Shown here: positions 1-64,000 of the stretch, piece after piece
Layout of the letters: the number at the start of each line of letters is the position of its first letter
How positions within the stretch are numbered: position 1 is the stretch's first letter
Assembly (NCBI GenBank): GCA_964019425.1
Contig: OZ025796.1
Location: 434,001-498,000, forward strand
Length of the DNA: 64,000 bases
Direction of reading: 5' to 3'
From: Flectonema sp. DT1601
Lineage: Eukaryota
Notes under the pieces: model-generated
Seen by the model: the letters and a program-made list of their open reading frames with translations, nothing else
Told to the model about the DNA's origin: nothing
Databases searched by the model: none
Made by a program: the position numbers and the translations under genes

Positions 1-10
1 GGATCAACAG

Positions 11-1210
11 ATGGAACTAAAAGAAGGTAATTTAGTACGAACAATATTTAAAGACCCGAATGGAAATTGGAATAAGGGACTTGTGTCTGACACTCAATCA
101 GCTTTTTATCCAGCTAAGTTTGTAGCACCGTTTCCACAACCGAGATTTTTACACCAAGCTGCTTCAACAATAAAAGGATTGTTTATAGCAGGTGGACGTG
201 ATAAGACGTTACCGTTAAAAACTGATGACGAACCAAAAGCTCAAGAAGACTGCTGGCTGTTGGACTACAACTCATATAAGTGGACGGAAATTGAACTTCC
301 GCCAAACGCGAAAAGTTCATTAGTAATGTCAAAGGGAGTACCTCAGGTATCGAGTATTATTGGTGATAATATAACTGTTGTACTTCCTTGGAAGCGTCTA
401 AGGTATTCATACAATGCTGTTGGAGATATGAGCAATCCAACTGTTACGGAACTAAATCATACTAGTGCACCGAAATCTGTTGACGATGAATGGGATCCAA
501 CCCCAGAAGTAGTTCACACTAACACCAACCTTAGTACTGATAGACGTACTGGTCCTGGTCCTGGTGGTGGTGGTGGTGGTGGTCCTGGTGGAGGTAGAGA
601 AACACGAAGGGAATCTGATGACCACTCAAAGAGTAGATCGTCTAGTAAAAAAACAAAAAAAGGAAAGAACATTGTTGTTTACGTTATCGCTAATAAGAAT
701 GAATCATCGCCCACTGCATCAAAAAATATCCCTTCTCCAGGATACGAAAGACATCTTTCAAGTAGCTCAAGTGATGATATCACCAGAGGAGAGAGAGTGA
801 CAATGCCACCGTCAGTTCGTAGTGATAGTGTGGTAGGGTACCAACAATCACCAAGAGCTGGTTATTATCAATCACCTGGCAGGTACTACAGAGCTGGTGA
901 GGAAGTCTTACAGCCAGCTCACTTAGCACCTTGTCCGGGAACGTCTACTTCACCTCCGAGGTCACGTCTTCATCGAATTAATGAAGGTAGTCGTTCCCCT
1001 CATTGTTCACATTCACCTTCAACTGAAGTGTATCAATCACCCTCATCACCTAAAGGATTTTATCCGAACTCTGCTCCTTCAGTTAGAATAGATCAGTCTG
1101 GTTTACCTCAAATTCAACAAAGTAGAGAGAGGCAATTACGTGTTACGAATCTTTCTCCAGCTCCTCCTGAGCGCCCATCACATGTTCCTCCGGGTGGTGT
1201 TTATAACTAA
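11..1210 (+). CDS. Kelch-repeat protein with a Ser/Pro-rich disordered C-terminus (possibly 5'-truncated by the window edge)
   Basis: Kelch-type blade PRFLHQAAST...LFIAGGRD...DCWLLDYNSYKWTEI followed by a low-complexity tail; the frame is open to the window start. Confidence 0.65.
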   Translation: MELKEGNLVRTIFKDPNGNWNKGLVSDTQSAFYPAKFVAPFPQPRFLHQAASTIKGLFIAGGRDKTLPLKTDDEPKAQEDCWLLDYNSYKWTEIELPPNAKSSLVMSKGVPQVSSIIGDNITVVLPWKRLRYSYNAVGDMSNPTVTELNHTSAPKSVDDEWDPTPEVVHTNTNLSTDRRTGPGPGGGGGGGPGGGRETRRESDDHSKSRSSSKKTKKGKNIVVYVIANKNESSPTASKNIPSPGYERHLSSSSSDDITRGERVTMPPSVRSDSVVGYQQSPRAGYYQSPGRYYRAGEEVLQPAHLAPCPGTSTSPPRSRLHRINEGSRSPHCSHSPSTEVYQSPSSPKGFYPNSAPSVRIDQSGLPQIQQSRERQLRVTNLSPAPPERPSHVPPGGVYN

Positions 1211-1301
1211 TAATTGTAATAATAAATCTGAGTACACATCCAAACATGTCTAAGCGTCCCTTTAACGGGAAAGCGAAAAATGAAAAAAAAATTTTTTTTT
1301 T

Positions 1302-1404
1302 GTACTAATAAACCCAGTGTTCGTTTACTAGGATTTCGTACCGGGTTGCGCACAAACAAAACAAAGGTGTGAGTAAGAAAGTAAAATACGAAGTTTGCCG
1401 ATTC
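1302..1404 (+). repeat. Diverged solo A-B terminal repeat of a YR-retrotransposon sister family
   Basis: Flanked by T-tracts. CGGGTTGCGCACAAACAAAA...GAAGTTTGCCGATTC resembles repeat B of the 36838-40758 element. Related copies lie near 13975-14116, 15859-16002, 22479-22600 and 59998-60087. Confidence 0.7.
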
Positions 1405-1718
1405 TTTTTTTTGGATACTAAATCCAAGACAATGAACTGAAACTGTTTCACATCCTGGGATTGTTTTTTTTTTTTTTTTTTTTTTTGTAATCTCTTGCAT
1501 TGATAATTTATTTTAAGTTACTTTACTTTGAACTTTCAGTGAGTATTAGTTTTTTTTATGCTGACTCTCCCGAATTAAAAAATAAAAAAAATAATGGTAA
1601 TAAAGCTCAGGGCTTGTAGTAAATCGCTGTTTAGTAAACTTTTTCCTGTAATGTGTTGTATTACTTGTTTCCCTACGAACAAAGGGATTCCCCCCCCTTT
1701 TTTTTTTTTTTTTTTTTT

Positions 1719-1828
1719 GCAATTAACAAGTATTGTAAGAACGAAAAAGAATGTTGGCAGCACACGTAAACTTTCTTTAGCTTTATCAGTTTAAGTCGGT
1801 TCACGGGTTTCGTGCACACAACCAATTC
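1719..1828 (+). mobile_element. Solo/non-autonomous derivative of the YR retrotransposon (repeat A plus an internally deleted repeat B)
   Basis: Near-identical to repeat A (36838-36922), followed by the start and the end (CCAATTC) of repeat B; T-tracts on both sides. Confidence 0.9.
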
Positions 1829-2157
1829 TTTTTTTTTGTACCGACGTAGTCGGAGAAGAAACTATTCAGATTGAGAACGCCGGTATTTCTTATCGTCATG
1901 ATTTATTTTCCCCCGTGCGACAGGATTTTGTCTGCGTTCGACGAAATATACGGCTAATCTGAAATGTTTTTTTTTTTTTTTTGTTGTAATTAAAAAAAGA
2001 GTTCTCCTTTAAAAAATTATCTTTGAGTAGCGTCACAGGTTATATCACAATATAGATTTATGAAGGGGATGTGTGTGTTGTTGTTGTTGGGTTATTTGCT
2101 AGCTTAAGTCGTGTTTGGTTTTATTATTTTTGTTTAAACAGAACCGCTGCCATCAAA

Positions 2158-3060
2158 ATGCATCTAAGAAGTGCTAGAACAGCGTTGGGGTTACAAAAGA
2201 GATGCCTAACTCCGATGATCGCTATAACTGGAGTGCCACTTCCAATGGCAAACAGATCGAGTGGATCTCGTTCTTTTGTAGCGTGGGAGACTGTTGTCCA
2301 AGCGAAGGATCAGAGATCAGTCGAAAAGTTTGGTCCAGGTGGTGAGAGAGCATCATTCGCAAAGACTTCCGACCCAGGTATCGATGCCGCTGAATCTGTT
2401 ATATTCAACTCTTACCCTGAGGGATCTGTCGTAGCAAGAAACGACAGGCATGGTAAGGACACTGAGAAAATGCTTATGGGATACCCTTTCACTGATGAAA
2501 CCTACGTAAAGAAGTACTTAAAACCTCGCACCACTGATGACTACGAACGTCGAGTAAAGCATTACGCCATGTTAGCTGTACCAAGATCTATTGGTCTCTT
2601 CGCTACTAAGTCTATGGTTTGTGGAATGTTATTATCATTTGGTCCTCATGCGGACATGAAGGCGTTAGCGAGTGTTGAGGCTGATATCTCAGGTCTTGAA
2701 GATGGTGAAGTAACGGTTGTTGTTTGGCAGGGAAAACCATGTTTCGTACACAAGAGAACCGCCGCACAAATTACTGAAGCAGAGAACACCCCTCTTGAAG
2801 GTCTTCGTGACCCACAGACCGACGAAGCTCGTCACAAAGATAAAAACTACGCTGTCATGATTGCTATTTGCACTCATTTGGGTTGTATTCCTGTCTTTGG
2901 AGAGGGTGACTACCGCGCATACTTCTGCCCTTGCCACGGTTCTCACTACGACTTGTCAGGCAGAATTAGAAAGGGTCCTGCTCCTCTCAACCTTGAAATC
3001 CCTCCTTACTACTACCCTGAGGACGGTATCTTGTGCATTGGTCTTGATGCTGCACCATAG
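2158..3060 (+). CDS. RIP1: Cytochrome bc1 Rieske iron-sulfur protein, mitochondrial
   Basis: CTHLGC and CPCHGS Rieske motifs, WQGKP, GPAPLNLEIPPY. The ATG at 2158 follows an AG acceptor near 2140 and begins an Arg-rich presequence. Confidence 0.97.
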   Translation: MHLRSARTALGLQKRCLTPMIAITGVPLPMANRSSGSRSFVAWETVVQAKDQRSVEKFGPGGERASFAKTSDPGIDAAESVIFNSYPEGSVVARNDRHGKDTEKMLMGYPFTDETYVKKYLKPRTTDDYERRVKHYAMLAVPRSIGLFATKSMVCGMLLSFGPHADMKALASVEADISGLEDGEVTVVVWQGKPCFVHKRTAAQITEAENTPLEGLRDPQTDEARHKDKNYAVMIAICTHLGCIPVFGEGDYRAYFCPCHGSHYDLSGRIRKGPAPLNLEIPPYYYPEDGILCIGLDAAP

Positions 3061-3389
3061 AAGTCATTTCTCGTATTCATTATTTTTGTGATGTTTGTTT
3101 TTTCCGGCTGGTGTTAAACAAGCTCCTAACTCAGTCAGGGAAAAAAAAGGAAGAAAAAAAACAAAAAAAAAAAAAAAAAAAAAAAGGTGAAGTAGTGTAT
3201 GGGAACGGGCAGCATTTTTTTTGTTGTTTCGTTTTGTGTGTGTTTTGCTTTTTTTTTTTTTCTTTATTTGCCAGTGGTCTTTTGCTCCCCTTTTCCCTCC
3301 GTTCCTACATGTTTTGTTTTCCCCCATTCATTTTTCCTTTATCAAAAAAAAACTATTAAAAAAAAAAAAAAAACAGAAAAAAAAACAGC

Positions 3390-3425
<36 letters not shown>

Positions 3426-3978
3426 ATTTTCAGTGTGGTACACTAATCAGCATCACATTCGGAAGAGAGAAGTGTACAACCACGGACGGCACGGCGTTGC
3501 TTACCACCTGAGCGATACATGTCAAAATACTATCATTCTCTTTGTTAATGACTACCAGATGTGAGTACTGATTGGTTGAGTTACCGAAATCTTCCCGATT
3601 TTATGCTATTTTATCCGTTTTTTTTCTTTGTATTTGGAACGGGGTTTACTCCCTTTTTTTGTTTCTTTCATTCAATTTCTGAGTGGAAGAAAGTTGAAAA
3701 AAAGAAATGAGGGGAAAAAAAGAAAAAAAAAAAATTCAGGGATTTTCACGTGTTTATATTATTCTTTTTTTTTGGGTATCGGGCAATGCAGCTATGGAAG
3801 AAAAAAAAAAAAAAAAAAAAAGAACAACGAATGAATAATCAGTGGTGTGTTCATTTTGTTTTTATCCGAAAAAAAAAAAAAAAAAAAAAACTGTTCCATC
3901 TGAACTAAATCAACATTAAAACTATTTCCACTTTTTCAAAAAAGTTACAAAAAAAAAAAAAAAACACCACTCTATGTA

Positions 3979-5274
3979 ATGAAGGAACTTGGTATATTAA
4001 AAAAGAAGTCCACAAATGACATTATCACTAAACTGAATGACTTGAGTAGACTGCGAGAGATAAATATGCTAACTGAAGATGAATTCCAACGGGCAAAAGA
4101 TAAACTTCTTTCGGTAAAAGCCGCAGCGATTACTGAAAGTGAAGGCGGGAAGAGAGGGAGGGAGACATTACCGAAGGCGAGGACTAACAAGCAAACGTTA
4201 GTATCACCTCCTCCTCCGATGGGAGGGAGAGCGAGACATCAGTCACCGTTACCACCAAGTCCAATAGTTACTGCAGATATCTGTGATAGAGTTACTGGAG
4301 CACCACCACCTCCACCTCCACCACCACCACCAGCTCCGAGTGTTATCGGCAATCGAATCTCGTTCGGGAAGGTGATCCTTGAACCTCTTGATATCCAATA
4401 TCAAAATACACCATTAAATCATAATAAAGAATCTTCTAATGACGATTGGGGATACGGACGTTCAATCAAACAACAGGTTGTTGAATCTGTTCGCAATCAC
4501 ATTCAGCAGTCACACTCTCGATCAGCATCACCAGCCAGTAGAGAAAATCATAGCAGTGCCGTGATCGCTATCCCCCCATCACCAAAAGAAGAGATCTTAT
4601 CGCGTAATACTTATTCTTCTTATTTGAGAGTACCATCGCACACTCCAACGGAAGACCGCTCATTAGAAGAAATGATTCATGTTGCTCAGGCACATGCAGC
4701 TCAAGCAGTTATAACTAATCACTTAAAATCATTATCTCCTATCAATCCGACACTTGTAGGAGAGCATGCTGCTGTGCAAGCACTCAGTGATGTGAGGTAC
4801 TCAAGTTGCACATCGATACCTGAAAGTGGTTGTATTGACTTACGTAATTATGGATTGACTGGTTCTGTTACTAACTTGTTTAATACTAATAAAGACACCC
4901 ATCCTGTTAGTGACGTACCTGTAGCTACCTCAGAAATAGTAATTAATAACTTGAATTCATTCTCTCCTACTAACCCGACATTAGGAGGAGAGCATACTGC
5001 TGATATGAGGTACTCAAGCAGCACATCGATACCTGAAAGTGGTTGTATTGACTTGCGTAATTATGGATTGGGAGGATCGATGATTAATGTTGTGCCTGCA
5101 GCTACCGCGGAAAAAATATCATCCAGACCTGCATTTCAAAGTGATATTAAAAATCCACCAACCTTGAGACCTGTTCTTCCAGTCAACGTTGATAAGCTGC
5201 TGGCCGCGAGTATCGAATTTGAGAAGTCAGCGAGGAGTGGCAGGATGAAGCAACAGCAACATCGACGACAGTAG
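3979..5274 (+). CDS. SHOCT-like domain protein, Pro/Ser-rich, with an internal ~40-aa duplication
   Basis: N-terminal LNDLSRLREINMLTEDEFQRAKDKLL fits the SHOCT pattern; a poly-Pro run; SPxNPTLxGEH...RYSSxTSIPESGCIDLRNYGL occurs twice. Confidence 0.65.
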   Translation: MKELGILKKKSTNDIITKLNDLSRLREINMLTEDEFQRAKDKLLSVKAAAITESEGGKRGRETLPKARTNKQTLVSPPPPMGGRARHQSPLPPSPIVTADICDRVTGAPPPPPPPPPPAPSVIGNRISFGKVILEPLDIQYQNTPLNHNKESSNDDWGYGRSIKQQVVESVRNHIQQSHSRSASPASRENHSSAVIAIPPSPKEEILSRNTYSSYLRVPSHTPTEDRSLEEMIHVAQAHAAQAVITNHLKSLSPINPTLVGEHAAVQALSDVRYSSCTSIPESGCIDLRNYGLTGSVTNLFNTNKDTHPVSDVPVATSEIVINNLNSFSPTNPTLGGEHTADMRYSSSTSIPESGCIDLRNYGLGGSMINVVPAATAEKISSRPAFQSDIKNPPTLRPVLPVNVDKLLAASIEFEKSARSGRMKQQQHRRQ

Positions 5275-5287
5275 TTTTTATATATTT

Positions 5288-7060
5288 GAGGCGGTGCAGA
5301 AACCCCCCCCCCCCCCCCCAATTTTTACCAGGCTATTCTGTGGGCACCTAATACCCAATCCGAGCTCACCACCCCACGAAAATACTATCCAAAAAACTCA
5401 AATCCGGTACTGGGGCATCCTCTAACTGCTCACCAGTTTCAAAATTCTATATTTTTTGACTGTTTCTGGTACTTTTGCCTTGTGTCTCTGTTGGTTGCCC
5501 CTCAAAATACTCAAAAACCAGCTTAGCAGCTACATTGCAGAAATTTGTTTACACCCTGGGTTCCTATGAAGACTGGAATGATAGGAACAGGAGAAGTGAT
5601 GAGACAGGAGAATCATAGATCCCGTGAGAACTGCAGAGTACGATATCGGGTGGTGATTCTGAGTCACCCTTGCTGGCAGTGATGATTGAGCAATGTGAGC
5701 ATGCTGTTCACAATAAGTACACCCTCAGGATTACTGGAGTTTTTCTAGAATCTATAGCCGCTTGAGGACGCTGCTACAAGCTCTATGTTCCAGTGGCTGG
5801 GGATAGCAGAAGTGAATAAGACCGGGATAGTAGTAGGAAAGGAATTGTGGAAGAATAGGGACAAGAAGGTGGAGTCAGTGGTTGCCTGTCAGTTGTAACA
5901 CCTGACATGAAAAATCAGGTTCAATAAGAACTGGTAACCACTAGTGGTACCATAATATAAAACTCCTCCAAGTATCAAAAAAAGGAGAGAGGCAGTTACT
6001 GTTGCTGTTGAAAACATGATGACCTCGTATCAACTAGTTAATAATAACTCCCTCTAAAAGACACTATCTCATACACACAGTACTGTTCTCTACCTGGAGT
6101 TGAGTTTCAGCAGTTACGACGCTGTACGAATGTGTGCAACTACCGTCTCATCGACAAGAATCCATGAAAGAAGCTTGCCTGCCCGGCATCTTCAGTATTC
6201 GCCACATGTATCTGTGATGTTGACAGACGTAATGGGTGGATCTCTGGGGCCTTCAACATCATCGTAACTTCCTTCTGGCGCTCATAAAGTCCGAAGCTGA
6301 GAAGCGAACAACAATGAGAGGAATTATTGAAATAGATTCTCACATTGGAGATAAGAGACATGTCAGGTGTATTGAGAAGATACATCTAATCCATCCTGGT
6401 GACTATATCATGACTCTGGATTATAAAGAAAAGGACTTCTAATGACAGAAGGGACAAATTCCCCTTTCTATCAACAGGGGAAATAGTCTGCTTGGATGTG
6501 TACTACATGAGCAGTTTGGAACTGAGGTTCAGTGTGGCCATAACAACTTCCTACTCCCACACATCAACCAGAATGCGATAGTAACATATCCGGTTATGAA
6601 TAAGTTCTTCTTGATGTCTGAGAATGATAAGATGATTCACTATTGGGCTGATGCTGGTAGGCACCTTGAGAACACAACCGTCATCAGCCTGTTCTGTAAA
6701 ATAGGTTAATCAGCTTGGGTTAACTTTTTCCCTAGTCGGCATGGCAAGTCCGAATGTGATCAACATTTTGGCAATATCACATCTGTGCTGACACTCGAAT
6801 CTAAATCGCAGGAAATCTGGGCCTTCAAGAAAAGCAAAATTTCAAACATAATTTCTACCAGTGCTACACAGCTTACAAGGCAAATGTTACTAGAAACAGT
6901 CAAAAAAGTGAAATTTTTAAACTGGTGGACAGTAAAAGGGTGCCCCAGTACCGGATTTGAGTTTTTTGGATACTATTTTCGTGGGGTGGGCTCGGATTGG
7001 GTGTTAGGTGCCCACGGGATAGCCTGGTAAAAATTGGGGGGGGGGTTTCTGCACATCCTC
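5288..7060 (+). mobile_element. Decayed Sola-type (Sola2-like) DNA transposon
   Basis: ~190-bp imperfect TIRs (GAGGCGGTGCAGAAACCCC... / ...GGGGTTTCTGCACATCCTC), a 4-bp TSD ATTT at 5284-5287 and 7061-7064, GAG...CTC termini, and internal transposase remnants. Confidence 0.85.
6236..6790 (+). pseudogene. Disrupted DDD transposase remnant
   Basis: Fragments IMTLDYKE, IHYWADAGRHLEN (6635-6673) and WVNFFPSRHGKSECDQHFG (6716-6772), separated by stops and frameshifts; HGKxxxD is typical of Sola transposases. Confidence 0.75.
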
Positions 7061-7816
7061 ATTTGTTTATTTTCTTTTTTTTTTTGTATGTTCAATAAGC
7101 AACAGTTATTTTGGAAGAAAAATTATTTAATTATTACACGCTTGCAAACGTTAAAAAGCAGTTTTTTTTTCTCTTTGTTTATTTCCTACAATATTATAGA
7201 AATCAGATAATTTTTTTATTCTTTTTTTTTTATATAAAGTCATTCTCTCCTGTAAAAGTATCGAGTCTGGTCAACAAACAAGCGTCTTAGTTGCCGTCTG
7301 TTTTTTGTTTTTTTTTTAAATATATTTTTTTATTAACATACTCTCTATTTAGTTTAACGACCTTTTGCTCGTTGAACCCGGAAAATGAGGGAAACAAAAA
7401 AAAGAAAATATAAAAATTCACCCAACCGGAATTTATTTGCAAACAGTTTTTTCTACAACCCCAACAGTGACTTGAATAGTTACTTCACAAAAAAAAAAAA
7501 AAAAAAAAAGGCTAAGCCAAGTCATCACCGTTAGTCCACTGGTATCTATAACAAATTGTCAAGTTATCGTTTTATGTTTTGATCCAGTTGTGTGTTTTTT
7601 TGCAAAGTCAAGCCATAAACCCCTGCAGTGCGTGGTCCACGGGGTCAATTTGACTTGACAGCATTTTTTTTTCTTCTTCTGGTAGTTTATTTGAAATATG
7701 TGATTTTGTGTTGACGGAATCCAGTTATAATAATTCATGTCTAATTAGTTGTGTGTTAACCCTTGATTTATTTATCCAAGTACCCTCTGCAATACTGAGA
7801 CTCAGTCTCAGTGTTC

Positions 7817-7985
7817 TGACTGACTGACTTCTACACCATAACTGATGATGAGAGAATAGAGGTAAAGAGGTATATGGATTAGTTACTTATGCTAAGTTGT
7901 GTATACAAGCTTAGCCAACTGTATCTAAAAACTGATGTTAAATTATCTTATTTATATTTCTTACGATAATCAGACGTACATCCCC
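7817..7985 (+). repeat. Degenerate copy of the hammerhead-associated short retroposon family
   Basis: GACTTCTACACCATAACTGATGA...GAGAATAGAGGTAAAGAGGTATATGGATTA matches 58876-59077; the GAAA segment is deleted. Confidence 0.75.
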
Positions 7986-8501
7986 ATGCAGTATTCAGAG
8001 GTCGTGGATGTTTTATTTGTTATGTTATGTAATCCCTCAACACATGTATTCTTTCATCCTTGATTGTTCTCTCCTTACTGGACTGCTTGTTGGAACACGA
8101 GAGACTGAAGTCACCTTTTTAGTTAGCTTTTTCCTGTAATGTGTGTTGTAATGCTTGCTTGTTTTTTTTTTTTTTTTTGTTGTAATTAAAAAAAAAAGAG
8201 TAATCGTCTTTAAAAAATTATCTTGAGTAGCGTCACAGGTTATATCACAAAATAGATTTATGAAGGGGATGTGTGTGTGTTGTTGTTGGGTTATTTGCTA
8301 CCTTAAGTCGTGTTTGGTTTTGTTCTTATCGTTTTAACAGAACTGAGTTATATCAAAATCCTTATCAAAGAAAAACTAGAAAATAAATTGCTGAAACTGT
8401 ACATCGGTATCTCTTTAATTTTTATTTTCTTACACTAGGACATAGAGGACAAAAAAAAAAAAAAAAAAAAAAAAAACGACCAAACCCACACTTCCACAAA
8501 G

Positions 8502-10847
8502 ATGTCACGAATCCTCACTTTACTTTCAATTCTGTCGGTGGTATTCTCAAATAGATTTGATGAATTGGCAGCTGTACAGAATGAGCAATGGTTGGCAATT
8601 CCACACAGTGAGATTGCTTCAAACTTTTCAATCTTTAAGCACGCTGGTATCTGTACTCTTAAATCGACTATTTATATTCACGGAGGATTAAATGAAGAAG
8701 AAGAACTGATGGATACCTTCGTACAAATAGATCTCGTCACTATGACTGCTTCTAACGTGACGTTAGCACCAAATTCACCGGCACCGTTGGGAAGGAGAAA
8801 ACACTTTTTATTGGCAGATGAAAGCAATGATCATTTATACCTACTTGGAGGTAAGGATACAGATGATATTAGTCCTTGGAAATTCAATACTCAAACAGGA
8901 GTGTGGACTCAATTATCTCATGATGCTCCCAACTACATCGATGAGAATATTGAAGATACCGATTACAGTGTTACGTCATTACCTGGGTACTTAGTCGTCG
9001 CTGGGTCAAAGGATGGTTTATCTGGTGATTATCTAGTTTACGCTAAAGAGACAGACGTCTGGCATCGTAAGCCTTCAAACACTGAAGCGACTCATATTGA
9101 AGATCCTGTTTTAGTATCATATCTGACTAAGGCTTACATCATAGGTGGTTCAACACAAACTCAATACCTACCAAATAGAACTGTTGTTATTGATCTTGCT
9201 GGTGGTATTGACGGTGCTGTTTGGGAAGAATTAACTGGTCCACCTGGTGAAGAATTTCAAGGTTTTTCAATGGGTGAACTTATAGGTGTTGTTGGTGAAC
9301 CAGGAGGAAAGGGTATCCTCGCTGCCAACAACGGAATTGCGATGGTCAACGTTACTGAAGGAGGAAATTGGACTTACGTTACTCAAGGGGACGTATGGCC
9401 ACCTTTATCAACTGATATTAGGATTACTAGTTATCATAATAAAGTTATCCTTCTTGGTGCTCTTATTGGTGAGGGTTTCCCTAGTAAAAACATGTGGGTT
9501 TTCGACCCAAATGTTTGTCCAAAGCAGTGCAGCAGTAACGGAGTTTGTAAAATGGGAAACTGTCACTGCGCGAAAAGTTTTTCTGGGATTGCTTGTGAAG
9601 TTGAAGAAAAGAACACAAACTTAACACCGATGATCACGGGTGTTGTTGTTGGAGGAACTGTGTTTTCATTGTTAGCAATTGCACTTGTTTGGAAACAAAC
9701 AACAAAGATGAGAGAATACAGAAAGTTATACAGCACATCAAGGATAGCTGAAGACATGGCCTCTCAGATTGCGAGAATGGAATTAGAGCAACTCGACTAT
9801 CTAATGCACATCCAACACCCGACTAGTACTCAGCAGAGTTTTCAAACAATTGTTGAATCATTAAAACTATACAGAAGTTACCTTCCAGAGTCTCTACTAC
9901 AGAGGGACTCTGATGGTGAATCAGATGCTGAATCTCACACTGCAAAGTCACACAAGTCTTTATCAAGGATTTCAAGCTCTGGTGCGAGTACCAGTGACAC
10001 TGCTTCACGAAAAGAATACCAAACAGGTGTTGTCGGAGTAGCTCTAACCAGAGGATTAAACAAACTAAGCATTAGAGAAGTAGCTGTCCTAAGAACTGTT
10101 ATTTCTCAGAAAAAAACAGAAGATTCTGACAGAAGGGTTCCTGGACATCTGAAAATAACAAAACGAACTGAAGGATCATACAAAGGATTGATTGATAGTA
10201 TTCAACAGGCTGTTCAGTCAACTAGGGGTTCAATTATCACTCTTGATGGCGATGTAGTGACGTCTGCTTGGAATTTCAACTTACAAACGGCAATACCGTC
10301 GACGAATGCTGCGGCTACGGCGTTTAAAATAGGAGTTGATGTGGACGATTTTCACGTTAGACACGCTGTCACAAATAAGAGTGGCTACTGTGGTACACTT
10401 GGAGGTACAAAGCTTCGATCACCAGTCTTAGTAGGACCTCACGTGAATATCGTTCAGTTGTTGCATAAGATTTCAGTTCACAGGAGTCTACCCGTTCTAA
10501 CTGATCTCAGGGAATTGAGTTCTAGTTACGGATTAAAGCCTGTAGATATCATAGCTTCAGGAGGATACTTGTCTTGTTCTGGTCCTGTAAGTCCAACTGA
10601 TGCAATGGTTGAAGTCTACACGATAGTTGAACAGAATTCTCAAGGGAATGAGTGGATGTATGAGTTAGACGCAATCAATGCTCACAATGAAAAGATTTTT
10701 GAAGCGATGGACATCTACAAACGATCAGGTGCTGTTCCAACACTCCAAATGATCAACGGCGTCACTGAGTCAGATCAGCCTCAGCTCCGACTCCTCAAGG
10801 AAACGATTGAGACGGCTGGTTCTTTAAAGCTTCATGTGCTTCACTAA
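8502..10847 (+). CDS. Type I membrane receptor: signal peptide, kelch repeats, EGF-like domain, TM helix, degenerate class III nucleotide cyclase-like domain
   Basis: Hydrophobic N-terminus; IYIHGG, LYLLGG and AYIIGG blades; CPKQCSSNGVCKMGNCHCAKSFSGIAC EGF; TM GVVVGGTVFSLLAIALVW; cytosolic GSIITLDGDVVTSAWN and CGTLGG...LVGPHVN; EWMYEL. Confidence 0.75.
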   Translation: MSRILTLLSILSVVFSNRFDELAAVQNEQWLAIPHSEIASNFSIFKHAGICTLKSTIYIHGGLNEEEELMDTFVQIDLVTMTASNVTLAPNSPAPLGRRKHFLLADESNDHLYLLGGKDTDDISPWKFNTQTGVWTQLSHDAPNYIDENIEDTDYSVTSLPGYLVVAGSKDGLSGDYLVYAKETDVWHRKPSNTEATHIEDPVLVSYLTKAYIIGGSTQTQYLPNRTVVIDLAGGIDGAVWEELTGPPGEEFQGFSMGELIGVVGEPGGKGILAANNGIAMVNVTEGGNWTYVTQGDVWPPLSTDIRITSYHNKVILLGALIGEGFPSKNMWVFDPNVCPKQCSSNGVCKMGNCHCAKSFSGIACEVEEKNTNLTPMITGVVVGGTVFSLLAIALVWKQTTKMREYRKLYSTSRIAEDMASQIARMELEQLDYLMHIQHPTSTQQSFQTIVESLKLYRSYLPESLLQRDSDGESDAESHTAKSHKSLSRISSSGASTSDTASRKEYQTGVVGVALTRGLNKLSIREVAVLRTVISQKKTEDSDRRVPGHLKITKRTEGSYKGLIDSIQQAVQSTRGSIITLDGDVVTSAWNFNLQTAIPSTNAAATAFKIGVDVDDFHVRHAVTNKSGYCGTLGGTKLRSPVLVGPHVNIVQLLHKISVHRSLPVLTDLRELSSSYGLKPVDIIASGGYLSCSGPVSPTDAMVEVYTIVEQNSQGNEWMYELDAINAHNEKIFEAMDIYKRSGAVPTLQMINGVTESDQPQLRLLKETIETAGSLKLHVLH

Positions 10848-10902
10848 GTGTGGTCTCTTTTTAATTATCCACCAGGTCGTCAAGTAGATATTTTTTTCGT
10901 CC

Positions 10903-10935
<33 letters not shown>

Positions 10936-23912: not shown

Positions 23913-24917
23913 ATGCTGAAACACTTCTGCGATGGCTGCAGGGAACCGAAGACTGAAGTAAAGAAAGACAATTGGGGATTGTCTCACTGTACTGAATGTG
24001 GTGATCAGGTGAGGAGGATCTGTGGTGCAGCTCGTCGAATTGCCCACTCAGTGCAGTACTGGAGAATTGACAGTTCAGAGATGGCGAAAGAGAAACTTAA
24101 ACCAGTCTCAGAAAAACATACTGACTCAGAAGGAAATGATTATTGGATAGCGAGGATGAACACTCAGCAGCTGAATATAAATTATCTAATAACAAATCAC
24201 GCTCCGTTCAGTCTCAAGCGAGCTAAGGTCACAACACCAACCGAAACCATAAAATGTTTACCATCTCAGGCTCAAGATAAACCGATGCTTCCATTAGTAC
24301 CGAAGCCATCAAGTAAATATTGTAAGCGATTAGACGTCCCTACGAGAAAACGAGGACTTGATCAAGTTGATGCAGAAAACTCTCCCGGAGGTGATGGCGA
24401 GTCATCAGGTGATAGTGATTGTGTCATCATTGCTGCTGTTCCTACTAAAAGGGGAAAGAGAGCTCTTCAAGTAGCTGCTGCTAAACTGCTACCAACCTTT
24501 CAAAAAGATGGAAAGAAAACAGCTGCTACTCTGCCGATAGGATTGTCTCTTTTATCTGTTGAGAAAATACCAAAATTCACACCTTCCGAAACTCAAGCGA
24601 GAATGATCGAATATCTGATGGCCTCTTCAAGGAATATTTCAAATGGTAATCTCCATTGCTCTACTTGTGGGAGTACTACTCCTCATCCTAAAGCTGTATT
24701 GTCGTGTGTGCGTTGGCCTGAAGACATAACTTCTCGCGAACAGAGTATGTTGTGGTACGGCCCATGCAATATCTTCGGAACTGAAATAGCACCTGAAGTG
24801 TTAGCAGGTTGGAACACTCACGGACCAGTTATTGAAAATGGAGACTCAACAGTTAGAGAAAGAGTTCATCCTCATCAAAGAATATCAGCGAGAGCTTTAG
24901 AACAATCTTGGACGTAA
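23913..24917 (+). CDS. Hypothetical protein with CxxC pairs and basic NLS-like stretches
   Basis: 334-aa ORF after an AG near 23906; CDGC, CTEC and CSTC motifs. Confidence 0.6.
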   Translation: MLKHFCDGCREPKTEVKKDNWGLSHCTECGDQVRRICGAARRIAHSVQYWRIDSSEMAKEKLKPVSEKHTDSEGNDYWIARMNTQQLNINYLITNHAPFSLKRAKVTTPTETIKCLPSQAQDKPMLPLVPKPSSKYCKRLDVPTRKRGLDQVDAENSPGGDGESSGDSDCVIIAAVPTKRGKRALQVAAAKLLPTFQKDGKKTAATLPIGLSLLSVEKIPKFTPSETQARMIEYLMASSRNISNGNLHCSTCGSTTPHPKAVLSCVRWPEDITSREQSMLWYGPCNIFGTEIAPEVLAGWNTHGPVIENGDSTVRERVHPHQRISARALEQSWT

Positions 24918-25260
24918 CGTTTTAGAACTTGAGGAGTGATCATCTTCATGTTGTCAGAACACTTCAGCATCGCTGTTGGTCTCAATTAGAAATGTGACTC
25001 TTAGCGAGTCACAGATATTAGTATTGCGTAGTGTGGCTCTCTAATGCTTTGGGTGAGCAGCTACCATCGACTTGAATGCAACAGTTCATTCACATTATTA
25101 TATTATTACTTCAGTTCATGGTGAGGTGTATTATCGTTTCTCAGAACACACAGCAAACATGTTTTTCCTTGTGGAGTTGTTGCTGTTTACTACAAACAGG
25201 AGACGTTAGATAAGTATTCCGCAGTACTGATATAATCTCCCCCTTCAGAGCACTAAAGAC

Positions 25261-27417
25261 ATGGGTGACCACAGCTACAGAGTGTTGAAGGACATCGGTG
25301 GGTCGGAGCTGACGCCTTCCGAAGTCCAGAGCTGGTCGAGTGGAGGTACAGCCGGAATCCTTCCAGCGGAACGAAAGAAGGCTACCTTTGACACCAGCAA
25401 GATGACAGCTGCTATTTATGGAGGAGAAGAGAACGTTAGAAAGAGAAGGTTCGTATTGGCTCCTGGAAAGAAGTTTGAGATCGGGCTCAAGAAACATGAA
25501 ATGAGTAGAGAAGAAACGATGGCGAAACACTTCCATCATTTTATTTCTATTCACAAGACTTACACAAAGAAAGGATACAGACCAACACCTGAAGAGACTG
25601 CTTGGATGGCTGCCTGTTCAATGAATTCTGGTGCCTTAACAACTCACATGGGACTGTTTTTACCAACTTTGATAGGGCAGACGACATCTGCTCAGCAGAT
25701 TCAGTGGCTTCCAAGAACGATGAAATTTCAGATCGTTGGTGCGTACGCTCAGACGGAACTAGGCCACGGATCTAATGTACGAGGACTCCAAACAACTGCG
25801 ACTTACGATCTCGCAACTCAACAGTTTGTTATCGATACTCCAACCTTACAGTCAACAAAGTTTTGGAATTCTGGAGTTGGATCCTGCGCCACTCACTGCG
25901 TTCTGTATGCTCAGTTGATATTAAAAGGAAAATGTTATGGTGTTCACGTCTTCTTCGTTCAATTAAGAGATGAAAATCATTACCCCCTACCAGGGATTGA
26001 AATAGGAGACTGCGGTCGTAAACTCGGAGACAATGCTATCGACACAGGTTATATCAGATTTAAGGATCACAGAATCCCAAGAGAACACATGCTTGCTAAG
26101 AAGAGTGTTGTTACAGCAGAGGGAGAGTACATTAAGAATACTCCTCCACCTTCTGCTGGACCTTCCAAAGCAGCTGCTGACAAACTCTCATACATGACAA
26201 TGTTGACTGCTAGATCTAATATGATAGGAGTGTCAGGAGGAAAGCTTGCACTGGCAGTAACTACTGCTGTTAGGTATAGTTGTGTTCGTAAACAGGGATT
26301 TACTCAGCCGGGTATTGATGTCACAAATTACAAAGCTGAAGAAAGGCAAATCATTGACTACGACTATCAAAACTATCGACTGATGAAACAGTTGTCTATC
26401 TCTCTTGGTATTCAATTCTCTGCAAGGTGGATGATGGAAAGATTCGCTCAGCTTTCAAAAGGAATGTGGAATGTCGGATTTGATGATGACAAACCAGACA
26501 GCAACCCTTCAGCAGACACTGGAGCAGACCTACCAGAAATACACGCATCCTCAGCAGGTTTAAAGGGTCTCTGTTGCAAGTTAGCATCAGACGGAATGGA
26601 AGATTGTAGAAAGTGTTGTGGAGGACACGGATACCTGCTAGCATCTGGTATCGCTGCTTCATGGGCAGACTATGTTTGGCAGGCAACAGCTGAGGGTGAC
26701 TTAGTTGTAATGCTGCTTCAGACTGCTCGATTTCAATTAAAATCGCTGGACGCTCTCCGTGCTACTGGAGCTTCCCCTCCAGGAATTCTTAACTACCTGA
26801 CTCAAATCCGTGATCCAGGATTCGTTATTAAAAAAGTTCCATTTTTACCAACTCTCGACGGTGTTGAAGACGTTCTACGCACTCGCGCCTTACAGGCTGT
26901 CATGAGTGCTGATAAGAGAAGAGATACTATGTCGATGGTTAATTCAGCTGAAAGACATTGTTTTTATTTTATGTATTTAAAGTTCAAGGCTGCTATTCAA
27001 AGTACGACTGACGCAGGAGTGGCAGAAGTACTACAGCAACTTTGTTTATTATTTGGGTTGTCACAAATAATTGATGGCTCTGGTTGGGGAGGGATCATTA
27101 ACAGTGATGAACAACAACTTGCTGAGACTACTGTGGGGCAGATTCTAAGCAAGCTCCGTCCGAATGCTGTTTCTCTTGTCGACTCTTTTGATATTCCTGA
27201 CCGGGTTCTTAACTCTGCGATTGGTCGCTCTGATGGAAATGTCTACGAGGCCCTCTTCAAGAATGCTAAAGATAGTCCCCTCAATGAAACCGGTCCTTTT
27301 AGTGGATACAGTGACTACTTAAAACCTCACCTCGATGTTAATTTCTTAAAACTGAGAGGTGATGCTCCAAAAGCTCTTAAAAACTCGATGAAACCTCGCA
27401 AGAAGGCGAGGTTATAG
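25261..27417 (+). CDS. ACOX1: Peroxisomal/glycosomal acyl-CoA oxidase
   Basis: GAYAQTELGHGSNVRGLQTTATYD, AVRYSCVRKQG, CRKCCGGHGY, TAEGD, NSAIGRSDGNVYE; C-terminal PTS1 -ARL. Confidence 0.96.
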   Translation: MGDHSYRVLKDIGGSELTPSEVQSWSSGGTAGILPAERKKATFDTSKMTAAIYGGEENVRKRRFVLAPGKKFEIGLKKHEMSREETMAKHFHHFISIHKTYTKKGYRPTPEETAWMAACSMNSGALTTHMGLFLPTLIGQTTSAQQIQWLPRTMKFQIVGAYAQTELGHGSNVRGLQTTATYDLATQQFVIDTPTLQSTKFWNSGVGSCATHCVLYAQLILKGKCYGVHVFFVQLRDENHYPLPGIEIGDCGRKLGDNAIDTGYIRFKDHRIPREHMLAKKSVVTAEGEYIKNTPPPSAGPSKAAADKLSYMTMLTARSNMIGVSGGKLALAVTTAVRYSCVRKQGFTQPGIDVTNYKAEERQIIDYDYQNYRLMKQLSISLGIQFSARWMMERFAQLSKGMWNVGFDDDKPDSNPSADTGADLPEIHASSAGLKGLCCKLASDGMEDCRKCCGGHGYLLASGIAASWADYVWQATAEGDLVVMLLQTARFQLKSLDALRATGASPPGILNYLTQIRDPGFVIKKVPFLPTLDGVEDVLRTRALQAVMSADKRRDTMSMVNSAERHCFYFMYLKFKAAIQSTTDAGVAEVLQQLCLLFGLSQIIDGSGWGGIINSDEQQLAETTVGQILSKLRPNAVSLVDSFDIPDRVLNSAIGRSDGNVYEALFKNAKDSPLNETGPFSGYSDYLKPHLDVNFLKLRGDAPKALKNSMKPRKKARL

Positions 27418-28489
27418 AATAATCTTTTTTTTTTTCTTTCTTCTTTTTTTTTGGTGTTTTTATATTTGCTTCCGAAAAATAATAAAAAAATTTGAGTACG
27501 AATTAAAGACCATCTCTCTTATACTTCTGAATACAATAAGGGGACCGTCTTCATAGTTATTGCGTACCTTCTTAGACTATTGCTGCTTTACTGAGTTTTT
27601 TTTTTTGGTTTTGAAATTTTTTTTTTACAAAACAAATATATTGATTAGTGGATTAATTCTATTTTTCTTTATTCCTCTTTTTTGTCTCTTTGCGTTGGTT
27701 TGTATGAATCTGTAGTAGGAGGGTGGTGGCACAACAGTGATCCATTTCCCTTTGAGAGTTCATACGCAGTCATAACAGCAGCAGCCATGTAATAAAGACT
27801 CTGTTGGTGAACTAGCTTTGATGGATAGCCAATACCGACGTAGTCGGAGAAAGCCGTTGTTTCTTATGGTCATGATTTATTTTCCCCCGATTCTGTCTGC
27901 GTTCAACGAAATATATGAATGACTTTGTGTGTGGGAGTTTTTTTTTTTCTTTTCTTCAACGCCCGAATATTCTTTCGGGAAGAGAAAATAATAAAAAATT
28001 CCCGAATTGCTACACGTTTATATTATCTTTATATTTTTTTTTCCCCCTGCGATGATGTTCTCTCTTTATTTTTAATTTAATTCTCATCTTTCGTTCGGTC
28101 GCATGGGAGAGTCAGTTGAGCTGCTTCAACGACCCTTCCAGCGAATCTCCTTCTTCGATTTTCGTAAGGAAAAAAAAAAAGAACGATTAAATAATTTGAT
28201 GTCCCTCCCAGATTTTATTGTGTGCTACCTGCTTTTATAACTCGTTTTTTACATCTCCCTCTTCCCACAACTGCTCCACTCTTCCGTTCGCCTTAGTATT
28301 CTGAAGCCACGAAGGATGTTTTAAGATTGTGTTTTTTTTTTTTTTTTTTTTTTTTTGTTTGTTGGTACATATATTTTTTTAAAAAAAAAAAAAAAAGTGT
28401 TTTTTAATCTCTCCGATCTATTTTAAGAAGTTTGTATTTTTTGTTATCACTAATTTACTTTTTCAGTACCGCACCGTGTTATCAAAAAT

Positions 28490-30430
28490 ATGGATTGGAT
28501 TCATCAAATAGACTGGTTGGGTATGCTCCCATCAGTTGATACATTGATGTCTGTTAACGACGTTGAACCTTTACTCTTGGCAGCTCCAATCGTACCAATC
28601 GCTGTAAAGATTTTCGGATTATTCAAATTACAAATAAAAAGAAAAGACAGAAAGAAGACAACCAGTGAAACTACCACTCCAACCGACCCAATCAGATCTG
28701 TTAGCAGCGTGTCGATTACAAGAATAGCTTTGAAAGTATTATTTCTATTCTACTGTGGTACACTACTTGGGATTGCAGGAGTGTTATCAGTGTGGAAAGG
28801 ATGCCTTCCAACTGTTGTTTCTATAGTCTTGTTATATATTACAATGAGACAAACAACAAGATCAAGTTTTTTATTCGATTTATCATTTGCGGTTTTCGGA
28901 ACTTTGTCATTGTCACTACTAACTACTATACCCGTGACGTCAAAAGACACACTCGTGTCTGTAGACGTGAATGTCGCTGCTTATAGAAGTATCAAAGACG
29001 CGATGACTCATACTCCAGAGGGTGGTATAGTAAGAATCTTGCCTGGTGTTTATAAGGAAAATATATTTATATCAAAGAATATTGTCCTTCAAGGTCTTGG
29101 AGCAACCCAATCAGATGTTGTCATAGCATCTCCTAACAGTTTACCGACAGTTGTTATTGCTGGAGATGGAAGGATGAAATGGTTGACGTTGCTTTCAAAA
29201 AACACTCAGCCGGCTTTAATTTTTGCTGATTCAGTTTTGGGAGCTCACATTTCAGATGTGATGGTCAACTGTTCAGGTAGTACTAGAAGTAGTTGTGTAG
29301 CTTCACTTAGATCTCATCCTTTGGTTCTTCATCATTTAACAAACATATCGATTAATTCAAAATTATTATTATCATCTGTGGTTGACGATGAGTCGTCACC
29401 TGAAACCGTTTCTATTGAGCAGTCGACAGTCATTTCTAATACTGGAGTCGTACAGCTGACTAGTGATGTTGTTACAAGTGACAGTACCAATGCCTACATC
29501 CACTCAGCAACACCTCGTCATCTCGCATCAGTTTCTGTTGTCGTTCGATGGCTTGATGCTTCTGCGCATTGGTTGCTTATAGCGACGAATCATATTTCAG
29601 TTTTTGTTAAGATTCATGTCAGTCCAAGGATGTCGATTGTGATGATCTATATTAGACGATATGGTAAAACTGTAGGTGAGATGATTGGCATGGGACTCGC
29701 AGCAACAGCTCATGTAGTCGGTGTAGGTATTCAAGTTCTATGGAATGTGTTGTATTCTGGATGGGGGATGATCCATCGTCATGGAGGTCACGTCGTAGTT
29801 CAAGTCATGTCACAGGCAGGAAATGTTGTTTGGGTCACGCTACTGAGTCTGTGTAGGTATTTCATAGCAATTCTTCCATCACTACTCGGCATCTTGAGCA
29901 GTTACTTAAATGAGAACCAACTGATCCAACTGGCACTTCACTTATTATCACTACTTGTAACCCTTTTAGTCTTCTTCTCTGGAAACATACGATCAATTAT
30001 GGGAGGAGGGTATTTACAGGCTAGTTTGACTTTGTCTCGTAACCTTCCTACGGCGATTCCAATTCTCATTGAATATGGAATTTCGTTGTTTGTATTTATT
30101 TGTTGTTATTCTATCCTTCCTGTGTTCTTACCTTTTATAAATGTTTACATAACAATGGCAGTTGTTCACGTTGGACTGCCAGTTCAATCAACCTACACGG
30201 TATTAAAAAGGTTTCAATCGGGTTTGCACTTCCGTCATAAGTCTTGGTGGATAACTCTTTTGATGTTTCGTATTTTCACGCTACTCCATCCTACTAAGGT
30301 GTTCGTAGTGTTTTTTGTGTTGTATCTTCTGCTTCAAGGTGCTAACGGCAAAGGAAAAGAATCCAAAGAGGAGGATAAAAAATCAAAAACTGAATCTGCA
30401 GAGAGTATTGATGAAAAGAAGAAGCAATGA
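28490..30430 (+). CDS. Multi-pass membrane protein with a pectin-lyase-like beta-helix segment
   Basis: SIKDAM...GGIVRILPGVYKENIFISKNIVLQG is a typical beta-helix start; several hydrophobic segments lie on both sides. Confidence 0.65.
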   Translation: MDWIHQIDWLGMLPSVDTLMSVNDVEPLLLAAPIVPIAVKIFGLFKLQIKRKDRKKTTSETTTPTDPIRSVSSVSITRIALKVLFLFYCGTLLGIAGVLSVWKGCLPTVVSIVLLYITMRQTTRSSFLFDLSFAVFGTLSLSLLTTIPVTSKDTLVSVDVNVAAYRSIKDAMTHTPEGGIVRILPGVYKENIFISKNIVLQGLGATQSDVVIASPNSLPTVVIAGDGRMKWLTLLSKNTQPALIFADSVLGAHISDVMVNCSGSTRSSCVASLRSHPLVLHHLTNISINSKLLLSSVVDDESSPETVSIEQSTVISNTGVVQLTSDVVTSDSTNAYIHSATPRHLASVSVVVRWLDASAHWLLIATNHISVFVKIHVSPRMSIVMIYIRRYGKTVGEMIGMGLAATAHVVGVGIQVLWNVLYSGWGMIHRHGGHVVVQVMSQAGNVVWVTLLSLCRYFIAILPSLLGILSSYLNENQLIQLALHLLSLLVTLLVFFSGNIRSIMGGGYLQASLTLSRNLPTAIPILIEYGISLFVFICCYSILPVFLPFINVYITMAVVHVGLPVQSTYTVLKRFQSGLHFRHKSWWITLLMFRIFTLLHPTKVFVVFFVLYLLLQGANGKGKESKEEDKKSKTESAESIDEKKKQ

Positions 30431-31029
30431 GCCAGATTTGAAACTGCCAGCAGACCAGCTGAGTTCAAAGCTTTGTGCTTAAAAACGATGATCGATTTTC
30501 TTATGCCTCATTCGATTTATTTTGATTTTGATTTTTTATTATTAGTATTATTTTCTTTTCATCCCCTTTTTTCTTCTTTCTTTTTTTTTTTATTTTTATA
30601 GAAGGAAACAGCACATATTGTGACTGCCTGAGGGCGGATGGTGTTTTGGTTGTTCTCACTCGCAATACTTTTGTTTTTTTTTGACTGACCTGAAATTTTT
30701 ATTTCAAACCGCAGCCACAAGAGGATGGTATTCATTAATGATAGAACACAAAAAAACAGAAAAAAAAAAAAAAAAAAAAAAAAGTACTTTTTAAACTATC
30801 TCCACGTGCCTGTTACGAGCAATAGTTAGTTGCCGGACTTCGAAAATATAATTTTTTTTTCTTCTTCTTCTTTTTTTTTTTTTTTTTTTGTTCATTCCAT
30901 GCAAAGACATTACACATCATGTGGTATTTTTGGCGTGATTGACTTTGGTAACAAAACTCGTGGATTTCAAGTAGTAAATACTCAATTCTCTCATCTAGTT
31001 ATTTTATATATAAAAACAAACAAACAAAA

Positions 31030-31512
31030 ATGTTAGCTTCCATTGCCAACTTCTTTCATATCAAAACAGAGTCTTCTGATGATGTGATTGACGAGTCTGA
31101 AGACGTTTTATTGGAAGCTGGAAAACAAGCGGCTGAGATTGACAAACAGCTTCGACAAGTCGAATCTGAAATTGAAAACTTCGAAGAAAGAGAAAAAGAT
31201 ATTCGTCGAGAAGGTGAATGTGTTATTATGGCTACCCACGATGAGGGAAGTGAGAAAATCGGAGATGACATTCGCGCAATGGTGTTAAAGGAACTGAATA
31301 AAGTATCGACCACCTTATCAAAGAAACGCGAAGACTTAGAGCTTCGCGTTATCAAATTACACATTAAAAGAGCTGAAGTTTTAGGAGAGCAACGCAAAGC
31401 GGAACAACTTTTATATAATTGCGGAAGGACGATGGATCCGGAAGTTGCTGTCGTTGACGATTCCAGTTCTGAAGAAACAGATGTCGATGAGCAGAACCCA
31501 CTTGTTAGTTGA
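31030..31512 (+). CDS. Small acidic coiled-coil protein
   Basis: 160-aa ORF with an E/K-rich heptad pattern. Confidence 0.65.
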   Translation: MLASIANFFHIKTESSDDVIDESEDVLLEAGKQAAEIDKQLRQVESEIENFEEREKDIRREGECVIMATHDEGSEKIGDDIRAMVLKELNKVSTTLSKKREDLELRVIKLHIKRAEVLGEQRKAEQLLYNCGRTMDPEVAVVDDSSSEETDVDEQNPLVS

Positions 31513-31630
31513 TGTTGATGTTATTATTACCAAACAGACTTTTGTTATATTTAAGTTTATCTTTTCTTTCGGATTTCACTCTCCCCTCTTTCTATCCTTT
31601 GAGAGGTTGCTTTGGTTCTGTTTTTGAAGT

Positions 31631-31692
31631 TCTCCCCAGGTCTACGTGGAGTGACGTATCTCCCCAGGTCTACGTGGAGTGACGTATCTCCC
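31631..31692. repeat. 28-bp tandem duplication
   Basis: TCTCCCCAGGTCTACGTGGAGTGACGTA occurs twice, followed by a partial third copy. Confidence 0.9.
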
Positions 31693-32001
31693 TGTTCGCC
31701 CTCAATGGAGGTGAGAAATTTTCGGTCGGTTTTGTACTCTGATTCACATCAATATATAATGTCTGATGGTGTTCCTCCTTAAAGTGGGAAGGTTGTCTAG
31801 TTTTGACATTTTCGTGGGCACGAAACCGTGAACCGATATGGAAAGGTTTACGTGTGCTGCCAATGCTTCGTCAACTAAAAAAAAAAAATATCTTCGTCGT
31901 TCAATTTCTCAATTAGTTGGCAGTTTTTGTGTTTCCAATTCTAACGAAGTAATTAGTTCTCTTTTTCTTCAGTTATTTCTATTCCCCCTCGACACCTAAC
32001 A

Positions 32002-33318
32002 ATGACTGACTACTCTTCTTTTCAAGATAAGATAATGATGGCTTATGGAGAGCTCGACACCAGAAAGACTCGTTCCGTCAGCTTAGACGCATTCTCACAG
32101 GGACTGTCAAGGCTTCAAATTGGTTTGAGTGGAGCAACCGTTCAGGACCTGTTCTTTAAGGCAGACGCCAACGGTGACGGAGTTCTATCTCTGTCGGAAT
32201 TTCAGAGATTTGCTGAAGGTCATCCCACACTTCTTGATGTCATGTATTATCGTGCTAAGGATTATTATGCAAATGAGAAGATGTTGGAAGAGTTGGAGTT
32301 GGCGGGGCAGCAGGCTAGTGAACTACGCTCTCGTGAAGCAGCCCTTCTGAGAGCTTCCCAACAGGCTGAGAATGAAGTTGCTACTCAAGAACATGTTTTA
32401 CAACTTGCTGATAATAATATTCAAGACTGTGAGCATCGTGAACAAGTTGCCAGAACTACTTTGGAAAGGGAACAGTCTGAGTCTGAAGGATGCAGGCAGG
32501 AGCTTACCCAGCGAGGCGTCGATCTGGCGAACTCTCGTGAGAACCTTCGTGGCTGTCAGCAGCAACTTCAAAGTGCAACTCGTGAAACAGAACAACAGTC
32601 TCTAATGCTGCAGCAGGCGGAGTCACAAACTTCAAATGCAGAACAGAAACTCCGAGAAATTGAGAGACAGCTACAGGACCAACAACGTGCTGTAGAAGAA
32701 GCTCGGGCAAACACACTTCGAAACCACGATGAGCTCCAGCAATGTCATGTTCGTGAAGAAGCAACAAAAGCAACTGTTCAGGATGCCGAGAAAGGTTTGG
32801 ACCTCGCTGGGGAAGCAGCCGTCAACAGTGAAAGGAACCTCGGCGATCAGTTAGAAAGAGAAAAAGAATCATCTGGTGTTCTGAGAGAGGCCACATCCCT
32901 AACATCAAAAGCCGTCACTGATCGTGACAGTGAGTATAGACAACTACAGCTCAACAAAGATAAGAATGCCGCGGCAATGATTGAACATCAGAATGGAGTT
33001 AAGAATGTTGAAAACCAGGATCGTCAAATTGAGAATCTTAAAATTGAAAACGACGCTCAAGCTCAACGCCGTCAGCGCGTTATGGAAGAAGAGAACCCTC
33101 TCGTAGAGCAGGAGATTCGTCTTAAAGAACAACGTGACTGCCTTGAATCAAAAGAAATGCAGCTCCGCTCACAGTTCAGCTCTTACTCAAATGCCCGTCA
33201 GTCTCCAGCAGCAAACTCAAGACGTTCTGCGTCACCAGAATTACCTACGTCGGGATCTCCTTATCACAGAAGAGTGATTTCTCACAGTCCTTCTGTTTCT
33301 CCTTCTTATGTGAGATAG
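32002..33318 (+). CDS. EF-hand plus long coiled-coil protein
   Basis: Canonical EF loop DANGDGVLSLSE, a degenerate partner loop, and a Q/E-rich coiled coil. Confidence 0.85.
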   Translation: MTDYSSFQDKIMMAYGELDTRKTRSVSLDAFSQGLSRLQIGLSGATVQDLFFKADANGDGVLSLSEFQRFAEGHPTLLDVMYYRAKDYYANEKMLEELELAGQQASELRSREAALLRASQQAENEVATQEHVLQLADNNIQDCEHREQVARTTLEREQSESEGCRQELTQRGVDLANSRENLRGCQQQLQSATRETEQQSLMLQQAESQTSNAEQKLREIERQLQDQQRAVEEARANTLRNHDELQQCHVREEATKATVQDAEKGLDLAGEAAVNSERNLGDQLEREKESSGVLREATSLTSKAVTDRDSEYRQLQLNKDKNAAAMIEHQNGVKNVENQDRQIENLKIENDAQAQRRQRVMEEENPLVEQEIRLKEQRDCLESKEMQLRSQFSSYSNARQSPAANSRRSASPELPTSGSPYHRRVISHSPSVSPSYVR

Positions 33319-33751
33319 GCATCGGATGGTGTGAAGCCTAGTTTGTGGTTACGATCCAACTTGCAAACTACGACTGCAATGATTTGGTTTGCTTACTTTG
33401 AGTATTCTTGTTTCCCTTCTAGTTGCTGACCGATAACTTCCGTTTCAGTTTTTTCATTCCCGCTGATCACATATGCAACAGAATATTGTTACACGTGCTT
33501 TTGTGATCTCTGAACTGATTGTTGAAGGCGATTTTTTTTCTTTTTCTTCTTGTTTTTTAGTAATATTATTGTAGACTTGTTGTTTCCCATTTTGTAAGAT
33601 TGCTGTTTTCGTTTCTTTTCTTGTTTGCTACTTGTGGAAAAAAAAAAAAAAAAAAAAACGTACGCGGTTTCGTATTTTATTTATTTTCTCTTTCTCTCTT
33701 TTTTCTTTTTTCGGCAATCTCAAATCGATTTGTAAAAAAAAATTAAGTTTT

Positions 33752-33794
<43 letters not shown>

Positions 33795-33912
33795 GTTTGT
33801 ACCTTTTCTCCCTTGAGTTTCTTTTTTTTTTTATAACATGGCATCATTGCGTAAAATTTTAAGTTTTCCCTCCTTCAGCTATCAAGACAAAAACCCCCAC
33901 CACCTTTCGAAA

Positions 33913-34373
33913 ATGATGAGATCCGGAATGAGAGTTGCTTCCCGTGCGGTTGTTGCACGTCCAGCCCAGTCCCGTAACAGTTCCCTTCAGGTGACTGTTT
34001 CTGGATTGAACTACGTTGGAACTGGTATGATAGTTTTTTTTTTTTTTTTTGCATTTATTATGGTTAAAAATGTTATCTATTTTCCCTGTGCCGTCAGTAA
34101 TACTGTCTTGTGATGCTGGTAAATTATATAAAGCGAAGAAAAACTTTAAGTAAAAAAAAACATCAAAAAAAAAACAAAACAGGTCTTTCAGCCATCGCCC
34201 TTGCCGGAGTTGGTGTTGGAATCGGTAACGTCTTCGGAAGCTTTTTGTTGGCTGCCGCCCGTCAGCCAAACCTCATGAGAGCTCTTTTTAACTACGCCAT
34301 TCTTGGATTCGCCTTGACTGAGGCCATCGGCCTTTTTGCCCTCATGATTGCCTTCCTTATGCTTTTCGCATAG
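33913..34373 (+). CDS. ATP9: Mitochondrial ATP synthase subunit c, nucleus-encoded; exons 33913-34024 and 34183-34373 (100 aa)
   Basis: The spliced product ...[22 protein letters not shown]...ARQPNL...[12 protein letters not shown] has the GxGxGxG motif and catalytic Glu; intron GTATGA...AACAG at 34025-34182. Confidence 0.95.
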
Positions 34374-34775
34374 AACCTGATGTAGGTTTTAAAATTTTTT
34401 TTTGCCCGAATGATTTTCTATTTTTTTTAGTGTATACCAAGCAACGATTTCTTGGGGATTTTTTTATTTTATTTTTTGTGGCCTTTTTTTTTTTTTTGAA
34501 AGGAGGGAATGAAGAAGGAAAGAAAAAAAAATAAAGGAAATGACCGAGTGACCAACTTGGTCATTGTTCAGGGTTTTGGGCACCGTGAGGGAGTTCTTAG
34601 ACTTGGTTAACAGTTCTTGTTAATATTCTTGTTCTTTGTACAGGTACATGTTCGGTGGTTAAAAGTAAAATATGTGGTTGTATTAAAATTCCTTCCCCTC
34701 TTTGACAAAACTCATCTAATTTTTGATTTAATTCATTTTTCTTAAAGGGGGGAGAGAGGGGGGAGGGCAAACAGT

Positions 34776-36752
34776 ATGGAAAATCTCCCCGAGACGGTCG
34801 CCTGTCCATCGGGGAGAGGTGTCCCTATACCACCACCGACATTCGCGCACACTGGGAGAAATACAATTGTTGGGGGTGCAGATTTTCATTTCCCAGCTGA
34901 TTGCAGTATCCCCATCACGAGGCCTTCTGGAATAGGGATTCCAATACCGCCCAGCACATTAGAGTCTACAACAACACCCACATTCAGAGAGTCAACTGTC
35001 AGCCTGACAAGACAAACAGAAGAACAGCAGTCGAAAGCAAATTTTAAACCTCCAATTCGAATCGAAGACTTTCCTTATCCGATGCGTGGTAGTTATCGTG
35101 AAGCCATAACTAATTACGTGTGGAGAGCATGCTTGGTTTATATGTTGGTGTTGTGTATTCTCGAATCTGCGAAGGTATTCGACCGAGACGGAGCGAAAGT
35201 CTATTGGTTGTTTGGAATAATAATCTTAGCATTTGTCTGTCTGATGAGAGTTTTATTATTTTCGTACCTCGACACAGTTCAGAAACGCGACAACAGGAGG
35301 CTTGGGAGGGAAGCTCTCCTGGGTGTCAAAAACGACTACCACCGCAGAATGCGTTCTGCTTGGCTGAAAGGACGTACTGCTGATCGTCTTTTTCGACCCC
35401 CCGTACACTCTGGTGATACCTTTGTAGTATCTAATGTAGTAAAGGAAACCCTGAGAGTGCGAGAAAGTCGAAATGAAGCTGCTCGGAAGGATGGGCGATG
35501 TCCGTTTGGAGAACGGATGAAAAAAAAACATTTCCTTTTGAGGAATCATTTCCTAAACACTGCCAGTTACGGTGCGACACCAATATCGGTTCAAAATGAT
35601 AAAACACAATGGGATAAGGCGATTCAAGTTAATCCATCAGCCTTTATGAGATACCACGTTGATGGTTTATTAACGAAAGTTGTAAATCGACTCTCAAAGA
35701 TTGTTAACAGTAATCCCGAAGATACAGTCCTTACAGTGAATGCTAACCAAGCAACTTCAAGTGTTCTTAAGGGTCTTCCTTGGGAAATAGGAGATAGATT
35801 ACTAATCTATTCATGTGAGTACGATGCTACTATTAATGCTGCGAATTGGCTTCGTCTTCACGAAGGTGTCGAGACGGTGACGATTGAGTTGACCCTTCCA
35901 ATGAGTGATGATGACATAATTAACAAAACAAGATCTTATCTGGAAGAAGCGAAACGGTCTGAACCTGGTCTACCGAAACTTGCAAATTTTTGTCACGTTA
36001 CATCAAAAACAGCATCTATATTCCCAGCTAAGAGAATGGTCGCTTTGTTTCACTCATACGATATCCCCGTTGTGGTGGACGGAGCCCAAGCTCCTGGACA
36101 TTTAGACTTAGATATTAACGACATAGACGCTGACTGGTACATAGGTACTCTTCATAAGTGGATGTACAGTTGTCAGGGAGCCGCTTTTCTAGTTACGAAA
36201 AGTGATAAAAAATACTGCACCATCCCATTAGACATTAGTCAGTATTCTGGAAGAGACTATAAAACAGAGTTTTTAAAGGCTGGAGGAATTCATGATTGGT
36301 CGACGTGGCTTTCTGCGGAGGCCGCGTTCGATTTTGTTGACATCACTTGCGGAGGATGGGACAACGTTAGAAAGTATTGCGGGGGGTTAGCAACCAATGT
36401 AGTTAAGCTATATGCTAGTTCTTGGGGTGGAAAGGTTCAACAAGGTGCCAAAACCCAATACGGTAATCTTCCGATTATCACTCTCCCTGAGGGATCTCCT
36501 GTTACACAAATTCTTACTGTCGGTGCGATGACGAACAACCCTCCGATATCTGCTTTCTTTTTGTATTCGTTTGATGGAAATTTCAGAGCAGTTCGGTGTT
36601 GTTGTCAAATTCACACGTCCCTTGCCGACTTTATTCAATTAGAGCGTTATGTTAACTCTTCGGGTCCAACGTCAACGAGTCGTTTCTGTCCTTGTTTTCC
36701 GAATAAGAGTACTGCACAAACACAGCTTCCTGCTTCACAAAAACTGACCTGA
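34776..36752 (+). CDS. PLP-dependent class-V aminotransferase-fold enzyme (cysteine desulfhydrase / isopenicillin N epimerase-like) with an N-terminal TM extension
   Basis: FLNTASYGATP, CHVTS, VVVDGAQAPG and DWYIGTLHKWM (PLP Lys); two hydrophobic helices near aa 115-165. Confidence 0.85.
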   Translation: MENLPETVACPSGRGVPIPPPTFAHTGRNTIVGGADFHFPADCSIPITRPSGIGIPIPPSTLESTTTPTFRESTVSLTRQTEEQQSKANFKPPIRIEDFPYPMRGSYREAITNYVWRACLVYMLVLCILESAKVFDRDGAKVYWLFGIIILAFVCLMRVLLFSYLDTVQKRDNRRLGREALLGVKNDYHRRMRSAWLKGRTADRLFRPPVHSGDTFVVSNVVKETLRVRESRNEAARKDGRCPFGERMKKKHFLLRNHFLNTASYGATPISVQNDKTQWDKAIQVNPSAFMRYHVDGLLTKVVNRLSKIVNSNPEDTVLTVNANQATSSVLKGLPWEIGDRLLIYSCEYDATINAANWLRLHEGVETVTIELTLPMSDDDIINKTRSYLEEAKRSEPGLPKLANFCHVTSKTASIFPAKRMVALFHSYDIPVVVDGAQAPGHLDLDINDIDADWYIGTLHKWMYSCQGAAFLVTKSDKKYCTIPLDISQYSGRDYKTEFLKAGGIHDWSTWLSAEAAFDFVDITCGGWDNVRKYCGGLATNVVKLYASSWGGKVQQGAKTQYGNLPIITLPEGSPVTQILTVGAMTNNPPISAFFLYSFDGNFRAVRCCCQIHTSLADFIQLERYVNSSGPTSTSRFCPCFPNKSTAQTQLPASQKLT

Positions 36753-36804
36753 GCGTGAGGCAGTTCTTCTTCTTCTTCCTCTTCTTATTCGTTCGTTCGT
36801 TCGT

Positions 36805-36839
<35 letters not shown>

Positions 36840-36954
36840 ATTTAACAAGTATTGTAAGAACGAAAAAGAATGTTGGCAGCACACGTAAACCTCCTTTAGC
36901 TTTATCAGTTTAAGTCGGTTCACGGTTTCGTGCACAAACAAAAAAACTCACAAA

Positions 36955-37842
36955 ATGTCGAAAGTAGATATCCCACAAGATTTCGACTGGTCAACTGTCG
37001 AGGTGCCTGAGATCCCGGAAGGGGCGCATCCGTCAGCGACAGACCAATGTTGTGTGTTTCCGTTATGCGGAAAAATACATACGGACGGCACGAACTGTCA
37101 CCGATGCGGTGAAATGGGCGAGACGGAATGTCTCAAGTCCCGTTTAGGCAACGACGAAGTCACCCAAGCCAGGTGGTTGCCTGAGGCATCCCAGGAATGG
37201 GTGTGTCCTCCATGTGGGTTTGTGCTCCGGAATGGAGCCCCATATGCAATGCTCGTACCGGAAGGGCGACATTTTAACGCAACGATGCCAGTTGCGGAAA
37301 CAGTTAAGGAATTAACTGTAGTGGAGCGGGTGACGATGGATCCACGTAGGGTCGTCACTTGGGTGGAAAACCTAAAAACCCCGTCTGGCCTGAATTACGT
37401 GTTTGCAGGTTTGCAACAGCGTTACGGCACAGTCAACGGAAAAGCAATCCCGGAGACTGCTGTCGAGGGCGGGGGAGCAGTGTCGCACGAAATGCGGCAC
37501 TTGCTGAGAATGATTGACGGCCTGCTACCGGTCTCCAACAGCTCAGGGCACGTCAGGCAGACGTTGCAAGTGGCGGTGGACCGCATGGAAGATCTGCTGT
37601 TCTCGACGAGGAACAGAAAGATGACCGGCGCCTATGAGGGGTACCTCAAGACGTACGGATACGGGGAGTATACGGAGCGACTAATTGGCCTCGCGATGAA
37701 GGAGACGATGAGAACCGCGCTCCCGGGACAAACCCACGAGGGTGACCAAATGAGCGGTGGCGACCGTAAACGTCATTTTTCCGGGAAGGGAGCTGGAGGA
37801 AATTTTTCCGGGAAGGGAGCTGGAGGAAAGAGGAAGTATTGA
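36955..37842 (+). CDS. ORF1, Gag-like protein with an N-terminal PHD-like Cys finger
   Basis: First ORF inside repeat A; CVFPLC..CHRC..EC..WVCPPC; basic Gly/Lys C-terminus. Confidence 0.8.
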   Translation: MSKVDIPQDFDWSTVEVPEIPEGAHPSATDQCCVFPLCGKIHTDGTNCHRCGEMGETECLKSRLGNDEVTQARWLPEASQEWVCPPCGFVLRNGAPYAMLVPEGRHFNATMPVAETVKELTVVERVTMDPRRVVTWVENLKTPSGLNYVFAGLQQRYGTVNGKAIPETAVEGGGAVSHEMRHLLRMIDGLLPVSNSSGHVRQTLQVAVDRMEDLLFSTRNRKMTGAYEGYLKTYGYGEYTERLIGLAMKETMRTALPGQTHEGDQMSGGDRKRHFSGKGAGGNFSGKGAGGKRKY

Positions 37843-40385
37843 ATGGAGGAAAAACCACACGATGTGTGGGGGCCTGTTCCGGAAGGGACGCAAGGCAAAA
37901 AGCGGATCGGAAGACCGCCAAAAAAATCACTTGCCATAGTGAACTCGGAGAAACTCGAGGAACTCGAGAGTCAGCTGGACCTGACACTGACCGGTTGTTT
38001 CGCCGAATCGACACAAGCATCGATAAGATCGGTAATGCGAAATTGGATCCCCTTCGATGCAACCATATGTGCGATAAAACCGGATATGCCGCCGACGCGG
38101 AGTTTCCTCCTGTGGCTACAGGCAAAGATCAACTTGGGAGAGTTGCAACCACAGTCGGCGAACCAATACTTGGCAAGTTTTCGCTCGGCTGCAATTCCGC
38201 CCACAGCTGCATTCCGGAAGGCCATGACAAGGTCAACAGACGAAAATCAGCGAAGGGAGGGAATGCTGACGAAAATACGCACCAAGGAAGAGATCACGGA
38301 AGTAATCCGTCGACAGGAAGGGATGTATGTAGCGGTGTTGGCCACACAATGGTCTCTGGCGGCGAGATTTATCGACCTGATGCTACTGAGGAGACGGGAC
38401 ATCCGGGAAGTCAGGAACGGTTACCTAATTGGCTTGGTCGGGGGGAAGACCGACAAAACGAGACGAGGTCAATGGATTCTGGTAGCAAAAAATGGCTCTT
38501 TATTCCGCGTGGTGTTGCAATGGTTGGCAACAACGAATGGCGAAATGGTATTCACGGGTTTGAACCGGTCGGGATACAACAGATGGCTGGAAAGACATCT
38601 CGACACCACGAGCCACTACATACGTCACAGTGCACTCACGTATGTCGCGTTGGAGTCGTCGGAACGGGACGCTCAGGCGATGGCGCGGCATGCATCAGGG
38701 ACGTCAACCCAGTTCTACATACCGCCGGAGACTTGGACCTCGACTCGGAATACGATAAAAGCGGCCGCACTACTGCAGTGAAAGCTATCCATGACAGACC
38801 TTTTTGGGCTTCAAAATTGGAAGCAGGATTCCGCATGTACGACTACGCGGAAGGATGGCTAACGGGGATAACTGGAACACGTTGTCCGCGAACATGTTAT
38901 GACGGAACCATATCTGGAATAAGAATGGAACCGGTAAACATGGAACTGCTAGTGGGAAGCTATCCGAACCTGAGAACAAACATGAGATGGATTGCAGATC
39001 CGAACTTTGTCATCCAAGTGATTAACAATTCGCCACAAGAAGACGAATCTGGGATAGGCGCAAAGAATGTCCAATTAAAACCTCATACCGAACGCATGCT
39101 TGAGCTTGGTTTCGCCGAACCATCTCCTAGATCGACGACGAATAGGTTCATGCACTCTGCTTTTCTCATACCGAAAAGTACACCTGGACAATTACGTTTC
39201 ATCCTAAATTGTAAGACTATTAATGAGTTAACAGCTTATACCTCGTTACCGCCATGCAGGCTACCGTCTTACGAAACGATAGTGGAAACCTTGCTACCAC
39301 GTAGGTACGCTTGCGAGTTTGACTTTACATCGTATTTCTTTCAATTCCCGATTCCTGAAAGAATTAGACCGTTGTTCTCTTTTCGAGTAGACAAGAAGAT
39401 CTACCGGATGACACGTCTACCGATGGGGTACAGAGGTGCACCTCAATTAGCCCAGGCTGTTCTTCTGAATCTGATCGAAGATGCAATAGATGGGAGGGAT
39501 GTGTCCGGCATTGGGTGGATTGACAATGCCATCTTTGCGGCGGATGATATACAGGTTCTACAATCGGTTAGAGATAGATTCCGAACTCTATGTCTGAAAT
39601 ATTCAATTACGATAGGCGCGGTCACAGAACCCAACACATACATAATCACATTAGGAATAGAAGCTGACTTGACGAGGAAATGTTGGAAACTAAAGGAAAA
39701 ATGGGTCAAAGCGGTCGCTGAACCAGGGAAAATGATCTTGGACTCACGCGTGAACCTACGACGTAGTTACTGGAAGATTTCGGGAATCATTTTGTGGAGA
39801 CGTCATGCGCTAAGATTACGTCTACACGAGGCGACAGAACTCCTGATGGGAATGTCTGAACTGATGCAGGAAGGCGACCCGAAATCTAAGGTTTTCTGGA
39901 ACACAGCAGTAAAAATCTCAGAGGAGTACATGAACTCTCTTAGGCTCGAGTTCAGGGAGCTTGTGAAGAACGAATGGGTGCGGTGGAATAAGCGTAGCTA
40001 TGAAACAGAAATGACTTTCGTATCTGATGCAAGTACAAAAGCCTGGGCATTTGTAGTGGGAAACTCTTATCGGAGAGGACGCTTCCCGCGCGATATAGTG
40101 AACATGGGGATTTTCGAAAAGGAATTTTTCGCAGTAGTCAAGGCCATTGAATATGTAGTGACAGAGTTAAAACTGCAGAGTTGCAGGGTGACGGGACATG
40201 TAGACAACAAGGGAGTTATCGGTTCGTTGCACCGTGGCTATTCTCTACAACAAAATGTACAACCCATGTTACGGACTATTCATCGACTGTTGGACAGGTC
40301 TAGTTCAGTTCTGCACGTCGAGTACGTGGCGAGCGAGGACAATATTGCTGACAAGCACACTAGACTGGAAGATGAAGCATACTAA
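37839..40385 (+). CDS. Pol: reverse transcriptase plus RNase H, with an N-terminal region overlapping the whole YR ORF in the -1 frame
   Basis: RT motifs FLIPKS..LRFILNC, FDFTSYFFQ, RLPMG, WIDN, LG; RNase H motifs SDAS, EKE, VDN, NIAD. The frame is open from 37770; the true start is uncertain. Confidence 0.93.
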   Translation: MNGGKTTRCVGACSGRDARQKADRKTAKKITCHSELGETRGTRESAGPDTDRLFRRIDTSIDKIGNAKLDPLRCNHMCDKTGYAADAEFPPVATGKDQLGRVATTVGEPILGKFSLGCNSAHSCIPEGHDKVNRRKSAKGGNADENTHQGRDHGSNPSTGRDVCSGVGHTMVSGGEIYRPDATEETGHPGSQERLPNWLGRGEDRQNETRSMDSGSKKWLFIPRGVAMVGNNEWRNGIHGFEPVGIQQMAGKTSRHHEPLHTSQCTHVCRVGVVGTGRSGDGAACIRDVNPVLHTAGDLDLDSEYDKSGRTTAVKAIHDRPFWASKLEAGFRMYDYAEGWLTGITGTRCPRTCYDGTISGIRMEPVNMELLVGSYPNLRTNMRWIADPNFVIQVINNSPQEDESGIGAKNVQLKPHTERMLELGFAEPSPRSTTNRFMHSAFLIPKSTPGQLRFILNCKTINELTAYTSLPPCRLPSYETIVETLLPRRYACEFDFTSYFFQFPIPERIRPLFSFRVDKKIYRMTRLPMGYRGAPQLAQAVLLNLIEDAIDGRDVSGIGWIDNAIFAADDIQVLQSVRDRFRTLCLKYSITIGAVTEPNTYIITLGIEADLTRKCWKLKEKWVKAVAEPGKMILDSRVNLRRSYWKISGIILWRRHALRLRLHEATELLMGMSELMQEGDPKSKVFWNTAVKISEEYMNSLRLEFRELVKNEWVRWNKRSYETEMTFVSDASTKAWAFVVGNSYRRGRFPRDIVNMGIFEKEFFAVVKAIEYVVTELKLQSCRVTGHVDNKGVIGSLHRGYSLQQNVQPMLRTIHRLLDRSSSVLHVEYVASEDNIADKHTRLEDEAY
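37843..38781 (+). CDS. Tyrosine recombinase
   Basis: Catalytic set R (LAARFIDL), K (GGKTD), HxxR (SHYIRH), H (ARH) and Y (TQFY) in the expected order and spacing. Confidence 0.93.
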   Translation: MEEKPHDVWGPVPEGTQGKKRIGRPPKKSLAIVNSEKLEELESQLDLTLTGCFAESTQASIRSVMRNWIPFDATICAIKPDMPPTRSFLLWLQAKINLGELQPQSANQYLASFRSAAIPPTAAFRKAMTRSTDENQRREGMLTKIRTKEEITEVIRRQEGMYVAVLATQWSLAARFIDLMLLRRRDIREVRNGYLIGLVGGKTDKTRRGQWILVAKNGSLFRVVLQWLATTNGEMVFTGLNRSGYNRWLERHLDTTSHYIRHSALTYVALESSERDAQAMARHASGTSTQFYIPPETWTSTRNTIKAAALLQ

Positions 40386-41237
40386 GAAATGATACACAAG
40401 AAGAACGAACACCGCATCGCATCGGTTTATTATCTCATAAAAGACCGTTATTCTCCCAACTTTGATAGATACCATATCAAACTAGACACGACGGCCACGA
40501 ACAATCCACTGGAAAGGGGTCCGGTTTCGTGCACAAACAAAAAATCACAGTGTTATATCAGTATTTTCTGTATAGTTGAAGTTAAAGCCAATTCTTTTTT
40601 GCATTTAACAAGTATTGTAAGAACGAAAAAGAATGTTGGCAGCACACGTAAACCTCCTTTAGCTTTATCAGTTTAAGTCGGTTCACGGTTTCGTGCACAA
40701 ACAAAAAATCACAGTGTTATATCAGTATTTTCTGTATAGTTGAAGTTAAAGCCAATTCTTTTTTTTTCCTCTTTGAGGTGATTATGCCATTATCTCGAAG
40801 TTAAATTACGTATTGCTAACTCCTGTAAGTATTTGTTTCTTTTTAAAGTTTTATTAAATTGCACATCATCTTCTTATGTTGGTATGCAGTTCTTGCTTCC
40901 AACATAATGTTTTTGTTGACGAACCTTGTGAACTGTACTTTTATGTCTTTGATATTTATGGTGTGAAATGTCCTGTTTGAACTCGTCATTGTAGCTATTA
41001 TTGTTATTAATTCACGCGAAAAAAAAAAATAGAAACAAACGGGAAAACTTTTATTCGTGCAAGTGTTCCAGCTTTAGCGAAACGGTTTTTTTTTTTTTTT
41101 TTTTTTTTATAGTATATCACACCTGGTCATACAGCTGAATGCAAAAAAAAAAAAAAAAAAATTCCCCCCTCCCCTTTTTTTTTTTTTTTTTTTAAAATTA
41201 ATCTTCTTGTAGACTACTGATACTAACTAACCTTATT

Positions 41238-43085
41238 ATGTATTTATACAGCCGGAATAATAAAATGAAAATTGGAGCTCTTCAAAGGGCAACATCGAGA
41301 TCTGTCAATCGGATTCCTCGACGTTGGAAACAAGCGGAATTCAGTTACGTGAAAGACTTTAACGAGGCTGGGAAGAGTGGGGATGCCGAGGATGCTGTCT
41401 CATGGACGAGAGATTATTTAAAAAATCTGAATTATGACTCTGATCAAGTTAAGAAAGGCAGAGGAGGAGTTTTAGAAGAATTACCCGATCAGCTACTTCG
41501 TATTGGTATATTTGGATCTAAGAATATGGGAAAAACAACATTATTTAATTTATTTCTCCATCCTGATGATCGGAGTATTGAATTGAACCTTCCTGGTGTC
41601 ACTTCTGATGCGAAAAGTGCTGAAGGATCTCTCGGTAGGATGTACTTTACTATAATTGATACCCCCCCAATTATTGAAGGTAGAATCACAGATATACATG
41701 AAGGAATTATTTCATCACTTGACATCGCATTAGTCGTCACAAACGCTCGTGGAACTACTGCGAACTGCGAACTGATCGCCGATTGGATCAGATTGTCATC
41801 CACTCCGGCTATTTTAGTCGCCAATTTTACTGAAGAAAATTCCAGATCTCGCTACATTCCGAGTCTATCTGACAAGGAAATTACCACCTTAAACTTAGGA
41901 CCTCCACTCTACATAAGTGCTAAGGAAAAAAAAGGAATTTCATTATTACAAGACGTCCTAGCTCCTTACCATGCAGTCCGTGAAGCTGAAAGAAAACAAG
42001 AAGAGTGGGAATTGGAAGATCGCGTTATCAGTGGTGACAAAGACGCAGCTGACGATCTAGCTGAACGTCGTCGCCACGATCGTCCGATTAACGTCGCAAT
42101 TGTCGGCAAGTTCAATGCCGGTAAATCGACTTTATTCAACTCTCTACTCGGGCAAGACAGACACCAAGTTACAGATACACCAGGGACAACAAGAGATTCA
42201 GCATCAGTAACTGCAAGATACTTTGGATTACAAATACGATTACAAGACACTCCTGGATTTGAATTTAGAAAAAAAGGAAGATGGGCATTTCAAGATCCAT
42301 CCCAACACCCTCATGCTAAGAAAGAGAGGATAACCCACTGGATGCATACCCGAACTCTTGTGGCCTGTAAGGAGGCGTCAGTTATTATATTTGTCATCGA
42401 TGCGAGGGTTGGGTTCACAAGACGAGAACGAGTCAATCTAGATGTGCTATTTGAGATGGGTAGGCCCATTATCGTTGTTGCAAATAAATGGGATGAAGTA
42501 ACTAACAAAGATGAGCAGGTTAAGCTTTTAGAAATGCAAGTTCAGAAAACCAGCGAAGTAAAGCATCTCACCATTGTGTGCAGCAGTGCTAAGGAACGTA
42601 CCAATATGGGATTATTAATGGAAACTGTTATTGCTCACTACAAAAGATGGCATGTGCGAGTTAGCAGCGGAAAACTTAATAAATTCTGGCAAAAAACTCA
42701 AAGCACCCTCAGAATTCCTTATGGAAGGTCAAAGGGAAGATTTCTGAACCAGGTGGCGAGTTCTCCTCCGACTTTCGCTGTTTTCCTTACTAAGGCAACG
42801 ATCTTACAAGGGTCGCTAGCTAAATTTCTAATAAACAGATTGCGACAGGAATTCTCGTTGAATGGGATACCCATTAGGTTAATTCAAAGACGTAAACCGG
42901 CAAATGTTTATTCTCAACTTGGCTACACACCACCTACGAGAGTGTACGGAAATCCTCCAAACACGCTAAGAATCCGTTGGAAACAATGGGAGAGTGGTGC
43001 AACTTCACACAACGTTAGGCGAGTAAAGCAAGGTCGCACAGCTGCTCAATGGGAAACTACTTCTGATGCTGGATACACCGGATAG
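41238..43085 (+). CDS. der: Der/EngA-family double GTPase, probably mitochondrial ribosome assembly
   Basis: Two G domains (GSKNMGKT..PGVTSD..DTPP and GKFNAGKS..PGTTRD..DTPG..NKWD) and a KH-like end (PPTF..LRQEFSLNGIPIRL). The start may be the ATG at 41265. Confidence 0.9.
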   Translation: MYLYSRNNKMKIGALQRATSRSVNRIPRRWKQAEFSYVKDFNEAGKSGDAEDAVSWTRDYLKNLNYDSDQVKKGRGGVLEELPDQLLRIGIFGSKNMGKTTLFNLFLHPDDRSIELNLPGVTSDAKSAEGSLGRMYFTIIDTPPIIEGRITDIHEGIISSLDIALVVTNARGTTANCELIADWIRLSSTPAILVANFTEENSRSRYIPSLSDKEITTLNLGPPLYISAKEKKGISLLQDVLAPYHAVREAERKQEEWELEDRVISGDKDAADDLAERRRHDRPINVAIVGKFNAGKSTLFNSLLGQDRHQVTDTPGTTRDSASVTARYFGLQIRLQDTPGFEFRKKGRWAFQDPSQHPHAKKERITHWMHTRTLVACKEASVIIFVIDARVGFTRRERVNLDVLFEMGRPIIVVANKWDEVTNKDEQVKLLEMQVQKTSEVKHLTIVCSSAKERTNMGLLMETVIAHYKRWHVRVSSGKLNKFWQKTQSTLRIPYGRSKGRFLNQVASSPPTFAVFLTKATILQGSLAKFLINRLRQEFSLNGIPIRLIQRRKPANVYSQLGYTPPTRVYGNPPNTLRIRWKQWESGATSHNVRRVKQGRTAAQWETTSDAGYTG

Positions 43086-43443
43086 TAGTACTTCGGAGTT
43101 TTGTTTGATCGCGCAAGTCTCATATCACAACTCATGCGGGGTATACCAAATAATCTTATTCTGGAGATCAGGCTGAATCAGTTTTTTTTTTTTTTTAAAA
43201 TCCGTCGAAAACATATTAAAGGGTGCGATAGAACCCGACTCTGTTTCATTTTTTATGTTTTGTATTTATTGTTGTTTACAATTAGTAGGAAATCTACATG
43301 TCGTGATAGTGTCATTGACGTTTTTTTTTTCCTTCTTTTTTTTTTCTGTGAGTAATTATTTTCTTTTCACAGGAGAAAGAGGGTGGGTACAGAACAGTGA
43401 GAGGGGCCCTTTGCGGGGGGAGTTCTAATCGCCTCTCAGAGAT

Positions 43444-46400
43444 ATGGACAAACTACACCGAGCGAAGAAGCGAATAAAAACAAACCCAAACAAACAACAT
43501 GAGAATCAAGTCAAGTCAGACCACGTCTACGACATCTACGCAAAAGTAAAACAACTCCAAAAGAAAGTTTCTCTTCAAACTGAAGAATTGTATAGTAGTG
43601 ACAAGTATGCACCTTTTTGTTACAACTAACGAAAGTAATTTCCTTTTTCTATAAAACATAAATAACTAAACAGATCTTTTACAAGGAGAACTTCGATAGA
43701 CAGAAGGCACACAAACAGAATATCTTTAACAGGAAGTTCAATGCAACTAAACTTACAGAGGAGAAGATCCAGTCAGATAATTGACTTCAGTGATAACGAA
43801 AGATTCGTATCATTCGATGCAGCAGCGCTCGATGGTCAACCGATTCATAGAAATAATCATCGGCAACGATATTCAGTAGATTCTCTCGATTCTCTCCCAG
43901 ATTCGAGATACGCTGCGAAGATAACGGAAGCGACGTCTTTTTTACCTTGTACGGATGATTCAATACTACCTAACATGTTTAATACTGAGAAACTATCTTC
44001 TGTTGAATACGCTCACGCGATGGCTGCTGTAGTCGATGAGGGGGATGACTTGGCACTACCAGCAGCTGACTTGGAACTGCTGCTTCAACGAGGTCGTGAA
44101 TTCTTTGGTGATAGAGATCTCCTGTCTAAGGATTATCACCCTCGTAACCGAGATGAAAAGGATCAGAAATACTCTATACTACTCACCGCATATAGATATA
44201 CTTGTGAATTACTTGACGAAGCTCTCTTCCTATGCGGACGAGTAGTGAAGGGAATGGAATTCAAAACAGAGCTTCAGCAACAAGCAGAAAATAAAGCATT
44301 GGAGGGTGACGAACGTTGCCGAGTCTTGATGGAAACTATTGCTCAAAAAGAAGCAGAGCTGGTTGAAAAAGACCGAGTCATCGACTCAACAGTTTCTCTA
44401 ATAGAAGAAACAAGAACTCGAGCCAAAGGAAAAGCTGACGAGGAACGTAACTGGTGGCAGGTTTGAGATTTTCCACTTTCCTTCTATCACTTAATCACAA
44501 TTTATTTTATTATAAACCAACTCAGGATCGCCTAACAGAATCTGAAGGAGCAGTAGAACGAGTTCGCGAAGAGATGCAATTAGAAGTCGCGTATCTTATG
44601 GAAGACGCTCGTAAAGAAGTAGCAAACAGTGAAGTAGAAAGTATCATGATTAAAGTAACTGAGGCTGAAATGGAATGCGCAAGTCTCCGAGCATCTTCCA
44701 AAAAGAAACAAGCTGAACTCGAATATAGAACGAAAATCTCAAGAGATCTGCAAGCTGAAGTGTCGCTACTACAATCTGATTTGCGTGACGCTCGTGTGTT
44801 TCTAAGCGATGAGAAAATCCGTCTTCTTGACAGAGAGGCAGAGGCTGCACGTCGTCTTGAAGATGATGCCGAATTAGTTAAAAAAACAACTCAATCAGTC
44901 ACGGACCAACTCACTCCCACAATCGACCAACTCACCTCACAAGTCCAACAACATGAAACTTCTATTACGGAGTTTGAGAAAACCTTAAAAATAAAGAGCG
45001 ATCAGATTATTTCACTTAAAGAGCAGGTTGACGGCTTTCAGACATATCAAAAAACTGAAAAAGAACAACTTAAAGTAATGAAAGCCCAGCAACTATCACT
45101 TGAAAAAGCCTACACAGAACAACTTGAAGCAGAGGCTGAAGTGTTAGCAGCGCGTGCTAAGCATGATGACAAGCAACATGCATTCCGACTTCGTTCTAAC
45201 TTATTATCAACTTTTGCAACAATGTTAGACGTCGGAAGGCTTCGACAATATTGGATAAAACTGACGACTTGGAGAATGAGAAAAACTTTTGTAAAACAAA
45301 TGGATGATCTTCGTGTTGAAATTGCCTCGAGAGACGTTCATCTAAAAACCATCATGGGAAAAAAGAACAAGGAACTCACTCTACTACAACAGAAACTGAT
45401 AGACACTAACACACAACATCAAGAAGCCCTGTTGACTGCTACCAAGGAAACTCGTTCATCTCTCAAGTCTCAATATGACAGCGAAGTAGCAACGCTTAAG
45501 AAAAGAATATCAATCCTAGAACGTCAAGTCTTATCGCAGCCTTCTATTGTAGCAGCCGGTTGTAAACTTCCGAAGGGGGAATTCACAAAGTCTGCTGCTG
45601 ATAAACAGGCTCATGAGACAGCAGTAGAGCTTCACACTCAACTGAAATTATTTAGTACATTGTTTGTTAAGAAGTTTAAAATGAAAAGATTCAACACTAA
45701 TGACATCACGTCTTTAGATGAGTCGTCACAAGTTCCAATTCCTCTGCAGGTGTTGAGGAGCTCAGCGGTAGTTATCACCTCATTCAAAACACTATTAGCA
45801 ATAGAGAGAAAGCTTCAACATCTGAAGAGGGGAATGGTGTTTCTTACTGTTGCTGAAAAAATAAAACTAAAGCGAATGCGTAAGAAACTTGCTAGACAAC
45901 AAGTATCAGAGCAAGAATCTCAGCTGGTTGAAAAACATGTTGTGCTTGTTGAGAAAACAATCGACAGGGCAATAGAAGTAAAGGAAGCCGTCCAGGGAGC
46001 TCAAAAGCGTCTTTTTACCGAAGCCACTGAAATAAACGCAGCAACAGTCACCCAGGAACTAGAACACCACACAACTTTAATCAATGAGCTGAAGAGAGAC
46101 ATGACTAGAGAAGAGTCTAAGATAGACGTACAAAAGGCACGCATAATGCTACAAGACATCGAGGACGGTAAATGGGTTTATGTTGCAGGTCAGAGGAGGT
46201 GGTGGCCAACTGAACGACCGCAGTCTTCTTCAAAAAATAATCCAGCCGTGCCAACTATCACACAACGTAGTAATCCTGATCCTTGGGAATATAGAAACGG
46301 CACTGCTATGTTATCCTTAAGTGTTGGACCTGCTAATTTAAGTCCCAAAGCAGTTTGTAGTATTGCTCATGGTGGTAGCATAGCTGTAAAGGAGCCACCG

Positions 46401-46634
46401 CAGAGTAATCCTCACAGTCGTGTTTTTCACACCCTTCCTCGTTATAGTAACGCCATTCTAATTCAGGGGATTACCAGACCTCAAACTGCTCCTCTTAAAC
46501 AGCTTGAAAAGGGTCGTATCCCAGCCGCTCTCGCAGCTCCTATATTATCTCCGCCAATGATAGTGGTACCGGCACGTCAGCTTCATCCTGGCAAGATGTT
46601 AAAAATTCAGTGCCTTCGTAAGAACCCCAACTAA
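43444..46634 (+). CDS. Large coiled-coil protein; exons 43444-43604, 43674-44460, 44526-46634 (~1018 aa)
   Basis: Three ORF-track pieces join in frame across GT-AG introns 43605-43673 and 44461-44525. Confidence 0.75.
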
Positions 46635-47336
46635 GACATTATCTGATTATGGTAAAGTCTTCATCATAGTCACTGCGATGATTTTATTTTATTTTATTAT
46701 TTTTGTTTTTTTATATTCATTTACACTACTGCTCTAATTATTAATTGAAGAGTGCCTTAATTAACCCGAGGAGGGGAAACTATGGAAGCACACGAGAGGA
46801 GAGCATTCGCATAGTACCTCCGACTCCGAAGGTTTATCCAAAGTCTCACTTATCCCTCGATATGTAATTTAATTCGTCAGGCAGACTCCTCGAGTGAAGT
46901 TGTAGGAAGTTCGGCGGAATGATGATCCGCCGGGGGAAATTATTTTTTCTTAATTCACCTCCTTCGGTGATCCTGGGCGATTTGGTGAATTCTTTTGTAC
47001 TAATTTACTAGTTTATCATAATTCGTACTTTCCCCTCCTGCGGAGGTAGAATTACTTGACACTTTTGTTTCTCGGCTGACCGTGTTTGCCTTACGGTAGT
47101 GTCCCGAAGGCGCTATTTTCCCGCCTAGTCTTTCTCAGCCATTCTGGGTTGGAATTTCGCGAGGGCGTCTCCCGAGACGACCCAATTTCGCTGGTGGCCG
47201 ACGAATTAAAATTATGTTTATATTATTGTCGGTATGTTTTGGGTGCTTTGCTTGTTTTTGAACTACTGCTTCCCCTTCACTGTTCTGGTTATGCTTATTA
47301 CGTTTTTTTCTTTTCTCACAGCACTATGTATAGTAA

Positions 47337-48860
47337 ATGACCAAATGGAAAATTCGAACACCGACATTCAATAATGCGCTGGGGTTTACAAAGCGGGTCG
47401 CAATTCTCAGTAAACTGAAAGAACCTCATGTAAAGAACTCACTGCTACGACTAGGAAATGGAATAGATGAGGGACTTTATGGGATATCATTATCAGAGTT
47501 TAACGAAGAAACTTGTACCAAAGTAATCGAGTCATACGCTACTGCGCGTGTTAGACATGAAAAACTAATAAAGGGAATCTTAAATAGACTTGAAAACAGA
47601 TTTTCAAACGACCACTTGGTATCGGTCATTACTAATCTACACGTAGCTCGAGTTGATGCACCACAAGGATGGATTGGAGCACAAAATATAAATTTTCTTG
47701 CGACGAAAAAAACCTCTTTAACACTGAGAATCCTCTCAGAGTCACCAGCAGCAGGTGCAAAAAAATATTTCAGCTCCAAGCTTCTCATTGCAGCAGTTGC
47801 TGCTGCCAGAGGTAATAAGCCTCAATTTCCTACAGTAGTTGGATTTCAATATTGGCCTTTATGCGCCATGTATGCAATGCTTTTAAAAAAGAATGCCTGT
47901 CCTAGTCAGGCATTATCGCTATTATTTACCTCAATTCAAATTGACACTCCTGTCGTGGATTGGGCGACTAATGGTAATAAGTGTGTCAGCACAGAACCGT
48001 TGACTCGATCGCTAGACGAAATGTCGGCGGTACTTTACTCTGTGGGTGAAATACTGAGATTCCACACATATGATGCTGCAAAAAGGTGCGGCATTCAGGA
48101 ATATTTAATAATGATTGGACATAATATTCTTTATCTCCAACAAACAGGTATGCACGTATCGGTGAAGTGCATTTCTGAATTTCTTATTGCTGTCGCAGCT
48201 TGCGGGATGACTACAGACACAGTTCTTGAATCCCAACAAAAATACTCGAAATACCTCCCCGAGTCTTGGTCTATACTACTAATCGGGAATTACAAAGCTC
48301 GTTCCTTTGAAGACTTGTTAGCAATCCTCCTGGGAACTGTAAAGAACTCTATCACAGACCGGGATTTGAACTTCCTACGAATAACACAGGATTTACGACC
48401 AGCTCAGTACCTTAGACGAGGTTACATAATCCGAATTATAATAAGCTTGGTGTCAATAAAATGGCAATACCGGGGGGACTACACAAAACTATTTCAGGCG
48501 GTTTACCACAACCACTACAACCAGACAAAACTTAACATCTCAGATATGGCCAAGTTGAGTTGGTCTTTGTCGGAATTATATGTTCAGTTCGGTTCCTGGG
48601 CTGTTCGTTTAATTTCATCTTTCTGCCGTAATCTATCTCCGGCTGTAGCTGCTCTTCTGCATCCGCGAAGGAATAAGGTGCTCGGTGATTGTGAGGCGGC
48701 TGTGTTACTAAAGTGTTTTGATATCCATTGTACTCACTCTCCCACACCCGCATCTGAAGCGTTGCGAGATGGATTACGAGCTGCATGCGAGGGAATGAAT
48801 GAACTTCCTAAGAAACCTGACTGTTGGGGTGAGCCTCCTCATGAATATCAACCATATTAG
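47337..48860 (+). CDS. Hypothetical alpha-helical protein
   Basis: 507-aa ORF after a pyrimidine tract and AG near 47320; no motif recognised with confidence. Confidence 0.65.
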   Translation: MTKWKIRTPTFNNALGFTKRVAILSKLKEPHVKNSLLRLGNGIDEGLYGISLSEFNEETCTKVIESYATARVRHEKLIKGILNRLENRFSNDHLVSVITNLHVARVDAPQGWIGAQNINFLATKKTSLTLRILSESPAAGAKKYFSSKLLIAAVAAARGNKPQFPTVVGFQYWPLCAMYAMLLKKNACPSQALSLLFTSIQIDTPVVDWATNGNKCVSTEPLTRSLDEMSAVLYSVGEILRFHTYDAAKRCGIQEYLIMIGHNILYLQQTGMHVSVKCISEFLIAVAACGMTTDTVLESQQKYSKYLPESWSILLIGNYKARSFEDLLAILLGTVKNSITDRDLNFLRITQDLRPAQYLRRGYIIRIIISLVSIKWQYRGDYTKLFQAVYHNHYNQTKLNISDMAKLSWSLSELYVQFGSWAVRLISSFCRNLSPAVAALLHPRRNKVLGDCEAAVLLKCFDIHCTHSPTPASEALRDGLRAACEGMNELPKKPDCWGEPPHEYQPY

Positions 48861-48960
48861 AAGGTTTGTCTGGGGTTACCTGGTATTAACATACGTTGTG
48901 TGTGATTAGTGTCCTTCATTTTCTTTTTTTCTTCAGGGAATTAAGTAATCAAAAAAAAAA

Positions 48961-49387
48961 ATGCTTCGCCGTTCTGTTATCCGTCTTGGGGAAGGCATTG
49001 GAGGACTTCCAAAGGCACCACTTCCAGAGAATGGTCGTGCCGGTGATGAGCCATTGACTGGTCTTGGGTTTGTAAGAACTTTCGTTGATCCTACTTTCCA
49101 CTTCGAGCGTATGTCCAAGATTGAGGAGGAGATTGACGGTACCAAGGTAAGGAAATGGATGATTGGGTTAGCCCTTATGTATGTTTTTTTTATTATTCTA
49201 ATTTTTCAAAAAAAAAAAAAATAGAAAATTACATGAAATATATTTACAACAACATTATAAACACAGTGCCTACCCATTGTATTTAGTTTTCAACATCGGT
49301 GACAACATCAGATACCCAGGACCGCAGAAGGTTGATAAGTGTGTCCCAGAGCCTGTATGGAACTGTGAGCAAGCTGGACGTGTCTGA
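48961..49387 (+). CDS. Small single-TM protein, probably mitochondrial; exons 48961-49178 and 49267-49387 (112 aa)
   Basis: MLRRSVIRL presequence-like start; intron GTATGT...ACACAG restores the TM segment WMIGLALIAYPLYLVF. Confidence 0.75.
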
Positions 49388-49834
49388 GCGCTGTTGGGTT
49401 AAAAATTTTAAGTGGAATTGAGGAAAAAGTGTTCAGCCTTTTGGGATGAACACGAGAACAGAGGGACGGGATGTTCAACATGGTACATTTGGAGGAAAAA
49501 AAAAAAAAAAAAAAAAAAGAGGAAAAAAAAAAAAAAAAAATAAGGGCTCCATTTCTCGTTTTCCAGTTTGTTTCCGGGAGTGTGTTTTTATTGCTTGCCT
49601 TTTTTATTCCTAGCGGGTGGAAGAAAAAAAGGATGATTTATTTATTTTTTTCCGGGTAGTTTTGCGCTTTGTTGTCAAATTGCCTGCTGTTTGCAACTTC
49701 GTAATCATTATTTAATTTCCCTACACAGCTGTATTTATTTATACAAAAGGGGGATCTTATGTTCCTCTTCTTGTTATCAATCTCTGGGTTCCTACTGGGG
49801 AATCGTGATTGAATTCTTTGATCAAATCGCAACC

Positions 49835-50829
49835 TAATGATGATAAACTTCTTTCTGGATCCAACTCTAATCCCTTTCTGGGACATGTTGATACCAAAGA
49901 AATCGAGCTTTTTAACAGTCTGAATAGTTCTCGTTGACTTCCCTCTTCTTCTCTTCAAACACTGAGGACTACTTCCCTTCTCTTCACTTCAAGTGTGAAG
50001 ACTCATTTCAGTTGTGAACCACTAATTGAAGGCAGCTCTTTAATGATGATAAACTTCTTTCTGGATCCAACTCTAATCCCTTTCTGGGACATGTTGATAC
50101 CAAAGAAATCGAGCTTTTTAACAGTCTGAATAGTTCTCGTTGACTTCCCTCTTCTCCTCTTCAAACACTGAGGACTACTTCCCTTCTCTTCACTTCAAGT
50201 GTGAAGATTCATTTCAGTTGTGAACCACTAATTGAAGGCAGCTCTTTAATGATGATAAACTTCTTTCTGGATCCAACTCTAATCCCTTTCTGGGACATGT
50301 TGATACCAAAGAAATCGAGCTTTTTAACAGTCTGAATAGTTCTCGTTGACTTCCCTCTTCTCCTCTTCAAACACTGAGGACTACTTCCCTTCTCTTCACT
50401 TCAAGTGTGAAGACTCATTTCAGTTGTGAACCACCAATTGAAGGCAGCTCTTTAATGATGATAAACTTCTTTCTGGATCCAACTCTAATCCCTTTCTGGG
50501 ACATGTTGATACCAAAGAAATCGAGCTTTTTAACAGTCTGAATAGTTCTCGTTGACTTCCCTCTTCTCCTCTTCAAACACTGAGGACTACTTCCCTTCTC
50601 TTCACTTCAAGTGTGAAGATTCATTTCAGTTGTGAACCACTAATTGAAGGCAGCTCTTTAATGATGATAAACTTCTTTCTGGATCCAACTCTAATCCCTT
50701 TCTGGGACATGTTGATACCAAAGAAATCGAGCTTTTTAACAGTCTGAATAGTTCTCGTTGACTTCCCTCTTCTCCTCTTCAAATACTGAGGACTACTTCC
50801 CTTCTCTTCACTACAGGTGTGAAGACTCA
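49835..50829. repeat. Tandem array of a 206-bp unit, ~4.8 near-identical copies
   Basis: Units start at 49835, 50041, 50247, 50453 and 50659. Confidence 0.95.
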
Positions 50830-51093
50830 ATCGTTGTCGTTGTGTCTGTAACCTTTCTGTTCTTTTGTATTTTCTGTCGGGTAAGTTTAAATAATTATAA
50901 AACGCTATTCAAGGACTGCGATCTCTTCTTTTAGAGTCTGTGGATAATATTGGTGTGAGATTTCATGTTAGCACAGCTTGTTTAGTTTGTTGATGTGTAG
51001 TTCTTTGATGATGTGCGTCGTTGAGTCACGTTTTAATATCCCCTTTTTACCACAGAAGTCACATTGGTAACCATTTGACTACACCACTGCCCC

Positions 51094-52961
51094 ATGGGGT
51101 GCGGGTCGTCCGTGACTGCATGCTCCGTTAAGGTATGTACTCGACCTCTTTTTTTTTTGATGTTTATTTTTTCATCTTGTTTGGATCGGTATTAACCAAT
51201 AAATCTGATTATTTGTATCATTTTGTTATTGTATTAATGAAACAGGACGGGCTACCAATAGTTCCTGCTGGCTCGGAAACACCTTTGCCTCCTTCGAAAG
51301 CATCAGCGAAGTCCCCAGGCTTCAACAAAGATAATTCAAATGGTATGTATTGATGTCTTTAGGAAGAGTAATCTCATTGTGTTCTTGTATCGAGTATAAT
51401 AACATACACACATGCAGCCGAAGTTCACACAACTCCGGTCCTACCGATGCCCAAGGCGAGTGTCACGAAGATATTTAATACAAATCGATTAATGTTAATG
51501 TTTGACGATGTAGGAATAGAAGAACGAGAAGTAATTTGGAACCTCATGAAAGGAAGAAAGGTTCTGACTCACAATCCTCCAAGCGGAAACATTCATACGG
51601 AAAGTAATCCAGCAGAAGATAACGAACCAGTTTCTCTACTTCCACAGGTGGCAGTGCACACTGACTTCGGAACTGTTATGATTCCGTTGTCTCAAAGTGA
51701 AGCCAAGTCACTCCCAGAAAAACCAGAACCTCCAGCATACACCTTGGCTGAAGATCCTGTTAATGAACCTCTTGACTTGGGACCAATCACTGCTTCGTCT
51801 CTTTTGCTAAAGAGGAGTAAATACTGCAGAGTATCTCGGTACCGAGTACGTCACTTAATCGGACACGGAAGGGCAGTTCGAGCAGTTGGTATCAGTCCAG
51901 ACTTTAGAATGCTCGTGACGGGAGATGGAACAGAAGGTCGACAAACACTACTACGATGTGTAAACCCATCAACTGGTCAGCGGATAGGATCATTGTCCTC
52001 AAGAGGAGGTGCTTCTGAAGCTCCTTGTGATGTCCATTTCTCAGCTAACGGTCAAATCCTAGCGACATGTGATCAATCAGACACGGTACTGCTGTGGGAC
52101 GTTACAACATTCCGATGCAAAAAGACCATCCACGTTGAAGGACCTGAAGGAAGTGAGTACTTCGTAGTAGGTGTTCGACTCTCTCCTGATGGGAAATTAC
52201 TAATCGCCGCTGCGGAGCAGTCAAACGATGAAGGAATGAACCGAGGGATGGTAGTCGTATGGGATCTTGGTCAAAGAAAGCAACGAGTTATATTCAGAGA
52301 ACACGCATCAACTGTACTCTCAGTAGCTGTCTCTCCTGATAGTGAATTAGTTATTAGTGGAGGTAGAGATGGGTTACTATTCTTGTGGGCAGCCAACACT
52401 GGTGAGATTGTTCACTCTCTTGTTGGTCATCCGTCAGGTATTCGAGGTTGTAACTTTAGTAGTTGTGGTGAAATGATGCTTTCTGTTGATGCAAAGGTTG
52501 TTATACTTTGGTCTGTAGCAAGCGGGAATTGCTTCTTCTCTCAACACATTGACGGTACTCACATGTCTGGAGAGGTCGCACCGACTCTGCCTTCTCCCCG
52601 TGCGGAAAAAGCTAACAAGCTCCGTTTCACAGCTGCCCAATTCACTCCAGGAGGTCTCCTACTAATTGCGTCTTCTGATCGAGTAATTAAAGTTCTGGCT
52701 CCTCATGACATGTCTGAGTGCTTTACGTTTTCTTCGAGAGCTCCGATATCGTGCGTGTCAACTGGAACTACTGCTGTTGTACTTGGGGATATATTTGGTA
52801 ACGTTTACTTGCTGGATTTATTTCTTAAAGGTGGTAGTAGTCAGCCTCAACTGCCTGAAGAACCCTACTGGGAAGAAGAGGAGGATGAAGAGGAAGGGGT
52901 ACAAACTGTTCCTCAACTATCACTGGGCAAGAAGACTCAAACAGCTGACGACGATAAGTAA
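51094..52961 (+). CDS. WD40-repeat protein with an N-terminal dual-acylation motif; exons 51094-51132, 51246-51342, 51418-52961 (559 aa)
   Basis: GH...WD repeats; two GTATGT...CAG introns join MGCGSS in frame to the 51447 ORF. Confidence 0.85.
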
Positions 52962-53841
52962 AGTGCGCTCTTAAACAGCGTTACTGAATTAAATTTGACT
53001 GTGTGTGCAGTCGTTCGCAAAGTAAGCTACAGACAGACAGACCTTCGTGGCTTCTTCAAATTTGTAGACTTATTCAATTTTACATTCGATTTTAGGACAA
53101 ACGTTACCGTTACTACACTGTTATACCAACTCACTTCTTTCTCTGCCCTCCCCCCCCTATTATGTATTTCTTTCCTTTCAATTTTCTTTTCTTTCTAATG
53201 CTTCCGCCTCTTTGTCTACTATGGAATAAATAAAACGGAAATAAATTGTTTACTTTTACAGGTAGACTTTTTATTTTCCCCTCACTACTTTTTTACATTT
53301 GATTTTTCTCTTTTTTTTTCTCCCCTCTCTTTTTTAACATGTTTTCTTTAAAATCTGTTTGAATTTATTGCAAATAGGAAAAAAATATAATTAAAAAATT
53401 GTACCGACAGGGGCTGCCCTGTAGTACGTGTTCCCCTTCCCTGAATTCCCATGTATTCGACGGCATGGATTTTTTGATATTTATTTTGGTTATTCTGCTA
53501 TGCAGTACTGCCTTTTAGATCATGCTGTTATGTAATCCCCTCTGGCTTTAGTAATTAAATATTGATGTGGACTGAACTTAAGTTACTTAGGGGTGCGTCT
53601 CATTCACTGTAAGGTTGCGTTACTTACACTTTAGACGTATTCCCGCGCTCTCTTCGCGATGGGATTGTTCCATTTACACTTTTTTTTTTTTTTTTCCGGC
53701 TCGGAGTATCTTTAGCTGTTTCAGAGCAAAATTGACTCAAAAAAAAATAAAATAAAATAAATGTTGCTATTTACGTCCGAGAGGAAATTTCTTTTTTTAA
53801 AATTGTTTTTCTTCTTCACCCTGCCACCCACCACACAATGG

Positions 53842-54012
53842 TTGACTGATTGACTTCTACACCATAACTGAGAGAGAATAGAGGTAAAGAGGTATATGGA
53901 TTACTCTCGAAACCTAAATAGTTACTTCAAAAGGCTAAGTTAAGCATCACACCCAGTCACTTGTTTTATGACACAATACATTTGTATTTTACGTACAAAA
54001 TCAAACAGTTGA
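53842..54012 (+). mobile_element. Copy of the hammerhead-associated short retroposon with a broken core (CTGA-GA)
   Basis: Colinear with 58876-59077; ends AAACAGTTGA just before a C-run. Confidence 0.8.
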
Positions 54013-54532
54013 ACCCCCCTCCGACATTTTCCGGAAAACATAGTTCCGTATACAGTATTCGGAAACCAGCATGTCTGGTTAACTGAACTGTGAGAAGTTT
54101 TTTATTTTTTTTTCGAGTAGGTAGGGAGGGCCCCCTTTTGCCAATGAAGGGCCCTCCCTAAGGTACTCGTTCATTATTAGATTTTCCAGCATTTCACATC
54201 CTTTCACTCCCACATTTTTTATGATTTTTGCGCAATTTTTTTTTTTTTTTGAAAAATCTTTCGTGAGTTAGCCGCCTCTGTTGTGTTGCGCGTTCTTTAT
54301 TTTTGGAACCAGTCATGGTTCACCTTCCTGTGTGATTCTTCCCTGGAAAGGTGTTCCTTTCTACTTTTAAATAGCTCAGAGATGTCATTCTTTTGTGAAT
54401 ATTTCTTGTGAGGCCTACTTCAGTTTTTTTTGTTGTTGATTTTTTCTTGGAGGATTTAATAAGATTGTTGTAAAAAAATTGTGTTTAAGTTTTTTTGTTA
54501 CTTCTTGAAATAGGGTCGCGGTTGGTTATAAT

Positions 54533-54979
54533 ATGCTTAACTCGGCAGAAAAGAGTGCTGGTGATGTCATGGTGAGAAGGATACTAATGTGCATTGTAGT
54601 TGAGTGTCTCTACTGCTATTATATGGATGGTAGCTTATCTTCTTTGTTGATGAGGATGTTATTTTTGGTGTTGGCAGAGAGAGATCGTTATAAAGAAACG
54701 TTAATGTTGGCGACCATTCCCAGGGTATTTGTTTTTATTCATAATTTTGGTAATACTGATAGTATCAGAAAATCGTCATCGATAATCAACTTCATGCGTA
54801 TTGAGGAATCTGCTACCTATCTCCGAGTTTTTATACTTGACGTTATTATATTTGTTATGCAGTTGTCGTTTGTTCAGGCGCAACGATTCCGACAGCATGG
54901 ACATTCAGATGATCTTTATTCTTTCGATCCCTTTCCGGTTATGAGAGCCATCAGTGGTCACCAATCATCACACGTATGA
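54533..54979 (+). CDS. Small multi-TM protein, possibly DUF1746/Dsc4-like
   Basis: Hydrophobic 148-aa ORF; YYMDGS..LLMR and ILDVIIFVMQL resemble DUF1746 motifs as recalled (not checked). Confidence 0.55.
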   Translation: MLNSAEKSAGDVMVRRILMCIVVECLYCYYMDGSLSSLLMRMLFLVLAERDRYKETLMLATIPRVFVFIHNFGNTDSIRKSSSIINFMRIEESATYLRVFILDVIIFVMQLSFVQAQRFRQHGHSDDLYSFDPFPVMRAISGHQSSHV

Positions 54980-55334
54980 ACTAGTCATTGATTGAGTGAG
55001 TTGTATTTATTTTAATTGCATTGTAATGCTCTATAAGAGCTATGTACGTTAGCAGTCAACCTTTCAGAACTGTACTCAATGAATGAATGATTCCAAGACA
55101 GCCTCTAACCGTATCTAGCCACAACCACTTGACGTCATGAGAGGTGTTCTTCTCAATATTTTTTTTGTTTGCGCCGAAAATTGTACTTCAGTTTTTTTTT
55201 TTAATTTTTTTTTTTTTTTTTTTTTTAAATGCTGCATGTTCAGCCCCGACAGGAATTTTTTTTCCCCGTTTTTTTTTTTTTTTTTTCTTGCTTTCGTTTT
55301 CATCCGGGGTAAAAAAAAAACTTTTAAAACAAAA

Positions 55335-56084
55335 ATGTCTGAACCAGTAGCAGAAGTCCACGAAGAGATTACGGCAATAACAGCTGCGACAGAAGTAGAG
55401 GGAGAGGAAGGAGATGACAACTTAGACATGGAAATCGAAGAAATGAGATTAAAAGTAAAAGAAATGGAAGAACAGCTAAAGGGACAACAAACAGAACTCG
55501 CTGAAGGCGCCGGAGGAGAAGAAGAGTTTGCAGGAGACGATAATGCTTCGGTCTACATTGGACACGTTGACTACGCAGCCACTCCTCAAGAGTTATACAC
55601 TCACTTCGCTGAGTGTGGAACTGTAAAGAGAGTTACCATTCTTTGTGATAAGTGGACAAACCATCCAAAAGGTTTCGCGTACATGGAATTTGAAGATGTC
55701 GCATCTGTCGAAAAGGCAGTCACTCTCAACGACAGCACCTTCTGCGGCCGTAAGATTAAGGTTCTTCCAAAACGGACGAACCTCCCAGGTCACAACAAGG
55801 GACAAAAAGGAAGTAAAAAGGGTTTTAAGTCAGGCCTCAAGGTATGCACACACGACAAGGACCTGTCAAGCAGCCACACTTCTAAATAACTACAAACAGG
55901 GGAGCTGGTGGGATCCAACTTACGGTGGTGGCTTCAGTCCCTATGCCGCAGGAAAGGGTAAAAAGGGAAAGAAGAGTTGGTATGTAAGAAGAAAGGTTTC
56001 AGCTGAACTATTAACAGGTAGGTTAACATTAACAAATAAAACAGGTCTGGCAAGGCTGGTAAAAAGGGATTTAAAGGATGGTAG
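55335..56084 (+). CDS. PABPN1: Nuclear poly(A)-binding protein 2-like RRM protein; exons 55335-55841, 55900-55979, 56045-56084 (208 aa)
   Basis: Acidic coiled coil EIEEMRLKVKEMEE; SVYIGHVDY..HF.CG.VKRVTILCDK..HPKGFAYMEF..IKVLPKRTNLPG; two GT-AG introns. Confidence 0.9.
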
Positions 56085-56689
56085 AAGCAGTAATGCTTTC
56101 TTTAGGAGGTGAAATATCCTCTTCATTAATAAAATAAAATAATCTCAAATAGCCGTCTAGTAGACATGCTGATGTAGCTCTGGCTCTCAGTCACATGTCA
56201 CATATTATGTGTGGCGGTACCCCCACCTCCCTTTCTTCTTGTTGATCATTCTTGCCTCTGTGCAGTAAATTGGTTCTTGAATCCAGCCGAAAAAAAGATA
56301 GTACGAAGTGTGTTTATGGATTGGTAGCGTACAGTATCCTTTTGTTTAAAGCTGGGTATCACTCGGTGTTATATTATTTAGTAAAGTTTCTTACTTTTTT
56401 TTATTTATTTTTTATTTTTTGGTTCTTCTGAAATTGCTGGTCTGTAATGGGTATGTGTTCGAACGGCACTGTTTTTGTTTTTGCAGTTATAATTCAGAAC
56501 CAAGTTCCTGTGTAGTTGCAAGGATTCTTTTCTGTTTCTCTTAATCTATTTTTCTTTTTTCTTCTTTTTTTTTTGAACTCATGTAGTAATGTGTTAGCAA
56601 ACAGCCAGCACTGACTGATCTCCAACGGAAAAAAATATTAAAAAAAAATAAAAAATAAAATAAAATAAAATTACCAGGGGGTGTACAAA

Positions 56690-56724
<35 letters not shown>

Positions 56725-57036
56725 CCAGGGTAAAAAAAGCGCCTGGTATATAACTGAGAAAACAAAACCTAAAAAAGGAAAAAAAAAAAAAAAAAAAATG
56801 GAGATCAGAAGTGCATGAGTAAGAAACAGCCACCAGGACAAGAACAAATCGTAACTAAAAACAAAAAGCACAAAAAAAAAAAAAAAAATAATTTATTAAA
56901 TTTCAATTCATTTGTTGTTAAATCTCTTCTCCTTTCACAGCACATCACTATGTCACGCAATCGATAAGTAACCGTAGCTAACTCATGCAGCTATTCTCGA
57001 CTCACTTTCATCTTTCACAGATCTATATAATCAAAG

Positions 57037-57921
57037 ATGCAACTCACAGCGATAATAACTTCATTGACGATCGGTTCTCTTGCTGATTGGGTATCTCAAT
57101 GCTCTGAGTTTAAATCATCTGCAACAGTCTCCAGTACCAGTGGAGCTACTCTAGAAGAAGCTTTGCAATCAGGTGCCGAAGTACTTTCACGGCTTGGAGC
57201 TCTCCGTGTGGACGGCGTAGCAGACAAAAGTGAATGTGATATACTTCTGAATAAGCTTGAGGAGGAATTCCCAAAAAATAAAATCAATCCCCACATGAAC
57301 GTCGGGATAGCAATAGACGATAAAGTTGACGGAGTGATGGAGACCTCAATAGAAAGGTTATACCCATTAATAAAACAAATTGTGGGGGAAAACGGACTCG
57401 TCGAAGAACTCGCTTTTATGATAAACGATCCTGGAGCAACGTACCAAACTTGGCATGCTGATACTGTGTACACTCCTAAGACTGCGAAAATGTATTCTTT
57501 TTTTATTGCACTCGAGGACATCACTATTGACATGGGTCCTACAGAAATAGCACCTGGCATCACATCTCCAGAGATGGTAGAAGAGTGTGACACTGATATG
57601 ACAAAACACAAACTTTCATTTTGTAAAAATCTCATTTCGTCAGTTCCAAATGTCGGAGCTACGATGAGAGCTGGTGATGTTTTAATCATGGATTCGATAT
57701 GTCAACATCGAGCATCTGAAAATATTTCTGATAAACGTCGTCGACTCTTCTACTACACAATCGTATCAAGAAAGGGTAAACGACCTGATGGATCAACTTT
57801 TACGTTGATTCATCCTTACAAAAATAAGTTGCAGGTAGCAGACTACACTCGTTGGAGTGACGTCAGACTTCCAAAACGTGCGCCTCCCAAAATAATTGAA
57901 GAGGAGGACGAAGACATGTAA
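57037..57921 (+). CDS. PhyH-family Fe(II)/2-oxoglutarate dioxygenase with a likely signal peptide
   Basis: QTWHADT (HxD), FIALEDITIDMGPT, GDVLIMD..QHRASEN...RR. Confidence 0.85.
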   Translation: MQLTAIITSLTIGSLADWVSQCSEFKSSATVSSTSGATLEEALQSGAEVLSRLGALRVDGVADKSECDILLNKLEEEFPKNKINPHMNVGIAIDDKVDGVMETSIERLYPLIKQIVGENGLVEELAFMINDPGATYQTWHADTVYTPKTAKMYSFFIALEDITIDMGPTEIAPGITSPEMVEECDTDMTKHKLSFCKNLISSVPNVGATMRAGDVLIMDSICQHRASENISDKRRRLFYYTIVSRKGKRPDGSTFTLIHPYKNKLQVADYTRWSDVRLPKRAPPKIIEEEDEDM

Positions 57922-58403
57922 AGTTGAGCAATCCTCTGCTTTGGTACTGTTCGCTACTAACTATTCCGTCGTCTTGATCGTGAATGCTGCTGCTGTGATT
58001 AATCTTATATCACATACTTAAGGGTCCAGAATTTTTAAAAAAAATTCCGACCTAACAATTACGATAAGTCTTACAATGTTCTGGTTTAATGGCCGAGTGA
58101 CGTTGTTAAGAGACTGGCATGGCTAGAGTCATGCCGGTTAGTTGTTTTTTTTTTTTTTGGATTTTCTTTTTTTTTTCGTTCTTCAATCAATACTTGTATA
58201 ACACTACGAGTTGATTTGTATGCCAAAGGAGAATATAGCTGCTGCTTTAGAGGCATTTTTTTTTCTTTTTTTTTCTCTCTTTTCAATCAATGTTTGTATA
58301 AGACTACGAATTGATTCAAAAGCAAAGCGGAAAGCATAGATTCATCTGTGTAGGTGATTAAGTTCAACCTGGACCTGATTTGAGAATCTTCCCCCTGTTC
58401 TAC

Positions 58404-58511
58404 GTTAGCCTGTATTAACATTTTAGTCACTGTGTCATGATTTTTTTAAATTTTATTATTGAGTTCTGATACAATACAGAGATTTATATTCGTATGAACC
58501 TAATCAAATAG
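58404..58511 (+). mobile_element. 5'-truncated short retroposon copy with a perfect 17-bp TSD
   Basis: TCTTCCCCCTGTTCTAC at 58387-58403 and 58512-58528 flanks the TAGTCACTGTGTC...GATACA module. Confidence 0.75.
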
Positions 58512-58875
58512 TCTTCCCCCTGTTCTACAGGTCAAGGACCGCTCAACCTGATAATCCTCGACTTACCAGATCGACGACGTATTCTGGTCAATAAGACAAA
58601 AAAAAAAAACAAAAAAAAAAAAAACAATATGATTTCTTCTTTTTTTCTAAACGTACCTTTTTTCTTTGATTAACAATTACGAAATATTATTTTTTCAGTC
58701 AAGTACTTTGATATTAATTTTTGTTTTTTGTTTATTTTTGTTACTGTTTTTTGTATTGTTAAAAGTTTCACTCACTTGTTCCCCGTTATAGCAACTTTTT
58801 TTTATATTCCAATAAAATAAACAAAAAAGTAACTACACTCCAGTCGTGCAAACTGGAGTGCTTCTGTCACAATAA

Positions 58876-59077
58876 TTGACTGATTAACTTCTACACCATA
58901 ACTGATGAGAGAATAGAGGTAAAGAGGTATATGGATTACTCTCGAAACCTTAAATAGTTACTTTAAAAGGCTAAGTTAAGCATCACCAGTCACTGTATCC
59001 TTAACAGATTGTTAAATTATTGTTTATGTTAAATGTGATACAAAACAGTTGTATTTTACAAATTACAAACAATCAAT
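58876..59077 (+). mobile_element. Most complete copy of the hammerhead-associated short retroposon
   Basis: Contains the 5' head with CTGATGA...GAAA and the shared 3' module. Confidence 0.75.
58896..58951 (+). ncRNA. Candidate hammerhead ribozyme in permuted topology
   Basis: CUGAUGA 58902-58908, stem II GAGA/UCUC, GAAA 58944-58947; the candidate substrate AGGUA-UAUGG (58925-58934) pairs with ACCU and CCAUA. Confidence 0.5.
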
Positions 59078-59506
59078 CACCCTTATGGCAACCATGATTT
59101 CTTGTGTCTAACAACCAAAAGTAAAAAAGGAGGAAAAGAAAAAAAAAACTCACCCAATCAAGAAAATTTGATTGATGTTTTTTTATTATTTTCTTTTATA
59201 GTAGGGCAAGGTCCTCGCTGGCACGAGTGTCAGTTTTGTACCCTTACCTTACATTATTCCTTCTCGCAACAAAAATGACCGAGAGAATCAATCCATGCTT
59301 TATCATACAAGACGAACGCCTGCTCTCGTTGAGAGTCTTTCCTTTTGGAGAATCTTAGCAATCCTGTTTTGAAGGAAACTTTTTTTTTCTTCTCTGAAGT
59401 TCTCAAAATAATAAAATGAAAAAAAAAAAAAAGAAAAGGGGATTGAAGTCCAAGACAACTCTTAGCCAGCCAACCAAGGCCAGCTGACTAACAGAATTCG
59501 ACTTTG

Positions 59507-59566
59507 GTAATGATCCTGCTGCAGGTTCACCTACAGCAACCTTGTTACGACTTTTGCTTCTTCTAG
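59507..59566 (-). rRNA. Isolated ~60-nt SSU (18S) rRNA 3'-end fragment
   Basis: The reverse complement reads GAAGCAAAAGTCGTAACAAGGTTGCTGTAGGTGAACCTGCAGCAGGATCATTAC, a euglenozoan-type helix 45 variant. Confidence 0.9.
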
Positions 59567-60494
59567 CTGAGAAATATTGCTGGGATTCGAAACGCTCTAA
59601 GCGGTTGTCCCTTTTTGCGGGTTTTGCGGCTTTGATTTTATTTCTTATTTTTAATTTTTCTTTTTTCCCTCCTTTTTTTTTTTTTTTTATTCACTTCGAG
59701 AAATGGATTTATTGTTCTGCTTTGTCTAAAAAACAAGTAGTAAAGCGGTACCCTTTGAAAACTTTTAATTTTACAACAATGTACACCCGCCTTCCTACTA
59801 CCGCAGTATTGGGGACCCTCAGAAGAACCACCCGGTACTCTTTGAGTGTCTACCTAACCGATTCTCGGTGGTCTGATGGACTTGCTAACTTACTCAAGCG
59901 GGAAAAAAAAAAAAAAAAAAGAAACCAGACCAGCATATTTATTTTGTTGTTTCGATTCCGTATTTATTTTTTATTTTTTATTGTTATTTTTTTTTTATAC
60001 CTACAAACCATTGGTCTAATTTTGTACCGGTTGTCGCACAAACAAAATGAACCTGTGAGTAAGAAAGTAAAAAGTGAAGTTTGTTACTTTTTTTTCTCAT
60101 CCTTCATCTAAGCTATTTATCATTGTTGTTGTTTGCTTTAGTGTGTCTCTCTACGTGACGTATATTTTGATACTTAGCTGAGATGGAGAAAAGGATTCTT
60201 TTTTTTTAAAACTTCCATCAATGAGTTTAAACGAGACAAGAATTTCTTTTGTTTTTAGAAATCTTTTCTTTTTTTTAATAATATAATTCTACTTAAATAG
60301 TCTAATTATAAATTTCACGATCGTGACACACACTTAAAAAAAGAAAAAAAAAACAAAATTTTTGTTTTGCCAAGAAAATCTGCCATCGTTGCAGTGGGAG
60401 TTAGTTTTTTTTTCTTTCTTTTCCTTCATTGATAGCAGTCATAACTTATCTATTTTATAGAGTACCCCTCCTCCCCCACATCCTATAGAATAAG

Positions 60495-63400
60495 ATGGAT
60501 ATGGATGTCGAACTCAGTGGATGGCTGTGGAAATACAGCATCATTGGAAAGAGTGATTGGAAAGCCCATCACTGGAGAAAGAGATACGTCGCGGTCAACT
60601 CTCAAATGATGGCTATGTACAAAGACGAAGACACCTCCGGAACACCCGTCGGACTTATCGAGTTCGCCACTGATGGAGAAAACAAACGAGCAATGTACAG
60701 CACTATGCAGAATGACTTTAGATTCTCTGCTGACGGTTACAATTACTTTATTGGAATCCAATTCATCGAAGAAGACACGCCTCTGTTACTTCTAATTAAA
60801 TGTTTAACACAACCTGATCACAAACAGTGGACTGACTACTTAAAACAATTATTCGAAGAGAGGCCCTTCAATCAAACAAAAACAGACTTTCCAACTTTCG
60901 ATGTAAAGGCACTCGACACCGCGAGTGATGTCGATGGTCAAAGTGAAGCCAGCAGCTCCGATGACGACGAACTCAAAGATCTCATAAAACAAAAAATGAA
61001 GGCATCCACTTCGGGACCAGATTCTTCAGGAGGTAAGCAAGCCATACCTGCACTCATACAGGCTAGAATTGATGCAAAGAAACGTTTGATGGAAAAGACA
61101 AGTCAATCATCCAAAGACGGAAAAGAAGATAAGAAATCAGCTCTCAGAAAGAAACTGTTGGAAAGACAAGCAAAGGAGAGGACTGAAAATGCAGCAACAA
61201 CGCAGTTCGCAAATCTACAGCAGCCAGTTGATCACGACTCCAGACGTGAGCGAGTCCAGGATGGTATTTCCAGTCCAGTCTTTAGTGAAAGTGCATCAGA
61301 ACCGAAGAAGTCAAGACTGCAAGAAGTACTCAAGGCTCGTCAAAAATCAAAAGAATCGAGTGACATAGCCAAACAACTTCAAGGATTCACCGCCCGTTTA
61401 GAAAAAGATGTCGGAGGTGATTTTGATGAGACAGGTTCTAATCCTCCGAGTGAGGCACCTCAAAGATCAAAAAAGGACGTTTTGGCAAAGGCAAGAGAAC
61501 TTGCAGCATCTAGAAAGCTGGCTCAAGACTCGATTGATGAAGAACGTCTCCATGACGCGACAGCTCGTGCGCAAGCAGCAGAAGCAGAGATAGAAACATT
61601 ACAAGAACAGGCAGAAGATGAACGTCAGCAGATGAAAGATCTCAGAAGCAGATTTCAACAACTACAACAACAACTTGATGGGCAAAAGGAAAAGTCTTCC
61701 TCCATGGAAGATGAACACCGAGACAATCTGCAGAAGTTAAAAGACAGACTTTCTGAAGTTGTTGAGGAAAAGGAATCAGTCAGAAAATCCAACCAAGACA
61801 ACCAACAAAACGTAACTGACCTGCAGTCAGAATCCGACCAACTCCGTTCTCAAATCGATCAGCTTCAGTCAAATGTTACGACGTTAACGGACTCATTGCA
61901 GTTTGAAACTCAAAAAAACACCGACCTGGTCAATCATTCAACTGCTGAAAAGAATAAATGTCTGGACTCTCTTGCTGATGTGACTGACAAAAGAATTAAG
62001 AATTCTGATCTAGACCAAGAGGTTATTGATAAACTTACTTCTGATGTTGGACAGCTCAAATCCCAAATAGCGAATTGCAGTACGGAAGAGCAGAGAAAAG
62101 AATTACAAAACAGATTAGAAGAGATTTCAGGACAAGTCTCATCAAAAGAATTATTTAGCGGATCGGCGACGGACATAAATTCTTGGAAAGAGTTGGCAGA
62201 AAAACTCCTCGATGAGAATAATGTTCTAAAGCAACAATGTGCTCAATGGAGATGCTTTACTTGTAACGACAACACTAACGAATCAGATTCCCAGTCCTGC
62301 AACACTTGTGGTGCTGCCAGAGAAGAAGTAGATATTCCAAAACTTCGAAGAGATCTCGCTGATAAGATCTCACAAGTCTCAACTCTCACTCAGCAGCTAC
62401 AAGAATTCGAACAACAAACGTCTTCTCTCAAAGAAGAAGCTGATTCTCAACTTACTAAATTAACCTTACTAGAAACAGAAAAACACGATCTCGCTCTCAA
62501 ACTCGAAGAAGCAACTACAGCCAATGAAGACGCCGACGTTGCTAAGGAAGTTGCCCGCCGACTACTCAGAGAGAAGAAAGAGCTTCAGGTATCTATTTGT
62601 TATTTCTGTATTGTATCAAAACATCGTTTGCGGTGTTCATATGCAACACAATTACCTCCTCAAATCTATAATATAATAACCACCAGGAGGAGCTTGATGA
62701 ATCCACACAAAATCATACGTCAGAAACGGAAGATTTACAAAAAAAGATCGAACAGCAATTACAAGAAAGTGAGGAATCCAAGTCGGAGTTGTCTCAGTTA
62801 AAATCTGACTTGGAAAAGGCAATGTCACAATCGCAATCAAGTGAAGAAGTAATTAGTTCTCTAAAACAACAACTTGACAAGGCAGGAACTGATGAAGAAG
62901 GTCTCGTAGACCAACTCAGATCTGAAATCGAATCTCTTCGAAAATCATTAGAAGAACTCAGAGAACAACATGTTGACCTAAAGACTATTTCAGAAACTGA
63001 TAAGGAACTCATTACTTCTATTCAATCACAACTTGAATCTAATGAGGAGTTGATTTCTTCATTGCGTTCACAATTAGAGGAGGCCAGCAACTCCGCTAAC
63101 GACACAACCGTAGCCAAAGAACAAATCGAATCCCTTCAAAAACAACTTGAAGAAAGCAAAGAAGAGAACCAAACACTGCAGCAAGCGAATGACTCCGCTG
63201 ATGCTTCTGAAGAAGTTATTTCACTCCAAAAACAAGTTGAGGAACTGCAAAGTGAACTGCAAGACGCCTCTGCGAACGCACCCGAGGAGCAGCTTTCTCT
63301 TCAAAAGCAACTCGAAGACACTCAAACAGAGATGCAATCACTGCAGTCTGAATTGGAACAGATAAAGAATGTAGAAGGAGGTAGCAGTGACTTACAAGAA

Positions 63401-64000
63401 CAAGTTCACTCTCTTCAAAAGCAACTCGAAGATCTTCAAATTGAAAAAGATGCTCTGCAATCTGGTGGTGATCAGACAGGACAGAGTTCTCAAGTAATTA
63501 ATCAACTTCAAGAAGGGAATACTTCCTTGACGGAACTCTCAGAAGGTGATTCGAATGTTATTAAAGTTCTCAAAGATGAGATTGAAGAACTACAACAGAG
63601 TAACGAGTCTTCCAAATGTCGTATCGCAGAGTTAGAGGGAACAGATCCTGACAGCGAGTTGTCAGGTCTACGTGAGGCAAACGCAGAGCTACTCAGTGAG
63701 AATGAAAATCTCCAAAAATGTATTTCTGATCAGCCTGGGTCACCAACAAGTAGTAATAAGAAAGAGTTACTGAGAGCTGCATTGAGGAGCTTATCAGAGT
63801 CGGCTTTGAAGTCTGCTTCTGTAATTCTCACAAGTAGAACTGAAACAGATGTTGAAGAAGAGTTGGTATCAGAAATTAGACGTACTTCTGAAGAGGTTGA
63901 CGGAATCCTCGGAACTTACATTGAGACGGGATCACAAGAGCAAGACCTGTTTGAGAGAGCGCAAGCACTACAAACACTTCTACAAACTTTCCCAAAACAA
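60495..64000 (+). CDS. PH-domain, long coiled-coil, RanBP2-type zinc finger protein; exons 60495-62588 and 62687->64000 (3'-truncated)
   Basis: SGWLWK..WRKRYV..W PH pattern; WRCFTCNDNTNESDSQSCNTCG; the phase-0 intron 62589-62686 continues into an open E/Q-rich frame. Confidence 0.85.

Follow-up and report, generated by a model that had tools for sequence, protein, structure and literature searches.

We found that the 64-kb stretch of DNA analysed here (the window) contains an intact member of a multi-copy family of tyrosine recombinase (YR) retrotransposons with the VIPER layout. It likely produces Gag, a Gag-RT/RNase H protein via a -1 frameshift and YR via readthrough of the gag UGA or restart, and it is predicted to enter T-runs as a circle; we give this reading as a whole a probability of about two in three. 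The ORFs, the repeats, the catalytic residues, the T-run flanks and the near-identical proteins on other contigs were observed directly. With an intact 3.9-kb element that is young and has a simple target, the T-run, it becomes testable how YR retrotransposons express overlapping genes and whether split-repeat elements pass via a circle.

The element spans 36838-40758 (3,921 bp) and its gag, YR and RT/RNase H frames are all without interruption, in the order that the first-pass annotation had given them (Table 1). The terminal repeats A1...B1-A2-B2, described there as identical pairs, are indeed exact: A1 equals A2 (114 nt if six leading T are counted) and B1 (40522-40600) equals B2 (40686-40764) over 79 nt with six trailing T included. 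Chance falls far short of explaining perfect repeats of 79 and 114 nt. The 23-nt word already seen at the A1 end and the B start has exact copies at 36923, 40522 and 40686, with no further match at fewer than 6 mismatches within 64 kb; these 23 nt are therefore the overlap of A2 and B2. Inverted terminal repeats as in DIRS-like elements were not found, the 25 longest inverted repeats in the window being homopolymer-based only, and nothing is duplicated at the element flanks beyond T-runs. The window contains no N and gave zero Rfam matches. The earlier annotation did not mention that the RT frame is fully overlapped, nor did it note the slippery site, the targeting of T-runs or the solo remnant.

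Table 1. Features of the element and of related remnants in the window.
Feature	Position	Strand	Basis
Solo A-B remnant, SIRE-like, between T21 and T9	1719..1828	+	
5' fragment of a related subfamily, after T12 run	31790..31876	-	nhmmer E 5e-6
Left T32 run, likely host target tract	36806..36837	+	sequence
Repeat A1 (= A2), 108 nt	36838..36945	+	sequence
Candidate trans-splice acceptors in A1, AG after pyrimidines	36898, 36907, 36913	+	
Segment C, 23 nt, common to A end and B start; 9 nt 5' of gag AUG	36923..36945	+	
ORF1, 295 aa, called Gag-like solely from its position	36955..37842	+	
Cys-rich N-terminal ORF1 segment, PHD-finger-like spacing, lead only	37048..37215	+	sequence
-1 frame ORF, 871 aa stop to stop: linker, RT, RNase H motifs	37770..40385	+	
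Linker, ~340 aa, dual-coded over YR	within 37770..40385	+	
27-nt tandem duplication, perfect, at gag end; predicted hairpin per unit	37775..37829	+	
Slippery heptamer A_AAU_UUU, in-phase, candidate -1 site	37800..37806	+	codon scan of gag
gag UGA, then in-frame YR AUG	37840..37845	+	
YR gene, 312 aa, 0.94 kb	37843..38781	+	domain search, alignment, motifs
Candidate readthrough stimulator: two predicted hairpins from 12 nt past UGA (z -2.4 to -2.7)	37855..37896	+	
RT domain	39168-39614	+	RVT_1 E 6e-9; WIDN at 39516
RNase H motifs	40017-40365	+	SDAS, E, DN, NIAD
Repeat B1, 73 nt	40522..40594	+	sequence
T6 at B1/A2 junction, predicted crossover core	40595..40600	+	
Repeat A2	40601..40708	+	sequence
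Repeat B2, 23-nt overlap with A2	40686..40758	+	sequence
Right T9 run	40759..40767	+	sequence

ORF1 gave no Pfam match and contains no CCHC knuckle (CX2CX4HX4C); its tail is basic and Gly-rich. The spacing of its Cys cluster (C33, C38, C48, C51, C59, C84 and C87, with Glu at the position of the PHD His) resembles the PHD consensus, and we treat this as a lead only. PHD clusters in the Atlas, queried with variant P0022, scored 0.75-0.76, under the 0.9 threshold. No ORF1 relatives outside its own family were found among the stored proteins searched, and its structure prediction (pLDDT 36) was unusable. The YR match in Pfam was weak (Phage_integrase, E 0.052), and all six catalytic residues (R175, K202, H258, R261, H283 and Y292) are present, are invariant across four aligned proteins and align with XerA (E 0.049). 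A weak YR model (pLDDT 45) had Cre, XerH, lambda Int and XerA as its top structural matches, none at E<=0.001.

The RT catalytic motif is WIDN, of the x-I/L-D-N type instead of YxDD. RNase H had no Pfam match, and the call rests on its four motifs, which are invariant in 12 aligned proteins. We found no stop in the RT frame across the 312 YR codons, compared with 17 in the third frame over YR, 9 in the -1 frame of gag and 32 in that of RT. Synonymous shuffles of YR gave means of 23.1, 13.8 or 7.6 stops in the -1 frame, with zero stops in 0, 0 and 8 of 20,000. In the part of the linker ahead of AUG 38067, the first in the RT frame, the absence of stops has a P of 0.001, 0.026 or 0.13 depending on the codon model; the open frame there is weaker evidence, and RT may possibly start at an internal AUG. 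Amino-acid changes in the linker between copies were silent in YR in seven of eight cases (P 0.001; 0.026 with transitions only). A Flectonema RT frame bears a 425-aa extension, and the linker matched nothing significantly apart from its own copies.

Read from its letters, the end of gag has the form of a canonical -1 frameshift site, with an in-phase X_XXY_YYZ heptamer that connects one open frame to another. A_AAU_UUU is the sole in-phase heptamer among the 295 gag codons; it lies 33 nt 5' of the UGA, inside a 70-nt stretch where the gag and RT frames are both open, and leads into the RT frame. None of 17 host ORFs has a heptamer within its last 45 nt (chance ~5%). The heptamer straddles the junction of the 27-nt duplication, which may therefore have created it. 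No stimulatory stem was found 5-9 nt 3' of the heptamer in this copy, the following 43 nt being predicted to be unpaired, and a G-quadruplex stimulator was dropped after none was predicted.

Under the proposed reading, most ribosomes would terminate at the UGA and release the 295-aa Gag. Some would shift to the -1 frame at A_AAU_UUU, continuing through the 340-aa linker into RT/RNase H to give a 1,143-aa product, and some would read the UGA through in frame to make a 608-aa Gag-YR or would restart at the next AUG. Slippery-site expression would explain why the VIPER RT frame is open across the YR gene. An unlikely alternative is that the same VIPER-like element expresses YR (AUG 37843) and RT (AUG 38067 or 38835) from their own trans-spliced mRNAs, the heptamer being incidental. 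Trans-splicing normally makes euglenozoan genes monocistronic (PMC6681497), and YR has a proper AUG directly 3' of the gag UGA and in the same frame, as in T. cruzi; however, three related YR gene models begin at an internal Met, so this first AUG is not conserved. AG sites at 38120 and 38205 have 65% upstream pyrimidines, but ahead of the YR AUG there is none with at least 55% pyrimidines among the best eight AG sites (16 host ORFs have best upstream sites scoring 0.55-0.95), and an RT start at 38835 leaves the open frame over YR unexplained. The absence of a stimulator stem from this copy favours separate mRNAs, whereas heptamer and stem are seen again in published elements.

Gag ends were read by eye in the PMC6681497 supplements for eight distinct, mutually kin elements (five VIPER and three TATE). 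An in-phase canonical heptamer, of four types, was found 0-42 nt 5' of the gag stop in all eight. In five of them a stem of 6-11 bp begins 6-7 nt 3' of the heptamer; two have no clear nearby stem and one has a weak stem. All five VIPER gag ends are UGA-A with the YR frame open directly afterwards, and the T. cruzi VIPER junction is UGA AUG, as here. ORF1 of B. saltans TATE is short. A table in PMC6681497 suggests differing frame layouts in some VIPER/TATE copies beyond these eight. We found no report of such gag-end recoding in VIPER/TATE in the literature covered, key papers lying outside it. At odds slightly short of even, we tentatively propose that a double-recoding cassette at the gag end is common to all of the VIPER/TATE superfamily, active T. 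cruzi VIPER among them. It would consist of a -1 frameshift, which leads across a dual-coded linker of 300 codons to RT in VIPER or leads to YR in TATE, plus UGA readthrough to Gag-YR (VIPER); the present diplonemid family, compact and targeting T-runs, would carry the group beyond kinetoplastids. If true, euglenozoan ribosomes would be recoding a nuclear mobile element in retroviral style.

The closest named relatives are diplonemid proteins (41%), from D. papillatum for both RT and YR, and the host is likely a diplonemid, a marine flagellate. The suggestion of a euglenozoan host with introns stands, with a likely cis-intron, a 58-nt in-phase GT-AG candidate, at 55842-55899. Trees were built with FastTree on 134 of 152 rows (18 removed for length) and with IQ-TREE on 24 chosen rows; with no named VIPER or TATE protein among the rows, they do not test VIPER/TATE membership. 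An 11-row clade (100/99) unites the element with D. papillatum, F. neradi and further contigs, and matches score 267-381 bits inside it versus <=126 for full-length matches outside. Apart from one unrelated pol, the matches of a further protein search were all D. papillatum relatives, and no DNA of relatives was found in metagenome contigs (RT and YR alignments), viral contigs or prokaryotic genomes. The distance of this clade from all other matches, the A2/B2 overlap in place of the ~30-nt spacer of T. cruzi and C. fasciculata VIPER and the absent CCHC knuckle would suit a diplonemid lineage with VIPER layout that is phylogenetically outside VIPER, a separate branch of order DIRS. We consider this improbable: gene order, repeats, frame relations, the WIDN and TRLPMGY motifs and the gag-end signals are all those of VIPER, and among the Atlas look-alikes of the D. 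papillatum relative are hepadnavirus P and clusters from euglenozoans, a resemblance already reported for the RNase H of VIPER-like elements.

An identical Gag protein occurs on 9 contigs, compared with 1 contig for the one host gene available as control (two other host genes were missing from the collection). The family is therefore young, as the exact repeats had led the first-pass annotation to propose. It is very improbable that the element is recently dead or mis-assembled, with identical repeats and contig counts arising from assembly or repeated deposit: the counts come from ENA records with a single host gene as control, but the 0-12 residue differences among variant copies follow a pattern in which YR is spared, intact copies are accompanied by truncated and frameshifted ones, the longest contigs differ (33 kb to 1.45 Mb) and the window also contains a diverged solo remnant. 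That remnant (1719-1828) retains A at 96% and the last bases of B, with ~47 nt deleted. The fragment at 31790-31876 consists of a shortened A, a C-like word and the first gag codons (MSKLDN). All three insertions in the window follow T-runs, which make up 6.7% of intergenic bases, and the T-run flanks match the T6 of the B1/A2 junction.

In the proposed life cycle, the element would ride co-directional host transcription; the fragment at 31790-31876, which is oriented opposite to host genes, counts against this step, and strict co-orientation was dropped. Its RNA would be trans-spliced in A1 and polyadenylated in B2 and would thus be minus both ends. By analogy with the published split-repeat model, reverse transcription would jump between A1/A2 and B2/B1, the internal B1-T6-A2 junction restoring the ends, to yield a circle with two B-T6-A junctions. 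Most DIRS-1 cDNA was found to be linear and single-stranded, and its circle junction could not be amplified (PMC7192593), which by analogy may count against the circle step. YR would then cross one junction with a genomic run of at least 6 T, with no further duplication. Two junctions are needed because one crossover must yield A1...B1-A2-B2; the replication circle with one B-A junction proposed earlier was accordingly dropped, such a circle being the A1 x A2 excision product. Recombination of A1 with A2 would leave solo A-B remnants. If YR can act at either junction of the two-junction circle, some copies should have the permuted order A-B-A...B, and a similar arrangement is tabulated for one L. 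braziliensis TATE. The compact diplonemid family would be the simplest substrate for testing both recoding and the two-junction circle.

Ngaro and PAT-like elements share split direct repeats and the proposed repeat-jumping reverse transcription, but their YR is located after RT, whereas here it lies upstream of RT/RNase H. The first-pass annotation had contrasted split repeats, as typical of Ngaro/PAT, with YR-first order, as typical of VIPER/TATE. This is out of date, since Ribeiro et al. 2019 (PMC6681497) reported A1...B1-A2-B2 repeats in VIPER and TATE themselves, and the novelty of 'YR-first plus split repeats' was dropped because it is already in that paper, which places the VIPER-like superfamily in order DIRS. 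D. papillatum, source of the closest named RT and YR, has 'TATE DNA transposon' ORFs (PMC10161547), which are mentioned there as resembling TATE, with no full element, repeats or target in the passages covered. SIRE of T. cruzi equals VIPER A2-B2 (PMC6681497), and remnant 1719-1828 is its analogue; unlike SIRE it is minus ~47 nt of B and has no exclusive middle segment.

TATE (Leishmania braziliensis, T. theileri and B. saltans) shares the gene order, the split repeats and, by eye, the gag-end heptamer. Its ORF2 is 1.7-3.3 kb, compared with 0.94 kb here, and follows gag in the -1 frame, where a slip would yield Gag-YR, not Gag-RT; its RT motifs are LPTGARW and L/MIDN, and L. braziliensis TATE targets telomeric repeats instead of an intergenic T-run. 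The gene layout of the element is already published for VIPER and TATE, and the earlier assignment to a VIPER/TATE-type element holds. As judged from sequence, its gag-like/YR/RT-RNase H order with YR-RT overlap, split repeats and x-I/L-D-N motif appear VIPER-like, and the short YR ORF in the gag frame, spanned by the RT frame, points to VIPER proper. VIPER (T. cruzi, C. fasciculata and B. saltans) likewise has this order, A1...B1-A2-B2 repeats with 100% identity, a YR ORF of ~0.9-1 kb in the gag frame immediately past the stop, an RT frame that opens before or near the gag stop and, by eye, a heptamer near that stop; by eye, too, VIPER of C. fasciculata and T. cruzi has the same motifs DF..YFFQ, TRLPMGY and WIDN. 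VIPER makes no target duplication, and none is seen here beyond the T-runs. Unlike VIPER, the present element is shorter at 3.9 kb (A 108 and B 73 nt versus 173 and 219 in T. cruzi), has the 23-nt A2/B2 overlap where T. cruzi and C. fasciculata have the spacer, a T6 junction and no clear stem past the heptamer, and carries a PHD-like Cys cluster in place of the CCHC box, the lack of which is not decisive because several published VIPER lack it too. It also differs in its likely diplonemid host, and, provided that transfer is excluded, an intact copy there pushes the VIPER layout back towards the ancestor shared by diplonemids and kinetoplastids.

The element (36838–40758, 3,921 bp) is flanked by T32 and T9, and its split direct repeats, ordered A1...B1-A2-B2, were identical over 108 nt plus six T for A1 and A2 and over 73 nt plus six T for B1 and B2. 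Since A2 and B2 also overlap by 23 nt, the 3′ end forms a 164-nt period. Exact Gag was found on 9 contigs and two Gag variants on one contig each, while the RT-frame cluster comprised 8 variants of 97.5–99.9% identity (one on 5 contigs, one on 3 and each of the other six on a single contig); the host gene control lay on 1 contig, with two further host genes absent from the collection. The three open frames, exact repeat pairs and near-identical copies confirmed the intact, young element proposed in the first-pass annotation: it is real, intact and young. Support for reverse transcriptase (RT) came from a Pfam RVT_1 match (E 6e-9) and from the RT structures of caulimovirus and MLV. In the tyrosine recombinase (YR), residues R175, K202, H258, R261, H283 and Y292 did not vary among the 4 proteins aligned and lined up with XerA; a fold search with a poor predicted model likewise pointed to YR, with no match at E 0.001. 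The label 'Gag' for the first ORF is by position only.

We found no stop in the 312 codons of the RT frame overlying YR (7.6–23 expected from shuffles). This frame is −1 relative to gag and opens 70 nt upstream of the gag stop; within those last 70 nt lies A_AAU_UUU, the only in-phase canonical slippery heptamer, as usually defined, in gag. Against a frameshift, the heptamer straddles the junction of a 27-nt duplication, fold prediction gave no stem at the proper distance 3′ of it, and the no-stop statistics are weaker for the RT-frame stretch upstream of AUG 38067. Seven of the eight distinct RT-frame changes in the YR/RT overlap were silent for YR, where 29.5% (P 0.001) or 47.7% (P 0.026) would be expected, indicating that YR is under purifying selection and that the linker, the overlying part of the RT frame, need only remain open.

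Frames of the element and related fragments in the window, and in-phase heptamers of published elements (read by eye; the four near-identical T. cruzi copies count as one)
Feature	Position	Strand	Remark
gag	36955-37842	+	open frame
YR	37843-38781	+	open frame
RT frame	37770-40385	+	open frame
Solo A-B remnant	1719-1828		after T-run
5′ fragment, related subfamily	31790-31876	-	after T-run
B. saltans VIPER	24 nt before gag stop		G_GGA_AAC
C. fasciculata VIPER	21 nt before gag stop		A_AAA_AAA
C. fasciculata VIPER	33 nt before gag stop		A_AAA_AAC
C. fasciculata VIPER	42 nt before gag stop		G_GGA_AAC
T. cruzi VIPER	27 nt before gag stop		A_AAA_AAC
L. braziliensis TATE	0 nt before gag stop		A_AAA_AAC
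B. saltans TATE	0 nt before gag stop		A_AAU_UUU
T. theileri TATE	30 nt before gag stop		A_AAA_AAC

In the published gag ends (PMC6681497; five of the six parts of Additional file 10 and two of the four of Additional file 11), all 8 distinct elements with a visible gag end carried an in-phase heptamer upstream of the stop. A stem lay 6–7 nt 3′ of it in five, was weak in one and was not close in two; in T. cruzi VIPER (10 bp) and T. theileri TATE (9 bp) the gag stop falls within the loop. Gag ends UGA-A in 5/5 VIPER, with the YR frame continuing in phase. An AUG immediately follows this UGA only in T. cruzi VIPER and the present element; in the other VIPER the first AUG is 35–121 codons downstream, which favours readthrough over restart. 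The coordinate table of that paper contains off-by-one errors and hints of other frame layouts in further copies. From sequence, we give the full mechanism, including a −1 frameshift, a probability of roughly two in three.

The B1|A2 junction is T6, and a T-run precedes the full element, the solo remnant and the 5′ fragment; T6+ runs account for 6.7% of the intergenic sequence. A YR crossover core spans 6–8 bp, and crossover within six T would fit such a core and leave no other duplication. The junction is also T-rich in one C. fasciculata VIPER, and not in T. cruzi VIPER. Joining the ends of the integrated copy gives a circle with two B-T6-A junctions, and this, rather than the circle with one B-A junction proposed earlier, would be the intermediate. 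The circle is still a model because the DIRS-1 cDNA detected was mostly linear and its circle junction failed to amplify (PMC7192593, in part).

The RT/RNase H sequence fell within the same 11-row clade in FastTree (134 of 152 rows) and IQ-TREE (24 chosen rows; support 100/99). Its named rows are all diplonemid, which makes a diplonemid host likely; one further row, P0030, is almost identical to a Diplonema papillatum row. The closest named proteins were from D. papillatum (RT 41%, YR 41%) and Flectonema neradi (YR 41%, plus two RTs). Among D. papillatum relatives, P0014, P0203 and P0002 carry the annotation eIF3K, Pol polyprotein or aspartic protease, and in P0203 a partial YR is fused to RT within a single frame. 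All 18 host ORFs of at least 150 aa that read as genes in the window are on the + strand, the sole − strand ORF of that size overlapping one; an RRM gene, presumably PABP2-like, contains an in-phase 58-nt GT-AG intron candidate (55842–55899).

An older dispersed repeat has four + copies (1300–1412, 13975–14075, 15860–16009 and 59986–60095; 74–89% alike) with a T-rich 5′ side and a word like C, the 23-nt A/B segment; two have a B-like end followed by a T-run. The copy at 15.9 kb beat 1,000/1,000 shuffles against A2-B2 (nhmmer E 0.0025) and the other three aligned weakly. These copies are likely solo remnants of a related family, resembling SIRE, the T. cruzi repeat equal to A2-B2 of VIPER (PMC6681497, in part). 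Further short repeat families (1967/8163, 5287/6875, 14817/18727, 53834/58868/7817 and 17443/21283/58934) are 74–93% alike; a tandem array (49835–50829) has 4.8 copies of a 206-nt unit with 98% matches, and 13 kb (10848–23912; GC 29–38%, homopolymer-rich) lack an ORF of 150 aa. Decayed rRNA-like pieces at 59240–59900 (−), which we take to be similar to the end of the 18S, the spacer and the start of the large subunit, had no Rfam match. Scattered rRNA fragments are reported in D. papillatum (PMC10161547, in part).

The element very probably adds a new member to the VIPER-like group. In TATE ORF2, the N-terminal spacing HW...YDS...Q...DCG is presumably that of a Ulp1/C48 cysteine protease. It was seen by eye in part of PMC6681497 Additional file 11; SPOR is the sole ORF2 match named in the available text of that paper, which also describes the gene order and split repeats of VIPER/TATE and T. 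cruzi copies that may be active. PMC12278014 (in part) restates the layout, with target duplication absent. Our literature search found no diplonemid VIPER paper, and the available part of PMC10161547 merely mentions TATE-like ORFs in D. papillatum. The portions covered of PMC12440569, PMC11108086 and PMC4006747 add nothing further on expression, and those of PMC6681497, PMC12278014 and the review PMC5009743 (first 300,000 characters) do not mention programmed frameshifting or readthrough. The search likewise found no report of VIPER/TATE recoding, although Lorenzi 2006, Vazquez 2000, the Poulter reviews, Repbase or the.fas supplements may hold one. The value of the finding lies in a putative, previously unreported recoding signal common to this element and published VIPER/TATE.

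Follow-up and report, generated by a model that had tools for sequence, protein, structure and literature searches.

VIPER retrotransposons of T. cruzi and other kinetoplastids carry gag, YR and RT/RH in that order, with the YR adjoining the gag stop, Pol in the -1 frame overlapping all of the YR, and split repeats arranged A1..B1 A2 B2 (PMC6681497; PMC5146736). The element reported here, found in the window (the whole 64,000-nucleotide stretch analysed), is like them in all of these respects. For the VIPER of T. cruzi, published coordinates (ORF1 169-1509, YR 1510-2517, RT/RH from 1386; PMC5146736) confirm the layout. The VIPER ORF layout is thus already published, with ORF3 explained by start codons (PMC5146736; PMC6681497), and the accessible parts of both papers describe the ORFs with no frameshifting or readthrough. 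Papers are cited throughout for those parts that were accessible. TATE elements have the same gene order and repeat type. DIRS1-like and Ngaro elements likewise belong to the YR retrotransposons, and their YR and Pol ORFs overlap; unlike in the window, the repeat type (DIRS) or the gene order (Ngaro) differs, and the catalytic part of their YR lies 3' of Pol (PMC3266345).

We found no proposal of frameshifting or readthrough for VIPER or TATE in the literature searched, which lay outside Lorenzi 2006 (a paper that could mention a frameshift) and the Poulter reviews. The accessible parts of PMC12278014, PMC3266345, PMC10161547, PMC5009743, PMC7192593, PMC8547959, PMC10275272 and PMC12440569 contain none. 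How the overlapping, often ATG-less ORFs of YR retrotransposons are translated is a question not addressed in that literature. Each recoding mechanism is known singly, and their branching use at one junction in YR retrotransposons appears to be undescribed. In retroviruses and LTR retrotransposons, gag-pol recoding proceeds by a -1 frameshift or, as in MLV, by readthrough. There, an X XXY YYZ heptamer near the gag end, of the kind also present in the window, sets the Gag:enzyme ratio, and one mechanism or two successive shifts are used (PMC5009743), whereas in the window the putative shift site and the in-frame stop lie 33 nt from each other and would lead to two different enzymes encoded over the same DNA.

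A YR retrotransposon with VIPER layout

The element comprises the following parts:

36838..40764, plus strand: YR retrotransposon of VIPER-type layout, 3.9 kb, intact, with T runs on both sides
36838..36952, plus strand: split direct repeat A1, directly 3' of a long host poly-T tract, with a match of about 98% to 40601-40713
36955..37842, plus strand: gag-like ORF, 295 aa, Cys/His-rich at its N-terminus, stop TGA
37843..38781, plus strand: tyrosine recombinase (YR) ORF, 312 aa, with a weak PF00589 match, Atlas matches and diplonemid homologues
37770..40385, plus strand: Pol frame (-1), 871 codons, with the RT and RNase H-like part after about 38840
40522..40764, plus strand: 3' split repeats, B1 at 40522-40600, A2 from 40601, B2 at 40686-40764

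The combination of a gag-like ORF, a tyrosine recombinase and RT/RNase H is that of a YR retrotransposon (order DIRS). The split direct repeats are ordered A1 .. B1 A2 B2, the pattern given for VIPER in PMC6681497, and a T run forms the seam between the 3' repeats B and A. When the frames of the window were compared with the published VIPER coordinates, the order was gag, YR, RT/RH; the YR shares the frame of gag, and Pol overlaps it in the -1 frame. Like the VIPER of T. cruzi, the element has a heptamer before an in-frame TGA-ATG, and WIDN at the RT active site. Unlike VIPER, it resides in a likely diplonemid host and has a shorter Gag whose C-terminus lacks the CCHC box (CX2CX4HX4C); only some VIPERs have this box, and several were published without it (PMC6681497). 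The TATE arrangement was not found, the YR being 312 aa long and in the gag frame rather than a long -1 ORF with an N-terminal extra domain.

The gag-like protein gave no significant match in Pfam. The YR ORF matches PF00589 weakly (E 0.052) and Atlas integrase clusters at 0.97-0.98, with which its conserved R, H-x-x-R-H, H and Y positions agree. It has diplonemid homologues (41%), and the named homologues of YR and Pol are proteins of Diplonema papillatum and Flectonema neradi, which makes a diplonemid the likely host. An RT tree of 139 sequences, in which no VIPER reference is identifiable, groups it with proteins of D. papillatum and Flectonema in a clade of 13 members (support 0.999). We class the element as a YR retrotransposon whose layout is that of VIPER, and it is by layout that the two are compared here. 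Additionally, the finding of an identical Gag protein on nine contigs and a near-identical one on a tenth points to a multicopy, young family. The "aspartic protease" label carried by the D. papillatum Pol has no Pfam support in the window Pol protein, no methyltransferase domain was seen in the element, and an Rfam scan of the window returned two matches, at chance level only.

The Pol frame over the YR ORF

The gag ATG (36955), the gag stop TGA (37840-37842) and the YR ATG (37843) all lie in the same frame. Relative to it, Pol is in the -1 frame, which begins after a TAA at 37767-37769 and contains no ATG before 38067 (codon 100). A preliminary description of this locus had reported the stop directly followed by the YR ATG in the same frame, a -1 Pol frame from 37770 with no ATG near its start, and an A AAT TTT heptamer in the gag frame at 37800-37806 inside the overlap, and these coordinates hold. 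The opening of the Pol frame at 37770 was dropped as evidence because an open -1 stretch of this kind inside gag is at chance level: gag's own -1 frame has 10 stops in 295 codons, and 24 codons are open before the gag stop.

Downstream of that stop, the -1 frame has no stops across the 312 YR codons, where 8-23 would be expected, and every third of the YR is free of them. T occurs at 0 of 59 risk sites in the YR overlap against 39 of 185 elsewhere (Fisher p 9e-6), and all 14 risk sites upstream of the first Pol ATG are avoided (P 0.001-0.09). The stretch 37843-37920 is weakly tested in this respect, because only four risk sites precede a second heptamer at 37920. The YR/Pol overlap is under selection. 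The absence of stops from the Pol frame over the YR, including the part ahead of its first ATG, suggests that ribosomes probably enter Pol close to the end of gag, without an AUG, and entry into Pol near the junction is probably non-canonical.

Diplonemid relatives were compared at the protein level, the N-terminal extensions of homologous Pol proteins being tested for a YR in the +1 frame against eight shuffles. A YR was decodable from 8 of the 12 extensions, in five families, with scores clearly above all eight shuffles; families with such an overlap include those of D. papillatum and Flectonema. Three of the remaining extensions lack clear YR dual coding, one is marginal, and one additional protein was too short. 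In one homologous Pol family the predicted protein starts M-N-V, 327 residues before the RT-proximal anchor, a start that would fit a TGA-A junction like that of the window. DNA of these relatives was sought in a viral collection (0 loci), in prokaryote genomes (0) and in metagenomes, which gave one RT-only contig with no junction.

The extent of the overlap also bears on the idea that RNA processing supplies separate messages, either through alternative spliced-leader addition or through cis-splicing, by which gag would be joined to Pol or the stop spliced out. In diplonemids, essentially every mRNA is trans-spliced, and cis-introns occur as well (PMC10161547), alternative start sites are mentioned for VIPER ORF3 (PMC5146736), and the element contains in-frame GT-AG pairs that lead into the Pol frame, such as 37836-37939 and 37742-38121. 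However, skipping most of the overlap would not require Pol to be stop-free in every third of the YR. No donor exceeds 3 of 6 consensus positions, the element has no GTRAGY, and the best acceptor (11 of 15 pyrimidines) lies within the element's background, in which 17 of 83 YAG sites reach 9. Pyrimidine tracts are also weak ahead of the ATG of the YR and of Pol's first three ATGs, with 8-10 pyrimidines in the 15 nt upstream versus 11-15 for 16 of 16 host ORFs. Moreover, kinetoplastids, in which cis-splicing is rare, have this layout too. We regard this account as distinctly unlikely, and a -1 slip as the likely source of Pol.

The heptamer, the duplication and the surrounding RNA

Around the gag stop, we distinguish the following features:

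37775..37828, plus strand: perfect 27-nt tandem duplication, units 37775-37801 and 37802-37828, missing from the sister Gag P0205
37800..37806, plus strand: slippery heptamer A AAT TTT, read in the gag frame and spanning the duplication seam, with the stop 33 nt further on
37810..37854, plus strand: purine-rich tract with no predicted local structure
37839..37845, plus strand: TTGAATG, made up of the gag stop TGA, the ATG of the YR in the same frame and, overlapping the stop, a Pol-frame TTG
37855..37895, plus strand: two short predicted hairpins from 12 nt past the stop, a putative readthrough stimulator (z -2.85 for 37843-37902)
37920..37926, plus strand: a further canonical heptamer, A AAA AAA, in frame with the YR, a rival shift site

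At 37800, an X XXY YYZ heptamer stands in the 0 frame inside the overlap, as is typical of a canonical -1 site. AAATTTT is the sole in-frame canonical heptamer in gag; the YR/Pol overlap holds two others, at 37920 and 38487. By chance, a heptamer would be expected in the 23-codon overlap with a probability of 4-11%, or 31% with the Gag protein held fixed. The heptamer had been placed within a 27-nt tandem duplication. The duplication is indeed perfect, but the heptamer actually straddles the seam between its units, and deleting one unit abolishes it. Both units are present in Gag on 10 contigs, which led us to reject an assembly artefact as the source of the duplication.

Conservation of the heptamer across copies, a check proposed in the preliminary description, could be followed at the protein level with a divided outcome. 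The N-F codon pair is retained in full-length Gag on 10 of 11 contigs, whereas the sister Gag P0205 (286 aa, 82-85% identical, from a copy that may not be intact) is without the duplication and has R-F in place of N-F. P0205 retains two G-K pairs compatible with G GGA AAA. To judge from these comparisons, the heptamer seems to have arisen through the 27-nt duplication, and an older, weaker shift site therefore probably served before it.

The surrounding RNA offers the heptamer no classical stimulator. Folding, with or without quadruplex energies and in a model that leaves out pseudoknots, gave no stem 5-9 nt 3' of the heptamer and none in the first 40 nt; the nearest hairpin is 48 nt away. What had been noted as a G-rich tract is a purine-rich one, in which no local structure and no G-quadruplex is predicted. 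A long-range stimulator found no support either, as the best duplex (-22.3 kcal/mol, shuffle mean -24.4) does not beat the shuffles. The position of the predicted hairpins past the stop suits readthrough or restart better than a slip at 37800.

These results affect the parts of the preliminary description differently. Its general scheme, in which a single mRNA gives access to Pol through a -1 shift and carries an in-frame stop ahead of the YR, gains from the stop-free overlap, the diplonemid overlap and the VIPER signals given below. Its assignment of the three-way scheme to the named heptamer is weakened, that heptamer being apparently a duplication product, missing from the sister Gag, with neither a stem nor a predicted quadruplex 3' of it. 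The named heptamer is the weak link of the recoding reading, and we put the prospects that A AAU UUU at 37800 is the shift site used in this subfamily at about even.

A -1 shift into Pol at another site is an unlikely alternative to the heptamer at 37800. Such a shift could occur at 37920 after readthrough or restart, where A AAA AAA is canonical, in frame and preceded by only four risk sites; this would require two rare events in series, and folding 3' of 37927 is unremarkable (z -1.72). It could also occur at an older non-canonical site in the repeat unit, either the run of U residues ahead of UCC or the codons for G-K, with A AAU UUU as a by-product of the duplication. The origin of the 37800 heptamer at the seam and its absence from P0205, whose two G-K pairs fit G GGA AAA, speak for a site other than 37800. 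Nevertheless, the heptamer precedes the stop in five of five VIPER families and never follows it.

Gag ends of VIPER and TATE and a proposed recoding scheme

The kinetoplastid sequences, taken from the supplements of PMC6681497, were compared by eye rather than with folding or alignment tools. In all 10 complete VIPER entries, which represent five families, the gag frame carries a canonical heptamer 21-42 nt ahead of an in-frame TGA-A, and the YR continues in frame past the TGA (Additional file 10, PMC6681497); T. cruzi accounts for six of these entries, one apparently a repeat. The heptamers are G GGA AAC in B. saltans, A AAA AAC in T. cruzi, and A AAA AAA, A AAA AAC and G GGA AAC in three C. 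fasciculata families. A stem lies 6-9 nt 3' of the heptamer in four of the five families. The T. cruzi stem is perfect over 10 bp, lies 6 nt 3' of the heptamer and has the TGA in its loop, in contrast to the window, where A AAT TTT is apparently duplication-made and no stem follows. In one C. fasciculata copy the frame breaks upstream. The junction layout is not universal among VIPER copies, because at least three self-consistent B. saltans rows among the 15 copies of Additional file 3 (PMC6681497), a table that contains off-by-one errors, have other frame relations.

In TATE, a heptamer at the gag end leads to a -1 YR in 4 of 4 entries examined, that of B. saltans being A AAT TTT, as in the window (Additional file 11, PMC6681497, by eye). 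Unlike in the window, the -1 frame after TATE gag is the YR, with no in-frame stop before it, and a second heptamer, T TTA AAY, found at the same place before the YR core in three of the four entries, would lead on to Pol.

The base 3' of the TGA is A in all five VIPER families, and the following codon is ATG in T. cruzi only. In the other families it is ATC, ACC, AGC or AGT, and the first in-frame ATG comes 8 to about 120 codons on. Since four of the five families have no ATG after the TGA, the VIPER pattern, by analogy, favours readthrough over restart for the YR, between which the preliminary description had left the choice. The window shares the context of TGA-A with an in-frame ORF downstream, and has hairpins 12 nt 3' of the stop. 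The common readthrough context is UGA-C, unlike the TGA-A found here. For the window, we consider it evenly balanced whether the YR is made by UGA readthrough, and its production by restart at the adjacent AUG doubtful.

Termination at the UGA could also account for both enzymes if ribosomes restarted at the adjacent AUG for the YR or at the overlapping -1 UUG for Pol, as at AUGA and UAAUG sites. TTGAATG contains both starts, although an NTG in the -1 frame is automatic for any TGA, and the YR ATG has a T at -3. The stop forms part of an ATGA in T. cruzi and in one C. fasciculata family, but the lack of an ATG after the TGA in four of five VIPER families is at odds with restart there. Reinitiation is known after long ORFs in viruses and in the retrotransposon SART1, and tolerates near-cognate starts (PMC10275272). 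The two hairpins 3' of the stop would suit it as well. However, restart leaves the conserved heptamers and stems unexplained, and in Flectonema and D. papillatum the predicted YR starts from an internal Met, about 60 and about 90 residues in, respectively. As an explanation for both enzymes, it seems to us improbable.

Taken together, an mRNA with an intact VIPER-like gag end would, on balance, branch three ways, into Gag, Gag-Pol and Gag-YR. In this scheme, a spliced-leader-capped full-length RNA would be translated from the gag AUG, and most ribosomes would end at the UGA and yield Gag. A few would slip -1 shortly before the UGA, cross a linker of about 340 residues laid over the YR, and go on into RT, yielding Gag-Pol. 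A few others would read through UGA-A in frame and yield Gag-YR. Both enzymes would thus be Gag fusions, suited to packaging. More tentatively, euglenozoan YR retrotransposons may generally run on recoding, with a three-way junction in VIPER, two -1 slips in TATE, and a duplication-born site lacking a classical stimulator in diplonemids.

With the candidate slip site and the possibly leaky stop lying within about 45 nt, the positions to be tested are exactly defined. If the scheme is correct, the annotation of VIPER and TATE would shift from three free ORFs to Gag fusions, and the window would provide a case of a recoding signal born from a tandem duplication. It would also mean that nuclear-encoded elements make use of programmed frameshifting and readthrough in trypanosomatids and diplonemids, whose ORFs are assumed to be separated via trans-splicing.

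The gag–YR junction

The two units of the 27-nt tandem duplication can, because of that duplication, pair with each other as a long hairpin (window 37776-37828; z -3.26), inside which the slippery heptamer of the gag frame, A AAT TTT, falls. In the TATE elements, kinetoplastid YR retrotransposons, the copies printed in Additional file 11 of PMC6681497 carry two apparent consecutive -1 slip sites, from gag to YR and then from YR to Pol, whereas the B. saltans copy in that file lacks the second.

The octamer AAGTATTG occurs twice, at 36847-36854, where it holds the first AG downstream of the poly-T tract, and at 37834-37841, where it holds the last AG upstream of the YR ATG. The recurrence possibly reflects chance, or possibly a common acceptor context.

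Host ORFs and other repeats in the window

Two long host ORFs in different frames (43741-46634) overlap around 44451-44466, with CAG-GT at the frame break, and are probably a gene with an intron or a frameshifted gene. Another ORF, of 251 codons (55137-55889), contains 16 in-frame slippery heptamers and is probably low-complexity sequence. A tandem array with a 206-nt period and 99% identical copies occupies 49835-50958. Long inverted-repeat arms (5310-5456 and 6902-7045; 88-93% complementary), about 1.5 kb apart, are possibly a small DNA transposon.

Poly-T tracts and repeat A

Repeat A also occurs as a lone copy at 1720-1828, with an identity of about 96%; this copy closes with the final bases of repeat B and, like the element, stands immediately behind a poly-T tract. 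Its make-up is similar to that of SIRE, a short element derived from VIPER.

The YR N-terminus contains a basic stretch, KKRIGRPPKK (37897-37929), which had no Pfam match and is reminiscent of an AT-hook or a nuclear localisation signal; it could target T-rich DNA.

A T run of 30+ nt lies directly ahead of the element (36802-36837) and another forms its B/A seam (40594-40600), which together suggest that the element inserts by recombination into poly-T tracts. Recombination into such a tract would supply the element with a host trans-splicing signal.

Follow-up and report, generated by a model that had tools for sequence, protein, structure and literature searches.

A predicted type-CSG hammerhead ribozyme in a dispersed repeat of a diplonemid nuclear genome

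The 64,000-nt stretch of DNA analyzed here (the window; Flectonema sp. DT1601, contig OZ025796.1, positions 434,001 to 498,000) comes from the nuclear genome of a eukaryote, a diplonemid, which is a marine flagellate. The Rieske protein encoded in the window shares 60% identity with its Diplonema papillatum counterpart and about 41-43% with trypanosomatid homologs, and every long ORF that matches Pfam is on the + strand. Approximately 950 nt 3' of a PhyH-family gene (57031-57921), and 5' of a PH-domain gene (60489 onward), the window contains the core of a predicted hammerhead ribozyme in which the substrate strand lies inside loop II. This locus raises the question of which kind of ribozyme, if any, it encodes, and by what means the sequence carrying it spreads.

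Core, strands and four helices of the motif

An earlier note on this DNA had claimed the conserved core letters and a 4-bp stem II, and all of these elements were found. Its claims that stems I and III lack partners outside loop II, and that AGGUA-UAUGG within this loop supplies them, with one extra A, were also confirmed, the former within about 200 nt for both stems. The motif ends at 58951 as proposed there, but the start had been placed at 58896, and the true start is 9 nt upstream, at 58887 (Table 1). On both strands of the window, only the core at 58902 joins CUGAnGA and GAAA to a 4-bp stem II, with the stem II of one other core being 3 bp long. The blocks occur in the 5'-to-3' order core (C), substrate (S) and GAAA block (G), with linkers of 3 and 5 nt, and a fourth helix (the I/II helix), which was sought only once the layout of the Naiad elements described below was known, connects stems I and II.

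This layout corresponds to type CSG, a non-circular permutation of the hammerhead described by Eckert et al. 2023 (PMC10085705), in which blocks C, S and G follow in turn and a helix unites stems I and II. The CSG ribozymes published there comprise two unique but similar sequences (5 hits) in soil metagenome DNA, neither being reported from a known organism (PMC10085705). Both span 66 nt, and they cleave in vitro at the predicted site, with rates of 0.004 and 0.026 per minute (PMC10085705). By eye, CSG-1 has a I/II helix of 7 bp, stems I, II and III of 6, 5-6 and 5 bp, and linkers of 2 and 4-5 nt (PMC10085705). The authors graded the evidence for biological relevance of type CSG as weaker (PMC10085705).

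Comparison of the window motif with CSG-1 shows a similar length (65 nt), similar helices (I/II, I, II and III of 7, 5, 4 and 4-5 bp), and the same strand order. All CUGAnGA, GAAA and NUH core letters of type CSG are present. The window motif differs from CSG-1 and CSG-2 in its unrelated helix letters, its weaker helices, the replacement of GUC by GUA, and its location in a eukaryotic nuclear repeat rather than in soil metagenome DNA, and from CSG-1 in the one extra A before C3. Stem I sits one inserted base from the core, within the 1-2 allowed for type CSG. By its sequence, 58887-58951 is a member of the known, very rare type-CSG hammerheads, with predicted activity. The diplonemid host group and the mobile-element context are new aspects of the CSG motif. 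The earlier note had correctly set a substrate placed in loop II apart from types I-III, but missed the published type CSG (PMC10085705).

Three other assignments were excluded: hammerhead types I-III, because their circularly permuted order has the substrate strand outside loop II; a canonical type I with a short stem after GAAA, which has no stem I partner; and a C/D snoRNA reading of UGAUGA, for which there is no D box at a suitable distance downstream (by eye). A search of the window against Rfam, with E up to 1, gave 24 weak matches, none of them to a hammerhead.

Table 1. Features of the motif, copies of the carrier repeat, and four-helix examples from other sources. Positions refer to the window, except for those of L104 and L139. 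Helix lengths are in the order I/II, I, II, III.
Feature	Position	Strand	Remarks
Type-CSG hammerhead motif	58887-58951	+	65 nt, four helices, cleavage predicted
I/II helix, 5' strand	58887-58893	+	pairs with 58914-58920, 7 bp
Stem I, N2 strand	58896-58900	+	5 bp
Extra A	58901	+	single base between stem I and C3
Block C, CUGAUGA core	58902-58908	+	whole of block C is 58902-58912
Stem II, 5' strand	58909-58912	+	pairs with 58940-58943, 4 bp
I/II helix, 3' strand	58914-58920	+	doubles as decoy partner of 58947-58951
Block S	58924-58934	+	lies inside loop II
Stem III strand in block S	58924/58925-58928	+	4-5 bp
Predicted cut base A58929, GUA triplet	58929/58930 junction	+	by analogy with PMC10085705
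Stem I strand in block S	58930-58934	+	complements 58896-58900
Block G	58940-58951	+	stem II 3' strand, GAAA and stem III strand
GAAA	58944-58947	+	within block G
Whole repeat copy with motif	58868-59080	+	ends approximate
9-bp inverted repeat	58836-58860		directly 5' of the 58868 copy
Copy	53834-54012	+	core N7 deleted, 36-nt internal deletion, helices otherwise unchanged, C-tract at end
Copy	7817-7971	+	3-nt duplication in core; 18-nt deletion removes GAAA block (block G)
Copy, 5'-truncated	21229-21374	+	flanks 21212-21230 and 21375-21391 near-identical
Related copy	17357-17532	+	3' half common, other 5' half; flanks 17344-17356 and 17533-17544 near-identical
Decayed partial copy	20936-21006	+
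Decayed copy without ribozyme part	7471-7617	+	C-tracts flank both ends
Short 3' fragment	16767-16825	+	C-tracts flank both ends
Copy, ribozyme region deleted	14178-14244	+	weakly matched by nhmmer in two pieces (E 1.7 and 0.22)
L104, metagenome	922-973	+	11, 3, 5, 8 bp
L139, metagenome	58-107	-	9, 6, 3, 8 bp
Record preceding Naiad-2_Nbra, probably Naiad-1_Nbra			11, 5, 5, 11 bp (by eye)
Naiad-2_Nbra			12, 5, 5, 6 bp (by eye)
Naiad-3_Nbra			9, 5, 4, 6 bp (by eye)
Naiad_Hcon			12, 6, 5, 11 bp (by eye)
Naiad_Hpol			16, 5, 5, 9 bp (by eye)

Four-helix motifs in Naiad elements and metagenomes

The four-helix CSG layout was found by eye at the 3' ends of all five strongylid-nematode Naiads in parts 14-15 of the 59 parts of the supplement to Craig et al. 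2021 (PMC8557442). The letters vary among the five ends, with pairing maintained (by eye), and the extra A before C3 of the window motif is absent from them (by eye). Craig et al. describe Naiads as being without canonical hammerheads, and in their supplement 'HHR_core' or 'HHR_half_core' is the only tag on three of these five ends (PMC8557442). Other Naiad consensus ends show the order S-G-C, with the 5' strand of stem II upstream of block S, which leaves a break in the chain behind the CUGAUGA core (by eye; PMC8557442).

Generic core-and-spacing scans gave 69 viral, at least 120 metagenome and 94 prokaryote-genome loci, numbers which are not counts of distribution, because the scan patterns differ by collection and span only some of the stem II letters. 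Four helices were present in none of the 69 viral loci, 2 of the 120 listed metagenome loci, and none of the 94 prokaryote-genome loci. The two metagenome loci, L104 and L139, were missed by a first, stricter descriptor, which was then relaxed to 3 bp per stem. Both are CSG motifs with sequences unlike that of the window motif. The paired total is 21 for the window motif, 27 for each of L104 and L139, and 19 for the best background. Among the 283 listed natural loci, all chosen by core letters and spacing, the window motif exceeds 281 in paired total, and the two higher ones are L104 and L139.

L139 is a partial tandem adjoining a (TG)n-rich tract, with its first copy starting right after the core, and this tract-side partial tandem resembles Penelope-like insertions (PMC8557442). 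When the broken frame next to L104 was used as a phmmer query, it returned three hits, none of which was informative or a retroelement protein. In three related metagenome loci (L079, L158 and L187), hammerhead-like core words are spaced by 38 nt and stem II has 4 bp, with no clean CSG pairing.

The carrier repeat and the predicted fold

The motif is carried by a dispersed repeat of ~210 nt, which has no ORF and no poly(A) tail. The ribozyme begins ~20 nt from the common 5' edge of the repeat and ends ~130 nt short of its 3' end. A profile built from four copies matched eight places at E <=5e-5, plus a ninth that is weak and split, giving nine copies in the 64-kb window, all on the + strand. 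The earlier note had proposed a pseudoknotted hammerhead in a dispersed repeat, with a predicted cut after 58929, which agrees with the four-helix motif and the nine copies. It had also held that the cores of other copies are damaged, and this is the case for those at 53834 and 7817. An intact core is present only in the 58868-59080 copy. The helix letters are identical in the three copies that carry them, and the window copies therefore provide no covariation within the family.

The copies have variable 5' ends and a common 3' end. A C-tract of at least 4 follows the 3' end of six copies (7471, 7817, 16767, 17357, 21229 and 53834), and two copies (17357 and 21229) are bordered by near-identical sequences, 12-13 and 17-19 nt long, starting in the C-tract, as expected of target duplications. 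It is likely that the repeat moves as a retroposon. Because C-runs of at least 7 outnumber G-runs by 10 to 1 on the + strand of the window, the occurrence of all nine copies on this strand may track targets. The start of the 21229 copy, 4-6 nt past the predicted cut, was rejected as evidence for cleavage, being a single instance where several copies are truncated. No relatives of the repeat turned up when viral contigs and metagenome contigs were scanned for exact patterns.

Perfect 9-bp inverted repeats of different sequences (58836-58860 and 7794-7812) immediately precede two of the three copies that bear the ribozyme, and are possibly fold-back scars of insertion. The repeat also occurs with a different 5' half, at 17357-17445, which recurs at 14579-14651. 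At ~17375-17397, a 4-bp hairpin and GUA come after GAAA, resembling stem III of type I/II, with no CUGAnGA nearby.

Several other features were observed in the window. A separate dispersed repeat (14817-14979 and 18727-18879, 92% alike) has a (TAAA)n end like the tail of a non-LTR retroposon, and further dispersed families occur at 1967-2179/8163-8381, at 5287-5483/7061-6875, and at 1291-1412/13874-14061/15860-16009/59901-60095. A DIRS/VIPER/TATE-like element (36829-40764) contains overlapping ORFs, with an RT (PF00078) and a tyrosine-recombinase-like ORF (by eye), and its direct repeats are split (36829-36952 and 40522-40764), with a solo repeat at 1698-1818. A 206-nt tandem (49835-50829, 4.8 copies, 98% alike) has units that start with a box C-like word and carry a box D some 80 nt further along. 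The 13 bases before box D complement what we take to be a conserved stretch of small-subunit rRNA, and the array is likely a C/D snoRNA array missed by Rfam. A piece of the small-subunit rRNA gene, from its 3' end, stands alone at 59516-59585 on the - strand; scattered rRNA pieces are reported in D. papillatum.

The predicted folding of the motif depends on the order in which its strands appear. The I/II helix was present in all eight predicted folds of prefixes ending at 58919-58947, and the switch to a decoy hairpin (58916-58920/58947-58951) occurred on adding the final bases of block G. This decoy, which uses the first of two AGGUA words, was favored by the pseudoknot-free model for the whole motif (pair probability 0.85-0.94, compared with 0.05 for the native I/II helix and 0.04 for stem III). 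In nascent RNA, the I/II helix would form first and mask the decoy strand, and stems I, II and III would next close around the core, giving two pseudoknots in a single molecule. To prevail over the decoy, the active fold must draw ~5 kcal/mol from stems I and II, whose stacking amounts to -13.7 kcal/mol with loop costs not yet deducted, and from the core, which is beyond the ViennaRNA model. The four-helix stacking sum is -31 kcal/mol for the window motif, compared with -55 for L104 and -54 for L139, the window helices being the weakest of the three motifs computed.

We consider it very probable that the motif derives from a selected CSG ribozyme, and give even chances to the prediction that the genomic copy at 58887-58951 still cuts measurably. 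A decayed CSG ribozyme, with an active parent and a subfamily that spread or persists without cutting, is a possible if somewhat improbable alternative. Decay would fit the features of the subfamily, namely the AU-rich helices, the decoy hairpin and the extra A, which is kept in all three copies that retain that part, as well as the weakness of the helices, the dominance of the decoy in the pseudoknot-free ensemble, and the absence of an intact core from eight of nine copies. However, the 58887-58951 copy retains every core letter and all four helices, the published CSG scheme tolerates 1-2 additional bases beside the core (PMC10085705), and the margin between four-helix stacking and the best nested fold (about 20 kcal/mol) resembles that of L104 and L139 (22-23 kcal/mol). 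The orientation of the copies is a further point in favor of decay, as they are all on the coding strand, and an active ribozyme would cut co-transcribed gene clusters, which are reported in D. papillatum. A single copy that remained active on the coding strand of genes transcribed together would cleave the precursor RNA of the host, and this may be the reason why eight of nine copies lost an intact core; ordinary decay explains the loss equally.

Probable mobilization of the repeat and its meaning

Taken as a whole, the locus is probably best explained as a type-CSG ribozyme in a repeat moved by Penelope-like (Naiad/Chlamys-type) enzymes. Cleavage after A58929 would give the element RNA a defined end. 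If the parent were a tandem or partial tandem, cutting its RNA twice would free a molecule of unit length, which would be reverse transcribed and inserted at C-tracts. Unit release by two cuts is the role proposed for Penelope hammerheads.

As the partner of the repeat, we lean toward a Penelope-like element. Hammerhead cores near the 3' end and 5' truncation are shared by the repeat with Naiad and Chlamys elements, and insertion at (C)n with Chlamys, which targets (CA)n and (C)n and has non-autonomous forms (PMC8557442). Unlike these elements, the repeat is ~210 nt long, has no ORF, is not seen as a partial tandem within the window, and resides in a diplonemid. Such a partner can only be inferred, because none of the 17 window ORFs scanned is Penelope-like, and the literature searched yielded no mention of Penelope-like elements or hammerheads in diplonemids. 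Partial tandem (pLTR) or inverted insertions were not found among the nine copies in 64 kb, two of which have short inverted repeats on their 5' side. Craig et al. 2021 contains neither 'Euglen-' nor 'diplonem-' (PMC8557442).

The ribozyme could instead be real and belong to another class of retrotransposon, such as the non-LTR elements with a restriction-like endonuclease (CRE/SLACS/R2/HERO kind), which we regard as unlikely. The D. papillatum genome paper names LINE-, SLACS-, R2- and TATE-like genes, and 'Penelope' has no match in seven of its supplements or in the passages available; the 12-19-nt duplications, moreover, suit target-primed insertion in general. Counting against a partner of another class, the repeat has no poly(A) tail, its C-tract targets combined with a hammerhead ~130 nt from the 3' end are the anatomy of Naiad and Chlamys, and nematode Naiads show the CSG order with intact blocks (by eye).

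Two groups of ribozyme-bearing retroelements were also compared with the repeat. Non-LTR retrozymes are found in animals as tandem arrays whose units bear type I hammerheads (bioRxiv 10.64898/2026.07.22.740005; PMC6765202). Like them, the repeat is short, non-coding and hammerhead-bearing, with a proposed dependence on Penelope-like elements, but it is of type CSG, dispersed, and in a protist host. The term 'retrozyme-like' in the earlier note suits its size and lack of an ORF, and does not extend to tandem arrays with a type I hammerhead, which are missing from the window. The ingi/L1Tc and RIME/NARTc/SIDER elements of trypanosomatids end in a poly(A) tail and have a 77-nt 5' signature that contains an HDV-like ribozyme. 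They resemble the repeat in their euglenozoan host, in having a self-cleaving ribozyme (predicted for the repeat), and in target duplications of ~12 bp. An ingi/RIME-type or tRNA-derived SINE was excluded, since the repeat has neither a poly(A) tail nor, at its 5' side, a tRNA head or an HDV-like signature.

Action as a dimer or in trans, with blocks C and G of one RNA cutting block S of another, had been offered as an option in the earlier note, and is highly unlikely. The short linkers between distant helix ends fit the crystal structure poorly, and minimal Penelope hammerheads work as dimers, according to reviews. A dimer is nevertheless unnecessary, because the published CSG RNAs were assayed as cutting in cis, and here loop III is not palindromic and the window has no tandem copy. 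The published RNAs, with linkers equally short, cut during transcription, and no concentration series was found in the passages of the paper available (PMC10085705).

A chance arrangement of AU/purine-rich repeat sequence is highly improbable: every helix is short and the motif has no Rfam hammerhead match, but such a match is also absent for L104 and L139, and the outside examples predicted a fourth helix that then turned up, where 1,967 of 63,970 window 30-mers placed upstream (3.1%) pair over at least 7 bp. The four-helix descriptor, with thresholds chosen post hoc at or slightly under the observed values, gave one match in the window and none in 4000 simulated (second-order Markov) windows, 1140 of which contained a core with stem II, and 23 a nested substrate as well. 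The nested pairing by itself is modest evidence, because four unrelated sites on the + strand of the 64 kb also reach 9 pairs; with loop II shuffled, a nested partner of at least 9 pairs arose in 907 of 200,000 cases (0.45%).

A broader reading, which we put forward tentatively, is that CSG is the hidden ribozyme of Naiad/Chlamys-type Penelope-like elements, from nematodes to Discoba, and that the repeat, with an active ribozyme, derives as a non-autonomous form from a Penelope-like lineage of diplonemids not yet reported, in which the cut defines the RNA to be copied. No paper linking CSG or SGC hammerheads with Naiads was found, in a search that most subscription journals lay outside. The diplonemid copy, the two metagenomic examples and the five Naiad ends would together provide the missing covariation, host range and role of type CSG, and would revise the claim that Naiads lack hammerheads (PMC8557442). 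They would also point to Penelope-like elements and hammerheads in diplonemids, and the diplonemid repeat, with its predicted cutting, likely gives the rare CSG type a known host and a job.
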